Assembly (NCBI GenBank): GCA_000182565.2
Contig: KQ257465.1
Source: Spizellomyces punctatus DAOM BR117
Taxonomy: Eukaryota
Reading direction: 5' to 3' (one strand)
Length of the DNA stretch: 64,000 nucleotides
Shown: in pieces, positions 1-64,000 of the stretch
How positions within the stretch are numbered: position 1 is the stretch's first letter
Layout: the number at the start of each line of letters is the position of its first letter
Program-made: the position numbers and the translations under genes
Notes under the pieces: generated by a model
The model's input: only the letters and a program-made list of their open reading frames with translations
Database searches by the model: none
Told to the model about the DNA's origin: nothing

Positions 1-2610
1 ATTTTTGAGCAACTCGATAATCATTCCCGGCATTTCCTCTTTATAGACATCTTTTGTAGGCTTGACGCGGACCGATGCGGCGTACCTCGTTACATTGGCG
101 TCCATGGAGGCCACAAGGGAAATAACGGAGGGCTTGTTGCGTCCTTCAGTTGGCGATGCGTGAGTTACATCCGCACTAAACCGATAAAGTAATGTCAGAT
201 TCATGCACGAGCACGAGCTTGGACAATGATGGAAAATGAGTACCCAATAATGATCGTCGGTGCTCCTTTAATGAACGGCAGCTCGTCTTTCAACATGGAT
301 AGATTGGTCCCTCCGAGCTTGACATTAAGTTTCAAGGCGACATTCAAACAGTATCTACATGCAAAGCACTTTCAGCAAAAATGGGACGCGGCAATAAAAC
401 CCAGCATAAACTTACTGTTTCCTCGCATCCATCACATGTCGATGTTGAAGACACTGTGTGGGAATCCCAAGAACGGTATCAGAAACACGCTTGATATCTG
501 CATAGAGAGGGACACCCGTATTGGGCAGGACACAGAAAATGAGTTGAGGACGGAGGTTTGGATACTTGTCCTTTGCTTCCAGGAAGGCGGCTTTGAGGGC
601 GCCTTCGACGTATCCGGCGGGGTTGGCGTAAATGCAGGGTACGTTGAATGTTGGCATGGATAGGCCGACTTCCTAATGTGTATGTGAGTGCGGTTTGAGA
701 TTGGTGAGCGAATGTTAGGGATATAGGCTGGGTCTTACCTGACAGGTACTTTGCATCACTTTGAAAAAGTTGAAGCGAACAGCGTCCGGACATTCACTTT
801 CACGCAAAAAGATGACGATGGCCCATGATTCAAGTTGCTTTGGCTATAAAGTTTTGGACATGCTGGTTTTTAGAATATCCTTTTCGCAACAATCTTCGAA
901 AAAAACAAACCCATTGATATAAAAAGCATTACCTGCTTGAACTTCTTTCCCTTCCAATTCCACGCCCCCTCTTTCGGGACTTCCATGACATTGTTTCCAA
1001 AGATCAACTTGGGAGTCTTGAGGACCCTAGCTGGAACGATACAAACATCCTTGCCAGCCTTCATACCAAATTCCTCCAGATACTCATTATCCGCATACCC
1101 AAATTCCGTGATCCCCCTCGAAATGCGATTAAACCTTTGATAAGGAGCCAGACAGGTTTGTCGGATCATTTCTGTTGTTTGGCGTTCATTGAGTTTCCGG
1201 GTGTGCCGTTGGCCTGGGAGGATGGAGACTACTTCCATGGGGAGGTACATGTTTTTGGAGGGGTCGCCGACGATGAGCACTGGGAGCATTGGAAAGCGAA
1301 GGGGTCTGTTGTACTGATTGTGAAAGTAGTCTGCAACGGTCGTTGGAACGTTGTTGATATTGAAGCGAGTGTTCACGGCCGAGTCTATAGTGGAAATAGA
1401 GAGAAATTAGAGAATGTGATTGTTAGATTATGCGACAAATCATCAAGTTACATACCACCCAAACTAGCAATCTTAAACTTTTTCCTATCGGGGCCCCGAT
1501 GAACAGTAACAACTCTCACACCCTTGAGCGTCTTTTCCAAACGACTCTTATCCCTCTCCGTTAGTCCCTTTTCAAGCATCCCGACATCACTCAATCCCAA
1601 AATGTTGGAAACAATCTCAAGCAAAGGACCAGACTGATAAAACGCTGTAGACGAGACGTCCAAGTTGATCTTCATCTCGTTACCAGCGGGACGTATGGAT
1701 TGATGATATCCAGGCCAGACTTCGGCACCAAAACCAAGGCAGTGAGATCCTGTGTTGGTGTAAAAGCTTCTGCCGACGGATACGTGGGTCGGGGCACAAC
1801 ATTGGCGAAGAAGGATATCCAGAGTCATTATGGCGTCGTAGGGTGTAACGGCCATTTCTCCAGCAAGGAAATCTTGGAGGTTGGACATGTCAATCGTGGC
1901 CACCTAGTTCAAAGTTGTTAAAAAAAAGGGTATCAAGGAATAGTAAATAAATGTGGTAAAAACTCGTTTTACCTTTTTGACTCGCATTTTGATTGTCCGA
2001 GGTGCACGGAGTTGCCTTCCATCCTGGATCGCTGTCATTTTCTGATGGGCAATCGCTCTAGCTTCATCATCATCTTCAGGGGGCTCCTACATTCCCAAAA
2101 TAAGATACAACCTCACCATGCATCCCAAAAAGAAAAACGTTTAAAAGACACAAATCATACCTGAATGTCAAACACACCCATCGCTCCACATTCCAATTCA
2201 TCTTTAACATACATATTCTTGCGTCCATCAAAAGCAGGTTTCATTCCTCCAAGGCCCGAATCCTTGTATGCGTGCTCAAAAGCAGCAAAAACCTTTTTAG
2301 CAAACACGGGGGGCACGTCCGGAGTAAAAGCGACATCGTAGTGAATGATGGGACGAGTCGGTAGACGAGTAATTCGGATCCAGTTGGTGCGGACTCGAAT
2401 GGGTCGTCCGGATGTTCCTGGCTCTGGACGAGGGTGGAAAGCTACGATGGTTTGTTTTTTGGTTTTGCCTTTTTCGGAGCTTGTGTCTGAGAGGGATCCT
2501 TCACCGTTTGTAGGGGATGAGGAGCTACTGTGCGTATCGCCGTTTTGGTGTACGTTGGGTGAGGTGCCGTTGAGCTCGTCGGGCGATCCGTTGCTGGAAG
2601 GGCTGGACAT
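1..2610 (-). CDS. Argonaute (AGO/QDE-2-like), multi-exon, C-terminus runs off the window start
   Basis: Exons encode the N-terminal RPEPGTSGRPIRVRTN, ArgoL1 (SVGRSFY...GYHQSIRP...NLDVS), PAZ (TVADYF...YLPMEV), L2/MID (YADIKRVSDTVLGIPTQC) and the start of PIWI (NVALKLNVKLGGTN, IIIGADVTH after splicing, ASMD). GT-AG introns separate the ORF pieces. Confidence 0.95.
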
Positions 2611-3337
2611 GATTTGTTTTTCTGCTGTGAGGATGGGGTTTAGGTTTCGTCGTCAAGTACGCATAATGCCACAAAACACACAACAAGAAGCCCAGAACTT
2701 ACTCTGTAGAAATCCCATAAAATACCAAATTTTCAAAATCCAGAAAACAAAGAGAGGAAATGCATGGACCACGGGTTTATATACTTGCGCTCATGAACCA
2801 AAAAGTCTATTTTGATTTCAAAAGAAAAAAGGCTTACAAGCCCTGTGAAAGTAGTCTATTCTTTCGCGACCCGTCATTGATTGACATTTAACAAGCTACC
2901 GGCTCCTGCCCTCCAAAAATATTCATTATTGAAATGTATCGAGTCGAATAGCACATCAGACAAATGTCCATGTCCTATTCCTCCACATTAACTGTAAATA
3001 AGTGTATTGGATTTTAATTCTATGCATGATACATGATACGTTTATAGTTTGCAATGATATGAAGAATGCACTCCACGAGTCTCCTTCCAAAAAGTTAAGC
3101 AAACTATTGCAGACCAGGCAATACCCACGTGACATTTCACGTGAATACATGACATGAATTTAATTTGTGAAATTGGTGAGGGGCTAAACATTTAACCACT
3201 CTTGTTGTCCCAAAGATCAAGGTCTTTTACGCACAGCTGCGTTTTCATGCAGGTCCTTCTGTTTGGAGGGTTTCCGTTTTCTTTTATCAACCAGAAGTTT
3301 TTGAATCGTTTTAACTGTCTTTTGAACTATTTGCAAG

Positions 3338-6300
3338 ATGGGGGATGATGCATCGCAGAGACGTTTACATGCCATCAAAGGACATTTACAAGGTACCCGT
3401 TTTCTATCCAACATTAAACAATCCGCACAGGCACAAAAACTAACACCACACATCAAAAAAAGATGCCCCCAAAAAACACAAACTCCTCATAGCAAACCGT
3501 TCCGAAATCGCCATCCGAATCGCCCACGCAGCCTCCGCACTGAATTTCCACACAATCGGAATCTACACTATAGATGACGCCGAGTGTTTACATGTCAAGA
3601 AATGTGATGAGGCGGTGCAGATTGGCAAGGGTGTGAATGGATATTTGGATATTGAGGGGATTTTAAATGTGTGTAGGGAACGGGGGGTTTGGGGTGTGCA
3701 TCCTGGGTATGGGTTTTTGAGGTATGTAATGTGTGGGATTTATGTTATGGGTTCTTTTTTTTAATTAATGTTTTTTGTCAAGTGAGAATAAAGAGTTTGC
3801 GAGACGGTGTGAGGAAGAAGGGATTGTGTTTGTTGGACCTTCTTCGGACATGTTGGGATTATTTGGTGACAGTACGTAACCATTTCAAAATCCCCCCCCC
3901 CCCCCCCCCATGTACAAATCGTAAGTCTCATTCTCTCTTCATTAAACTAGAACTCGCAGCCAAAGCCCTCGCAACCTCTCTCGGTATCCCAACCCTCAAA
4001 TCCACAACGGGACCCACAACACTTGATCAAACCCTGTCATTCCACTCCAAACTCTCCAACCCCATCATGATCAAATCGATTCACGGAGGAGGTGGAAGAG
4101 GCATGCGAATCGTACATGACCCAAAAGAGATTCCAAAAGCGTATGCGCTTGCTCAAATGGAATCTGAACGGAGTTTCGGGAATGGGGATGTTTATGTCGA
4201 GGAATTTCTTGCGCGGGCTCGACATGTTGAGGTTCAGGTTATTGGTGATGGGAGGGATGTGGTGCATTGTTGGGAGAGGGAGTGTACGTTGCAGAGACGG
4301 AATCAAAAGTTGGTGGAGGTTGCGCCTTGTCCTGCGTTGGAGGATGGTGTGAGGATGAGAATTGTGGATGCTGCTGTAAAAATGGCCAAAGCTGGGTGAG
4401 TTATTCCCAAAAAACAAACAAAAAAAAGGACAAGAGGGATATATTAACTTGTATGTCTTTAGAAAGTACAAATCATTGGGAACATTTGAATTCCTCCTCT
4501 CCCCAACAACAAACAAATTCTACTTTCTCGAAACCAACCCCCGAATCCAAGTCGAACATACCATCACCGAAGAAACCACTCGCATCGACCTAGTCCAAAC
4601 CCAACTCTCCATCTCCCTCGGCCACAGTTTAGTAAACCTCGGTTTAACAAACATACCCAAACCCACAACATACGCCATCCAACTCCGTATCAACGCAGAA
4701 ACATACGAAAAAGGGGACGTGATACCTTCTTTTGGATATATAAAAGCATTTGATCCACCTACTGGCCGTGGGATTCGAGTGGATACAGCTGGATACGCGG
4801 GGTACACCCTTCCATCGACCTTTGATTCCCTTCTTGCTAAACTAGTGATATTTGATGCACCGAGTTTTACGGCAGGGTTGGATCGAGCTTATCGGGCGTT
4901 ACGTGAGTTTCGGATTGAGGGTGTGCAGACGAATATGGGTGTTTTGATGGGGTTGTGTTTGGATGAGGAGGTAAGGGGGTCTAGGGTTTGGACGCGGTAT
5001 ATTGAGGAACGGGGTGTCAAGGCTTTGAATGGACCCAACATGTTTTTTGAGAAGAGACGGGTGGTGGAGAAAAGTGAGGAGGTGGTTGTGGGGCCTGAAG
5101 GGAGTGTTGCGGTTCGGATGCCCATGCATGGTGTTGTCGTGTAAGTTTGGACGTTTTGATTCTTTGTTTGAAATATTTGGGGTTGTTTATTTTTTATTTT
5201 TTAGGGCTTTGAATGTTGGAGTGGGGGATACAGTCTCTACAGGACAAGAGGTAAAAAAAACCCCCTTCAACCAAACTACAAGTTTATTGGTTTCACATAT
5301 CATACTCACACTTTTCCGCATTGTACCAGCTCGCGATTATATCCGCCATGAAAATGGAACACGCCATTTCATCCCCCCAATCTGGTGTAATAGCCTCCAT
5401 ACCCACTACACTAGGATCAACCCTCGAACCCTCCTCTCCCATCCTGTACGTAACATCCCGCAATATCACAACAGACGACATTACTAACAAACTACATAAA
5501 GATTCATCACCCCAATGGACTCGACGATACTTGCAAAGGAATCTACACCAGCGAATCTGGACGTCATTCGACCGGATTTGGCGGACCTTTTTGAGCGGCG
5601 ACGGGTATTAACGGATGAAGCCCGTGTTGACGCTGTGCGTAAGCGGCATGAAAAAGGGAAATTGACTGCCTGGGAGAATGTTGTTGGGTTGGTGGATGAG
5701 GGGAGTTGGATAGAGTATGGGAGTTTAGGTAAAACCGAAAAAAAAACCACTATTTATTGTTCACGTAACGGTTTTGTTTATGTTCATGTTTTCTTTTTGG
5801 GGGGATTTGTTAAATAGCTGTAGCAGCTCAATCCTCCCGACGATCCGAAACCGAATTAACAAAAATCTCACCTCGCGATGGAGTATTAACTGGGTTTGGA
5901 ACCATTAATGCCCACCTCTTTCCAACCCAATCTCGAGCGGCCGTTATCGCATGTAAGTTTCTCATACTGCTACTTCTTTTACGACTTGCTAACGTATTTT
6001 TTTTTGTGGTAGATGATTATACGGTTTTTGCGGGAACACAGGGATATTATAACCATTTGAAACAAGATCGGATTCTTCACCTTGTGCATAAATTTCGGAT
6101 ACCTTTGGTGGTGTTTTGTGAAGGTGGAGGTGGACGGCCTGGGGATGTTGACGTACGTATGCACCAACATTGCAACAAGTCAAAACCAAAAACTAACATG
6201 TGTATTGTTTTTTTTTTTTTTTTTTTTGTAGACACCCACATTAACGGGACTAAATGTCCCAACCTTCCACTCCCTAGCCCAAATATCATCAAAAGTCCCA

Positions 6301-7611
6301 ACCATCGGCATCGCCTCTGGAAACTGTTTTGCCGGGAACGCCGCCCTCTTATCCATGTGTGATATCATTATCGCGACCGAGGATGCGTGTATTGGGATGG
6401 GAGGACCGGCCATGATTGAAGGGGGTGGATTGGGACGCGTAAAAGCAATCGAGATTGGACCTGTGGATGTCCAGGTTCGGAATGGTGTCATGTGAGTATG
6501 GAATGGCAAATATTATAGTCTTTTTTTGAGCAATTAAACTAATGTATGTTTTCTTGGGGGGTTAAATAGTGATGTACTCGTTAAAACGGAACGAGATGCC
6601 ATCACGCCAACCAAACAATACCTATCCTACCTCCAAGGCCGTCTTCCATCCTTTACATGCGCAGATCAACGGGCCCTTCGGCACGCCATACCCGAAAACC
6701 GTAAAAGAAGTTTTGCAATCCGGAATGTGATTAACGTTCTTGCGGATACAGATAGTATATTGGAATTACAAAAAGGGTTTGGAGAGGGTGTTGTTACCTG
6801 TTTTATACGCATCGAGGCAAGTTTGTTATTATAAACAATTAAACATACGCAGGAAACGAAAAAATAAATAACAATAATATTTTTTAGGGCTGGCCATTCG
6901 GACTCGTAGCAAACAACTCACAACACAATAGTGGAGCCATCGACTGTTCTTCCGCAACAAAAATAACCCGTTTTATCCGTCTCTGTGATCGGAATGGTAT
7001 CCCCATTCTTTCATTATGCGATACACCGGGGTTTATGGTGGGTGTTGAGGCGGAAAAAACGGGGCAGGTACGGAGGTTTGGAGAGTTGTTTTGTGCGTGG
7101 GGTGCGATCAAGGTTCCTGTTTTCACTGGTGAGTACGCACTTTTTTTTACACGTTCTTGTCCCAACAAACACATTTTTTAATATTTTACTGTAGTCATTC
7201 TACGTAAAGCCTATGGTCTAGGCGCCCAATCCATGGCCTCTGGTTCCCTCTCATCCCCCTTTTTCAGCATCGCATGGCCAACAGGTGAATTCGGTGCCAT
7301 GGGTCTCGAAGGTGCCGTTCGATTAGGATTCAAAAAAGAATTAAAAGGGGATGATGGAAAGGAGTTTGAGAGGTTGGTTAACGAGTTTTATGAAAAGGGC
7401 CGCGCGGTGAGGGTTGCGAGGGGGGTCGAGATTGATCAGGTATAAAGTTGTTTTGGTTTTTTTGGGAATGTGTGATGGGTGATGCTGATGTTGTTTTTTG
7501 TTATGATTTATTTTTTTTTTAAAGGTGATTGATCCGGCTGAGACGAGGCAGTGGGTTTTGAGGGGGTTCTTGTCGTGTGGAGGTGGCATCCCAAAGCAAG
7601 GCTTGGCATAG
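3338..7611 (+). CDS. Single-chain biotin-dependent acyl-CoA carboxylase (biotin carboxylase - BCCP - carboxyltransferase), multi-exon
   Basis: Spliced exons give [51 protein letters not shown], the biotinyl motif AMKME and CT motifs ([52 protein letters not shown]). The N-terminus RLHAIKGHL fits PTS2 (RL-x5-HL). Confidence 0.9.
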
Positions 7612-8175
7612 TTACAAAGTTGATGAGGGCATTTCATAGTCCATAGGGTTGCTTTTTCGAATATCTGTTAGAGTTGGTGTGTCCGACGTTTCGACCATGA
7701 CCAACACACTATGCGTTAAATGTCTAGATAGCAAACGTTACCTATCCCACAATGATAGTAATCTATAATGTTGCGGTTCTGAAAAAAAGGATTGCAGAAA
7801 AGTCATTGCAAACATAATACCTCAAAGTAAAAACGTAAAAGCTTTGATCAATATACAAACATGTTTTTTTCCAATTTCATAAAGAAATCTCTCTCAACAT
7901 ACAAAAAAACACACACACAAAGGGCTCCGACGACAACAAAGAACATAAAGAACAAACGAAAAAAAAATAATGTACAAAACAGCTCTCCCTCCCTCTCTCT
8001 CTCTCTCTCTCTACATCCTTTCCTCAAAACATTCGAAAGGTTTTTTTTTTCTCTGGTGTCCTTTTTGTCCCTTTTTCTCTTTTTCCTATCCAACAGTGAT
8101 ATACATTTTGTTGCGTCCATTGTCCTTTCAAAAAAAATGCGCCAGCAAAAGTGGCCGACCGCCTCTCGAGTTTCC

Positions 8176-10104
8176 TTAAAAGTTTTCTAACAAAGAAAAC
8201 AATCGAGTTGGTAAAATGCAAATCATCAAAAAAACAATAGAAAATAAAACCTCACCTTTTCCATAAAAGAACCGTGTTCCATTTTCGGTGGCTTCTGTCC
8301 ACCGATTACACGCCTTGTGCAGCGCCCCACTCAAGACCTTGGGTCCACAAAACAAGACACCGACATCCGTGCCAGGGTGGTTGGTCCGTACCATTTTAAA
8401 GATTTGATCCCAGTTTGGTCGCCCATAGTGGGTTGGAGAGCGTAATCCCGTAATGGCATCCGATACACCTTCCTCATCATTGACGATAATGTTTTTGACT
8501 TCATCGATTTTGAGCCCGCCAGTGAGGTACGTGTGGATTTCAATGAAACCGTCAATGTTTTCTTCCTCAAGGGTCATGAGAAGGTCTTGGAACCATTCAA
8601 AGGCGTCCTTGTCACGACAGACCCAGAAAAAGTAGACCTTTCTGAGGCGGACCATGCCGTTGGGGTTGTTGATGCGGTACCAAATGGTCTTGAGGATGGA
8701 GGCAAAGGGCGTGACACCGATACCGGCTCCAACGAGGATGGCAGCTTCATAGTCAAACACGTCCTCAGAGGCAGAACCGTAGGGGCCGTCAATCATGACG
8801 AGGGGGAGAGACGTGGGAGGGGCCATGCCTTGCTCGTCCTTGTCGCCAAACCGGCATCCGCAGCGCTTGGCAAATTTGGTGGTCCAATCACCAACGACAC
8901 GAATGTGGATCGAGACGAAATCTTCGTGGGGGGACGACGTAAGGGTAAACGGGTGCCATTCAAAGTTGCCAATCTCTGGACAGCAAATGAAAATGTACTG
9001 TCCGGCCTTTGTGACACACGAGGGCTTCTTGACTTGAATTTCCACCACTTTGGAGGGGTGTTGGACGACTTTGGAAATGTACGTTTTGCGTCTTCCACGG
9101 ACTTCGCGCACAATGCGCTCGACGAGGTAGGCGACACCAGAAAGGACCCACCATTTCCAGAATGTAGCACCTCCACGGCACTTGTCGATGGGGGGCGAAC
9201 CTGGCGGGGGATCATCCGCCTTGATAAAGCAGAATGCACCGTGCATCAAGAGACCGCCGAAAAAGACGATAAACAGGTGGTGGGTGAACCAAAACTGTTC
9301 AAAGTACTTGCGGCGGACACCTTCGACGGCCGAGGTGACCATGAGAAAAAAGGCCAGCGTGATGACTTGACCCGTGAGACCGGGACCCGAGAGCCAAGCG
9401 AGTTCCATGGCCGACATGTTTTGAGCGCCGAGGGTTTTTTCCACGTTGAGGTAGTTGAAGTAGTGAGCGACGATGTGGACATAGGTCCAAAAGACGATAC
9501 ACCAGGCGATAAAGATGTGAAAGGTAATGTTTTTGTCAAAGGGGACAAATTTGTTTAGAAAGGTTGTGCGAACCATGGAGATCAAGTTTCTGCAGACGGT
9601 AAAGAGGAGGATGGCGCAATTGAGGTTGATGACGTTTGCAGCGGAACGTGCCATGGGGAGGCCGTGTGAGATGACGGAGCGAAAAAACGATAGATTGGGA
9701 GCCGTCCAGAGCTGGTAGTAACCGTAGGCAAAGTAGGCAATCTGAATGCCAATCCACAGAACGGTAAAGATTTGCCGTGGTCCTATAATAGAATGAGCCA
9801 AGCATGTTAGCACAGTGTTTTACTGTTAGCAAGCCGTGGCTCCCATTGTTTCCCCCTCCCAACCTCGACTCTGCGACCTTTCCAACACTTGTGTGCGTGT
9901 GTGCGTGTACGTGCGAGTCTCTGATTCCCTCCTAATTCCCATTGTCCAGTTTTGCAATTCGCACCGCAACTCACCTTCATTGACCATCCAATTGTCAAAG
10001 CGAACCCGCAGTTTGCTCTTTCTTGTCCGTGGAGGGAGAACACCAATGTTGACCTTGTGCTCTCCTGCCGAGCCCTTGTAGTAAACGCTCTGAGATGGAG
10101 GCAT
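8176..10104 (-). CDS. noxA: NADPH oxidase NoxA/Nox1 (gp91phox homolog), 3 exons
   Basis: Heme histidines (ITFH, HIVAH, FWFTHHLF), FAD motif HPFTLTS, DGPYG, GAGIGVTPF, FCGP and a spliced C-terminus GKENF*. Short first exon ends NWMVNEG; no EF-hands and no long NoxB-type N-terminus. Confidence 0.95.
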
Positions 10105-10708
10105 TGCGTGTGTTCTGTGTGTGTACGTGGGGGGGAATGCAGTCTTCTATCTAGTGCGAATGCGTGTGTGTGTGTGTATATGCGCAGGACAAACGAGTGT
10201 CCTCCCCAGTCTAGTAAAGGAATGCACTAGTTCCCTACTCTCTCTCTGTCGTTGTCGAATTCGTTCACCACTGACACTGCAAGATTGCAACTATATACAA
10301 ACACACAAACCAAGTGTGTTGATGAGAGTGACAGAAGAAGAAGTAAGTAAAAGTAAGCTAAAGTCTAATAAGTGGGTGGGAATAAAATATGAAACAATTC
10401 AACCCCTCATTTGACCGCAACCATCCCATGTAATACGCGAAAAAGAAAAGTCTAAAACACTCTATACAAGAGACACACAAGAGACACGAGTGAAAAGAGA
10501 TCAATACAAAAAGAGGAGAAATTCAAAAGGAGAAAAAGTGTCTCCATGTCTCTCATTCCAATTAGGAAAGAAAGAAGAAGAGTCATAATGACTCTAATAA
10601 TAATCCCACTCAAACACTAAATAAGGAGAAATTATAATTAATATTTCTGTTCACATTGGTAGACTCGCTCTAGACTTCCACACACACAGTTGTTAGTGAG
10701 AGCGAGAG

Positions 10709-10712
<4 letters not shown>

Positions 10713-10739
<27 letters not shown>

Positions 10740-10770
10740 TTAAGAATGTGTGTGTGTGTGTGTGTGTGTG
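10713..10770. repeat. Adjacent (AG)n and (TG)n microsatellites upstream of noxA
   Basis: AG run at 10713-10739 and TG run at 10747-10770. Confidence 0.9.
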
Positions 10771-12007
10771 AGATGAGAGAGAAAAGCAACTTCAATAATC
10801 AATTATAACGACTATTTACATATTCTCTTGATCTCTCTCATTCTCTCTCTCACACACTTTTTTGTTTCTCTCACTCATTCTCACTCATTCTCACTGTCTG
10901 TGTGTATTTCTCTCTCTCTCACTTCAAACTTACTCTTTTTACCACGCGCGTTTGATGATTATCATTACTACTTGTGAAACATTATTATACATACATGTTC
11001 TATCTAGAATATTTACATTATATTTCTTTTACTTTCGGGTTATTTGATTGCAATTACATTGTTTGTTAGTGCATGGTCTCTCTTCAATGCAACAAGAGGG
11101 AATTCAAACATTACAGAATTCCCTACTCTACAAGTATGAGCAACTACTCTTGTTACGGATTCCACACGATGTAGTATTCTTTATTTTCCATGCTTGTTTG
11201 ACTATTCTCATGGGGAATGGTCACTCGGGCACCTAGTCTCACATGTTTAGGTTTTCTTCATTCACACACACACGCACACGATCTTTGATGATGGGGACAG
11301 CTGCATGGGTGACTCGATCTCTGTTTGGATAAGTATTCTCACAGAGTGGAAAGAAGCGACATGTACGCACCATACACACACAGCATGTCTGCATACAGAG
11401 TTCAGTGGAACTAAGGACCATGGACCATTTGGTCAATGTCATTGCATTTTCATGACGGCCAGAACATGATCTTTTGGTACAAGAATTTGTGACATCCAAG
11501 CAAGACCAGGATCTCTTCTGCCTTTTTACTCTACGTTAAACGCAAATACTCGAAGCCGTAAGCACGAACCCGTGAGTGGCATCCATTGCATTCCACGCTC
11601 TCATCATCCTCGCTCTGGCTCAGAGTATGCCCTCTATTAAAGGACTCGCTCATGCTTACAGTACCTTTATCCAGTGACAAATGTAGCTGCCAGATTCTTC
11701 CCAAATGCGCCTGGGGGGAAATGCAATGCATTGTCAACATGCAAGAGTCTCTTGTGCGGGGAATCAGATGCTAGAGTACTTTTAATTGCCAAATCAATGC
11801 CTCGAGGTGTTCCAAAAATCGTACATTCCATATTGTGATCGATTACGTCAGCACATGCGTCATGTTTTTGTACAGAGATCGCTCGCTCTGTGAGGGCATG
11901 TTGGAACACCTTTTTTCATTATCGGGCTCGCCAGACCTGACACGACTCCAACAAATTGCCTTGACCGTCTTGGACTTGGCGGCAACAGAAAAACGAATCC
12001 CTACGAC

Positions 12008-15000
12008 ATGCATCCCTCTGTCGCCGAAATGTATCTACCCAACGACCAAACATCCGTCCAGCTCGAATCGCTCGAACTCGAAGCGCTCAAAAGAGACAAT
12101 CAAGTACTTTTACCCATCCCATCCTCTCCTTCCTCCGTACCGTCACCACCACCACCATCACCACCGCCACCACCACCGTCAGTATCAGGACACAAAAAAA
12201 AGTGCATGTGCCTCCATACCCTCCTGTCCACCCCTCTCGTTGCCCATATCCTCACTACCCTCCGCAACCCACTCTACGCCCACCGTCTATTGAAATGTCT
12301 AGTCACTTTTTACGCCCTCTACATTATCACTTGGGTCCCATCCGCCCGACACGCTCTCACACCCTCTCTCCTTCTCGCGCCGCTTGCTGTCGTCTTTTTC
12401 CATCCGGGCCGGACACTTGGTGCGCAATTGGAGTCGGTTGCGTTTGGATTGGTGGGTGCGGGTGTGGGAGCGGCCTATACGCTTTTGGCCTACGTTGCGA
12501 TGGCGGCTGTGCAGAGAAATGTGAGTGTTGGGTTTTGGAGGGGGGTGGTGGGTGTCATTGTGTTTTGTTTGCCAGTGTTTTGTTTCAGTGCGTTGAGGAG
12601 TTTGGTGCCGAGGTTGAGGGTGGGTATTTGTAATTTTTTTTTTTTATATTTCATGTAATGAAGTGATGGATTTAAATACTAGTTTCTTTGATTCACTATG
12701 TTAGATCTTTTCGACATTGGGTCTTTTGGTCATTATACTCAATGTCATTCGCGGGTACGATGATCCGTCTGTCAACACCCAAACCGTATGGTATGCCATC
12801 GTTCCTTTCCTATTTGCAGGGGGTGTGTCCCTTGTTGGGAGCATCGCCCTGTGGCCCGAAACGGCCAACAGTCAATTACGGTAAATCTCTTTTTATGTTT
12901 TCAACAAACACATTTTATGTTTGTAACAAAATGCTTATAACCTTTTGTAGACACGAACTTGTCTCCATCACGGATTCCATTACAAAGTGCTTGGACGCCC
13001 AAGTCACCCTCTTTATCCACACCTGCCATCCTCTCCCAACTCCCCCGACACCACCCCTCGACACGATCCTCTCCACCCTCCCCCGTCTCAAAACCCTCAA
13101 AAACGAAGCAACGCACGAATTAACGGGAGGATACTACACCCGGACCCAACTCCGTGCACTCATCCGATCCATCCGAACCCTTGCGAGGCATTTGGAGGGC
13201 ATGCAAGCCGGTGTCCTCGGCACCCGATGCGCACAAGGTCCCTTTTTACCCGTCTTGGATCGCTTTATTCAAGACTTGAACCCCGCGTTACGCCTTCTTG
13301 TTGAATCCTGTCAACGCGATTTGGACCGTCTACGTACCCTCTTTACATGCCCTCACCTCGATATTACATTTAAACCCTCCACCCTTTCCACCGTCCTTCC
13401 AGTCTTTGTCCGCGTTCAACGAAAAGCAATGGAACGCCTCTCACTGTTGCAAAATAAGGACCCCCTCGCAACTGAACCCTTGTACAGAACCTGTTTTTTT
13501 GTATTTAGTTTAATGCGGTTTGCGGAAACACTTTTAGATATGCTCCCTCTCCTATCCGATATGCAACAATCAAAGAAATTCCGAATTTACCTCCCTTCTT
13601 CTTCGCTATTTTATCGTTCCAAACCCCTTCCTCCCATCTCATCCACTCGCCCAAACATTACCTACGACCCTCCCCCGCGCACCCTCCGTCAACGCATCGT
13701 GTATGGTGTACAAGATGTATTGAATTCTCCACATGTCAGGTTTGGATTGCGGAATGCTTTTGCGGCTCTAGTGGCTGCTTTGCCTGGTTATGTTGAGAGT
13801 ACTCGGGACTGGTATATGCGGATACAGGGGTACTGGGTATGTATTCGTGTTTTGTGTTTTTCTGTTTTCATTTGGTAGCGTTTGCTCGTTGGTGGTATTT
13901 ATTGAGATTGTTGTTTCTTATGTAGGTGTTGTTTACGATTGTCGTGTTGGGTATGTACAAACGAATTTTCCTATATTCACTGCCCTCATTCTTTTGTTTT
14001 TTTGCGACCTCATTCCCGCTCTATCTACATTAGTCTATCCAACCCTCGGAGCAACATGGCCCATGGCCATGTATCGTATCCTCGGGTACGTTTTTCAATT
14101 TTCACACATACATGACATTCCCTAACTCTTATAGACAATTCAAGAACGATTTCAGGAGCACTATGGGGATTTATTTCATGGGTGATTGCACCAGAGAATC
14201 CATACATTATTTCCGTCCTGCTTTTACCATTTGCGATTGGGTGTTGGTATGTTATTCTTTTCACTGGGTATTCCTATGCAGGTATTGTTGCCCCTATTTT
14301 TTATGTATCATTATTTATTTTTGCAACACCATGACCCACTCTTTGACTATTTTCCAGGCGTAGTAGGTCTCTTGACGCACATCATCGTCATATTCGAATA
14401 CCCAACCTACGTCCCCCAAGCCGACCGCAGTATCTTTTCCTACGCCCTCGCACGATGCATCACCGTCCTCATTGGCTCTATTATAGCCGTTTTGGCTTCT
14501 TGGCTCATTTTTCCGCAACTTGCCCGCAAACTCGTTCGATATGCCATTGCAACTACTTGTCGCGATTTAGGCCAAATTTATGAAATGGAGATGGTATGGT
14601 TAGTTGAAAAAGCCCGTAATGTTGATATACCGAGTCAACCTCCCACTACGACAACAACAACAACAACAACAACAACACATCATCGTCCACATCACCTCGT
14701 CACCACCATCCAACAATCCCTATCAAATCTTAAATTACTCTTAATCCCCCAAGCTACAAAAGAACCCGATTTGGAACCACCCCCCTTTTCTCCATCAACC
14801 TACACAACCCTCGTTACGCACCTCCAAACAATCCTTACGATCCTCTCCGCCATGCGAGACGTCAGTGAAACGTGGTACACCCAAGACCAACAGCAAGGTG
14901 TTTTAAGGTTTTTAGGGTTGATTCGAAGAGAACGCCGATACCTTGTTTCCTCTATTACGACATTATTGTATATCCTTTCGGGGGCGTTGGTCACTAGGAC

Positions 15001-15415
15001 ACCCTTACCGGCTTATATTCCCTCCCCCCATCAAGATTTGGATACACTTCATCAGGCGCTTTTGAGGGTTATGGAGAAAGAGTGTGGAATACCGCCTTCT
15101 CAACGGGTTTTTGTGTATGCTTTTGCGCTTGGGAATCGGTTGATTGTTGCGGAGGTTGAGGGGCTTGTTGAGTATGTTGAGCGGGTGGTGGGGAGGGAGA
15201 GGGTTGTGTTTGGGTTCCAGGAGGGGAGTGCTGGGAACGCGGTTGAACATGTTGAGATGAATGTTGACTCGCGTGATGCTCCTCATTCAACGACAGTAGA
15301 GAAACAAGAGAATGGAGGTGATGACATTCCCCCTTGTTCTTCATCATCATCTACAATCTTGATTGAATGGAATGGTTGGAAACGAAACCCAGACCTAGTC
15401 GGAATAGGATGGTAA
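12008..15415 (+). CDS. ArAE/FUSC/ALMT-like multi-pass membrane protein, multi-exon
   Basis: N-terminal TM block (RLLKCLVTFY...FFHPGRTLGAQLE) and a second TM block (RFGLRNAFA...GYW, PTLGAT...YRILG, ARCITVLIGSIIAVLASWLIFP), followed by helical domains with ATKEP. This is the typical layout of fungal ArAE_2/FUSC_2 proteins. Confidence 0.75.
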
Positions 15416-15466
15416 AAAATACATTATATAAAAACAAAAAAAGAAAACCATTTGTTGAACAATTTT

Positions 15467-18400
15467 TTACACTCCTTCACTCAACAAGACCCCTTGCTCC
15501 TTTTTATACCGCCCGCGGACACTCCGTCCCCCAAAAGCTTTAACCAAACCCTTCATACCCAAAAACCAAAACACACCCAACAATTTAAAAAACGCTAATC
15601 CAGCCGTAACACTCAATAAAACATTTAGGTACCCATTTCCACTCCACGTTGTCCCAACGGCAAACAAGACGGCATTTGAGGACAAATAAGTCAACATCAT
15701 GATGGTTCGAAAGGACTTGTAGTCGTCTTCTTGTTGGGTTTTGGGGTCTTGAGTTGATGTGGATACGTTGGATGGGAGGGATCGGAGTTCGTCGAGGGTT
15801 TCGGAATAGTGTTGTGCAAGTGTTGTTTGGTCGGTCGAGATTGAAACATCTGCTACCACGGTTCCGTCGCTTTGTTTTTGGGCTTGGACGGTTGGAAGCG
15901 TAGTTGGTTTTGATTCACCTCTGTTTTGGTTTGTTAGTGAATTCATCAATTTTCTTGAATGTATACGGTAAAAACATACTTTGTTCCCCAGGATACATCG
16001 TGGAGGTTGGATAGGGCATACACAGTGAGAACATTGATATACGAGGGAAGCAACAAGAGATCTACCCCCCCCCCCCCCCCCAAAAAAAAACCATTAAAAA
16101 AAACATAACCCCAAATCACCACAAACAAAAAACAAACGGACTCACATTGCACAAAACACGTAAACATATGCGCAAAATCCAACTGCAAAAAACTCGCCAA
16201 AAAATACACACCCACCGTCGAGGCCAACGTCACAGCATACACCAAACTCTCCCGTTTAGCATCCCGCAATTTCACATCCATTTCTTTCCGCATCACTCTT
16301 GCCACTTGGTTTACCAACGTATTCATTAATAACTGCCCTCCATCTCTGGTGGGTTGTACGGCAGGTTCCACGAGCGGCCGCAACACACTCCCATAATCCA
16401 TATTATATTGCGTTCGAACAAATTGGGTTGTTTGAATTAACCGTCGAACCAAGAGTCCAATCATGACGGCTCCAATCACACCAAACCCAAACATGACGGC
16501 CTTGTACGTTCGTCGAAAGGCTTGAGGGCGGTTCCCGAATGATATGATGAATAAACAGACTAGAACCACTGGGTAGGAAAATCGGGCGATGCCGAGTAGG
16601 ATTTGGATGATCCTGGTTCGGACGTTGGGACTTTGGCCCGCTGATGTTGGATCCGATAGGATTTGTTCCAGTTCGCCAAAGAGGAAGAAAAATGTGATGG
16701 CAAAGTTACCTAAAGAGAATCAAATGCGTTGTAAAAACAATGCAAAGGTATCGAGTGTGACACAAAGTTTCATTACCTAGGATAAACCACGAGAAAACTT
16801 GGTTCACGACATTATATAAATACTGTACCGTGAACGCTAGTTTTCGTAACAAACTATGCCGCGTCGACCACATTCGCGTAATATTCGCCAAAGCATAAAA
16901 CCTATACTTGGTCATTAGCCCCTCTCCAAAATCCAACGTCTTCTCCCAAAAAACAAAACTTACCCAGCAAACAAACTCCCATTCAACCATCGCCGCCTCT
17001 GCGACAAAAACTCTGGAATCGATTCAGGTACATCCGTATCCGCTTTAGCATCATTCACATAATGCAACGTCCACCGTCCATTAGGTTTAGCAACGAGCTC
17101 AAAACAAAGGATTCGATCCTCGGCTAAATACAAATTGGCAGAAAAAATGGAACTGTCTTGTGGTTTGCCGACACGTGCTTCACCCTGTGTACACACACCT
17201 ATCAGTATACTGTGTACACACACAATTGCGTTTGAAATTGGGCTTGATGGATTTTTTAGGTACCTCAAAGTACTTTGAAAGAGGTCCTTGCCCGGGTCCC
17301 AAATCCTGCAACGCTTGCCATCGATACGCCGAAAATGCACCCGGAAGCACGCTAATGTACCCAAAAGCACTTTCAAGGGCTAAAAGAAAAAAAACAAACA
17401 ACTTTAGCAAACCTATCATGTAACAGAAAAAGAATAAAGAGAATAATACGCACACTTGTCTAACAGATTTGAAATCTTGTACTCAAAGTTCTGACTCGCC
17501 ACCAGTGGGTTCATGATGTTTTTAAAGTACGTCAGACCTTGACCCAAGTCTGCTCGAATCTCACCGCATGCGCCCGCAATCTGTATAGACCAGAATGAGC
17601 CTTTCAACACGACAGCTTCAACACACTGTCAAAAGCGCTTACCTGGTCATTCCGATAAAAAGCCTTCCACAGTGAATACAAACTATTGGCAGAAGGTTTC
17701 GTCCCAACGTCAATCAACTATAGTATTCACAAAAATAATTCAGTCCCCGACATAGACTAAATCCCACCATACGACAAACAAAGATTATACAAACCACACA
17801 GACACGCGGATCCAGTAACGCCGAAAAGGCCCTAAAAAACCATCGATGGGAGTTGATCTTTTTCGCATTCTTTTCTTTAAGACAGAATATTGTTTGTATG
17901 GGTGGAATTCCTTCTTTTGGGCCCCATAGTTGCATTTTGGTGTCAAGGACTTTTTGGGGTGTGTATTCGAAAATGTCTGTTCGTATCGCGTTGTCAGCAA
18001 AAAGTGGTTGAAAGTTCAAGTACAGGGTTGGTTTTTACTTACGTGCGGTGGTTTCGTCGCCATTCACGGCGGATTGGGCCACACCGTCTTGATACACGCC
18101 CATGACTTCAAGGACTTTGAGAACAGTTGGATGGATTTTAGATCGTCCGTCCGCCACTAAAAGGATGTACCGTTTACTCTTGTTGTTGGTTGGTTCTCCT
18201 TAGAGATGAGTGTATTTACCTATGCAAATAGCCACTTTCTTCCATCCATCTGCATCCCATCCATTCTTGTTTTTCTCGCAGAGATACTTTAGGTTTTGAG
18301 CAAGGGCAAACATGGTGCGGTTAAAGCCTTCCTATCCATCCAGAAACGACGTCGGATTTAGTCCATTGCTATCCAAATGACAAAGCAACACCTGTTCATA

Positions 18401-19041
18401 CATGGTCTTCATTGTACATGGTAACGACAACGAAAATCTCTATCCGTCGCTGATAATTCGCGCATCGAAGATTGTATCCTCGCTCGACAAAATTGTCTGG
18501 ATCTGAAAAGTGCCGGTTTCAGTTACCCTACCCGTTACCTCACTCTATTTGCAAAAAAGCTCTTTTCCTACATACCACATGTCGAAGCCGTATACCGCAT
18601 ACTCTCAAACTCTTCCCCCTTCCCATACTGCACCTCCTTGATCACCTCATCCGGAACCCGCTGCTTAATCACAAAATTCCCAGTCTGAGACAACTTGACG
18701 GTCTTGATCCGTCTATTTATCGTCGTCTTTCTCTTCCTCAACGTACTATCGTATCCAACCGGCGAGAGCTCGTCATCATCAGCAGGCGGATAGAGATTGG
18801 CGGTGCTTGTAGGTGGATACTCTGCGTATCCCGCCTGTCCAGGCGCGTAAAGAACCGGAATGCTCTGGTGGATCCCAGGTGGTGTATCTGACTCCCATGT
18901 CTTTGGTGTGCTCGTTTCGGAGGGGTAAATATCAAGCTGGGTTTCTCCGGAATTGACTGACGGTTCGTAGGCGTCGCTAATGTAGCTTGCCCGAGGGTCG
19001 GCATGTTCGATATTGGGTTCAATGAACCGAATGGATGCCAT
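15467..19041 (-). CDS. Chitin synthase, division 1 (class I/II/III-like), multi-exon
   Basis: Motifs [80 protein letters not shown] and LHDVSWGTK. Confidence 0.95.
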
Positions 19042-19491
19042 ATTGCGTAAACGTGGATAAGAGGAACGGTTGTTGGGTGGGTATGGGAAAAGATGGAAAC
19101 TATTTTATGGCGTTCTTCATTCGTATTGGAAAATATGGGTTTCTTGTGTGATTTCTCGAGAGATGCTGGGGGGGAGACGGTAAACCGTTCTTGTTAGGTA
19201 GGTTGTGTGTGTGGCAGATCGTCGGCTGTGCAAGTTGAAAGTACAAGCAATTTTGATCATTTATGGTTATATTGCCATGAAAGAGAGGCGCAGCAGTTGC
19301 TGTGTTGAAGGGAATTTGGAAGCAGCACAGTTGACAGTGTTGAGGCTGTAGCGAAGTGTTCTTTTTTGGATGGACTTTTGCGTGCGGCTTGAAGAAGACA
19401 GGAACAAGATTTCCCGCCTGCTACATACACACTGAATATACACGCATTGTGCATGGACATACAGTCTATGCTGTACACGGAACGAACAAGG

Positions 19492-20496
19492 ATGGGATTC
19501 GCACGACAATCCGCCAGCATCATCTCGTTTGCCACGCTTGCCCTCCTTATCACGTACATTACAACCATCCATGCCCAACCCGCCGCACCCCCACCACAAT
19601 CCCCCCCTTCCATCAAAGAAGACTGGTTAGATACTGACAACATGTTCTTTGCCCTCGTCGACGAACCAGAGAGTCCAGACGGAGAAAGCGCCCTCTACCC
19701 TCCGAACGACTGCTACGCCAATTGGTGCTTCCCTTCTGGAATGTTTGTCGACCTCGTCATCAAACACTGTAACCAAACAATCACGAAGATCGATTCAAAG
19801 TCCCTCCCGACATCTGCAAAAGAAGTTGAACAGCTACTGGGAGATTGCATTTGCGGTGCAAGCGATGATAAAGGGCTTCAACAGGATATCAACGCCATGT
19901 GGCAAACATGCGCAAACTGCTTGAACGGAAAAATGGGCGTCACCGATCCGAAGCATCATAGTACCATCAATGCAACAACATTCAATAAAGCTTGTTCGTG
20001 TAAAGACCCTGGACCCGTTCAAGCACTTGTCAACATGCAGAATCCAAATTGGGTGTGTAATGATTACGATGAGGATCGGTTACGCAATGGACGACGATCT
20101 GGAAGGGCTCTACCGGTTTTTAGACCGCCTACCTCGGCTACACCCAACAATGCGTCAGTGTCGGCGCCTAGTTCTGCTGTACCGGTTTCGGTGCCTGCAT
20201 CTGCAGCACCATCGGCGGCACCATCGGCAGCACCATCGGCAGCCCCGTCCGCAGTATCCGCACCGCCTGCAGCGCCTGCACCGCCCGCAGCGAGTCCCAC
20301 AAACGCCCCGGCACCACCCGCCCCTGCTAATCTGAGAATATCAGGAGCAGCTTTCATGCCACAAGCTGCAGGTGACCGATTTCCATCACCACCACCTCCA
20401 CCTCCACCACCTGAAGATATCGAAGACGACTGGCGGTGGTGGATGCGTCCCGGAGGACAAAGAGAAGAACGGAGTCTGGGCGGATTGAGACCATAG
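19492..20496 (+). CDS. Putative secreted Cys-rich protein with a Pro/Ala/Ser-rich tail
   Basis: Hydrophobic N-terminal segment ending IHA-QP, a Cys-rich core (CIC, CANC, CSC), SAAP repeats and poly-Pro; intronless ORF. Start codon uncertain (19468 or 19492). Confidence 0.65.
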   Translation: MGFARQSASIISFATLALLITYITTIHAQPAAPPPQSPPSIKEDWLDTDNMFFALVDEPESPDGESALYPPNDCYANWCFPSGMFVDLVIKHCNQTITKIDSKSLPTSAKEVEQLLGDCICGASDDKGLQQDINAMWQTCANCLNGKMGVTDPKHHSTINATTFNKACSCKDPGPVQALVNMQNPNWVCNDYDEDRLRNGRRSGRALPVFRPPTSATPNNASVSAPSSAVPVSVPASAAPSAAPSAAPSAAPSAVSAPPAAPAPPAASPTNAPAPPAPANLRISGAAFMPQAAGDRFPSPPPPPPPPEDIEDDWRWWMRPGGQREERSLGGLRP

Positions 20497-20587
20497 TCAC
20501 AAGACATTTGCGATGGATAGAAAATATTGGACTATTATATGACGCATTTTTTGTTTTGTAATTTTTACCATTCAATAGTCTTCTTTA

Positions 20588-21323
20588 TAGTGTGCAGGTG
20601 GTAGAAAATGTCACTAGGGACAAATTCTCCCTCCAACCCACTACAGCCGGTTCTAATTTACAATTAGCCAGCCTGTCCAACCCTTCATAACCTATCCTGC
20701 AAACAAGTCCCACCCCTATCCTAACTCGCTACAGGTTCCAGCCTGGGTTGAACTGGGGTACGTGAAAAGCTAACTACTACTAGGCCCAATGACACACGCA
20801 ATACGTAACGGTTGGTTCTAACCGGGTAACTAAGCCCACCACCACGAGAGAAATCCTACTAAGCCCTTGATTCCGAAATTCTTTAGTCGGAGGATGTTCA
20901 GATACTAATTAAACCAGAATTAGACTGGATAATCCGCGTGGGAAAATACAAAGATAATGCATACCTGCGATCGTAGCAATATAGTAGTAGCAGCGTTTGC
21001 AAGGGGTTATGTTGTTGTTGTAGTCGGGAGGCGAGGTCCTCGACACCACCACATCTGCATTCTCATGATTCGACCGACAGTCGCGATGAGAAGAGTTGCA
21101 CAGATGCTTTGAGAGTCGAGGAACTGGTGAGGAAGGGGAGAGAGAGCAAAGGCCCACCTTTTATAGACCTTCGGCATGCGCCTCACCGCAGTTTAAAAAA
21201 AAAACATTACATGCATGCCACACCGTTTTTGAGTTAGAGGGGGTGCTGATTATGCGATATGATTAACTGGATTAATCCGGATAATAACGGGTTCTAGTGC
21301 CATTTTCAATCACCTCCACACTA
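20588..21323. mobile_element. Non-autonomous DNA transposon / MITE-like element
   Basis: 30-bp imperfect terminal inverted repeats with 4 mismatches: TAGTGTGCAGGTGGTAGAAAATGTCACTAG (20588-20617) versus the reverse complement of 21294-21323, TAGTGTGGAGGTGATTGAAAATGGCACTAG. The outer TA may be a TSD. No transposase ORF inside. Confidence 0.7.
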
Positions 21324-21528
21324 AACAAACGGCGGACACCCCTGTTTTTTACATTCGAATGAACCAACTCGATCATTACCCAAATTTCGCTGACTCATCA
21401 CAAGAGCCTTCTGGTTGACGGACTTGCCACGTTTTTGCCCAGCACCCACGCATCTATCTGGCCATTACATCTCTTTAACAAATCTCTATTATAAATACTC
21501 TACCATACATTTCCTTTTGAAAGCCACC

Positions 21529-22830
21529 ATGGCCTCTCTCCTCTTTGACGACATAACCTTCCCAACCGAGCTCTACGACCCAACAACATACACCTTCTCC
21601 GACCCCATAAAAGACTACCTCCTCTTTGCCCCTCAAGTCATTACCCTCTACGAACGCAAAAACACCCCAACCTCCAATATGTCACAAAAAACGGGTACAG
21701 AGGGACCCAGTGTTGCGGAAACGGCTTTGAAAACCTCCGTACAGGTTTTTGGAGAGTTTGTTAAGTACCAGTTGAGGTCTTCTGAGTTTGATACTTTTAC
21801 CGCGAGAAAGGCGGAGCGGGATTGGGAGGGTAGTAAGGAGAGTGTACGAGAGCGGGAACGAAGGCAAGAAGAGGAGCGGGAACGGGAACGGGAACGAGAA
21901 CGAGAACGAGAACGAGAACGAGAACGAGAGAGGGAACGAAAACAGACACGAGAGAGGGAAAGAGAGAGTGAGATGGCAAAAGAGCGCGACCACGACCATG
22001 AACACGAAACAAACAGAACCCGCCCCCAACACCATACCAAACACCCAGAAAATAATCCAGAGAAACAAAAACACCATGCCTCTTCACTCGACACTCCACC
22101 CAAAACCCCACCCACATCCCATTCCACCGCACCCGAATCACCAACAACAACAACAACAACAACTTCCCTAATAACAACAACAACCCTCACCCTCCTCTCC
22201 CTAACAACCGCCTACGCAGCCTCCAAAACCCACTCCAAAGCAACATTCCTAAACTCCTTCCGAAGCCTCCATAAAGACCTAACAAACCATCTCACCAAAA
22301 TCCGCACATGGATAAAAACACGACAAGACCTCTCACTCCCTATTCCAACATTTTTGTTACACGATGTGGAGAAAATACAATCATTGCATGACTTGGTGTC
22401 GAAATTGGATCAAGGAGGCCATGATTGGGCTTTGATGCCTGCTTATGTTGGTGCGTCTGTGTCGGCGGCTGTGGGTGCTGCTGCGTATGGTGGGATCCTA
22501 GCGGCTCAGGTGGGTCGGGTGGGAATCCTGGGGGTCCTTGTTGCGGCAATGTATGGGGCGGTCGTCAAGGGGAGGTTGGCGAGTGGAGTAGTGCGCTCGA
22601 GTTTGGGGGTCGTGGCTGATAAGGCTAGGCGGGTTTGCATGGCGTTGGAAGAGGGTGAAAAGGAGAGGGCAGAGTTGGTTCGAGGGGCTTTTGGGAGAGA
22701 TATGGTTAACTTGGATGAAGTTCCATTGGAAGATGAGCGTGAGGAGCAATGGCAACGGCCAATAGGAAGAAAGACAAAGATACACAGTACTCCCACTCGT
22801 GGACATGAAAATGAATTCATTGCAGTATGA
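21529..22830 (+). CDS. Hypothetical protein with an (ER)n charged repeat and C-terminal hydrophobic helices
   Basis: 433-aa intronless ORF from gccaccATGg; (GAACGA)n repeat near 21880-21930; Gly/Ala-rich hydrophobic hairpin near the C-terminus. Confidence 0.65.
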   Translation: MASLLFDDITFPTELYDPTTYTFSDPIKDYLLFAPQVITLYERKNTPTSNMSQKTGTEGPSVAETALKTSVQVFGEFVKYQLRSSEFDTFTARKAERDWEGSKESVRERERRQEEERERERERERERERERERERERKQTRERERESEMAKERDHDHEHETNRTRPQHHTKHPENNPEKQKHHASSLDTPPKTPPTSHSTAPESPTTTTTTTSLITTTTLTLLSLTTAYAASKTHSKATFLNSFRSLHKDLTNHLTKIRTWIKTRQDLSLPIPTFLLHDVEKIQSLHDLVSKLDQGGHDWALMPAYVGASVSAAVGAAAYGGILAAQVGRVGILGVLVAAMYGAVVKGRLASGVVRSSLGVVADKARRVCMALEEGEKERAELVRGAFGRDMVNLDEVPLEDEREEQWQRPIGRKTKIHSTPTRGHENEFIAV

Positions 22831-23017
22831 ATTCATAATGTTATCAGTAACAGAATATGTATCTATATTCAAAAAAAAAAAAAAAGTTCAAAAGTAAACA
22901 CTATAAATTTGAAAAAATGGCCAACTGGACGGTGAGAAACCCCGTCCCCAAAGACGACATGTATACACAACGTTAGCCGAAACACTATTCTTCATCCACA
23001 ATTTCCACACACCAACG

Positions 23018-26000
23018 TCAAACAACAGGGACCCTCCACTTGTAATGTTCACAAGGAAAGGCAAGTTCTTTTCCACCCTCGTCTCGCCTTGCTCTGCGTC
23101 CTTTGAAGCTGACAAGTACAGGCTCAACTTCGTCACCACCTCCAGCCTCCTCAGCTGCAGCTGCCGCTGCCGCAGCTGACACCAAATTCGACACTATATT
23201 CACTCCGCATGATTCACAGAGCCCAACTTGGCTGCCATACACTTTCCTCGCACTGCTCAACAGTGTCCGACGAACCGTATTGGCGTCTTTGCCAGCTGGA
23301 AGGCCCAACAATTCTAATAGATCCCTACCGGCATTCAACCGCTGTAGGTGCTGGTGGAAGGCGTATGCAATCAAATCCGCCGAAAGACTAAGGAGTGAAG
23401 GCCCAATCCACGTCAAGGGATTTATTCCAGCTTCATCCGTTATCGCCTCGTCATGATTCGCCAAATCCAACATGGTGCCCAATACACCACCTTCCGTTCG
23501 CACTCCACCCGTGTCGCCGAATAGTCCATTTGACACGGGGGACAACAAACCGCTTGATGCAGACCCTGCTTCACAAGTCTTGACAGCCTGTGCAAGCTCC
23601 TTGACACTCCTAGCGAGTGCTCCTCGTCCTTCGTCAAGATACAATGTGCGGAAATCGTCCGGTACACCCTCACCGGCAGAAGCAAGGACCCACGCAACCT
23701 TCCCTGTCGTAGCCGACGTGATGACTGACTTTTGCCGCGTGACATCCAAGGACGCACTCCCCATGGCATAAAGAGTAGCAGCGGCCTGAGCCCGCAAGTT
23801 CATAATGCTATCCAACATCTGCCGACAGCCTTCCAATAGCTCGGTTAGTGATTCGTCGTTGAGTGTTTTTATATCCACAACGGGCATGTCGAGGGCCTTC
23901 AATAGTTTGTTGACAGGTTCCGGGTCCATGACCGGTATACCTGTTCCTTGATCGATGGGCTTCCCGACAGTCGCTGGTGGGAATAAGGGTCGGTCGGGAT
24001 TCTCTTGACTTAGGCGGGTGAGTATAAACAGCGCTTGGCACAAAGTGAAATATACATGGGGGTAAAGGAACGGCGGAACGCCGCCACGTTTGTACGTCCC
24101 GGGAGGACCGGGAGCAAACGTGTTGGGTGGTACTGTTGGCGATGTTGATGTGTCGGGGGATGGATCACGGACGACCTTTGACAGGTAATATAGAGCCAGG
24201 TACGGCTGATGCAGCAAAACATACCCCACAGCTATTAAACCAAAAATAGATTTAATTGCGACGAACCTTTGTCAAACCAAACCCGAAAAATACTTACCCA
24301 GATTCGCATAAATAAGCATAGACCCAATCCAATCATTAGGACTCTTGAACACTTTTGCAACTTCATACAAGGCCAAAATGCCTTGATCAAACAATGGTTG
24401 CCCAATCACTTCCGGTGCGGTCTCATCCGGGCTTCCCGTTCCGATATTAATCGTCTCCAACCGCGGGGGACCCCAGTACCGTCTGCATTCTGCCAAATCC
24501 AGTGATCCATTACCGGATGTCTCCATACTCCGAATCCATTGCATCGAATTTAATGTTCGCCCTACTTCGATATACAGGCAGCCAAGATTGGCTTCCTCTT
24601 TGGCTTTACCCATAGTGTCCTGGATATTACGAAAGAGCTTGGCGGCACGGTCGTGATACTCCAATGCCAGCGGCAATCTTCCTTTGGCATAATATGATGT
24701 ACCAACATTCGCCACGATGGCAGCTTCTGCTGCATATACTTCGGTCGGTATCGCCTGGGGATTGGATAGAGACGCTCGGCGAGTGGAGGTGGACGCCAGC
24801 AGACGAGCCGAATAAAAGGTGACGATTGACTCTGCCTGTGTGTGCGAGTTTAACGCTTCGTCATCCAGACCAAGCTGTTGATGACAGAGTCCCAAATGGG
24901 TCAAAGAGCGGGATTGGGCGAGCAGAGTTTGTCGATGCAAGTACGAGAGCTTGATTTTGGTCTTGGTGGACGGTCCAGCATCAAAAGATGATCGGCGATC
25001 ATTTCCTGGCATCGATTCAGACGAACTCCCCGTCGACAATGAAGGAGCAGATGACGTCCTCTGCAGGTTTGGCAGGTTAAATCCCGGCGGCAGCGGATAT
25101 TCTTCTAGGACCGCCTCCGCTAACCGCCGGCACATATCATGATACTGTATTGCTTCCTGATACTGTCCCAAGCAAAAATATCCGTTCCCAAGGTTCGTCG
25201 TCAACTGCAGAAACCACACTACGATGGGTGGGCCTTGTGAAGCATCCTGGGCAGGATCATTGAAAGACTTTGTTGAAGAAGTCCTTACTGATCCGCTAGG
25301 TTCATCAGGCTCCATATCGCTATCGATATCCGCGTGCCGCATCACCAGTTGTAACCACAAGGAATTGGATCTCCACGCAGCATCCTCTACATACTTTGTC
25401 GAAACGTCCCACGCATCACGAAGTTCGTTAAGGCTATCTTGCAATTTCCCTTGGCTCCGCAAAGCGCATCCAATGTTTGACAACGCCTTTGCCTCTCTCA
25501 GCAAATCCTTTTCCTTGACTGCCAATTCGCGCGCCTGCCGCCATTTTGACAATGCCTCCTCTATATTATACCTTGGTGCCGCATATGCCATACCGCCCTC
25601 ATCCAGTAACGTGTCAATGTTGGGTCTCTGCACCGAGGTGTTCCGCATTGGTATCATGAATCCAGTGGATCTTGGCGGAATTACGGGCGCAGGTGCATAC
25701 ACTGATCCATCGGAGCCCTGTCGGGACAGACGCGATGCCTCTTCGTCGAGGGATGAAATCGAGGATGTCTCACTGAATGAATATCGCTGTGTTTCGCGGC
25801 GAGGTGGTATCTGCACATCTGCATCAGCGTGGAACGACACTGGACGGCGACCATATTCGTTTCCCGTGTTAAAGGAAGTGTACTGGGGTTCCGGAAACAT
25901 TGCCGTCGGCTGTGCGTATGGAGATTCGAATGACTGCGGAGATGAAAGATAGGGCGACTGTGCTTGAGGTGGTGGATATGCACTCTGTTGCGGATATGGT

Positions 26001-26431
26001 GGATGTTGATATTGCTGCTCTGGGTATGACACTGCTGAATGGGGTAGAGGCATTTGCACTGAAGGTCGGGGAGGATATGGTGGGGCAGCTTGAGATGGAA
26101 GATTACGACGAGGCGGGGGCACAAACGACATTCGCTGTCCTGAAGCAGGAAATGCAGTCCCTCGATCTGGAAAGCCTTGCGCAGAAGCTCCCCGTGAGGG
26201 AATGCTGACAGTTGCCCCAGATGTTGTGCGGGGTGCAATCTGTACGGTAGGCGGGATACTGCCGACAGTTGCTGAACGATTGACGTCGACAGCAGGGGTC
26301 GGCGGTCCGGTGCTCACTGTACTGCCGCTGAGCACACCGGTTGAGCTGCCTCCACGAGGCAATCGTGCGGGGATATTTCTTCGCGGCGGAATGTACACGG
26401 TATTATTCTGTCGTGGTGGTGGTGCCGACAT
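23018..26431 (-). CDS. TPR-repeat protein with a Pro-rich N-terminus, 2 exons (intron 24297-24232)
   Basis: TPR-like units (EAKALSNIGCAL, NLGNGYFCLGQYQEAIQYH, HLGLCHQQLG, NVGTSYYAKG); the GTAAGT...TAG intron joins the two ORFs in frame. Confidence 0.85.
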
Positions 26432-28619
26432 GTTTGATATTTCTTGCTCTGCCAGGGAAAAAAAGGCGCATTAAAACACATCCTAGTGGGAAGAACATTG
26501 AAGACCCAAAAAGGATTGCTTTCCAACTTGTATCCATTGCCAAATCCAGTGTCATCCACCCAACTCCCTCTTGCTTCATGCGCATATCAAAGTACCATAG
26601 CCGATCATCTTTCACCCACCTCAACACACTTGAGCACAGAATTTGAGCAAATACTGGTTCCCTCTTCAAGGCTCACTGCCTCCACTGATGTCTTATAGTG
26701 AATGTCGTTTATGATAGCAATCAGGCCTTCAGCCCAATACGCAACGGTCCACCGTCGCCGATACTCCCTACAGGAGTATTCACCAAAAGGGGGCACCCGA
26801 CTTTACACTGGAGATAATAGGCCAAGGTTCGGCTGAATATGTAATGAGCAAAGGGGCCCAAGAAAAGCGCTCTAAAAGATGGAAGCATGAGAAATCTTGC
26901 TCTTGGCACCATCAACCGCTGTCCAGCCATGAAACAGCCGGCCTCAGCCGTTCATGACAGCATTTCCGCTCAGGCCATTCACACCCACAACCTACCAAGT
27001 AACGTTTCCAGTCCACTCACGTCGCTGATGGCCCACAGAAACCCATATGGCAAAAAAATCTCGACAGGTGTTCTTCCCGTACAGCCAACTTGGTCAAAAG
27101 CGCAACAGAGCCTCAATGTTCAATTTTACCCGTTTTGGAAGGTATCCGGATGGAAAATTTCGCTCTTTAAGACCCGATGAAGGCAGCGGGAGTCGAACCC
27201 GTCCCTGACATTGCGACTGTGGCGGTGGACTTTGCAGGTTGCATTGCATAATTTCCGGTGCTGACGTATTTGTCGCTAGTCACCACAGGCAGTCCAGTTG
27301 AAGGATTCATGCAGAGCTCATGGGAAATGACTATCTTTCTACAGTATATTATGGGCGATAATGGGCCATAACCCCCACAATCGGACTCGGGCACGCGACC
27401 ACCACACAGATCTGTGTGACTATGGACTTTATGTTCACACTCGCTGAGGGCCAAAGTCTTTAGTCTGATGACGTGCATGGTGAAGGATGGCACAAGATAT
27501 TACAGCCCTGGAATCACAAGAGGGTTTGACTGGATCCAGCAGGAAGAAGCCCTACTTAAAAGCAAGATATGTAGTTGTAGTTGTTGCCATCCGATACCCG
27601 GAGCGCAATGTACCTTGAGGAAAAGAATTAAATCCTAGAAAAAAACAAGGGCGAGAGAGAGTATGGAGCTCTTTAGCGCATCTCTGGACTCACGGTCCAC
27701 AAGTGTATTATTCTACGTAAGTATGCACGTATGATACCAAATAAAGAGACAAGCCCGCCGCTTCATTTGGGTTCCCAAACACTTTTCTGTCACATACCTG
27801 GTTCCAAGAGGCCTTTCCAATCAGAGATAATCAGAGCTCCTTACAATGCACCCTGTTGGTTGCTGAGAACAATTCAACGGAACCCATTATGCAACTCGGG
27901 GATGCAGCCCTGTGTAAAGTGGAACCATCAACTTTTGTGACTTTGTGACAGATACAAGTACTGACACGAACAAAGATGCTGAGAATCGCCATCCAAGCGT
28001 GCATGCATGCCATATCACAAAGAGAGTGACATGCTATCCCCACAAAGCAATGACAATGGAACGTACCACATGCTGTGCCCATCAATGGTCTGGTCTGCTG
28101 TTGTCCCCTGCTCGGTTTATCCGGAGCTGAGGCGAAGTTGATTGGCGACTACAAAATGCCTTGCTTAAAAAAAAAGAATCCAAGGCGAACAACAATGTGT
28201 GAAACGAGTGACCCCCCGCCCAACTTTGATCGCCAAGCCTCCCGTCCGCCCACAAGATGCGCAAACCCATGAAACAACTAAGCACATGTGTAGATGTAAT
28301 AAACGTCATGTATCCTAATATGGTAATAATCTATAAATCCTGACGTCATTCACTGAGCGGCGAGTGAAACAAAAAAAAAATGGCCATGGGTTGAAACACA
28401 GAGCCTTTTTGGATACCTTTTTTTACCATGGTCATCTGCTCTCCATTGGGCTTTGTTTTTTTTCCTTTTTATTTAAGTTATTTTCAACGAATTGTTTTCC
28501 CACTGTTTTTTTTTTTTTTTCCTTTGAGGGCCGTCGTCGTTTCGCCGTCGTTCGTTGTTGTCGATCGTTCTGGTGTTTTTTTGGGGTTGTGTTTCTTGCG
28601 TGTGTATCTACCCGGCATA

Positions 28620-29687
28620 ATGAATCACCTCGAGCTACCTCCCTTGGCACATGTTGTTACGCATTCAAAGCCCATAGATCTGATTCAGAGAGACCAAAAG
28701 TTTTCGATATCTCCTTCTCTTCACCCACCACTCCTCCTCCCGCCCGCGATAGAAGGCCCTTTCTATCAACCGCCCGCCTCCCCACCGACTCCTGCACATG
28801 CCCTTCCACAGTTTAGACCACGAGATTTGAAAGAGTATGGAGATCGGTCCATCACGGACTCACATTTTGACCGCCGCATCCATCCGCCTGTACCACGATT
28901 GTTCCCGCCTCCCCCAGGGTCTCCGGCAGCTGTCGCTGCGGCAGGGTGCGGGTCGCGCGATACCCAATGCTCTATTGCCCCTCCGTTCCCGGTGCATATC
29001 AAAGTAGAAGACGATCGACAGTCGTTTTACTCGCCTCACTCTCGATCGTACCAAGACTCCCCTGTGCACGCGTCATCCCGCCAATCCATTCAACCTTCTC
29101 CTCCGCCTCCGCTGCCACCAAAATCCCACGCAACCTCTCCCGAAAGCTCACCAACTATAACAAAGATACCTCCAGTGACAACGACAACAACCAACGCGAG
29201 CGGTGACACCGTCATCGTTACAACTCATCACAATGGCACTACCAAACACTCCAAACTGTACCGATGCCCTTCACCAAACTGCTCCAAAATGTTTACAAGG
29301 CGCTACAACCTTCAGTCCCACATGCGATGTCATTCGGGGGAAAGACCATTTGTATGCAAATACTGCGGAACAACCTTTTCGCGTAAACATGATCTAAGAC
29401 GGCATACCCGATCGCTACATAGCGAAGATCGACCACACCACTGTGGATTCTGCAGTCTGTCATTTGCAAGATCGGTATGTGATTTTTGTTTGAACGACGT
29501 TGTGAATAAATACTTAACCTATATTCTCAATTAACAGGATGCGCTCAAGCGACATTTAGCATCCGAGGCCAAACGATGTTCTTCACATCCTCCATACCCT
29601 CCGATACCAAACGCTACCGACTCCTCATCGCATCATGAGGAGGAAGATGAGGTTCCTATAAAGGAAGACAAAGGGGAAACTTTGTAA
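28620..29687 (+). CDS. C2H2 zinc-finger transcription factor with Crz1-like fingers, 2 exons
   Basis: CPSPNC...FTRRYNLQSHMRCH-SGERPF-CKYC...FSRKHDLRRH...CGFC...FARS|DALKRH across a GTATGT...CAG intron. Confidence 0.85.
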
Positions 29688-30024
29688 TTGTCCCGAGAAT
29701 CAGTTATGTTTACACACGTGGGGTTTTTTTGTACTCGTTTGTTTATAGCAGGATCCAAAATACTTTTGTGTATTTAACAGCGAAACACAGCTGTAGTGTT
29801 AGGGAGAATAAAACTCATTGTGAGAGTCCACACAGCTCACGAGGCGGAGAGTAACGCAACGTGCCAATAAAACTCTCAGGTATTGCGCCAAATGATATAC
29901 AAACACACAAAAAATGCCTATTTACTGGGATTTTCCACACGATAATCCCGCCATCAATTCTCCATAACCTACGGCCTCTCATGCCAGCCTCCTCGATACA
30001 ATTGGCGACATCCTAATCCTTCCC

Positions 30025-30725
30025 TCAATTTGTCTTCCCACCAATGGCATATCCCGCTTGGGACGCCATCGATCGAGTGTTTCCACCAATTCCATATCCA
30101 GTTGCATAACCCAATCCAGACGCCGCAACAGGCCTGCAGCTAGATACTTTTCCGCCAGACTGTAACATGATCGGCCGTACGGTCACAACCAAATTCTGAT
30201 GTCCACCATACTGATGGTGCATCCAAGGACGTTCCGGTGGGTAATAGGGCACGTATGCACCGGTCACTATGACCATACCCGCCCCTCAATCCACCTCCAA
30301 CAACCTCTTGTGTTTCATGCCGTGCAGGTTCATGTGAGGAGCCGTATAGGGCCGATGGGGTTCGGTCCGCATGCCACTCAATCGGCTGGGCGACGGACGC
30401 GTGTTGGAATTCGGCACGTTGGTTCGTATGTGGGCGGGGTTCTTCCACTGGAGGAGGGGGGACAGCGTACTTGACGGATCCTGGGCCTCCACTCAGAGCG
30501 TAAAAGTTGGGTCTGGATACAATGTTAACCACATGAAGCATGTCGCACGCATATTCAGACGACTCACTTTTCAATAACCTGTTCTTGCTTTGTACCTCGT
30601 TTGATCAGCACCTTTGTCGATAACGATGATGACCATGGAGCAGAACGAGGAACAGCTGCCGCTTCCGTCAGTGACGCAGCGAATAGCGCTAATGCAGCTA
30701 CAATGTAACCATTTAGGGCAACCAT
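30025..30725 (-). CDS. Putative small secreted protein, 2 exons; 3' end uncertain (stop at 30140 or 30025)
   Basis: MVALNGYIVAALALFAASLTEAAA signal-like N-terminus, a KR site, and a GTGAGT...CAG intron splicing in frame into KPNFYALSGG. Confidence 0.5.
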
Positions 30726-31273
30726 GATAAACAGTGCCAGCCGTAATCGGCGGCTACGAGAATGATACTGTGAGGTACAGTAGTGAAAGGCTTGAATGAT
30801 TTTAAAGGGTAGAGTGCACTCTCCAGATGAATATGCCTTTTAGCGATAGTTGGCTGTGAGCGTGCGAAAGTCCTGCCACAAGCCAACTCGGCTCAGCCTC
30901 GCCGAATCCAGTCAGTGGCTTAGGCAACGCTGAGTCAAATGATCATGTGATCCAGTCGAATCTTGCGAGACATGCGATAGGAAGAACAAAGTGTAAAGGA
31001 ATGACAATTGTGAATGAGCATTGAAAGCCCTTAATGGTTTATAGTAGCTGCGCAGCACCTTTCCCACTTCAGTGTTGTTTTTGGAATAAAGGCGACGGAT
31101 TGGGCGTCATTGTGCAAGCAACGTTGGTACCCTCTCCACAAAGTGGATATATCCTCCGCAAATGTGCACTATTCCGGCAGTTAGTCTTTACAGCTCGTTA
31201 CACTTCAGACCACCAACTTACAAAAGTCGTTCCATCGTTCCGTCAAAGTATCTCGATGTTGGACAAAAGGGCG

Positions 31274-31615
31274 GGTGTTTGTTTACAGGTCAGGCCTCCG
31301 GCGATGCCAACCTCAAACCTAATCACCATCGCGGAAGTGCCCGAGTCTATAAATGGCGACCATCATCCAAGCAATAAGTGTTAAACACGCGAAAGCATCT
31401 TGCGTTGTTTACAGGTCAGGCCCCCGGCGACTATCAGTGCTATACGGTCGGTAGATATCGCGGGGGTTGCCAGAGACTGTAAACGGCGCATAAGAGTCCT
31501 TTCGGGTTTTGAGAGTACGGGTGAGGTGAGGATCTTTCAACCTCGCGCTCTTAAATAAACCTCTGGGGCAGTCAAACTCCGCTACGCGTCACACCCCTTC
31601 AAATGCCCACAGGGA
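31274..31615 (+). ncRNA. Candidate structured RNA: twin related long hairpins plus further stems
   Basis: Two hairpins (31274-31361, 31401-31490) share a 26-nt 5' arm (25/26 identical) and related 3' arms but have unrelated apical loops. G-U pairs favour the + strand; GAAA and UUCG-type loops lie nearby. Confidence 0.45.
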
Positions 31616-31669
31616 TGTCAATTATAAATTACGCAGGGATCTATGATATTAGAACGTAGAGGTAATTAT

Positions 31670-32220
31670 ATTGCGCGCTAGAATGTATTAATCTCTCAAG
31701 GCGGGAAGGAAATAATTACGGACCTGTGCAAGGAGACTGTAGGGAGCCAAGTCATCCAACATGAGTTCTGCCAAAGTGGCCACGATTTCCACCTGAAGAC
31801 AAGCACGCGCCATGTTTAGAATAAGCGCAGCTCAATTCCAATTTGTCAAAATAAGTGGCTCGACTGGCAGGGGAAAACGAAAGCTGTTTAAAGAAATCTT
31901 TAATATTGTCGTCATGTCATCTCCACGCACCTGTCTTTGGCTTAAAGATTCGGGGATTGAGGGTTTAAATTGATGCGTTCAACCCTGGACTTGATGCCCA
32001 ATAACAGGAAGGGTATTCACTCAGCATAAGCATCCATGGATTTATTCATGGGGATAGACTGATATTCATTATCGTCCCGAGTTTTGCATCTTTTAAGTTA
32101 TTGGGGTCCAATCTAGGCTCAAACGTTCATATTCAGGTCTTTATCATTGTTTCAGGTCAATATTAACGCTATTGTTATTTATCTTTCTTTATTTTGTTTG
32201 TGGGGATGAAATCGGGATTC
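31670..32220 (-). pseudogene. Decayed AT-rich ORF remnant of unknown (possibly mobile or viral) origin
   Basis: One minus frame reads as plausible protein (...INPWMLMLSEYPSCYW...DDNIKDFFKQLSF...) interrupted by about 6 stops, each of which could derive from CGA/CAG/CAA by C-to-T change. Confidence 0.35.
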
Positions 32221-32267
32221 CGAGGCATGGTTAGCCACAATGTAGACTAAATATTTATTTTTCGATC

Positions 32268-32488
32268 ATTATTTCCAATATGCCACCCAAGCGAGCTAGT
32301 AGATCCTATTGGACTGCGAGGCCGAAAGGCCGATGACATAGTAATTCCATTCGGACACATTGTATCTCTTTAAAGATTTACATTCGACTATTAATTTGTA
32401 TTATTTTCAATATGCCTCTCTGTATGATATTCGAGCTACATGAGATCTAATTTGGACTACCGAAAGGCCTGCCCATATACTAATTTCA
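32268..32488. repeat. Degenerate ~80-90-bp direct repeat containing a CC-GAAA-GG hairpin
   Basis: attatttycaatatgcc...cgagcta...agatc...ggact...ccgaaaggcc occurs twice (about 32268-32349 and 32400-32488). Confidence 0.7.
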
Positions 32489-32653
32489 AAAAGTAACAGA
32501 AAGAGTAGGTTTCAGCGCAACAGAAAAATCCTACTCCAAAGTGCATGAGTTCCAAAACTTAATACTGTTAACATTGGTACAAGAAAGAAAAAAAGGATTA
32601 AAAGAATTTCTCTGACTCTAGCTATCTCAAAGCGCTCTCAAAGCGCCCCTTGA

Positions 32654-33769
32654 TCAAACATTTTTTGGGCCAGACTCTCTCACAGATCTAGTATCCCTCA
32701 TGGTCGGTGCCCTCGCCAAACCACCTTTCACACTTCTCTCCATTGCGTCCGTATATGTCCCACCCGATGTCAACCCTCTCGTACTGTGGGTGACAGATGA
32801 GTTGTGATTGGCGGAATGGCTTCCACCAGAAGTCACCGATCCCGTTCCCGTTCCCGTTCTTGGTCCAGAATTTTTGAGTTGCTGGACTTTTTGCAAGAGG
32901 AAGATAGAGTAGAGCAGGAAGGTGTATTGAAAGGGTAGGGACATGGTCGAGGCGTACGAGTACGTATAACCTAACCCGCCACTTCCACCGGATGACAGGT
33001 TGAAGATAATGGCGAGAGTCAGATCCCCTATTAATTGAATCGCTGCGGCTACTTTGGCTTGTGCTGCAAACGTTTGTACTTCGGATATCGTGAGGGTATC
33101 ATAACTTCTTAACAGGGCAGTTTGACGGTAACAGAGGTGAAGAATCATGGCGGATAGAGTAACGTCCGTGGCACCGACCGTGACGAACCAAAATGTGTAC
33201 GGTAAAATATACTTCATCCCTGCTCTCTCGATCCCCAACGACGCTCCAACGGCAAAACTTGCAATGGACCAAATGGCGAAAACGGCGCCAATGATGAGCA
33301 ACGTCTTGACAAATCGCGGAGCCCAGACTCTTGATCTTCCCCATCCAATCAACAAAAACTCCACACGCACACCCTGAGCTAATCCAATCAGAGTACAACT
33401 CGAATAGTAAAACACTTTGGGAAAATGTCCAATATTGGGGTGTCCATTGAATTGGGAAAAGTTTGAGACGGTAATAAGGTCGAGCAACAAGCCCATTAGA
33501 CAGATGATGGGACAGATGAACATGAGGTAATTGTACGTTGTCTTGCGGCGAGAGAGGAGAAACCGCCAACAAAAGACGAGGGCGGTTGTCATGATAAAGA
33601 TTCCTGTCAGGATGAGTGCAATGTTTGCTGCTCGTAGGTTGACCCCTGTACATGCTGCTTGGGGTGTATCCCACGTACTAATGTGGCCCGTATAGGTGAT
33701 GTTAACGACCGTTCCATTTTCGTCGTAAGTGTACTGGCAGTATGGGTCGTCGACGTTGTATATCACCAT
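32654..33769 (-). CDS. Intronless 7-TM, GPCR-like membrane protein
   Basis: About seven hydrophobic helices, a Cys/N-glycosylation-site N-terminus and a Ser/Thr-rich cytoplasmic tail. Confidence 0.7.
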   Translation of the reverse strand: MVIYNVDDPYCQYTYDENGTVVNITYTGHISTWDTPQAACTGVNLRAANIALILTGIFIMTTALVFCWRFLLSRRKTTYNYLMFICPIICLMGLLLDLITVSNFSQFNGHPNIGHFPKVFYYSSCTLIGLAQGVRVEFLLIGWGRSRVWAPRFVKTLLIIGAVFAIWSIASFAVGASLGIERAGMKYILPYTFWFVTVGATDVTLSAMILHLCYRQTALLRSYDTLTISEVQTFAAQAKVAAAIQLIGDLTLAIIFNLSSGGSGGLGYTYSYASTMSLPFQYTFLLYSIFLLQKVQQLKNSGPRTGTGTGSVTSGGSHSANHNSSVTHSTRGLTSGGTYTDAMERSVKGGLARAPTMRDTRSVRESGPKNV

Positions 33770-34519
33770 TCTCGTACGCTTATTATTCAAAGACTCAGAG
33801 TGTTGTCTCTATGGAGTGTCTTGACTAAACTTGACCAGCGGAAGGCTAAACAGGAACAGCCTAAGGCTATATATGCACTGCACACATTCGCTCTTCCACG
33901 CCGAGGGTAACCATTATATTTCATACCCCACTTGCAAGTAGACATTGCTAAAAATACCACATTTTGTTTGAATCTCATGGGATGTAACGACTGTGTGTTC
34001 TGTGTCGATATTTTTCCAGTGTTGCATTTTTCCAGGTGGTACACGCTGCCGCGGGGAATCGTTCCAATCACTCGCTATTGCGGGTATTTTTAGACTGTGT
34101 ACAAAAAGAGGGGGATCCGTTCCTTTACCACGGGAACTCTTGCTATTATTCTTTTACAAACTGCATCGATTGTTTTAAATGCATGGGTTTTCTCGTTTGC
34201 GAGAGTCATGAATGCCCGCAGCAGCTGACTTGTGTCTTGTATATCCATCCCCATGAAATAAACGCAATCTTACTCAATTGGCATCACTGGAACTGTGCAA
34301 AATGGCCACTGTGCAACCCACGTTGATAAACATCAAGACTGAGCATACACAAATGAAACTCCTGTGCAACAAGATTACATATTAAAAAATTCCAACTAGC
34401 AAAATCATTTTACAAGATTTGCACCTGATTGAACTGTATAAAAAAAATGCTACCCTTCCTAACCGTGCAAGCGAGCAGTTCCCAGATTATTATGTTCCAA
34501 ATACCCCAATTAACCCAAT

Positions 34520-36696
34520 TTACACCATTATGCTCGCTGTTCGCTCCACTCCTACAAACTCTTCAAAAAACCCTTCATCACCTTTACTACTTGTCGTGCT
34601 TCGGACACTTTTCGCATCCGCTTCTACAACCCGTCCCATCATTTTGGCGCTCATAAGCACACTTAGCGGTACAGCACCTGTTGGGCTTTTCATGTCAGGC
34701 ACAACAGTTGCAATCACTTCCGATAGTGGCGCAGGCGAAATCATTGACACGTTTGTTGCATTTTGCGCGGGTTTGGCAAGTTGAGGTTTGGCTGCAACCT
34801 TGTAGTCAAGACGTTCGGTGAACAAATGGCAGATTTGGGCGTGGAACTGGGGCATGACGTAAAACAGGAAACCAGCGACTGGAATAGTGAACCAGTCAAA
34901 CAGGTTCCGCGGGTAACGTCGCTCGCTAGACAGTTGGGCACGCTTGCCAAGGTGTTGCACGCGGAGGTGAGCATGTGAAGATGCAATCTTTACATGGCCC
35001 ATCGTTTCCCCGCTGAGGTCCGTTGCAGAGTCCACTCGTCGTGCTTCGCCAACCTTCAACGTCTGGGATTCACGCATCTGAGCCTCCTGCAAAGCCCATC
35101 GTTCGAAGCCAACCCACTGATGGTACTTTTCATAGTACCAGATCATGATCACGTTAGGAATAACAATCGTCATACGTGTCCAGAACGACACGTTCAAGGC
35201 AAGTTCGACGTAGGGGTGTACAGGATCACTGGAGAGGTATCCCCAGAAGAATGTGGCAACAGAGTACGAAAACGAGGAGCGGATGGGTAAGATCAACGCC
35301 GAAGTGACAATAAGGACAAACAAGTGACCCATCAAGATGTGGGACTCCAAGAGACGGTGAAGAAGCTCCATGATGACCAAGGGTTCATACTTGAGCTTTG
35401 GCGTCTCTTCCTTTCCGTATTTGTTAACGTTGGCATTCTTCAAGGGAATCGTTGCTTCGTACCCAGGAGCAATCATGCCCATCAGTGTACGACGCAAAGC
35501 ATAACCAGTGTCGAGGGATCCCCACAAGTGACGCTTGGCCTGATCGTAACGAGCCTTCAGACCACTGACGTAGCCAGAGACTCCGGATCCAGTGCCCTCA
35601 ACGTTACATTGAGAGGCAGGAGAGAAGATAGACTTGACAATCACGCGTCCTTCTGTGGCAAAGAAACACTTGAGGTACATGTGCATGTCCTCTCCAATGG
35701 CTTCTGGCCCAGCATCCCAAAAGTTGACAGCGAGAGCGAGATCCATCGAGACAGAATATGCAGAACAGGGGATTTTGACAGAAGAGGATGGGTAAAGGTT
35801 GGAAATGACGCCAATAGACCAGAACATGTCGGTGACACGGACAAAAACGGGAACATTCTTGGAGTTGCTGGAAAATATGGAATGGTACGTCAGCACCGAG
35901 CGGCAACAGGGCGCTGTTAAAAATCAACTTACCGATCAAACACAGTGCATGGAGCAAACATCATGATCCTGCGTTGTTCAGGGGAAGCAGTAGTGTAGTG
36001 GAAGGTAACCGCACTGAAATAATCTTCAGCAAAGCAGGTATCGGCATCCATAACTGTGATGATCTCGTGCTCGTGACGACCGGCAAGGCCACCACCGCTG
36101 CGAAGCGCCATTTGGGACGCAGCCCAAGCAACGTTACTGGATTTACCACGGATTTCACCAGGACGACCAAGAGGGTGAACAGTGTAAGTGATTTCGTAGA
36201 AGGAATCGGCGTACATCTTCATGAGTGTTTGGGCCTTTTCCACGCTGCCCTTTTCGCTCTCCTCCATTGCCAAACAGATCTTGTACTGGGAGACGGCCCG
36301 AGTGTGACTAGCAAGCACATCAAGCGTCTCACAAAGGGTATCCATCTCTTCCTTGTAGTTGGGCAAGATGACAACGTGGATCACCTGTTCGAAGGGGAGG
36401 TCGTGACGAGTGTCGTTTCCGTCCACAGTTCCAGTCTCCTGGCAATACTTTTGAAGCCAGTCCGTGATCGAGTACAGTTTCGCATTTGTGTAAGCGATAT
36501 ACATTCCGTAGGCTGAACGCGCATTATTCACCAAAAATGCAAGATGGAGGGCAAAGTAGTACAGCCCAAAGAGCACAGGCGCGTACACGGGACCTAGGAA
36601 GGCGAATGGGAGCATGCAAAGCAACCATAGTCCAGGTAACCGCTGGAAGATTGGCTTCCAAGGGACTTGTGCGAGGTATTGTCGCAGAGCCTCCAT
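34520..36696 (-). CDS. Membrane glycosyltransferase family 2, 2 coding exons (intron 35932-35868)
   Basis: ILPNYKEE, GKSSN, DxD motif MDADT, GEDMH and the QxxRW-like QAKRHLWG; the intron joins TVFDR to NSKNV in frame. Confidence 0.9.
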
Positions 36697-39251
36697 ATCG
36701 TTGAATCAGTAAATAAAATCTAACAGGTTATGTACAAGTCTATGTATGCCTAACAGACGTAAGAGGATGAGCTGTTTGAAAAAAGGATGTGAAAGCAAGT
36801 ACAGGTAACTTACCGGGTGCCAATGGGCGTCCGAACTAGAAACGAATCTATGTAAAGACCTGACCAAAAGAACACAAAAGACGTTAGATAGTGTCTCTTG
36901 TGACGGCAACGTTGTTGGCAGGGGTGCTGTGAGCTGGGTTCCCAATGATCCCACGCAAGTAGGTTCCAATGGGCTGGGTTGGGCAGGATCGCTGGCTGCC
37001 GGGGCTCGAGGAGAATGTACAAGAGAGCAAAAGCACCGAGGCAGATTGACGTTTGGGAACGTTGCAGATTCGCAGCAGATATACAAGCACTATGTACAGA
37101 GGCGAAAAGGCAAAGAGGGGGCGCATATGCCAACGCCGATAGGAACACAAGGGGCCAGGTCGAGGCGGCCCGAGTAAGCTCTTGCTGCGGGCCAGGAAAT
37201 CCGTGGACGGTTTGCGCGCCCAAAGTTGATGATATCCGAGACCCTCGTGCAAAAAATACAGTTTCACAACCGTCCGTCGCGGCGTATCCAAAAATAGTAG
37301 CTCGCCGTTTAAATGCTCTGCGGCGAGAATTTGGATGCACCTTTCAAGCCAGCAACAAGTACAAGAGTTGCAAGGAGCTCGCGACGGCCTTGATTGTCTT
37401 TGAGGGGTGGTTCTTGGCGGACGAGGGGGGAAGGGTAAGAGAAAACCGCCAAGCACCCAACTCGGAAGGGGCCGTTGAGAAGGCACAGCCGCATCGGGGG
37501 GCCGATCATTTTTTTTGGCAATGGAACACGATTGGAACCTCACATTGGATCCGGTTGGTGCCCGCCAAAAGTATCCAGTGACGTCATGTGCCAAATGGAG
37601 CGCGTGGGGTTGCGTTCAAACCGAGGGAGCCAGCAATCAAGCGATCCAGCCAACAACCATGGAACCATATTGACCGTGGGAAAAAGCAAGAGACATTGTT
37701 GCAATCGCGCCCATCAACGCACAAGCCAATGGGAGAAAAGTCCGTTTTTCACAACCAGTTTATGGCATCTGACAAAGCTGCTTTTTTTTTTCCCACGACC
37801 AGGATCGACAGATCACACACACTTTCATCTGCTTGTTTTGCACAGTGCCCATATGGTTGTTATGTCACAAAAGTACTCACTGATAGTACAAAACACAATC
37901 TCCGGCCAGCGGAGTGTAGTTTGATGAGAAAGCGTATCGTCAACTTGAGAAAGCTTACAGACCCGCACGCAAGATGAGCGGAAGTATAGAGGGAATGAGG
38001 TACGGTGAGAGTCCGGGATCCGCTTTTCCCCCAAGTAAGTCTGTCCGCCGTTCTAAAGGAATACGCGGATCAACTCGTTTGAGGTGAGACGCGAATGCTT
38101 GATCGTTGCGGAGTTGGGTGAGAGAAGGGGGGGAGTTCACCGCACGATTGCTCTTTGAATTGGGGGGGAGGGGAAAAGCGAGAAGCAAATCGAGGTGAAG
38201 AAAGAAGAGGGGATCTTGCTGTTCCCAAATCCTTTTATTCTGCCCTTGGCGTTCTTGTCCATTTTGTCTACCACCAGCCTGCCGTTTTTTTTTTTCTTCT
38301 TCCGGCAGGCGAGCTCATCCGTTGTGTTTGTATCCACAACCATTCGCAGTGGCATTTTTGACTTGTCTTTTGAGACAAACAGGAGGTATTTCCATTTTAG
38401 GATGTGCAGCGGCCAACTAGTTTGTGGCTCTTTTTTTGCCGGCACACGTTTAAAAATTGAAAGTTTTGTTTTTTTTGCGCGTTCGTTGCATGCAACACAA
38501 GGGAAAAGGGAGCTCTCTAAAAGAACATTAGAAAAGTGGGGGCAATCGACTTTCGCTTATGTTATCTGGTTCATCTGCTCGGGGCGCACTGCCACGTTCT
38601 TTTGAACTATTGAAATACATGGAGCACAGTGTCAGGATGGAAATGAAGCAGATCGTGCCCTCAGCAGTACACACACACACGCAAGTGCAATACGAAATGG
38701 ACAGGGAACACCAAGATGGATCAGCAGACGGGAAGGTCCCCCGGCTGGTGAACTTTTTGTCACCGCCCAGATGGTCTGGGTGATATCGTCCCGCCCCATA
38801 CGCCAAAAATATGAGAATTCGTGCCGCTTGTTGTTCTTGAGCCGCTCTTCCCAAAACACAATCGTAACCCCCCCTTCGTTTTGATTTTCCCACAAACGAA
38901 CGCGGCTGTCCCAAGTTGATGGCACAGTCATATCAGAAACAATTTAGCTAAATATGGGTATATGGACATTACACCAAACGCAGCGGGCGAGGATCTCCCC
39001 ATTTGCCAACCCGCCACCACCAACGAACGAACTACGGCGGCGGGAAAAGTGCGTTGTTTTGCAGTCGGTTTACTTCAAGTCCTCGCTGGAACACCGCGCC
39101 CTCTCCCTATTCGATACCTCATAGTACCCAGATATCTCATTGCTTTTTCTTCTTGCTCAACAATCTGGACACTTTTGTTGATCGTCCCTCCCCCCAATTG
39201 ACTTTACACATATTCTCATTGTCATACTTTTAGCTATCGTGGATTTCCACC

Positions 39252-41764
39252 ATGGCTGCTGAACATGAAGAACGGGAACTGGAAGTGGCTGAAACACAAG
39301 TGCATCACGGAGATGGCAGTCCTTTGGTGAGTTGTAGAGATGTCAATGGTCGGTGGGAAAAAAGTCTGCCAAAAGAGGAGAGTAGATGTCGAGGCTGTGG
39401 GCATTTGAACGTTGGCGATAGTCGCGATTACCTTGGGATTGTTTGCTCCATTGTGGAACCTGTGTCCTAATGCACAAAGATCTGTAGGTTGAAATTGTCC
39501 CATTGCCAGCAGAATCAGGCAACGATGAGTCTGCTGAAAGCAAAGATCAGTCTTCTGCCCGGCACGTCGTGGAGGAACAAGAGAACGCAGTAGAAAAAGG
39601 GACCTCGGAGACAGTGAATATTGAGACTGGCAATGAAGAGCCATACCCTTCAGATTCAATTCCAGTGGCGACTGACGATATTGTCCACGAATATGATTTG
39701 ATCAACAGTGTGGTGCTCACCGACCGCACCGAACACGTCGAATCAAATCTGGACTTCGTGACAACGAAGGAGAATATTCGAACTGACGATGAGACCGTCC
39801 CTGCCGATGCTCTTGTGGACGATCGGGATTCCTCCGGCGAGCCACACCCAAAAGTCATGAGCGATACGAACGTTGACGATCGTACTGTGGATATGGCTGG
39901 GTCGGTGAATAGTGTTTTTACAGACCGCGTACATGAATACGAGGTTGTTGACACCCCAGAACTCGGCGGTACACCCGATCTTGTTGAGGCTGTTTCAAAG
40001 TCACCATCGCCAGTTTGTGTTGGTGAGCTAAAGTCGCATCAGACTGGACCCAGCACGTCTCCTGATGTACATGCTGCTGCCGACATTCTCGAGGAATTCA
40101 TTGCCGGCACTCCAACTGAGAACCTCAACGAACTTCTCGAAGGCTTAGCTGAGAACACGAAATCTACGAAATCTACCGAACACGTTGATCCAGTCCCAGA
40201 TGCCAACGTCATTCAGGAGAGAGATTTACATATCCAACCAGAAGAGAACCCCACCAGCATCCCAGTTGAGCGGTCGTCGGAAGTTGAGGATATCACGCCT
40301 TCTGCAGTCGTTGCGTCCGTTGAAGAGATTACAATGGATGGTAGCGATCCTGCATATGCGGACATCACTGCGCTCCCGCTGGTTAGCAATGTGCTTTCCG
40401 AAGGTAACACAGTGGATCTAACTGAATCTGTAACCGAGGTCAAGCAAGATATTGCAGATGATGTCCCAGCGGATTCTTCCGCAAATGGCGAGACATTGGC
40501 CGATGTTATCAATGTCGTTGAAATTGAAAACAAGTCTCAAAGCTCCGAAGGAGCGATAGCCGGAGAACCTGCTGTAGGAGATCCACCTGTTGCTAGCGCA
40601 GCGGAGGAACAGTCTTCTGACACTTTCCAGATCAAAGACACACCTGTGGAACAGGAAGACCATACTGGCAATAAACAATCTTTTGAAAAGATTGTGGCTA
40701 CAGAGGAACCCAAGACGAATGCCATCGAGGTACCTCGGGCAGAAATTCAGGAGGAAGTCAAAGAAGAGCCCAAGCCACAGTCTCAGAAAGAAGAACCCAA
40801 AGAAGATCAGAAACCCGTACAGGAACCTATAACCTCCCCCGTTATTCATCCTACCCCTCCTCAAACTCCTCCGCCAAAGCCTGCCCATCTCTTTTCCGAC
40901 TACCGTCGCGTGTCAAGGAGCTTGGAGCGCCTTGTCTCTGCCGCTTCATCCCCAGCACCGTCTCCGATAGCTCGTACAGCTGCACACGGTGAAGTCCTGC
41001 CAGTATCCGCAATAACTGCCGCAGTGCGCGCTACAAACCCTATTTTGGATGAGCTTCTCTACTCTTTGAACCTGATACAGAACAATGACGAATCACTGGT
41101 GGATTTGGACTTGACAGACTGCCCCGTGTTCCGGATTGTGCATGGAACTGCTTTGGCTGGCGGTCTTTTGAAGAATACCCATTTGAAGAAGGTGGCGTTG
41201 AAGGGTGTTGGGTTCCAAACCCAGAATGCAATTGAGCTTGCTGAAGCGTTGAAGCACAATACGACACTTGAGGTGCTTGATTTGTCAAATAACCAGATTG
41301 CGCCTGCTGGGGTAATGTTCTGTCTTTTTCGAAATGGGCAATGGAAAACAGATTATGGACTGCGATACTGATCGATTTATCATGATAGATCAAAGCTCTG
41401 GCCGAAATGCTCCAAGAGAATCAAGGGTTGAAGGAACTACGATTGTCACAACAAGTCAGTACCCGACAGTATCGTTTATTGTGTATCGCACTGGACTGAT
41501 AGTCATCGTGTTGTCTTCTATAGCGCGCCCCAGCCGGAACAGACGCCGAACAAAGCCTCGCCCGAGCATTGGCCAAGAACGAAACCCTCACACGGCTCAG
41601 TTTGCAAATCCGTGATGTAGCCTCTCGCAACGCAATTGACCGAAGCATAACGAGGAACAAGGAAATCGGTTGGTACTCGTGTATTGTCCGTTTTGGTAAA
41701 AGACAAAGTTACTGATCTCTTGTATGCAGCTCGGAAAAAGCGCTGGGCAGCTCAACAAGCATAG
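39252..41764 (+). CDS. Tropomodulin/leiomodin-like LRR protein with a long acidic disordered N-terminus, 5 exons
   Basis: Spliced C-terminus LAEALKHNTTLEVLDLSNNQIAPAG|IKALAEMLQENQGLKELRLSQQ|RAPAGTDAEQSLARALAKNETLTRL...RNKEI|ARKKR resembles the tropomodulin LRR and cap; introns are GT-AG and in frame. Confidence 0.75.
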
Positions 41765-42273
41765 TAAGTTTTGCGCATCCATGGGCGAAGGGCGACGGGT
41801 TCGGTTCTACTTGGGATGGATTGCATTATGTGATCGGCTAGAATCATGTAGAACATCTGTATGCATATAGGTATCATTTGTTTTAGCGAATTTTTTGCAT
41901 AGTTTGGCTGTGACGGCGAGTGGCCTGGAGACAAAAATAGGATTGTATCATTTGTTGCAGCTTTTTTTGCATACTTCGCAACCCGGCCTTTATCAACTTT
42001 GTGACATGTTGTATCAGGCCGATAGTGAATCTTGATCATCTGCTAAACGTCCTCCATGAAACACAATCACAGTCTTTGACGAGCTTACGGTTCGTGTGCC
42101 GGTGACAAGGTCCCCTGTAGGTCTTTCACGGATGCTTCCCCAAACCCATAGACGTCACGTCAAAGTCTCAATGAGCACCATCGCCAACCCAGTTGGCGTC
42201 AACAAGGAACTGTAACATCCGCAGCAGCCAGCGCAAAGACATTACCAAAGGACCACGGACCGCGACCGCAGTC

Positions 42274-42963
42274 ATGGCAAAGCTGACATATATACCAACC
42301 TATAATTTTGTTGCGCATCTTTGCGATGACGATAAATGTGAATCTCGTTCCCGCAGTTGTCCGTTGAAACAAAATATCTGAGGGTTAGACTGCGTGGCTA
42401 ACTGAACCTATACTGTCCATATCCGTCCTTTTTGGCGACAACGAAAACGTGATTGCACCGGATTCAAGCACTCCTCACTATCAGACCCTTGCGCAAAAAT
42501 GGAAGGAGCAGCAGTTTGTGCGGGTAGCCCGCTTACCATCATCGACCGTACAAACCCGAGAAGAATAGAAATACTTCTTGCACACCCAAAATGTGAACAG
42601 GGCCTTAGAGTTGTGCTGTTGCACATCCAACAGTGCAAGCAAAAGATTATACAGCTCTACACTTTATCCTGCTGAAGTGAGAAAATTATCGCACAGGTCT
42701 GGCCAAAGTGTTGTATTGTCCAAGCTCTATGTCTATGATCAAGACATGGAGCAAGGTACGCTGTCCTGACTTCTCATTTCGGTGCTCAGGAGTTTGCACG
42801 TCAGTTTACCAGAGTCCAGCCATTGGATCGTCGAGAGTGCCTTTTTCATCTCCTCAACCTTACCTCAAATCCAGAGACATAGAACACCTCTACATATAGA
42901 AATTGAAGAGCCCAAGCCGGGTCCACATAGATCAACAGCCTTGAGTGAGTTGGAGACCACTGG
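42274..42963 (+). pseudogene. Probable pseudogene of an unknown protein at the left flank of the island
   Basis: Protein-like frame (...QTLAQKWKEQQFVRVARL...REE*KYFLHTQNV...DQDMEQ|EFARQF...) with in-frame stops and GT-AG splice signals. Confidence 0.35.
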
Positions 42964-43062
42964 GTATGTCAAGCCCACCTACTATATTGGATTCCTTCAT
43001 CAATAAGCATACAGTGCATTATGATACCTACCTTATGCAAACGCTAAATATCGGCTGCCTTG

Positions 43063-43194
43063 AATCCGTAGCTCTTTCATATCATCCAAACGGTATCAAT
43101 GCTGCTATTGCTTCGCAAAAAATGTATTCCTTTGAGTTGTTAGCGGGAGCAGCACTTCAGCTTATCATGAACAGTCCCCGAGGCGTCCAACCGC
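43063..43194 (-). pseudogene. Degenerate fragment of the nuclease gene (end of exon 2 fused to part of exon 3)
   Basis: Reads RLDASGT...TTQRNT.F...AI.A.I then LDD.ERAT with frameshifts, matching 48525-48420 and 48290-48262. Confidence 0.7.
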
Positions 43195-43482
43195 CTATGT
43201 TGTTGAGCGTGAGCTTGACTAGTATTATGAATGCCGACACAGGGAGAGAGAGCATTTCTGGTGTACCAAAAGAACGCCTTATCAGGAGCTCTAGGAAGTG
43301 GGGAACACCGCGCTGCCTCCTCTATTGCATGGAATTGGTTCCATGCAATACTTTGGTACATACAGCATACCAGCCAGGTGAAACTGCCGATTCGTTGACA
43401 CGTTATGCCTACGCATAAGGTGCGCCCATGATCCAACAGCAATGGTCCCTCTCTAACTGTGTTTTCGGATCAAAGGACATTG
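43195..43482 (-). repeat. Structured intron family, copy A (donor end lost)
   Basis: Aligns with copies B and C; retains the CTCAC branch site and TAG acceptor at 43195. Confidence 0.8.
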
Positions 43483-43544
43483 TACTTGTTGGAAGGAGCA
43501 TCCGAGAAGATCGCTTGAGTTACTAAATCTCGTATTCCCGTCGT

Positions 43545-43873
43545 CTATATGAGCAGGCAGAGATATGGCGCGAGTTTGACCAGCATTATGGAAACTGATA
43601 CAGAGAGAGAGAGAGCACTTTCTGATGCACCAAAAGAACGCCTCTTCAGGGGTTCTAGGATGTGGGGAAACCTCGCTGCATCCTCTATACATGGAACCAA
43701 TTCCATGTATACTGGCGCCCCAGCATACCAGCCAGCACAAGCCTAGCGGGCACCGCGGACCGAGCTTGACACGTTATGCACATGCATAAGGTGCGCCCAC
43801 TCCAACAGCAATGGTCTCTCTCTCCCTGTGTGAGTATCGGATCCAGGGATACTGAAGCAAACCCCCGCCTTAC
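43545..43873 (-). repeat. Structured intron family, copy B (329 nt)
   Basis: Starts GTAAGGCGGGGGTTTG, ends CATATAG; internal hairpins shared with the other copies. Confidence 0.85.
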
Positions 43874-43952
43874 CGGTCAACTCAACAGCGAGGAACGATG
43901 GCGACAAGAGAAAGTGGGCGACGCGCGGTGGGTAAAGAGATTTGAGGTATGA

Positions 43953-44322
43953 CTACATGCAGAGAAACAGCGTGAGTTTGACCAGTATTACGTATACTGA
44001 CACAGAGCGAGAGAGAGAGCATTCTCTGGTGCACCAAAAGAACGCCTTATCAGGGGCTCTAGGAAGTGGGGAACACCGCGCTGCAACCTCTATTGGATGG
44101 AATTGGTTCCATGCAATACTTTGGTACCTCCAGAATACCGGCCAGCACAATGCTAGCGGGCAGCCGCCGACTGAGCACGAACAGGGCAATCTGGAACTGC
44201 CGAGTTCGCTTGACACGTTATGCATATGCATAAGGCGCGCCCAAAATCAAACAGCAATGGTCTCTCTCTCTCTGTGTGTGTTTGTATCGGATCCAAGCAT
44301 ACTGAAGCAAACCCCGCCTTAC
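43953..44322 (-). repeat. Structured intron family, copy C (370 nt)
   Basis: GTAAGGCGGGGTTTG...CAAACTCACGC...CATGTAG. Confidence 0.85.
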
Positions 44323-44381
44323 CGGTCAACTCATACAGCGAAGGGACGATGGCGCGGTAGGTAAAGAGATTTGAGGTATGA

Positions 44382-44743
44382 CTACATGCAGAAAAAAACA
44401 GCGTGAGTTTGACCAGTATCAATGCGCACGGTGAGAGAGAGAGAGCACATCTCTTGAATTACAGAAGAACCGCCTTTTCAGGGGGCCTAGGATGTGGGGA
44501 GGTTCACCGCGAGTGCATCCTGTATCCACGGAACGAATTCCATGGATACTCTGCGACCAGAGAACACCGGCCAGCATAGGCTAGCGAGCGCTGGGGACTA
44601 AGCACATTGCCGGGCAATATGAAACTGCCGAGGTTCGCTTGACGCGTTATGCATAGGCATAAGGCTCGCTTGACCTTCAGGTAATGGTCTCTCTCTCTCT
44701 GCGTGTACCAGATCCAAGAACACTAGAGCAAACTCCGCCTTAC
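44382..44743 (-). repeat. Structured intron family, copy D (362 nt), near-identical to copy E
   Basis: GTAAGGCGGAGTTTG...CAAACTCACGC...CATGTAG. Confidence 0.85.
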
Positions 44744-44817
44744 CTTAATCGTGCAGCGATGTGACGATGGCCAGGAAATCGGAAAGAGATGCTGGAGGGG
44801 AAAAAGCAAGAGACGCG

Positions 44818-45215
44818 CTTTTATAACCCACGCGCGCAAGGGGTAGAAGTTCGGACACGTGAGACTCTGCTCCGTCCGATGACACCCAACACTTGTTTTT
44901 GCATATACTCGGCTGTGATAAATATATTCCAAATTGACAATCCAGAAATGAATGGACTGCATGGCAGCAGAGAGGAATCAACCAAAACACCCACTGGACA
45001 ATGTGCAGAGAAGCTCTGCTCACTGCGAATGATGCCAAAAAACACAACACACAACGTCCACTAGACAAATGTGCAGAGAAGCTCTGCTCAAAAGTCGAAT
45101 GGTGCCAAATAAATGCAACACACTACACCCGCTCGATAATTTGCAGAGAAACTCTGCTTATAGTCGAATGATGCCGATACCGCAGGCTGGACCATGTGCA
45201 GAGAAACTCTGCTCC
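44818..45215. promoter_or_regulatory. Putative divergent promoter: minus-strand TATAAAAG plus four GCAGAG-AAR-CTCTGC palindromic repeats
   Basis: TATA at 44818-44825 (minus); palindromes at 45005, 45073, 45143 and 45198 in units of about 55-70 bp; homologous block at 49610-49830. Confidence 0.5.
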
Positions 45216-45482
45216 CAGTTCAGCGCAATTTGACCACGTTCATGTTTGCGAATGATGCTGAAGAAGTGTGCACACGAATATTGTAAACAAAGTAGAATCA
45301 GTTTGACAGCAAGCCATATGCATGTCCAACCACATCTCCGCTATCAAACCCCCTCGGATGTTCTCAAGCCCCTTGGGCTTGGGATGGATGATGATCGCCG
45401 ATATAGCACCCCGTAAATCTACCAACTATTTAGGCTTCCGTCTGGCTGAGAGGAACTCTCAACCATTGCAGTAATAGCAGTA

Positions 45483-46475
45483 ATGAATTTCCACCTATTC
45501 TACGAGGAAGACGGCTGTGAAAATGGTTTTGTTTGCCGCTCCGACGGCAACATTTTAGTAGCCACAAACGACAACGAAATAACAATTACCCTGGGAGAAG
45601 AAAAGCCTCCTAACCTAGGCCCCTCATCCAGCATTCATGATTTGGTCGCAGAGAAACTCTGCGACCAACCAACCAAAAGAACTGCCAAGGAGATTGAAGA
45701 GGATCTTGACGCCAGGAGGAGAGAACTGACCATCGCTCGCGAACAGCGTGATTTTGGGAACGCAAAATTCCTTCACTTCGAAAAAATCCCGCAGTTGCAA
45801 GAGGAACTCTTGCAAGTTCTTGGGACGAATAGGACGGAAGATCGCAGAGAACCCTCTGCGCCAGTCCTTTCAGCCGAGGAGGACTTTATTGCCCTGCCCA
45901 GCGACGATGAAGAAGTAAATTTCTCGTGCGCAAAAAAGGCGAAACGTTACTGGGCTGTGCCCGCGAAGAAAGCCAGAGTGGAGAAAATGAGCGTCGACAA
46001 CGAGGATCTTAGGATCCAGCTCTCGTCAGCAGGGACCAGCTCACAGCATGCTCTCGAGGCGGTTCAGCAAAGAAAGCCGAGAAAGGGAACCCGGGACCGT
46101 TACCACTGTAAAGTCGATCTGTACATCAACGGCAAACTGTGGAAACGCGATTGTGTTTTTGTGATCGTTACCAAGCAGGGCTCAGAAAGATCCACGGTCT
46201 CTGTTCAATACGATCTGTCTGAAGAGCTTCCTCTTCAAACAACACGGCCCAGATACATCATTTACCATGACAGGACGTATATATCGTTCGACGATACCCG
46301 TCCTCCCCACGCAATCACCTTCAGCAGTGCTACCGGGTTCTTTGACTGGTACCACAATGAAGATTTTCGCGGCTTTGCATTCCAGTACGCGGGCAACATC
46401 AATGAGATACTCATTGCTGACGTGGAAGGCAAAGATTCGTTGGCAATAATGTATGAGGCCCTACACCGGCTGTGA
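45483..46475 (+). CDS. Intronless 330-aa island partner protein (coiled coil, basic NLS-like patch, beta-rich C-terminal domain)
   Basis: Intact ORF with a diverged, scrambled paralog at 49982-50880. Segment ELTIAREQRDFGNAKFLHFEKIPQLQEEL resembles a ClpB/Hsp104 M-domain or UVR-type helix; basic patch KKAKR...KKAR. Confidence 0.8.
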   Translation: MNFHLFYEEDGCENGFVCRSDGNILVATNDNEITITLGEEKPPNLGPSSSIHDLVAEKLCDQPTKRTAKEIEEDLDARRRELTIAREQRDFGNAKFLHFEKIPQLQEELLQVLGTNRTEDRREPSAPVLSAEEDFIALPSDDEEVNFSCAKKAKRYWAVPAKKARVEKMSVDNEDLRIQLSSAGTSSQHALEAVQQRKPRKGTRDRYHCKVDLYINGKLWKRDCVFVIVTKQGSERSTVSVQYDLSEELPLQTTRPRYIIYHDRTYISFDDTRPPHAITFSSATGFFDWYHNEDFRGFAFQYAGNINEILIADVEGKDSLAIMYEALHRL

Positions 46476-46729
46476 TCGGAGAGTATCTCTCCGTGGAAGC
46501 AGATGGCAGGCAAGTAACGATCATATGCAACATCAATGAGTTCCTCATTGTGATGCAACAGACTAGGTGATATACCTCGGTTGACTTGCAAGAAATATGC
46601 TCTCAGTGCAAAAGAATGATTGCAAGAAGATAGGATATGTAATGTAAAATAAAACAACAATCTTTTGCGACACCGTCTCTTGAGTTTACAAAGCACGCTA
46701 TTCGGAAGAGAATCTCTTCCGGACAGGAG

Positions 46730-49468
46730 CTAACGGACCTTCTTCTTTGGTGTAGCACCAGCGAGCGGTGCTGACGCGCGAGACCAGGTTTTAGGTCGAT
46801 CTGTGCTGTTCTTCACCAGAGGTCGCGGCTTTACGCCATGAGCACCGCCTCTGGACCAAATGCTGGCCCTTCGCTGCTTCTTGCCGAATGTAGATACAAG
46901 ACGGCGTGCAGCTGTTTGTAAATCTGCCTGTAAGGATGCAGCATTTCCGGCGAGGGCCTACAGACTATGCATAAGCCACGCTGTTGCAGCAAGCACAGAA
47001 ATCGCCAACAGTACCTCAAAGAGCAAAAAGTTCTCAGCCATGTCCAAGATGGAGAGGATCTCTCCATTCATGCCTGCAGAATCAACCGCGGCCCACTCTG
47101 CAAATGCGTAGAGCTCATCGCATACAACGAACATGCAGAAAAAGCGAACGGTGTAGTCTCGGATAACGTGGAATGGTACAGCAATCTGAGCAAATCCGTG
47201 TTTGAGCTCCTTGGACGGCGCGATGTTCTGTGCTTCCAGATGCACACACGTCTTCTTGACCAAGGATCGAATTTGTGCTATTGCACACTATCGAAAGTTC
47301 AAATGTCAGAGATAACTATTTAGGCTTCCATTTGGCTGAGAGGAACTCTCAACCATTGCAGTAATAGCAGTGATGAACTTCGACAGATGCCCCAAAGAGA
47401 TTCTCTTTGGGGTGTCCGACATTGAATAATGAAAGTAAAACTTGATAGTACCTTGGTCGCCGCAATGAAGTCTCCATCACGTTTGTCACGGGAAGATTTG
47501 TAGCCGAAATTCTCACCCACCCCAATTTCATCAGTACCCAGAAAGTAGTCGAAATCAACCTTCTTTCCGCCGCTGGTAGTGGATTGTCGTCTTTTCTTGT
47601 CCTCGTCATCGGCGCGCGAACATCCTTCACCACTGGCGAGAGCAGGTGAGCACAGTCAGTATCGATGATATGTCAATTGCGGTGTCATTACTTACTAACG
47701 TACTCCTGCGTTCGGCAATTTGGCAAAAGGGACAACATAGTAGATGTCAATGGTCCTCTCCGTGGGGTTCTGTGGACAGTTCGCAATGTCGGCGCTGAGG
47801 TAGCAGCAGGGTTAATGGCATCAAAGGTGAGAGAAGCTCTCACTGAAACTGAGATACCATTCAACCAATTTTCTGCAGATCCAGATAGTCATCTCGTCGT
47901 CCTTATCCATCTGCCTGGCGTCATTTTCCAACTTGCTCCAAATCTCACGAGTTTCATTGCACTCTTCAGCGGCAGAATCCTCCGATGTTTGAGATGTATG
48001 GTCTTCGTCGTCTTCAGAGAGTATCCTCTCTGTGAGGTTCCGAAGAGACCGCTTCAGTAAGTCAATGAGACCTGCAGTACCATGGACCATTATGGTTCTC
48101 GCGAGAACAGAGACATCTCTGTTCAGCTCATGACATTCCAGGAGTGTTCGCATCACTGACAACAGCGCCACAGCTGAGGAACTCAGCTTTGCACTAGCGC
48201 GATTCATGATCCGCTCGAATTGACTCACAAGCTGCTGGTGGGTGGTGTAGTCGACAAATTCCGTAGCTCTTTCATTATCATCCAAAGGGTAATCGGGGTC
48301 ATGATCTCGTAAGTCCAGCGCTGACCAGAAGAGAGTACTTACAACTTAAGATTAGACAATGAAGTAATCTTAGGGAAACAGTTTGCAAGTACCTTGTTGC
48401 TTTATGCTCCTTTCGAAAGTTGATCATTGCCGATATCGCCTTCTCAAAAACTGTATTCATCTGCGTTGTAGGTAGTGGGGGTGGTACTTCCACTTCATCA
48501 CGACAAGTGCCCGAGGCGTCCAATCGCAGTGGTCCATGAAGAGCGTTCTCTTCATGTTCGTCCCCCAACTTCCTCTTCAGAAAAGTACCGGACGCGTTCA
48601 AACGCAGTGTTTCATGAAGAGCGTTCTCTTCATGCTCTTTCTCCAACTCTATCTTCTGATATGTACCCAAGGCGTCCATACGCAGTGGTTCATGAAGAGA
48701 GTTCTCTTCGCGTTCTTCGTCGAAGGTCCTCTGCGGATGCGCATGGGCGATATGGACATGTTCATTTGAGCCGCTGACGTTGTTGATGAATTTACCGCGA
48801 CTATGTATGCGATAAGTGGTCATGTCGCGTTTTTTAAGCGTCCGCTGAAGGGACTTATCTAGAGATCTGCAGTATGCCTGCGTGCAGAGAAACAGCGTGA
48901 GTTTGACCAGTATCAATGCGCACGGTGAGAGAGAGAGAGCACATCTCTTAGATGACAGAAGAACCGCCTTTTCAGGGGGCCTAGGATGTGGGGAGGTTCA
49001 CCGCGAGTGCATCCTGTATCCACGGAACGAATTCCATGGATACTCTGCGATCAGAGAACACCGGCCAGCACAAGGCTAGCGAGCGCTGGGGACGAAGCGC
49101 ATTGCCGGGCAATATGAAACTGCCGGGGTTAGCTTGACGCGTTATGCATGGGCATAAGGCGCGCTTGGTCTACAGATAATGGTCTCTCTCTCTCTGTGCG
49201 TGTATCAGATCCAAGAACACTAGAGCAAACCCCGCCTTACCGGATCAATAATCAGTCGTGCAGCTCTCTCTCGTAAATCTTTGGGAAGAGAATCCTCTTC
49301 CGCGAAGTTCTTGAGTATCTCAAGGACGTCAGAGACAGTTGTTCGGTTCGTAGGAGGAAGTGGGCAATCCAGGAAGAGCGCTTGCACAACAGATTTTGCA
49401 CTCCAGTCGCGTAAGTCGTTAGCGTGAAAGTATTCTTTCAAAAATTCCCGTTGAATTGCGCGGGACAT
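46730..49468 (-). CDS. 7-exon, 657-aa putative PD-(D/E)xK (CR-REase-like) nuclease
   Basis: Exons 49468-49241, 48877-48393, 48337-47858, 47794-47696, 47632-47452, 47287-47015 and 46957-46730 splice in phase through GT-AG introns with no internal stop. Motifs ALDL, TERTIDIYYVVPF, YGEGCSRAD, GKKVDF...EIGVGE...DKRDGD and a C-terminal TPKKKVR. Confidence 0.8.
48500..48725 (-). repeat. Three tandem 78-bp (26-aa) coding repeats in nuclease exon 2
   Basis: EExEENxLHxxLRxxAxGT unit three times; each carries a GAAGAG-N4-CTCTTC palindrome (48535, 48613, 48691). Confidence 0.9.
48878..49240 (-). repeat. Structured intron family, copy E (363 nt), the first coding-region intron of the nuclease gene
   Basis: Removal joins IIDP to AYCRS in phase 0, which supports the repeat being a spliced intron. 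Confidence 0.9.
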
Positions 49469-49488
49469 GGGCTAACGGAGATATGTGA

Positions 49489-49576
49489 CTACACGCAGAG
49501 ATAGAGCGTGAGTTTGACCAGCATTTGGCAGAGAGAGATTCTCTCTCTGTGTGTGTGTAGGAAAACCCTGCCTTAC
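49489..49576 (-). repeat. Structured intron family, short copy F (88 nt) in the nuclease 5' UTR
   Basis: Same GTAAGGC start and CAAACTCACGC...GTAG end; the ~270-nt middle is replaced by a 3-nt loop in CAGAGAGAG-AAT-CTCTCTCTG. Confidence 0.8.
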
Positions 49577-49981
49577 CTCCACTACATGCAGCGAAGCGAC
49601 GATGGTGGAGGTTATGACCTACGCGCGTAAGGGGTAAGTTCGGACACGTGAGACTCCGCTCCGTCCGATGACACCCCAACACATGTTTTGCATAACCAAG
49701 TTGACAATCTAGATATAAATGCAGAGTTTCTCTGCATATGGTCCAGCTTGCGGTATTGGCATCATTCAACTGTGAGCAGAGCTTCTCTGCGCATTGTCCA
49801 GCGGGTGGGTGTTGTGTGTAGCATTTATTTGCCGTCATTGGACTGTACAGTACAGTACAACTATATCGACTATTTCATCGGACAGATAACGGGAACATAG
49901 CAGAAACACTTGTCCGATCAAAAACTCGATACTGGTTGTAATGGGGAGTACCCCGCTGATGTAACACCCCGTAACTCTACT

Positions 49982-50880
49982 AACTATTTAGGCTTCCATC
50001 TGGTGAGAGGAACTCTCAACCATTGCAGTAAATTTTCATCTCTATTTCGAGAATGAAGGCGTTGTTCTCCCAGCGTGATTGTTACTTCGGTGTCCGTTGT
50101 CGCCACTAAAATGTTGCCGTCTGTGCGGCACACGAATCCGTACAGCCTCGCAACCAAGGCCCTGTACACCGAGTATCGTCGATTTGATCGGAGAGAAACT
50201 CTCGGAAGAAGAATGCCCGCAAGGAAAGCAAACCAAAAGAACTGCAGCGGACATCGAATAGGATCTTCACGCATCATACTGAATAGAGACCGTCGATCTC
50301 TCTGAGCCCTTCTTGGTAACTATCACAAAAACAGAAGCATGTTTCCAGATTTACATGATTGACAACGAATCTTTGCCTTCCACGTCAGCAATGAGTATCT
50401 CATTGATGTCGCCGGGGTACTCCAAGGCAAAGCCGCGAAAATCTACGTTATGATACCAATCTACTGAATGTGATGGCGTGCGGAGGACGGGTATCGTCGA
50501 ACGATATATACGTCCTGTCAGCGTAGGCCCGGTTCAATAATGTATGAGGCGCTACACCGGCTGTGATTGGAGAGTATCTCTCCATGGATTGCAGGCAAGT
50601 AAAGATCATATGCAACATCAATGAGTTCCTCATTGCTGATGCAACAGACTAGGTGGCACGGATATACATCGGTTGACTTGCAAAAAATGTGCTCTCAGTG
50701 AAGTTCCCGAAGTTACGGATCTATTTTGCCGACTTCCCTTAGCTACATTGTTCTATAAATTAGAGGCTGTTCACCTTGGAGACCTGCTGCGGTTATGAGT
50801 ACGACTAGGTGTGAAGATAGGATAGTGAAATGTAAAATAAAGCAATAATCTTCTACACCGGTTCTTGAGTTTCCAAGGCA
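49982..50880 (+). pseudogene. Scrambled pseudogene of the 330-aa partner gene
   Basis: Leader is direct (49982-50030), N-terminal GFVCRTDGNILVAT is inverted (about 50040-50140), EKL...TKRTA is direct (about 50190-50265), C-terminal pieces are inverted (about 50290-50520), and MYEALHRL* plus 3' flank are direct (from 50537). Confidence 0.85.
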
Positions 50881-50914
50881 TGCTATTCGGGAGAGAATCT
50901 CTTCCCGACAGGAT

Positions 50915-51377
50915 CTAACGGACCTTGTTCTTTGGTGTAGCACCTCGCTGCATCCTCTAAACATGGAACCAATTGCAACATACTTTGGCACCCCAGCATA
51001 TCGGCCAGCACAAGGATCGCGGGCACACGAAGAGGGCAATTGGAAACTGCCGAGGTCGCTTGAGGCGTTGTGCAGATGCACAAGGTGCGCCCACTCCAAC
51101 AGCAATGGTCTCCTACAATCTATGTGTGTATCAGATAAGGACACTGAAGCAAACCCCGCCTTACTTCACAAACAGCCAGTCCCGCAGCTTTCTGTCGCCG
51201 CTCTATTGAAAGAGAGGTCGCTTTCTCATGGTCCTTGAGCACCTCAAGGATTTCTGGGACACTGTAGATCTTGAGAGGACCCTCCGATAACATCACTTTA
51301 GCTACAGTTCTCATATCCCAGGCGTCTAAATGAGCAGTACAAAAGTAGTCTTTTAGAAAGCTGTTAAGGGATGACAT
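50915..51377 (-). pseudogene. Internally deleted nuclease paralog (exon 1, half of intron copy G, and the last few codons)
   Basis: MSSLNSFLKDYF...W..R.VA..L is paralogous to MSRAIQREFLKEYF...W..K.VV..L. Intron G starts at 51164 and is fused at an ACC microhomology (50942-50944) to ...ATPKNKVR*. Confidence 0.8.
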
Positions 51378-51465
51378 GCGAACAGGACAACGATGGAGAG
51401 GAGAGAAAGGGCAAGACGCATAAAATATATTCCAAATTGACAGCCTAGAAATGAATCAACTATAA

Positions 51466-64000: not shown

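Follow-up and report, generated by a model that had tools for sequence, protein, structure and literature searches.

Short palindromes with a common GAG/CTC tip and varied arms crowd a two-gene cassette in a 64-kb window of Spizellomyces punctatus

Scanning of the whole 64-kb stretch of Spizellomyces punctatus DNA considered here (the window) for hairpins with stems of at least 6 bp and loops of 3–4 nt revealed 33 palindromes with one common centre, a loop-proximal GAG/CTC tip, and with varied arms, all of which are confined to a single cassette of two orphan genes, A and B. These palindromes account for 33 of the 70 hairpins in the window and span 45005..51250, with no strand assigned, stems of 6–12 bp and loops of 3–4 nt. 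They start at 45005, 45073, 45143, 45198, 45447, 45642, 45795, 45843, 46220, 46400, 46477, 46534, 46703, 47049, 47337, 47390, 47827, 48015, 48105, 48172, 48535, 48613, 48694, 49284, 49310, 49529, 49719, 49776, 50004, 50389, 50568, 50619 and 51232, a density of about one per 190 nt that extends from the promoter-side repeats through exons and introns alike, and none occurs in the other ~57.6 kb. An earlier note on this DNA had claimed more than 25 such palindromes in an island at 45005..50910 and few elsewhere; the count proved higher, none of the GAG-tip sites outside reached a 6-bp stem, all 15 of the examples it listed are present where it placed them, and its borders enclose 32 of the 33 sites, the remaining one (51232) lying just past the end.

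The clustering is independent of coding and codon usage. Between 44900 and 51300 the GAG-N3-CTC core, whatever its arms, occurs 27 times, 25 of these on stems of 6 bp or more, and the GAG-N4-CTC core nine times, with such a stem in eight; outside, the two cores occur nine and 14 times, respectively, always with a stem of 3–4 bp, so that the inside-versus-outside comparison by core suggested by the earlier note stands at 33 vs. 0. The inside-out cores showed no such enrichment (CTC-N3-GAG, three in 44900-51300 vs. 14 outside; CTC-N4-GAG, none vs. nine). In 300 dinucleotide-preserving shuffles of the island, GAG-tip hairpins averaged 0.063 (maximum 2) compared to the 33 observed, and hairpins with any tip averaged 3.4 (maximum 8) compared to 42; the nine island hairpins with other tips are barely above the 3.4 of the shuffles, and two of these nine are offsets of one GA run. 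Palindromes lie inside both coding sequences, as the earlier note had it, five in A and nine in B. Synonymous-codon shuffles (n = 1000), a control suggested by that note, returned means of 0.064 for CDS A and 0.092 for CDS B (maximum 2 in each), indicating that the palindromes are no coding artefact; the neighbouring chitin-synthase ORF contains no GAG-tip palindrome.

Duplication has contributed to the number of sites, since 13 of the 33 palindromes are paralogous copies of others, and two (48015 and 49529) are built on GA runs. Nevertheless, by our own grouping about 20 independent sites remain after collapsing by paralogy, in line with the earlier note's argument against simple duplication, and these fall into 14 arm/loop-length classes. 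Given the 33 sites against a shuffled mean of 0.063, the 14 coding sites against fewer than 0.1 per CDS and the absence of sites from the remaining 57.6 kb, there is next to no chance that random occurrence, base composition, codon usage, GA microsatellites or plain duplication made the pattern, a reading that the shuffle and codon controls refute.

The motif combines a sequence-specific tip with a structure-specific stem. Its consensus is W-GAG-(NWN or N4)-CTC-W, and 33 of the 36 GAG-N3/4-CTC sites of the island have a stem without mismatch up to position 6; of the three whose stems are shorter, two (near 50191 and 50873) belong to psiA, a degenerate relative of gene A described below, and are decayed copies. 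The loop is 3 nt long in 25 of the 33 full-stem sites and 4 nt in eight. At the centre of the triloops stands A (18) or T (7) and no other base, extending to all 25 what the earlier note had remarked of its examples, compared to five of nine for the GAG-N3-CTC cores elsewhere in the window. At stem position 4, 35 of 36 sites have a base pair, and the 33 have only A (26) or T (7) there; all of the 33 tip-bearing hairpins, among 42 hairpins in the island, thus have W at this position. Positions 5 and 6 admit all four pair types, yet pairing there is nearly complete (34 and 35 of 36 sites, respectively), after which it falls to 25, 20, 20 and 13 of 36 at positions 7–10; in a control in which the partner was shifted by one base, only 4–12 of 36 were paired. 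That pairing ends at 6 bp fits a minimum functional stem and not copying tracts of random length. Within the parts predicted to be transcribed, G.T wobble is absent from all 66 cells at stem positions 4–6, and at the stem edges (positions 7–9) transition-type mismatches correspond to antisense wobble in nine cells and sense wobble in two. As single-stranded DNA, the hairpins have energies of −3.8 to −5.1 kcal/mol for 6-bp examples and down to −13.7 for the longest.

By its repeats and gene models, the island is a cassette in which two orphan genes converge; it has been duplicated in tandem, and the neighbouring copies have decayed. Gene A (45483..46475, + strand) is a single-exon ORF of 330 aa (P0001), and gene B (46730..49468, − strand) encodes 657 aa in seven exons (49468-49241, 48877-48393, 48337-47858, 47794-47696, 47632-47452, 47287-47015 and 46957-46730) separated by six spliceosomal introns, three palindromes being intronic; its spliced translation (P0004) is identical to SPPG_07619 of Spizellomyces punctatus DAOM BR117. 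The two genes have an upstream repeat in common. On the left (44985..45260, + strand), where it separates gene A from a B-type first exon that points leftward, it consists of four units of ~55–70 nt, with boundaries set by eye, each containing GCAGAG-AAR-CTCTGC followed by a GAATGRTGCC box; on the right (49700..49850, − strand), upstream of gene B, two units form an inverted copy of the left repeat. The repeats lie upstream of promoter-like elements that were likewise read by eye, and the assignment of the repeats as untranscribed rests on these elements.

Further copies flank this unit. The first, psiA (49954..50944, + strand), is a decayed, scrambled copy of gene A with an in-frame stop, four perfect palindromes and three decayed ones. 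Beyond it, B′ (51165..51377, − strand) is paralogous to exon 1 of B, with 32% identity over 66 aa; an intron of the same type comes next, and the B′ palindrome at 51232 occupies the site homologous to B palindrome 49310. To the left, at 43534..44745 (− strand), stand three tandem copies, ~400–450 nt each, of an intron-like unit that also forms B intron 1 (repeat families D1-D6, D9 and D13; D3 44396-44576 is 98% identical to 48890-49070), and this array is the remnant of another cassette copy.

The earlier note had spoken of an island and an element-encoded protein, and a DNA transposon or MITE nest, with the palindromes as subterminal transposase-binding repeats, collapsed TIR pairs or excision footprints, would account for the local duplications and rearrangements and for the inverted 87-nt repeats (pair I2, 45126-45212 vs. 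49721-49807, 87% complementary), each with several copies of one palindrome, that flank a 4.5-kb unit. We consider this most improbable. Each inverted repeat precedes one of two genes that converge, inside a tandem repeat with a 4.5-kb period, a position that suits promoter modules common to tandemly duplicated cassettes better than transposon ends, and direct repeats spaced ~4494 nt apart fit tandem duplication of a gene cassette. The arms of the remaining sites are mutually unrelated, so these sites cannot be copies of one TIR, and P-nucleotide footprints would carry no asymmetric spacer of 3–4 nt. Searches of A, B and another 20 ORFs of 43.1-51.2 kb found no transposase, recombinase, Rep or RT domain, and no mobile element of the kind implied by the earlier note was found; no tyrosine recombinase or HUH transposase gene was found among the larger ORFs of the window or the island ORFs, and pattern scans of metagenomes found nothing.

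No Pfam family was matched by A, B or the 20 further ORFs of this region at E <= 0.1 to 1, and neither A nor B has a recognisable DNA-binding domain. The only homologue of A, a hypothetical protein from Spizellomyces sp. 'palustris', is 127 aa long and matches A at 46% identity over 120 aa, and no sequence homologue of B was found; no capsid-like domain was detected in the island proteins, and nothing viral was found. Structure models of A and B had pLDDT values of 34.2 and 36.3, too poor for use. An Atlas model of B (pLDDT 0.62) had as a structural neighbour a cluster labelled 'Type I restriction endonuclease subunit R', with HSDR_N on 19% of its members and a TM of 0.69 by that row over 199 residues, and other neighbours were clusters in which a minority of the members has DUF7924 or Crinkler, all of them flagged as below the bar for naming a family. 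A restriction-endonuclease-like (PD-(D/E)xK) fold for B may serve as a lead only; comparison of B to Pfam, PDB, PADLOC and NCBIfam gave no sequence match to any nuclease family. The palindromes themselves differ from recognition sites of enzymes with that fold, which have a fixed spacer and need no symmetry outside the recognised bases, in having spacers of both 3 nt (25 sites) and 4 nt (eight sites) and complementary positions 5 and 6 in 34–35 of 36 sites with any base pair.

By gene model, six sites lie in the shared upstream repeats, one in the 5′ module of A, five in CDS A, three between the two stop codons, nine in CDS B, three in B introns, one in the B leader, four in psiA and one in B′ exon 1. 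One palindrome begins 2 nt past the A stop codon and another 8 nt past the B stop codon. The upstream repeats, between divergent first exons, contain six copies of GCAGAG-AAR-CTCTGC with identical arms, whereas ~18 further sites with unrelated arms are spread over leaders, exons, introns and the space between the stop codons. B intron 1, which has been recently homogenised, and the left array of intron-like units contain no GAG-tip palindrome.

The six upstream copies, in repeat units typical of upstream activating sequences, the recurrence of the GCAGAG site within CDS A and the 11-bp tip, an interrupted palindrome symmetric about a dyad that falls on an A:T pair, all suggest ordinary duplex operators for a dimeric transcription factor reading WGAG-N3-CTCW, with the symmetric outer arms as neutral by-products of half-site birth through fold-back copying. 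Such operators nevertheless seem very unlikely. A duplex reader without base preference at positions 5 and 6 gives no reason for complementarity there, and by-product arms should fade smoothly instead of ending sharply at 6 bp. In addition, eight of the 33 sites, from six of the ~20 independent ones, have a 4-nt spacer, and a rigid dimer would not tolerate a change between 3 and 4 nt.

Alignment of seven paralogous blocks and one module copy shows that the palindromes are conserved better than their flanks, with 156 of 178 palindrome positions identical compared to 711 of 919 flanking positions (Fisher p 0.0017, for sites that are non-independent and from one locus). Compensatory changes also appear: CGGAGAG/CTCTCCG at 46477 corresponds to TGGAGAG/CTCTCCA at 50568, and stem position 5 of 45642 is C-G in gene A and G-C in the psiA copy. 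Indels between paralogs do not cluster at palindromes (7 of 21 vs. 26.6% expected, p 0.31).

The locus also bears independent traces of template switching, including one clear event of the fold-back type at 45642. There, psiA reads DLIGEKLSEEEC... and the S. palustris homologue DVIGEECRREEE, and relative to both gene A has lost ~18 nt and has a 12-bp palindrome, in which the right arm repeats the 12 nt on the left, base for base, as their reverse complement. In psiA, three blocks have been inverted in place (45525-45602, 46135-46236 and 46263-46453 in A coordinates), and the first strand switch falls on the TGAAGAG of palindrome 46220. A short copy of the intron-like unit reads CAGAGAGAG-ATT-CTCTCTCTG, where long copies have ~250 nt between (GA)n and (TC)n. 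In published descriptions, template switching and fold-back synthesis similarly yield perfect short inverted repeats with minimal spacers, also in coding sequence, rewrite one arm as the complement of the other and invert a spacer or block in place (PMC8604942, PMC10710096, PMC11724301); switching between short inverted repeats is described as homogenising their arms (PMC8604942), and fold-back synthesis at breaks as lengthening short inverted repeats (PMC11724301). The cassette differs in that the known process has no sequence preference, whereas one 4-bp tip recurs in 33 of the 42 island hairpins, always on a stem of 6 bp or longer, and other tips remain near background in the same DNA.

These traces raise the possibility that the palindromes are functionless scars, written by fold-back repair each time that a tip-specific nuclease or nickase cuts in or near GAG/CTC within the cassette, a role in which protein B would be the candidate if the restriction-endonuclease-like lead from its Atlas neighbours is right. 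The rewriting at 45642 with its loss of ~18 nt, the in-place inversions of psiA and its strand switch on a palindrome are in line with such an origin, as are the fold-back inversions of 2–150 bp that induced breaks are reported to produce in yeast (PMC11724301). We regard scarring as unlikely, however, because tracts of random length should leave many stems of 4–5 bp, and just three of 36 are below 6; because conservation is higher in the palindromes than in the flanks, instead of lower, and indels do not gather at them; and because a recognition word of 3–4 bp is far commoner in the island than 36 sites. The missing sequence match between B and nuclease families points in the same direction.

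We tentatively favour, as a possible explanation well short of established, a tip-specified hairpin code that is made by fold-back copying and read on DNA. Sites would be defined by hairpin shape together with the fixed tip 5′-W-GAG-(NWN or N4)-CTC-W-3′, requiring at least six Watson-Crick pairs and leaving the rest of the stem sequence free, and would constitute a cis code laid over a single locus, the tandemly duplicated cassette of convergent, putatively co-regulated A and B. Its reader might be one trans-acting factor that recognises the tip of a hairpin or cruciform transiently extruded in DNA, with the six identical-arm copies between the divergent promoters acting as a shared operator. 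New sites would be born when one arm is copied from the other through short fold-back (template-switch) synthesis, and the same copying would keep old sites perfect; proteins A and B could have some part in this. Reading on DNA is suggested by the occurrence of sites outside coding sequence, with six in the upstream repeats, three in B introns and four perfect ones in psiA, and the lack of G.T wobble at stem positions 4–6 also speaks for this explanation. The earlier note had offered three options: a code for binding or self-marking, hairpin signals of single strands, and scars left by nicking and template-switch repair. The data support what these have in common, namely a feature of nucleic-acid structure with a sequence-specific tip.

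The same tip-specified code may instead be read on RNA, which we also count as possible, if rather doubtful. The A and B transcripts would each contain about a dozen GAG-NWN-CUC triloop or tetraloop hairpins with stems of at least 6 bp, serving as multivalent sites for one hairpin-tip-specific RNA-binding protein in mRNA decay, storage, localisation or packaging; a DNA palindrome being identical on both strands, convergent genes would receive the same RNA element. Consistent with reading on RNA, ~27 of the 33 sites lie within predicted leaders, exons, introns and 3′ regions of genes of the A or B type, decayed copies included, a site stands directly past the stop codon of each gene, and the homogenised B intron 1 and left array lack sites. 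In contrast, the six identical-arm copies lie upstream of promoter-like elements read by eye, as operators would; three sites are intronic; edge mismatches wobble mostly on the antisense strand; and ribosomes would unwind the 14 sites in coding sequence.

The DNA reading faces observations of its own. The pseudogene keeps just four of seven sites perfect, indels between paralogs do not gather at the palindromes, most sites lie in predicted transcripts or decayed copies, neither protein has a recognisable DNA-binding domain, and 6-bp arms form weak hairpins; arms this short are not expected to extrude from duplex DNA as stable cruciforms. To our knowledge, eukaryotic recognition of hairpins by sequence plus shape is nearly always on RNA.

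Among known systems, the closest likeness on the RNA side is to the constitutive decay elements (CDEs) bound by Roquin, an animal protein, and more loosely to the elements of Smaug/Vts1, all of them RNA hairpins known through their shape and loop; Smaug elements are found within ORFs. Like the cassette sites, CDEs are triloop hairpins that need ~6 bp of stem, leave its sequence free and tolerate little G.U, and several copies can act together (PMC6294493, PMC5603727, PMC11730611). The relaxed CDE consensus is a triloop on a 6–8-bp stem without G.U, a stem of 5 bp being already weaker (PMC6294493), and recognition is described as being by shape (PMC11730611); the 25 triloop and eight tetraloop sites agree in geometry, and the absence of wobble from them is therefore compatible with RNA as well. 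The cassette differs in its GAG/CUC tip with 5′-side purines and NWN loop, compared to the Y-R pairs and YRY or YRN loop of the first CDE consensus, and in its placement, since CDEs occur in 3′ UTRs, one or two per mRNA, whereas only three of 33 sites lie between the stop codons.

Integron attC sites, the subterminal hairpins of IS200/IS605, REP elements and phage N4 hairpin promoters, the last with a stem of 5–7 bp and a 3-nt loop, are recognised as folded single strands and combine a short conserved sequence with free or variable stem sequence. They are prokaryotic and serve a recombinase, transposase or polymerase encoded nearby, whereas no such gene was found at the cassette, which is eukaryotic, its sites lying in nuclear genes with spliceosomal introns. 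In ssRNA viruses, the packaging signals of MS2 and STNV are many degenerate stem-loops with a small common motif, dispersed over the genome including coding regions; the cassette sites are likewise dispersed stem-loops with a small recognition motif, but nothing viral was found at the cassette and gene B has six spliceosomal introns. The PstI palindromes of Neurospora mitochondria, the GC clusters of yeast mitochondria and the palindromic elements of Rickettsia also lie inside coding sequences, and mitochondria of Nematomorpha are reported to have coding palindromes that include perfect repeats of up to 284 bp (PMC6649704). All show that inverted repeats can be tolerated in frame in protein-coding genes, but theirs are either long perfect repeats or sequences copied from a single mobile element, whereas the arms in the cassette are 6–12 bp long, mutually unrelated, nuclear and restricted to a single locus.

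In sum, 33 palindromes with one centre and varied arms, packed into a 6-kb stretch of two orphan genes, point to an undescribed mechanism that reads or writes hairpins.

A mechanical search of the 64-kb window for inverted repeats with a stem of at least 6 bp and a loop of 3-4 nt returned 70, of which 33 carry GAG to the left of the loop and CTC to its right, and all 33 of these lie in the span 45005-51232. All of the palindromes quoted as examples in the earlier note are among them, and the concentration of this core in one island was borne out: with the island limits set at 44900-51300, GAG/CTC hairpins with a stem of at least 6 number 33 inside and none in the 57.6 kb outside. At any stem length, GAG-N3-CTC occurs 27 times inside, 25 times on a perfect stem of 6-12, and nine times outside, where the stem never exceeds 4; GAG-N4-CTC occurs nine times inside, eight with stems of 6-9, and 14 times outside, with stems of 3-4. 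The inside-out core CTC-N3/4-GAG showed no enrichment (3 and 0 inside the island versus 14 and 9 outside). Across 300 dinucleotide-preserving shuffles of the island, the mean was 0.063 GAG-tip hairpins (maximum 2) against 33 observed and 3.4 any-tip hairpins (maximum 8) against 42 observed. Only nine island hairpins have another tip, two of them offsets of a GA run, which together with the shuffle counts shows that the excess is specific to the GAG/CTC tip; the probability that chance produced the palindromes is negligible. Collapsed by paralogy, in our own grouping, the 33 represent about 20 independent sites.

Statistics taken from all 36 GAG-N3/4-CTC sites of the island, regardless of stem length, revealed a constrained tip on an otherwise free stem. 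Stem position 4 is paired at 35 of 36 sites, and its left base is A (26) or T (7) in all 33 sites with a stem of at least 6. Positions 5 and 6 are paired at 34 and 35 of 36 sites using all four pair types, and positions 7, 8, 9 and 10 at 25, 20, 20 and 13, compared to 4-12 of 36 when the partner is slid by one base as a pairing control. In the transcribed parts, every cell at positions 4-6 (66/66) is Watson-Crick, with no wobble. As the earlier note had claimed for 3-nt loops, the centre is A (18) or T (7) in 25/25 island triloops, versus A/T in five of nine sites outside. The motif is thus W-GAG-(NWN or N4)-CTC-W carried by a stem of six or more Watson-Crick pairs whose sequence is free, and the ten examples folded as single-stranded DNA fold as drawn (−3.8 to −13.7 kcal/mol). 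The first mismatch past the stem is of the transition type in 11/34 cases, equal to the 4-in-12 chance rate, so the stems are not seen as remains of longer, now decayed palindromes, an origin that we rejected. Within palindromes in 45440-49640, 9/11 transition-type mismatches at positions 7-9 would be G.T pairs on the template (antisense) strand of the gene that contains them and only 2/11 on the sense strand, in what is a small sample.

These features bear on what could read or produce such sites. A dimer reading duplex DNA, with the arms as a by-product of its operator, would have no reason for complementary free positions 5-6 and would not accept spacers of both 3 and 4 nt, making this reading improbable; HSF, STAT or Gal4-type sites were dropped for leaving the complementary free positions unexplained, and the histone stem-loop for its opposite polarity (CTCT-loop-AGAG). 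Generic template switching would be expected to produce any tip, unlike the island. That the palindromes are scars without function is unlikely: copying tracts of random length should leave many stems of 4-5, whereas only 3/36 sites have a stem below 6. The simplest account is a hairpin-type site, defined by a sequence-specific tip and a minimum stem length, that one trans-acting factor would read; fold-back copying would supply new sites and repair old ones.

The window is nuclear chytrid DNA with ordinary eukaryotic genes outside the island. Repeat analysis, three-frame reading, exon mapping and BLAST of parts revealed a tandem repeat with a period of ~4.5 kb whose unit is a cassette of two genes. 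In the intact copy, gene A (45483-46475, plus strand), an orphan ORF encoding 330 aa, converges on gene B (49468-46730, minus strand; 7 exons), whose spliced product is identical to the 657-aa SPPG_07619 of Spizellomyces punctatus DAOM BR117. The left upstream repeat (44985-45260) comprises four units, each with GCAGAG-AAR-CTCTGC, and the right one (49700-49850) is its inverted copy (87 nt, 87% complementary). To the right of the intact cassette lie psiA (49954-50944), a scrambled pseudo-copy of A with an in-frame stop, and B' (51377-50980), which comprises an exon paralogous to B exon 1 together with the adjoining intron, followed by a chitin synthase gene (51466-55088, minus strand); to the left, the sole cassette remains are three tandem copies of an intron-like unit (43534-44745). 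A conserved AT-rich element, read by eye as AAATATATTCCAAATTGACA... and variants that include TATA-like words, separates each B-type first exon from the upstream repeat or A-type module next to it (44917-44957, 49690-49720 and 51408-51450) and probably forms a bidirectional core promoter.

The intron-like unit (~400-450 nt) is present in five long copies, namely the three at 43534-44745, B intron 1 (48878-49240) and the B' intron (50980-51165), and one short copy in the B leader (49472-49590). Its minus-strand sequence opens with GTAAGG and closes on a pyrimidine run followed by CAG. In gene B the unit is the annotated intron 1, and it carries its own conserved hairpin, TTATGC-N4-GCATAA, the source of a 'TGC' tip class. 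It is reminiscent of introner-like elements and of the proliferating symmetrical introns of Hypoxylaceae described in an excerpt of PMC8469720. Separately, B intron 5 (47314-47429) holds a plus-strand copy of the gene A 5' module, 93% identical to 45424-45494, followed by an 18-codon ORF (MNFDRCPKEILFGVSDIE*) that has its first three residues in common with A and contains the 10-bp palindrome at 47390 in frame.

By our gene models, the 33 palindromes are distributed as follows: six with identical arms in the two upstream repeats, one in the A 5' module, five in the A coding sequence, three in the 255 nt between the two stop codons, nine in the B coding sequence, three in B introns, one in the B leader, four in psiA and one in B' exon 1. 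Among those between the stops, one begins 2 nt past the A stop and one 8 nt past the B stop. No GAG-tip palindrome was found in B intron 1 (363 nt) or in the left array of intron-like units; a stretch of the former (48890-49070) and a copy in the latter (44396-44576) share 98% identity, so the intron was recently homogenised.

The occurrence of palindromes even inside both coding sequences, remarked on in the earlier note, withstood codon-shuffled controls. Gene A contains five and gene B nine, compared to means of 0.064 and 0.092 (maximum 2 each) in 1000 shuffles preserving protein and codon usage and 0.012 and 0.017 under free codon permutation; the neighbouring chitin synthase ORF (1010 codons) has none. 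The palindromes are thus not a product of coding or codon usage in these genes. GAG is in frame as Glu at 10/14 coding sites, and peptides at these sites, including LVAEKLCDQ, LQEELLQ, INEILIA, LEILK and NGEILSI, pair codons with their reverse complements, so that protein sequence is dictated by DNA symmetry and not the reverse. B exon 2 also contains three tandem 78-nt repeats (48502-48735; 26-aa units, 77-79% identical to the first unit), each holding a CATGAAGAG-NGTT-CTCTTC palindrome translated as HEEN(A/S)LH.

Comparison of the cassette copies provided moderate evidence, from sites that are non-independent, that palindromes are better conserved than their flanks: in paralogous alignments, 156/178 palindrome positions are identical versus 711/919 flanking positions (Fisher p 0.0017). 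The palindromes CGGAGAG/CTCTCCG at 46477 and TGGAGAG/CTCTCCA at 50568 differ by a double compensatory change, and one was kept at 49310 and 51232, in exon-1 paralogs whose protein sequences share just 32% identity. The palindrome at 45642 (12 bp) is derived: where psiA has DLIGEKLSEEEC... and the Spizellomyces sp. 'palustris' homologue of A has DVIGEECRREEE in its protein, gene A has lost ~18 nt, the right arm of its palindrome exactly complements the left, and the pair at stem position 5 has changed from G-C to C-G. In psiA, three blocks (A coordinates 45525-45602, 46135-46236 and 46263-46453) are inverted in place and the region between the inverted blocks is deleted, a pattern typical of serial template switching, with the first strand switch coinciding with the TGAAGAG arm of palindrome 46220. 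The short intron-like copy reads CAGAGAGAG-ATT-CTCTCTCTG, where (GA)n and (TC)n stand ~250 nt apart in the long copies. As read from these alignments, the rewriting at 45642, the psiA inversions and the short-unit junction are signatures of fold-back or template-switch synthesis. Excerpts of the literature describe template switching that homogenises the arms of short inverted repeats (PMC8604942) and fold-back synthesis that lengthens short inverted repeats at breaks (PMC11724301). A simple break-repair picture, however, fits poorly with indels between paralogs that are not clustered at palindromes (7/21 versus 26.6% expected, p 0.31), with psiA palindromes that are perfect at only 4/7 sites and with the chance rate of transition-type mismatches beyond the stem. 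The upstream repeats are mutually inverted between cassette copies.

Searches with the two proteins gave few leads. Among 1.84 billion representatives, A had one partial homologue, a 127-aa hypothetical protein of S. 'palustris' (46% identical over 120 aa), a second match being dismissed as a low-complexity chance match, and B had none; Pfam, PADLOC, NCBIfam and PDB sequence searches returned nothing usable. The earlier note had implied a mobile element, an implication that found no support in A, B or 20 further ORFs, in none of which a transposase, recombinase, Rep or reverse transcriptase was found, and a transposon-related origin is highly improbable; P-nucleotide footprints of hairpin-forming transposases were also dropped, as they would lack the asymmetric spacer. 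Single-sequence AlphaFold models were poor (pLDDT 34.2 for A and 36.3 for B), and a wide VIA-align search with the B model gave only generic helical matches (Z ≤7.1) on low-confidence helices. In the Atlas, a structure resource with protein models, A had no usable match. The Atlas model of B (pLDDT 0.62) had as neighbours hypothetical proteins from Mucoromycota (TM as high as 0.78 by row), a bacterial cluster labelled 'Type I restriction endonuclease subunit R' in which 19% of members carry HSDR_N, and clusters in which a minority of members carry DUF7924, Crinkler or fungal-kinase domains; every one of these neighbours was flagged as below the bar for naming a family, and the nuclease-like, DUF7924 and Crinkler neighbours concern residues ~190-600. 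B is a candidate restriction-endonuclease-fold enzyme, a lead from structural neighbours that the sequence searches did not back. By eye, basic stretches in A (KKAKRYWAVPAKKARVEK, residues ~151-168) and at the B C-terminus (PKKKVR, 46730-46760) look like nuclear localisation signals.

If B were a nuclease, both the scar reading and that of a self-writing mark would gain. In the latter, the two genes would form a selfish unit able both to write and to read a structural mark of its own: a cassette protein, with B the candidate if it has the restriction-endonuclease fold, would recognise the WGAG/CTCW hairpin tip and nick there, fold-back repair would regenerate or spread perfect palindromes, and the self-renewing code would set the locus apart from the rest of the genome, which could serve, for instance, in autoregulation, protection or a change of copy number. 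In an RNA version, a single protein would bind about a dozen dispersed hairpins on each mRNA and so coat or package both, by analogy with ssRNA viruses. We regard such a unit, in either form, as rather unlikely.

For the hairpin-type site itself, reading could occur on DNA or RNA. A code read on DNA, a real though tentative possibility, is favored by the six copies with identical arms that lie between divergent first exons, by the sites in introns and in the pseudogene, and by the absence of wobble at positions 4-6. Most sites lie within predicted transcripts, one directly follows the stop codon in each gene, and the geometry is that of the best-known analogue, the relaxed consensus of the Roquin constitutive decay element (CDE), an RNA hairpin described in an excerpt of PMC6294493 as a 6-8 bp stem with a triloop, free stem sequence and G.U disfavoured; a code read on RNA is accordingly possible, if doubtful. 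The probability left after the six readings considered falls to some other explanation.

The feature has traits in common with RNA elements of the CDE/SRE type, with template-switch products, with hairpin-specified DNA sites of prokaryotes and with coding palindromes of organelles, but lacks at least one defining trait of each. No paper among the full texts covered contains GAGNNNCTC, GAGN3CTC or AGAGNNNCTCT, and none was found that treats palindromes or inverted repeats like these in Spizellomyces, mentions the locus tags or describes a comparable system in a eukaryotic nuclear genome; the sole match of GAGNNNNCTC, a bacterial MerR operator, was set aside. Metagenome pattern scans gave 0 matches with the upstream-repeat unit and 0 with the 5' module, and Rfam gave only two sub-threshold chance matches in 42-53 kb.

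Short perfect inverted repeats are usually viewed as template-switch noise or isolated protein-binding sites. In contrast, within the one 64-kb window that forms our evidence base, ~20 independent sites in 6 kb share nothing beyond a 4-bp tip and a stem of no fewer than 6 bp; they take precedence over codon choice in two genes and do not occur in the 58 kb around them. This pattern implies that a sequence-plus-shape reader, or writer, acts on the one locus. S. punctatus is a harmless soil chytrid for which genetic transformation has been reported, so these predictions are directly testable. If read on RNA, the sites would parallel CDE-type regulation, in a fungus and at a density without precedent; if read on DNA, they would be a eukaryotic example of hairpin-specified sites, so far known from bacteria and phages. 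The locus is also a natural system in which to follow how template switching by fold-back gives rise to functional elements and remodels proteins.

Follow-up and report, generated by a model that had tools for sequence, protein, structure and literature searches.

A long intron repeated within a tandem gene family

The window, by which we mean the whole 64-kb stretch of DNA that was analysed, carries on its minus strand an annotated gene (P0001) whose second and third coding exons are separated by an unusually long intron, here called copy E. Read from the sequence (minus strand, 49240..48878), the intron starts with GTAAGG and ends with CTCACGCTGTTTCTCTGCACGCAG. The public gene model, judged by its protein against the sequence, excises exactly 48878-49240, and the resulting exon junction, IIDP|AYCRSL, is in phase 0 and is the same in the public protein. 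These GT..AG ends and the phase-0 match establish the coordinates given for the intron in an earlier note on this DNA as exact. E also shows the other marks of a U2-type intron: a branch motif within the expected 10-40 nt before the 3' end, and a reading frame restored on removal. The motif, CUCAC, is 20 nt ahead of the terminal CAG, which puts the presumed branch A at position 48898, nt 343 of the intron; the GTAAGG, CUCAC and YAG signals are canonical. From these features we infer that E is a spliceosomal intron, transcribed and spliced at these borders by way of this branch point. At 363 nt it is about six times as long as neighbouring introns. The earlier remark that most other introns of the window are far shorter agrees with both of the others examined, one of 55 nt in the same gene and one of ~64 nt in the neighbouring chitin synthase gene, whose product has 100% identity to an NCBI protein of Spizellomyces punctatus.

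The gene around E and the seven copies of the intron are laid out as follows.

48338-48392, minus strand: ordinary intron of 55 nt, 3' of the coding exon 48393..48877
48393..48877, minus strand: coding exon downstream of E, with three 78-nt tandem repeats inside
48878..49240, minus strand: copy E, 363-nt GT..AG intron between coding exons 2 and 3
49241..49468, minus strand: coding exon upstream of E, 76 aa, beginning with ATG
43195..43461, minus strand: copy A, truncated at its 5' end, in degenerate paralogue I at the coding-region position
43546..43873, minus strand: copy B, 328 nt, third tandem copy, with the branch A changed to G (CUCGC)
43953..44322, minus strand: copy C, 370 nt, second tandem copy
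44382..44743, minus strand: copy D, 362 nt, first of the three tandem copies, 94% identical to E (340/360)
49489..49576, minus strand: copy F, a miniature of 88 nt in the annotated gene's 5'UTR, shortly before the ATG at 49468
50945..51164, minus strand: copy G, truncated at its 3' end, in paralogue III (exon 51165-51377) at that same coding-region position

All seven copies lie on the minus strand within 43.2-51.2 kb of the window, in three tandem paralogues of one orphan, lineage-specific gene; their pairwise identity ranges from 54 to 94%, and no further copy was found in the other ~56 kb, which is gene-dense. Copy D follows a duplicated promoter-like stretch of degenerate paralogue I, and the 59-nt spacer that separates D from C (44323-44381) recurs after C. 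Beyond copy A is a remnant of exon 3 (43095-43194), ~75% identical to 48423-48527. The mini copy F retains both ends and the GA/CU repeats, its entire central domain having been deleted at the base of the GA/CU helix described below. Searches for relatives of the encoded proteins were negative: the seven local ORFs around the cluster gave no Pfam domain above the cut-offs, and there were no matches to exon 3 as a protein query (105-336 aa) or to the antisense ORF across copy C.

The predicted fold and its conservation

The minimum free energy (MFE) fold of E, at -139.1 kcal/mol, is closed by a helix between the beginning of the intron and the branch-site region.

49226..49236, minus strand: 5' strand of the closing helix in the MFE fold, intron nt 5-15, GGCGGGGUUUG, overlapping donor positions +5 and +6
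48894..48905, minus strand: 3' strand of the closing helix in the MFE fold, CAAACUC-A-CGCU, with the putative branch A at 48898 bulged

The helix proposed in the earlier note, with GGCGGGGUUUG pairing so as to leave the branch A bulged, is thus present in the MFE fold of E. Its second helix, of (GA)n with (CU)n further in, is found in all four full-length copies, and the five hairpin strings that it quoted all lie where it had placed them. The same closed architecture is predicted independently in E, C and B, with intron nt 5-15 paired to the branch-site region and one nucleotide bulged. In E, D and C the bulge is formed by the A of CUCAC; in B, which has a mutation at this A, it is a G. When 100-nt flanks are included, the closing helix persists in three of four copies, and the pair probabilities of its 5' strand in E are 0.47-0.99. 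With its tandem neighbourhood included, C loses the closing helix to other pairings, and the probability that the branch A is unpaired, 1.0 in E and 0.89 in D, is 0.2 in C.

The fold exceeds chance: against 100 dinucleotide shuffles of each copy the z-scores are -4.89 for E, -4.56 for C and -5.17 for B, and no shuffle was as stable. The copies used for substitution tests are 72-75% identical. When the 90-91 substitutions that separate such copies were relocated at random, the folds were 22-32 kcal/mol weaker than that of the real copy, and in each of four comparisons the energy was kept in none of 100 relocations. When the structure of one copy is applied to another, changes that break pairs are fewer than the null in all six comparisons, with 0, 6, 92, 8, 0 and 73 of 2000 permutations, respectively, as low in broken pairs. 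Paired columns are 84-92% identical and unpaired columns 61-74%. In the closing rod of B, C, D and E, none of the six variable pairs is broken; each differs by a transition that makes or removes a G.U pair.

In all four full-length copies the sense fold is lower in energy than the antisense fold and has 13-19 G.U pairs against 4-10, a 2- to 4-fold excess. The antisense strands, too, are more stable than their shuffles (z -2.4 to -4.8), and the antisense of B, at -4.80, folds nearly as well as its sense strand. The G.U excess could also stem from a coding-strand C-to-T bias linked to transcription. RIP was considered as the origin of the paired transitions and rejected, the window being without a RIP signature and the host being a chytrid.

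Do the copies covary? The earlier note described the structure as having covariation, and the paired changes that it quoted are real; their number, however, is not above chance. Double changes affect 5 of 89 pairs, a count reached by 43 of 500 shuffles, they are in excess in none of the six comparisons in which the structure of one copy is read in another, and the covariation term of RNAalifold, +2.22, is unfavourable. The power of these tests is low because the copies represent only ~3-4 independent lineages. Strict covariation aside, the significant signal is the conservation of stems together with the tolerance of wobble changes. The companion claim of structure under selection finds support in the avoidance of pair breaks, the identity of paired columns and the sense-strand excess of G.U.

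Spread of the copies and maintenance of the fold

Copies A, E and G share one exon position across the paralogues, and the 5'UTR copies have, on both sides, ~17-24 nt flanks homologous to the exon flanks of E, so that this spread was segmental, not seamless. The copies fall into the groups {D,E} and {A,B,C,G}, not into groups by position. Compared between paralogues II and III, the intron has 73% identity (158/216) and the exon beside it 59% (125/213). Taken together, flanks, positions and groupings show, as far as sequence can, a spread by gene duplication, by tandem duplication that carried flanks along, and by gene conversion. In this history A, E and G represent a coding-region copy passed down by gene duplication; a duplicate of the intron, with a few exon bases, entered the 5'UTR (F), tandem amplification then gave D, C and B, and gene conversion holds the copies more alike than their exons.

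What is this intron, and why is its fold kept? Our preferred reading, to which we assign a probability of about 0.5, is a long (~330-370 nt), self-zippering spliceosomal intron that has been multiplied locally in three tandem paralogues and is fungal introner-like in form. In the pre-mRNA, intron nt 5-25 would pair with the branch-site stretch and, with the (GA)n/(CU)n helix that follows, make up a closing rod around five or six hairpins. With ~300 nt folded away, the branch A and both splice sites would come to lie within ~25 nt of each other, and a machinery tuned to ~60-nt introns might handle the folded intron as a short one. The branch A would be the sole unpaired nucleotide of the closing helix, and selection against pair-breaking changes, acting at the level of the sense RNA, would maintain the fold. 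A parallel is offered by the yeast RPS17B intron, whose efficient splicing is reported in PMC2536676 to depend on the pairing of a segment near its 5' splice site with one near its branch point.

The self-zippering reading has its own difficulties. As the closing helix covers the branch site and donor positions +5/+6, it must melt before U1, U6 and U2 bind, and it could be a hindrance rather than a help to splicing. Further, B and C keep the fold though their host, paralogue I, looks degenerate and B is without the branch A, which fits selection on the element itself, or a process at the DNA level, better than selection for splicing of the host gene.

One might think of a mobile intron, a genome-wide introner-like family of which the local copies are a part, with a fold that serves its own propagation, either as a stable excised RNA suited to reverse splicing or insertion at breaks, or as inverted terminal repeats for DNA transposition. 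PMC3609843 gives as hallmarks of fungal introner-like elements canonical signals, a length much greater than that of regular introns, a stable fold and decay to short introns. All are matched here, the decay by the 88-nt copy F. The intron occupies two positions in the gene, in the 5'UTR and in the coding region, its copies are closer to each other than the exons are and group regardless of position, and the fold is retained even in a degenerate host. In the sister introns of Hypoxylon, too, the donor G, branch A and acceptor G are often unpaired in the predicted hairpin, according to PMC8469720. Against mobility, all seven copies sit in one 8-kb paralogous cluster, with none in the remainder of the window, and the E-like exon flanks carried along by the 5'UTR copies are at odds with the seamless insertion of introner-like elements. 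By eye, no clear target-site duplication was seen at six junction pairs, a possible CATGT repeat around F being too short to judge. A metagenome scan with the conserved hairpin pattern yielded one locus (L001), which shares just the 26-nt pattern with the intron and is rejected as a family member, being a chance match. The words 'chytrid' and 'Spizellomyces' are absent from the main texts of the large introner surveys PMC9860276 and PMC12130899. We judge a mobile family unlikely. Its bolder form is more doubtful still: a mobile introner-like element, the first in an early-diverging fungus (Chytridiomycota), in which pairing of the 5' end with the branch site would mimic U2 and bulge the A, the excised RNA would be compact and long-lived and could re-insert, and this cluster would be a single nest in a family spread through the genome.

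Could the fold instead be a by-product of a quasi-palindromic DNA repeat, an RNA structure without function? The arms would then be kept complementary, and the paired changes generated, by hairpin or cruciform formation, template switching, hairpin inversion, slippage and gene conversion. Several observations point this way. The best 'covarying' hairpin has the loop CCAA in A and C and its exact reverse complement, UUGG, in B and G, which is the signature of a DNA hairpin flip; in F the deleted stretch extends between the (GA)n and (CU)n arms, at a helix base; tandem duplication and conversion are evident; the family profile matches the reverse complement of B along almost the full length of that copy; and the antisense strands, as noted, fold better than shuffles. 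The earlier note had named DNA hairpin inversion as an explanation that could undo its case. The reversed loop gives that explanation some substance; as the only source of the paired changes it is ruled out, because inversion leaves Watson-Crick pairs unchanged, and a flip alone cannot give C-G, A-U and G-C at one stem position. Template switching may be a source of paired changes, yet it would yield perfect Watson-Crick stems, and the sense stems hold their many G.U pairs with at most one A.C 1x1 mismatch per copy. The closing rod, whose arms are ~320 nt apart, varies solely by wobble-compatible transitions, and the sense z exceeds the antisense z in two of three copies. On balance we consider a purely DNA-level origin of the fold improbable.

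Two other readings fare worse. The intron might host a functional noncoding RNA kept by selection, be it snoRNA-like, a Dicer substrate or a stable intronic RNA. The stable, conserved fold and the better conservation of the intron than of the adjacent exon would suit such an RNA. However, apart from two weak, spurious matches, Rfam gave no family match at E-values up to 1, so that the 'intron-encoded ncRNA' of the earlier note finds no support; a tRNA scan detected no tRNA-like gene; and the mini copy F has lost the entire internal domain. We regard this reading as very improbable. A self-splicing or group-II-like ribozyme, with the bulged A acting as in domain VI, has that A in a helix near the 3' end as its sole point in favor and is scarcely credible, as the GUAAGG..YAG borders and the CUCAC branch motif are typical of the spliceosome, none of the Rfam models for group II introns or other ribozymes gives a match, and the folds contain no domain V-like element. 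Domain V and a 5' GUGYG are defining features of group II introns, and E begins with GUAAGG.

Relation to known repeated and self-pairing introns

Repeated self-folding introns are the best living models for the origin of new spliceosomal introns. So far they have come from ascomycetes, basidiomycetes, algae and other protists, and a chytrid case would widen the range. A literature search with the intron end motifs as text gave nothing relevant among the matches listed. What the DNA evidence shows here is a locally duplicated intron, structured by prediction, in an orphan gene family: a tidy example, and no surprise.

The introner-like elements of the Dothideomycetes, which are reportedly the subject of van der Burgt 2012, come close in form. 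As described in PMC3609843 and PMC4457414, they have canonical signals, a length several-fold that of regular introns, a stable fold and related copies, and their length decays towards that of ordinary introns, as in copy F. The present host is a chytrid, not an ascomycete, the likeness lies in the features named, and here there are seven copies, 54-94% identical, in one paralogous cluster with co-duplicated flanks. The 'same gene duplication' and low-copy duplicated introns of PMC3609843, with copies within one gene and between a few genes, are the pattern seen in the window itself; the opening sections there treat these classes as minor and describe no conserved folds for them.

The sister introns and stwintrons of the Hypoxylaceae, as presented in PMC8469720, have imperfect terminal inverted repeats of ~45-55 nt that form a hairpin joining donor and acceptor. 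There, as here, the donor G, branch A and acceptor G are often unpaired, the element is an intron on the coding strand only, and no Rfam family is known for it. The inverted-repeat rod is present in our copies and the Hypoxylaceae palindrome, WTTCTAGAAA, is absent from all of them, with none of its eight one-mismatch matches in the window falling inside a copy. The intron described here is an ordinary U2-type one whose core is multi-branched; it is no nested stwintron. Copies of the Hypoxylaceae introns have appeared at new positions in unrelated genes (PMC8469720). Transposon-type introners, with TIRs and TSDs (PMC9860276, PMC12130899), likewise have inverted repeats near both ends. Here, however, the repeats are subterminal, stopping 4 nt short of the 5' end and 16-20 nt short of the 3' end, and by eye no clear target-site duplication was seen.

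In yeast zipper introns the paired segments lie beside the splice signals, whereas the closing helix described here takes in the branch sequence itself and donor positions +5/+6. Since the helix contains the branch site, a case of this kind would offer a clean reporter test of whether folding helps, or regulates, the splicing of over-long introns. The chytrid host is transformable. The likeness to the zipper introns (RPS17B; PMC2536676, PMC12350175) would be one of principle: long-range pairing, proposed here too, reduces the effective separation of 5' splice site and branch point.

The intron, its gene and its copies

On the minus strand (49240..48878), the 363-nt intron E begins with GTAAGGCGGGGTTTGC and ends with GGTCAAACTCACGCTGTTTCTCTGCACGCAG. 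The upstream open reading frame ends ..LIIDP with a complete codon, and the downstream frame resumes AYCRSLDK.. and runs 192 codons. A public protein, P0001 (657 aa), has exactly the junction LIIDP/AYCRSLDK. It came up in a search with a profile built from the upstream exon; among 1.84 billion representatives, at E up to 0.001, that profile matched only P0001 and an unrelated repeat protein. Mapped back on the window, P0001 has exons from 49468 down to 46733. From the junction and the mapping, the gene model places the predicted intron borders at exactly 48878-49240, as the earlier note had read them. The next intron of the gene is 55 nt long, and the neighbouring chitin synthase gene has one of about 64 nt. 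Across 98% of its length the chitin synthase frame shows 100% identity with a protein recorded by NCBI under the chytrid Spizellomyces punctatus, so the host is an early-diverging fungus, not an ascomycete. The exon downstream of E contains three tandem 78-nt repeats (48502-48735), 77-79% identical to the reference copy, which code for a 26-aa repeat of the orphan protein P0001.

A BLAST search of the window with E gave eight pieces at seven places, all on the minus strand, from 43206 to 51164. A profile of the aligned copies recovers the same seven places, and nothing further below E = 1 in the other ~56 kb of the window; its plus-strand matches all lie inside copies, because the copies are self-complementary.

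Copies of the intron in the window
43195-43461, minus strand: copy A, 5'-truncated
43546-43873, minus strand: copy B
43953-44322, minus strand: copy C
44382-44743, minus strand: copy D
48878-49240, minus strand: copy E
49489-49576, minus strand: copy F, an 88-nt mini version
50945-51164, minus strand: copy G, 3'-truncated

Copy B (43546-43873) has lost the branch-site A to G (CUCGC), yet has the best z-score among the copies folded. It is the most palindromic member of the family: the family profile also matches its reverse complement, almost from end to end (E 3.9e-07).

A common fold and its conservation

Folded separately, E, C and B give one common closed shape. In the closing helix, intron nt 5-15 pair with CAAACUC-x-CGCU, one nucleotide being bulged; next come a helix of 7-8 bp, the (GA)n/(CU)n helix, and a multi-branched core of five or six hairpins. 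The minimum free energies are -139.1 kcal/mol for E (z -4.89), -140.2 for C (z -4.56) and -138.6 for B (z -5.17), and for each copy 0 of 100 shuffles fold as well. E, D and C bulge the A of CUCAC, which lies 20-22 nt before the 3' splice site; copy B keeps the bulge, with G as its base. When 100 nt of flank are included on each side, the closing helix persists in B (probability 1.0), D (0.8-0.9) and E (0.5-0.99), and is lost in C, which lies between two other copies. The earlier note's proposals, that the 5' end pairs with the 3' branch region leaving this A bulged, and that (GA)n pairs with (CU)n further in, are borne out in the predicted folds, the first in E, D and C and the second in all four full-length copies; all five hairpin strings that it quoted lie where it had placed them.

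Is this structure conserved, or simply inherited with the sequence? Of 321 positions aligned between E and B, 90 differ, as do 91 of the 358 aligned between E and C. Pseudo-copies were made by moving these changes elsewhere at random, each to a site that began with the same base; refolded, they reached -106 to -117 kcal/mol, versus -139 to -140 for the real copies, and in all four comparisons 0 of 100 matched the real copy. When the structure of one copy only was read in another, against the same kind of null, broken pairs were fewer than expected in six of six comparisons (the observed value was reached in 0, 6, 92, 8, 0 and 73 of 2000 permutations). Identity is 84-92% in paired columns, and 61-74% in unpaired ones. 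The structure is conserved beyond sequence.

Covariation, also claimed earlier, is not confirmed as stated. Individual paired changes are real: in the CAUGGAA hairpin, E and D have C-G at a stem position where B has A-U, and A and C have G-C with one further pair; in the CCUGA hairpin a position is occupied by C-G, G.U or A-U; and UUAUGC/GCAUAA becomes UUGUGC/GCACAA in copy G. In a consensus of 89 pairs, each in the minimum-energy fold of at least three of the seven copies, 91.6% of cells pair, and only five pairs (eight cells) have changed on both sides, counts reached in 43 and 6 of 500 shuffles, respectively. The covariation score was reached in 15 of 500 shuffles, a level that, by the tool's own warning, can arise from relatedness alone. 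RNAalifold on all seven rows keeps 37 pairs, two with double changes, and returns an unfavourable covariation term (+2.22). In the comparisons based on a single reference copy, double changes are not commoner than chance (680, 395, 1286, 1316, 586 and 1303 of 2000 permutations). Strict covariation is not demonstrable, and power is low with three or four effective lineages exchanging sequence.

RNA, DNA and the history of the copies

Does the fold originate at the level of RNA or of DNA? The evidence points both ways. Sense folds (of the minus-strand RNA) have 13-19 G.U pairs versus 4-10 in antisense folds, and at most one A.C 1x1 mismatch; sense energy is below antisense in all four full-length copies. 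Antisense z is -2.42 for E, -2.57 for C and -4.80 for B, so that the sense z exceeds it in E and C, and barely in B. In the outer rod that joins the intron ends, the six pairs that vary between copies B, C, D and E all remain paired, through transitions to or from G.U, a count biased by the choice of consensus. The G.U excess, the energies, the z-scores and the rod transitions argue for a sense RNA. The earlier note had allowed that DNA hairpin inversion might explain the paired changes, and that scenario has something in its favor: in the CAUGGAA hairpin, A and C have the loop CCAA where B and G have UUGG, its exact reverse complement, which is the mark of a hairpin flip. In copy F all that lay between the (GA)n arm and the (CU)n arm is gone, a deletion at the helix base, and together the two features suggest DNA-level processes. 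RIP was ruled out, as the window has no RIP signature.

A, E and G occupy the same place in three tandem paralogues (I, II and III) of one orphan gene, II being the annotated gene of P0001. The exons before E and before G share 32% amino-acid identity, and a remnant of exon 3 directly follows A. Paralogue III is without a 5'UTR intron; paralogues I and II have an added unit just before the ATG, consisting of the intron with flanks of ~17-24 nt like the end of E's upstream exon and ~17 nt like the start of its downstream exon. In paralogue I the unit is repeated in tandem (D, C, B), with spacers homologous to each other (D-C 59 nt, C-B 79 nt). Relationships by sequence cut across position: D, in the 5'UTR of gene I, is 94% identical to E, in the coding region of gene II, and A and G, both at coding-region positions, form a group with B and C (77-85%), whereas A and G are only 54% identical to each other over a short overlap (96/178). 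Paralogues II and III share 73% identity in the intron and 59% in the exon next to it. This pattern reads as segmental duplication with gene conversion. A mobile intron inserting seamlessly is not needed to explain it, and the pattern speaks in part against one.

Several neighbouring features were seen. A promoter-proximal stretch (44821-44905 and 49612-49694) is 90% identical between paralogues I and II, and within it ..GTCCGAACTTAC..GCGCGTAG.. looks like the 3' end of the intron family, so that the stretch may be a still older, decayed copy. Paralogue III has an intact 71-codon start exon (51165-51377). Apart from resembling P0001, this exon matches no protein in the 1.84-billion-protein library, and the paralogue is probably dead or unannotated. 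Within the rearranged stretch replacing the 3' part of copy G, 50762-50858 (minus strand) weakly matches the Rfam eukaryotic large-subunit rRNA (21.2 bits, E 0.12, under the gathering score), and looks like a short rDNA-derived fragment at a non-rDNA locus. An open frame of 341 codons (45450-46475, plus), for which Pfam gave no match, lies between paralogues I and II on the strand opposite to theirs. Degenerate fragments of this frame, in both orientations, recur between E and G (49954-50031, 50062-50139 and 50273-50520), so that the whole 43-51 kb block is a mosaic of segmental duplications and inversions.

A possible role, and known introns

What might such a fold do? We infer a self-zippering intron, in which the rod and core hairpins would put donor, branch A and acceptor within ~25 nt of each other, so that an intron six times the usual length could be recognised by the intron-definition machinery, with the branch A presented as the sole unpaired base of the closing helix. 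The functional precedent would be the zipper pairing described for yeast RPS17B (PMC2536676). The closing helix might equally delay or regulate splicing, because in the predicted fold the branch sequence is hidden inside it, together with positions +5 and +6 of the donor.

Our literature search on introners together with Spizellomyces punctatus or chytrids found no description of such an element; introners are listed in Pezizomycotina and basidiomycetes (PMC9860276, PMC12130899), and the main text of these two papers never mentions chytrids. In PMC3609843, introner-like elements are introns that are present in many copies in unrelated genes, are longer and fold stably; 'same gene duplications' and duplicated introns of low copy number are treated there as separate classes. 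By that account our intron fits the introner-like elements in form, but the latter two classes in its distribution in the window. The sister introns of Hypoxylon, as described in PMC8469720, have inverted terminal repeats of 45-55 nt, and often leave the donor G, branch A and acceptor G unpaired. The intron here has the same geometry of unpaired signals, but lacks their palindrome.
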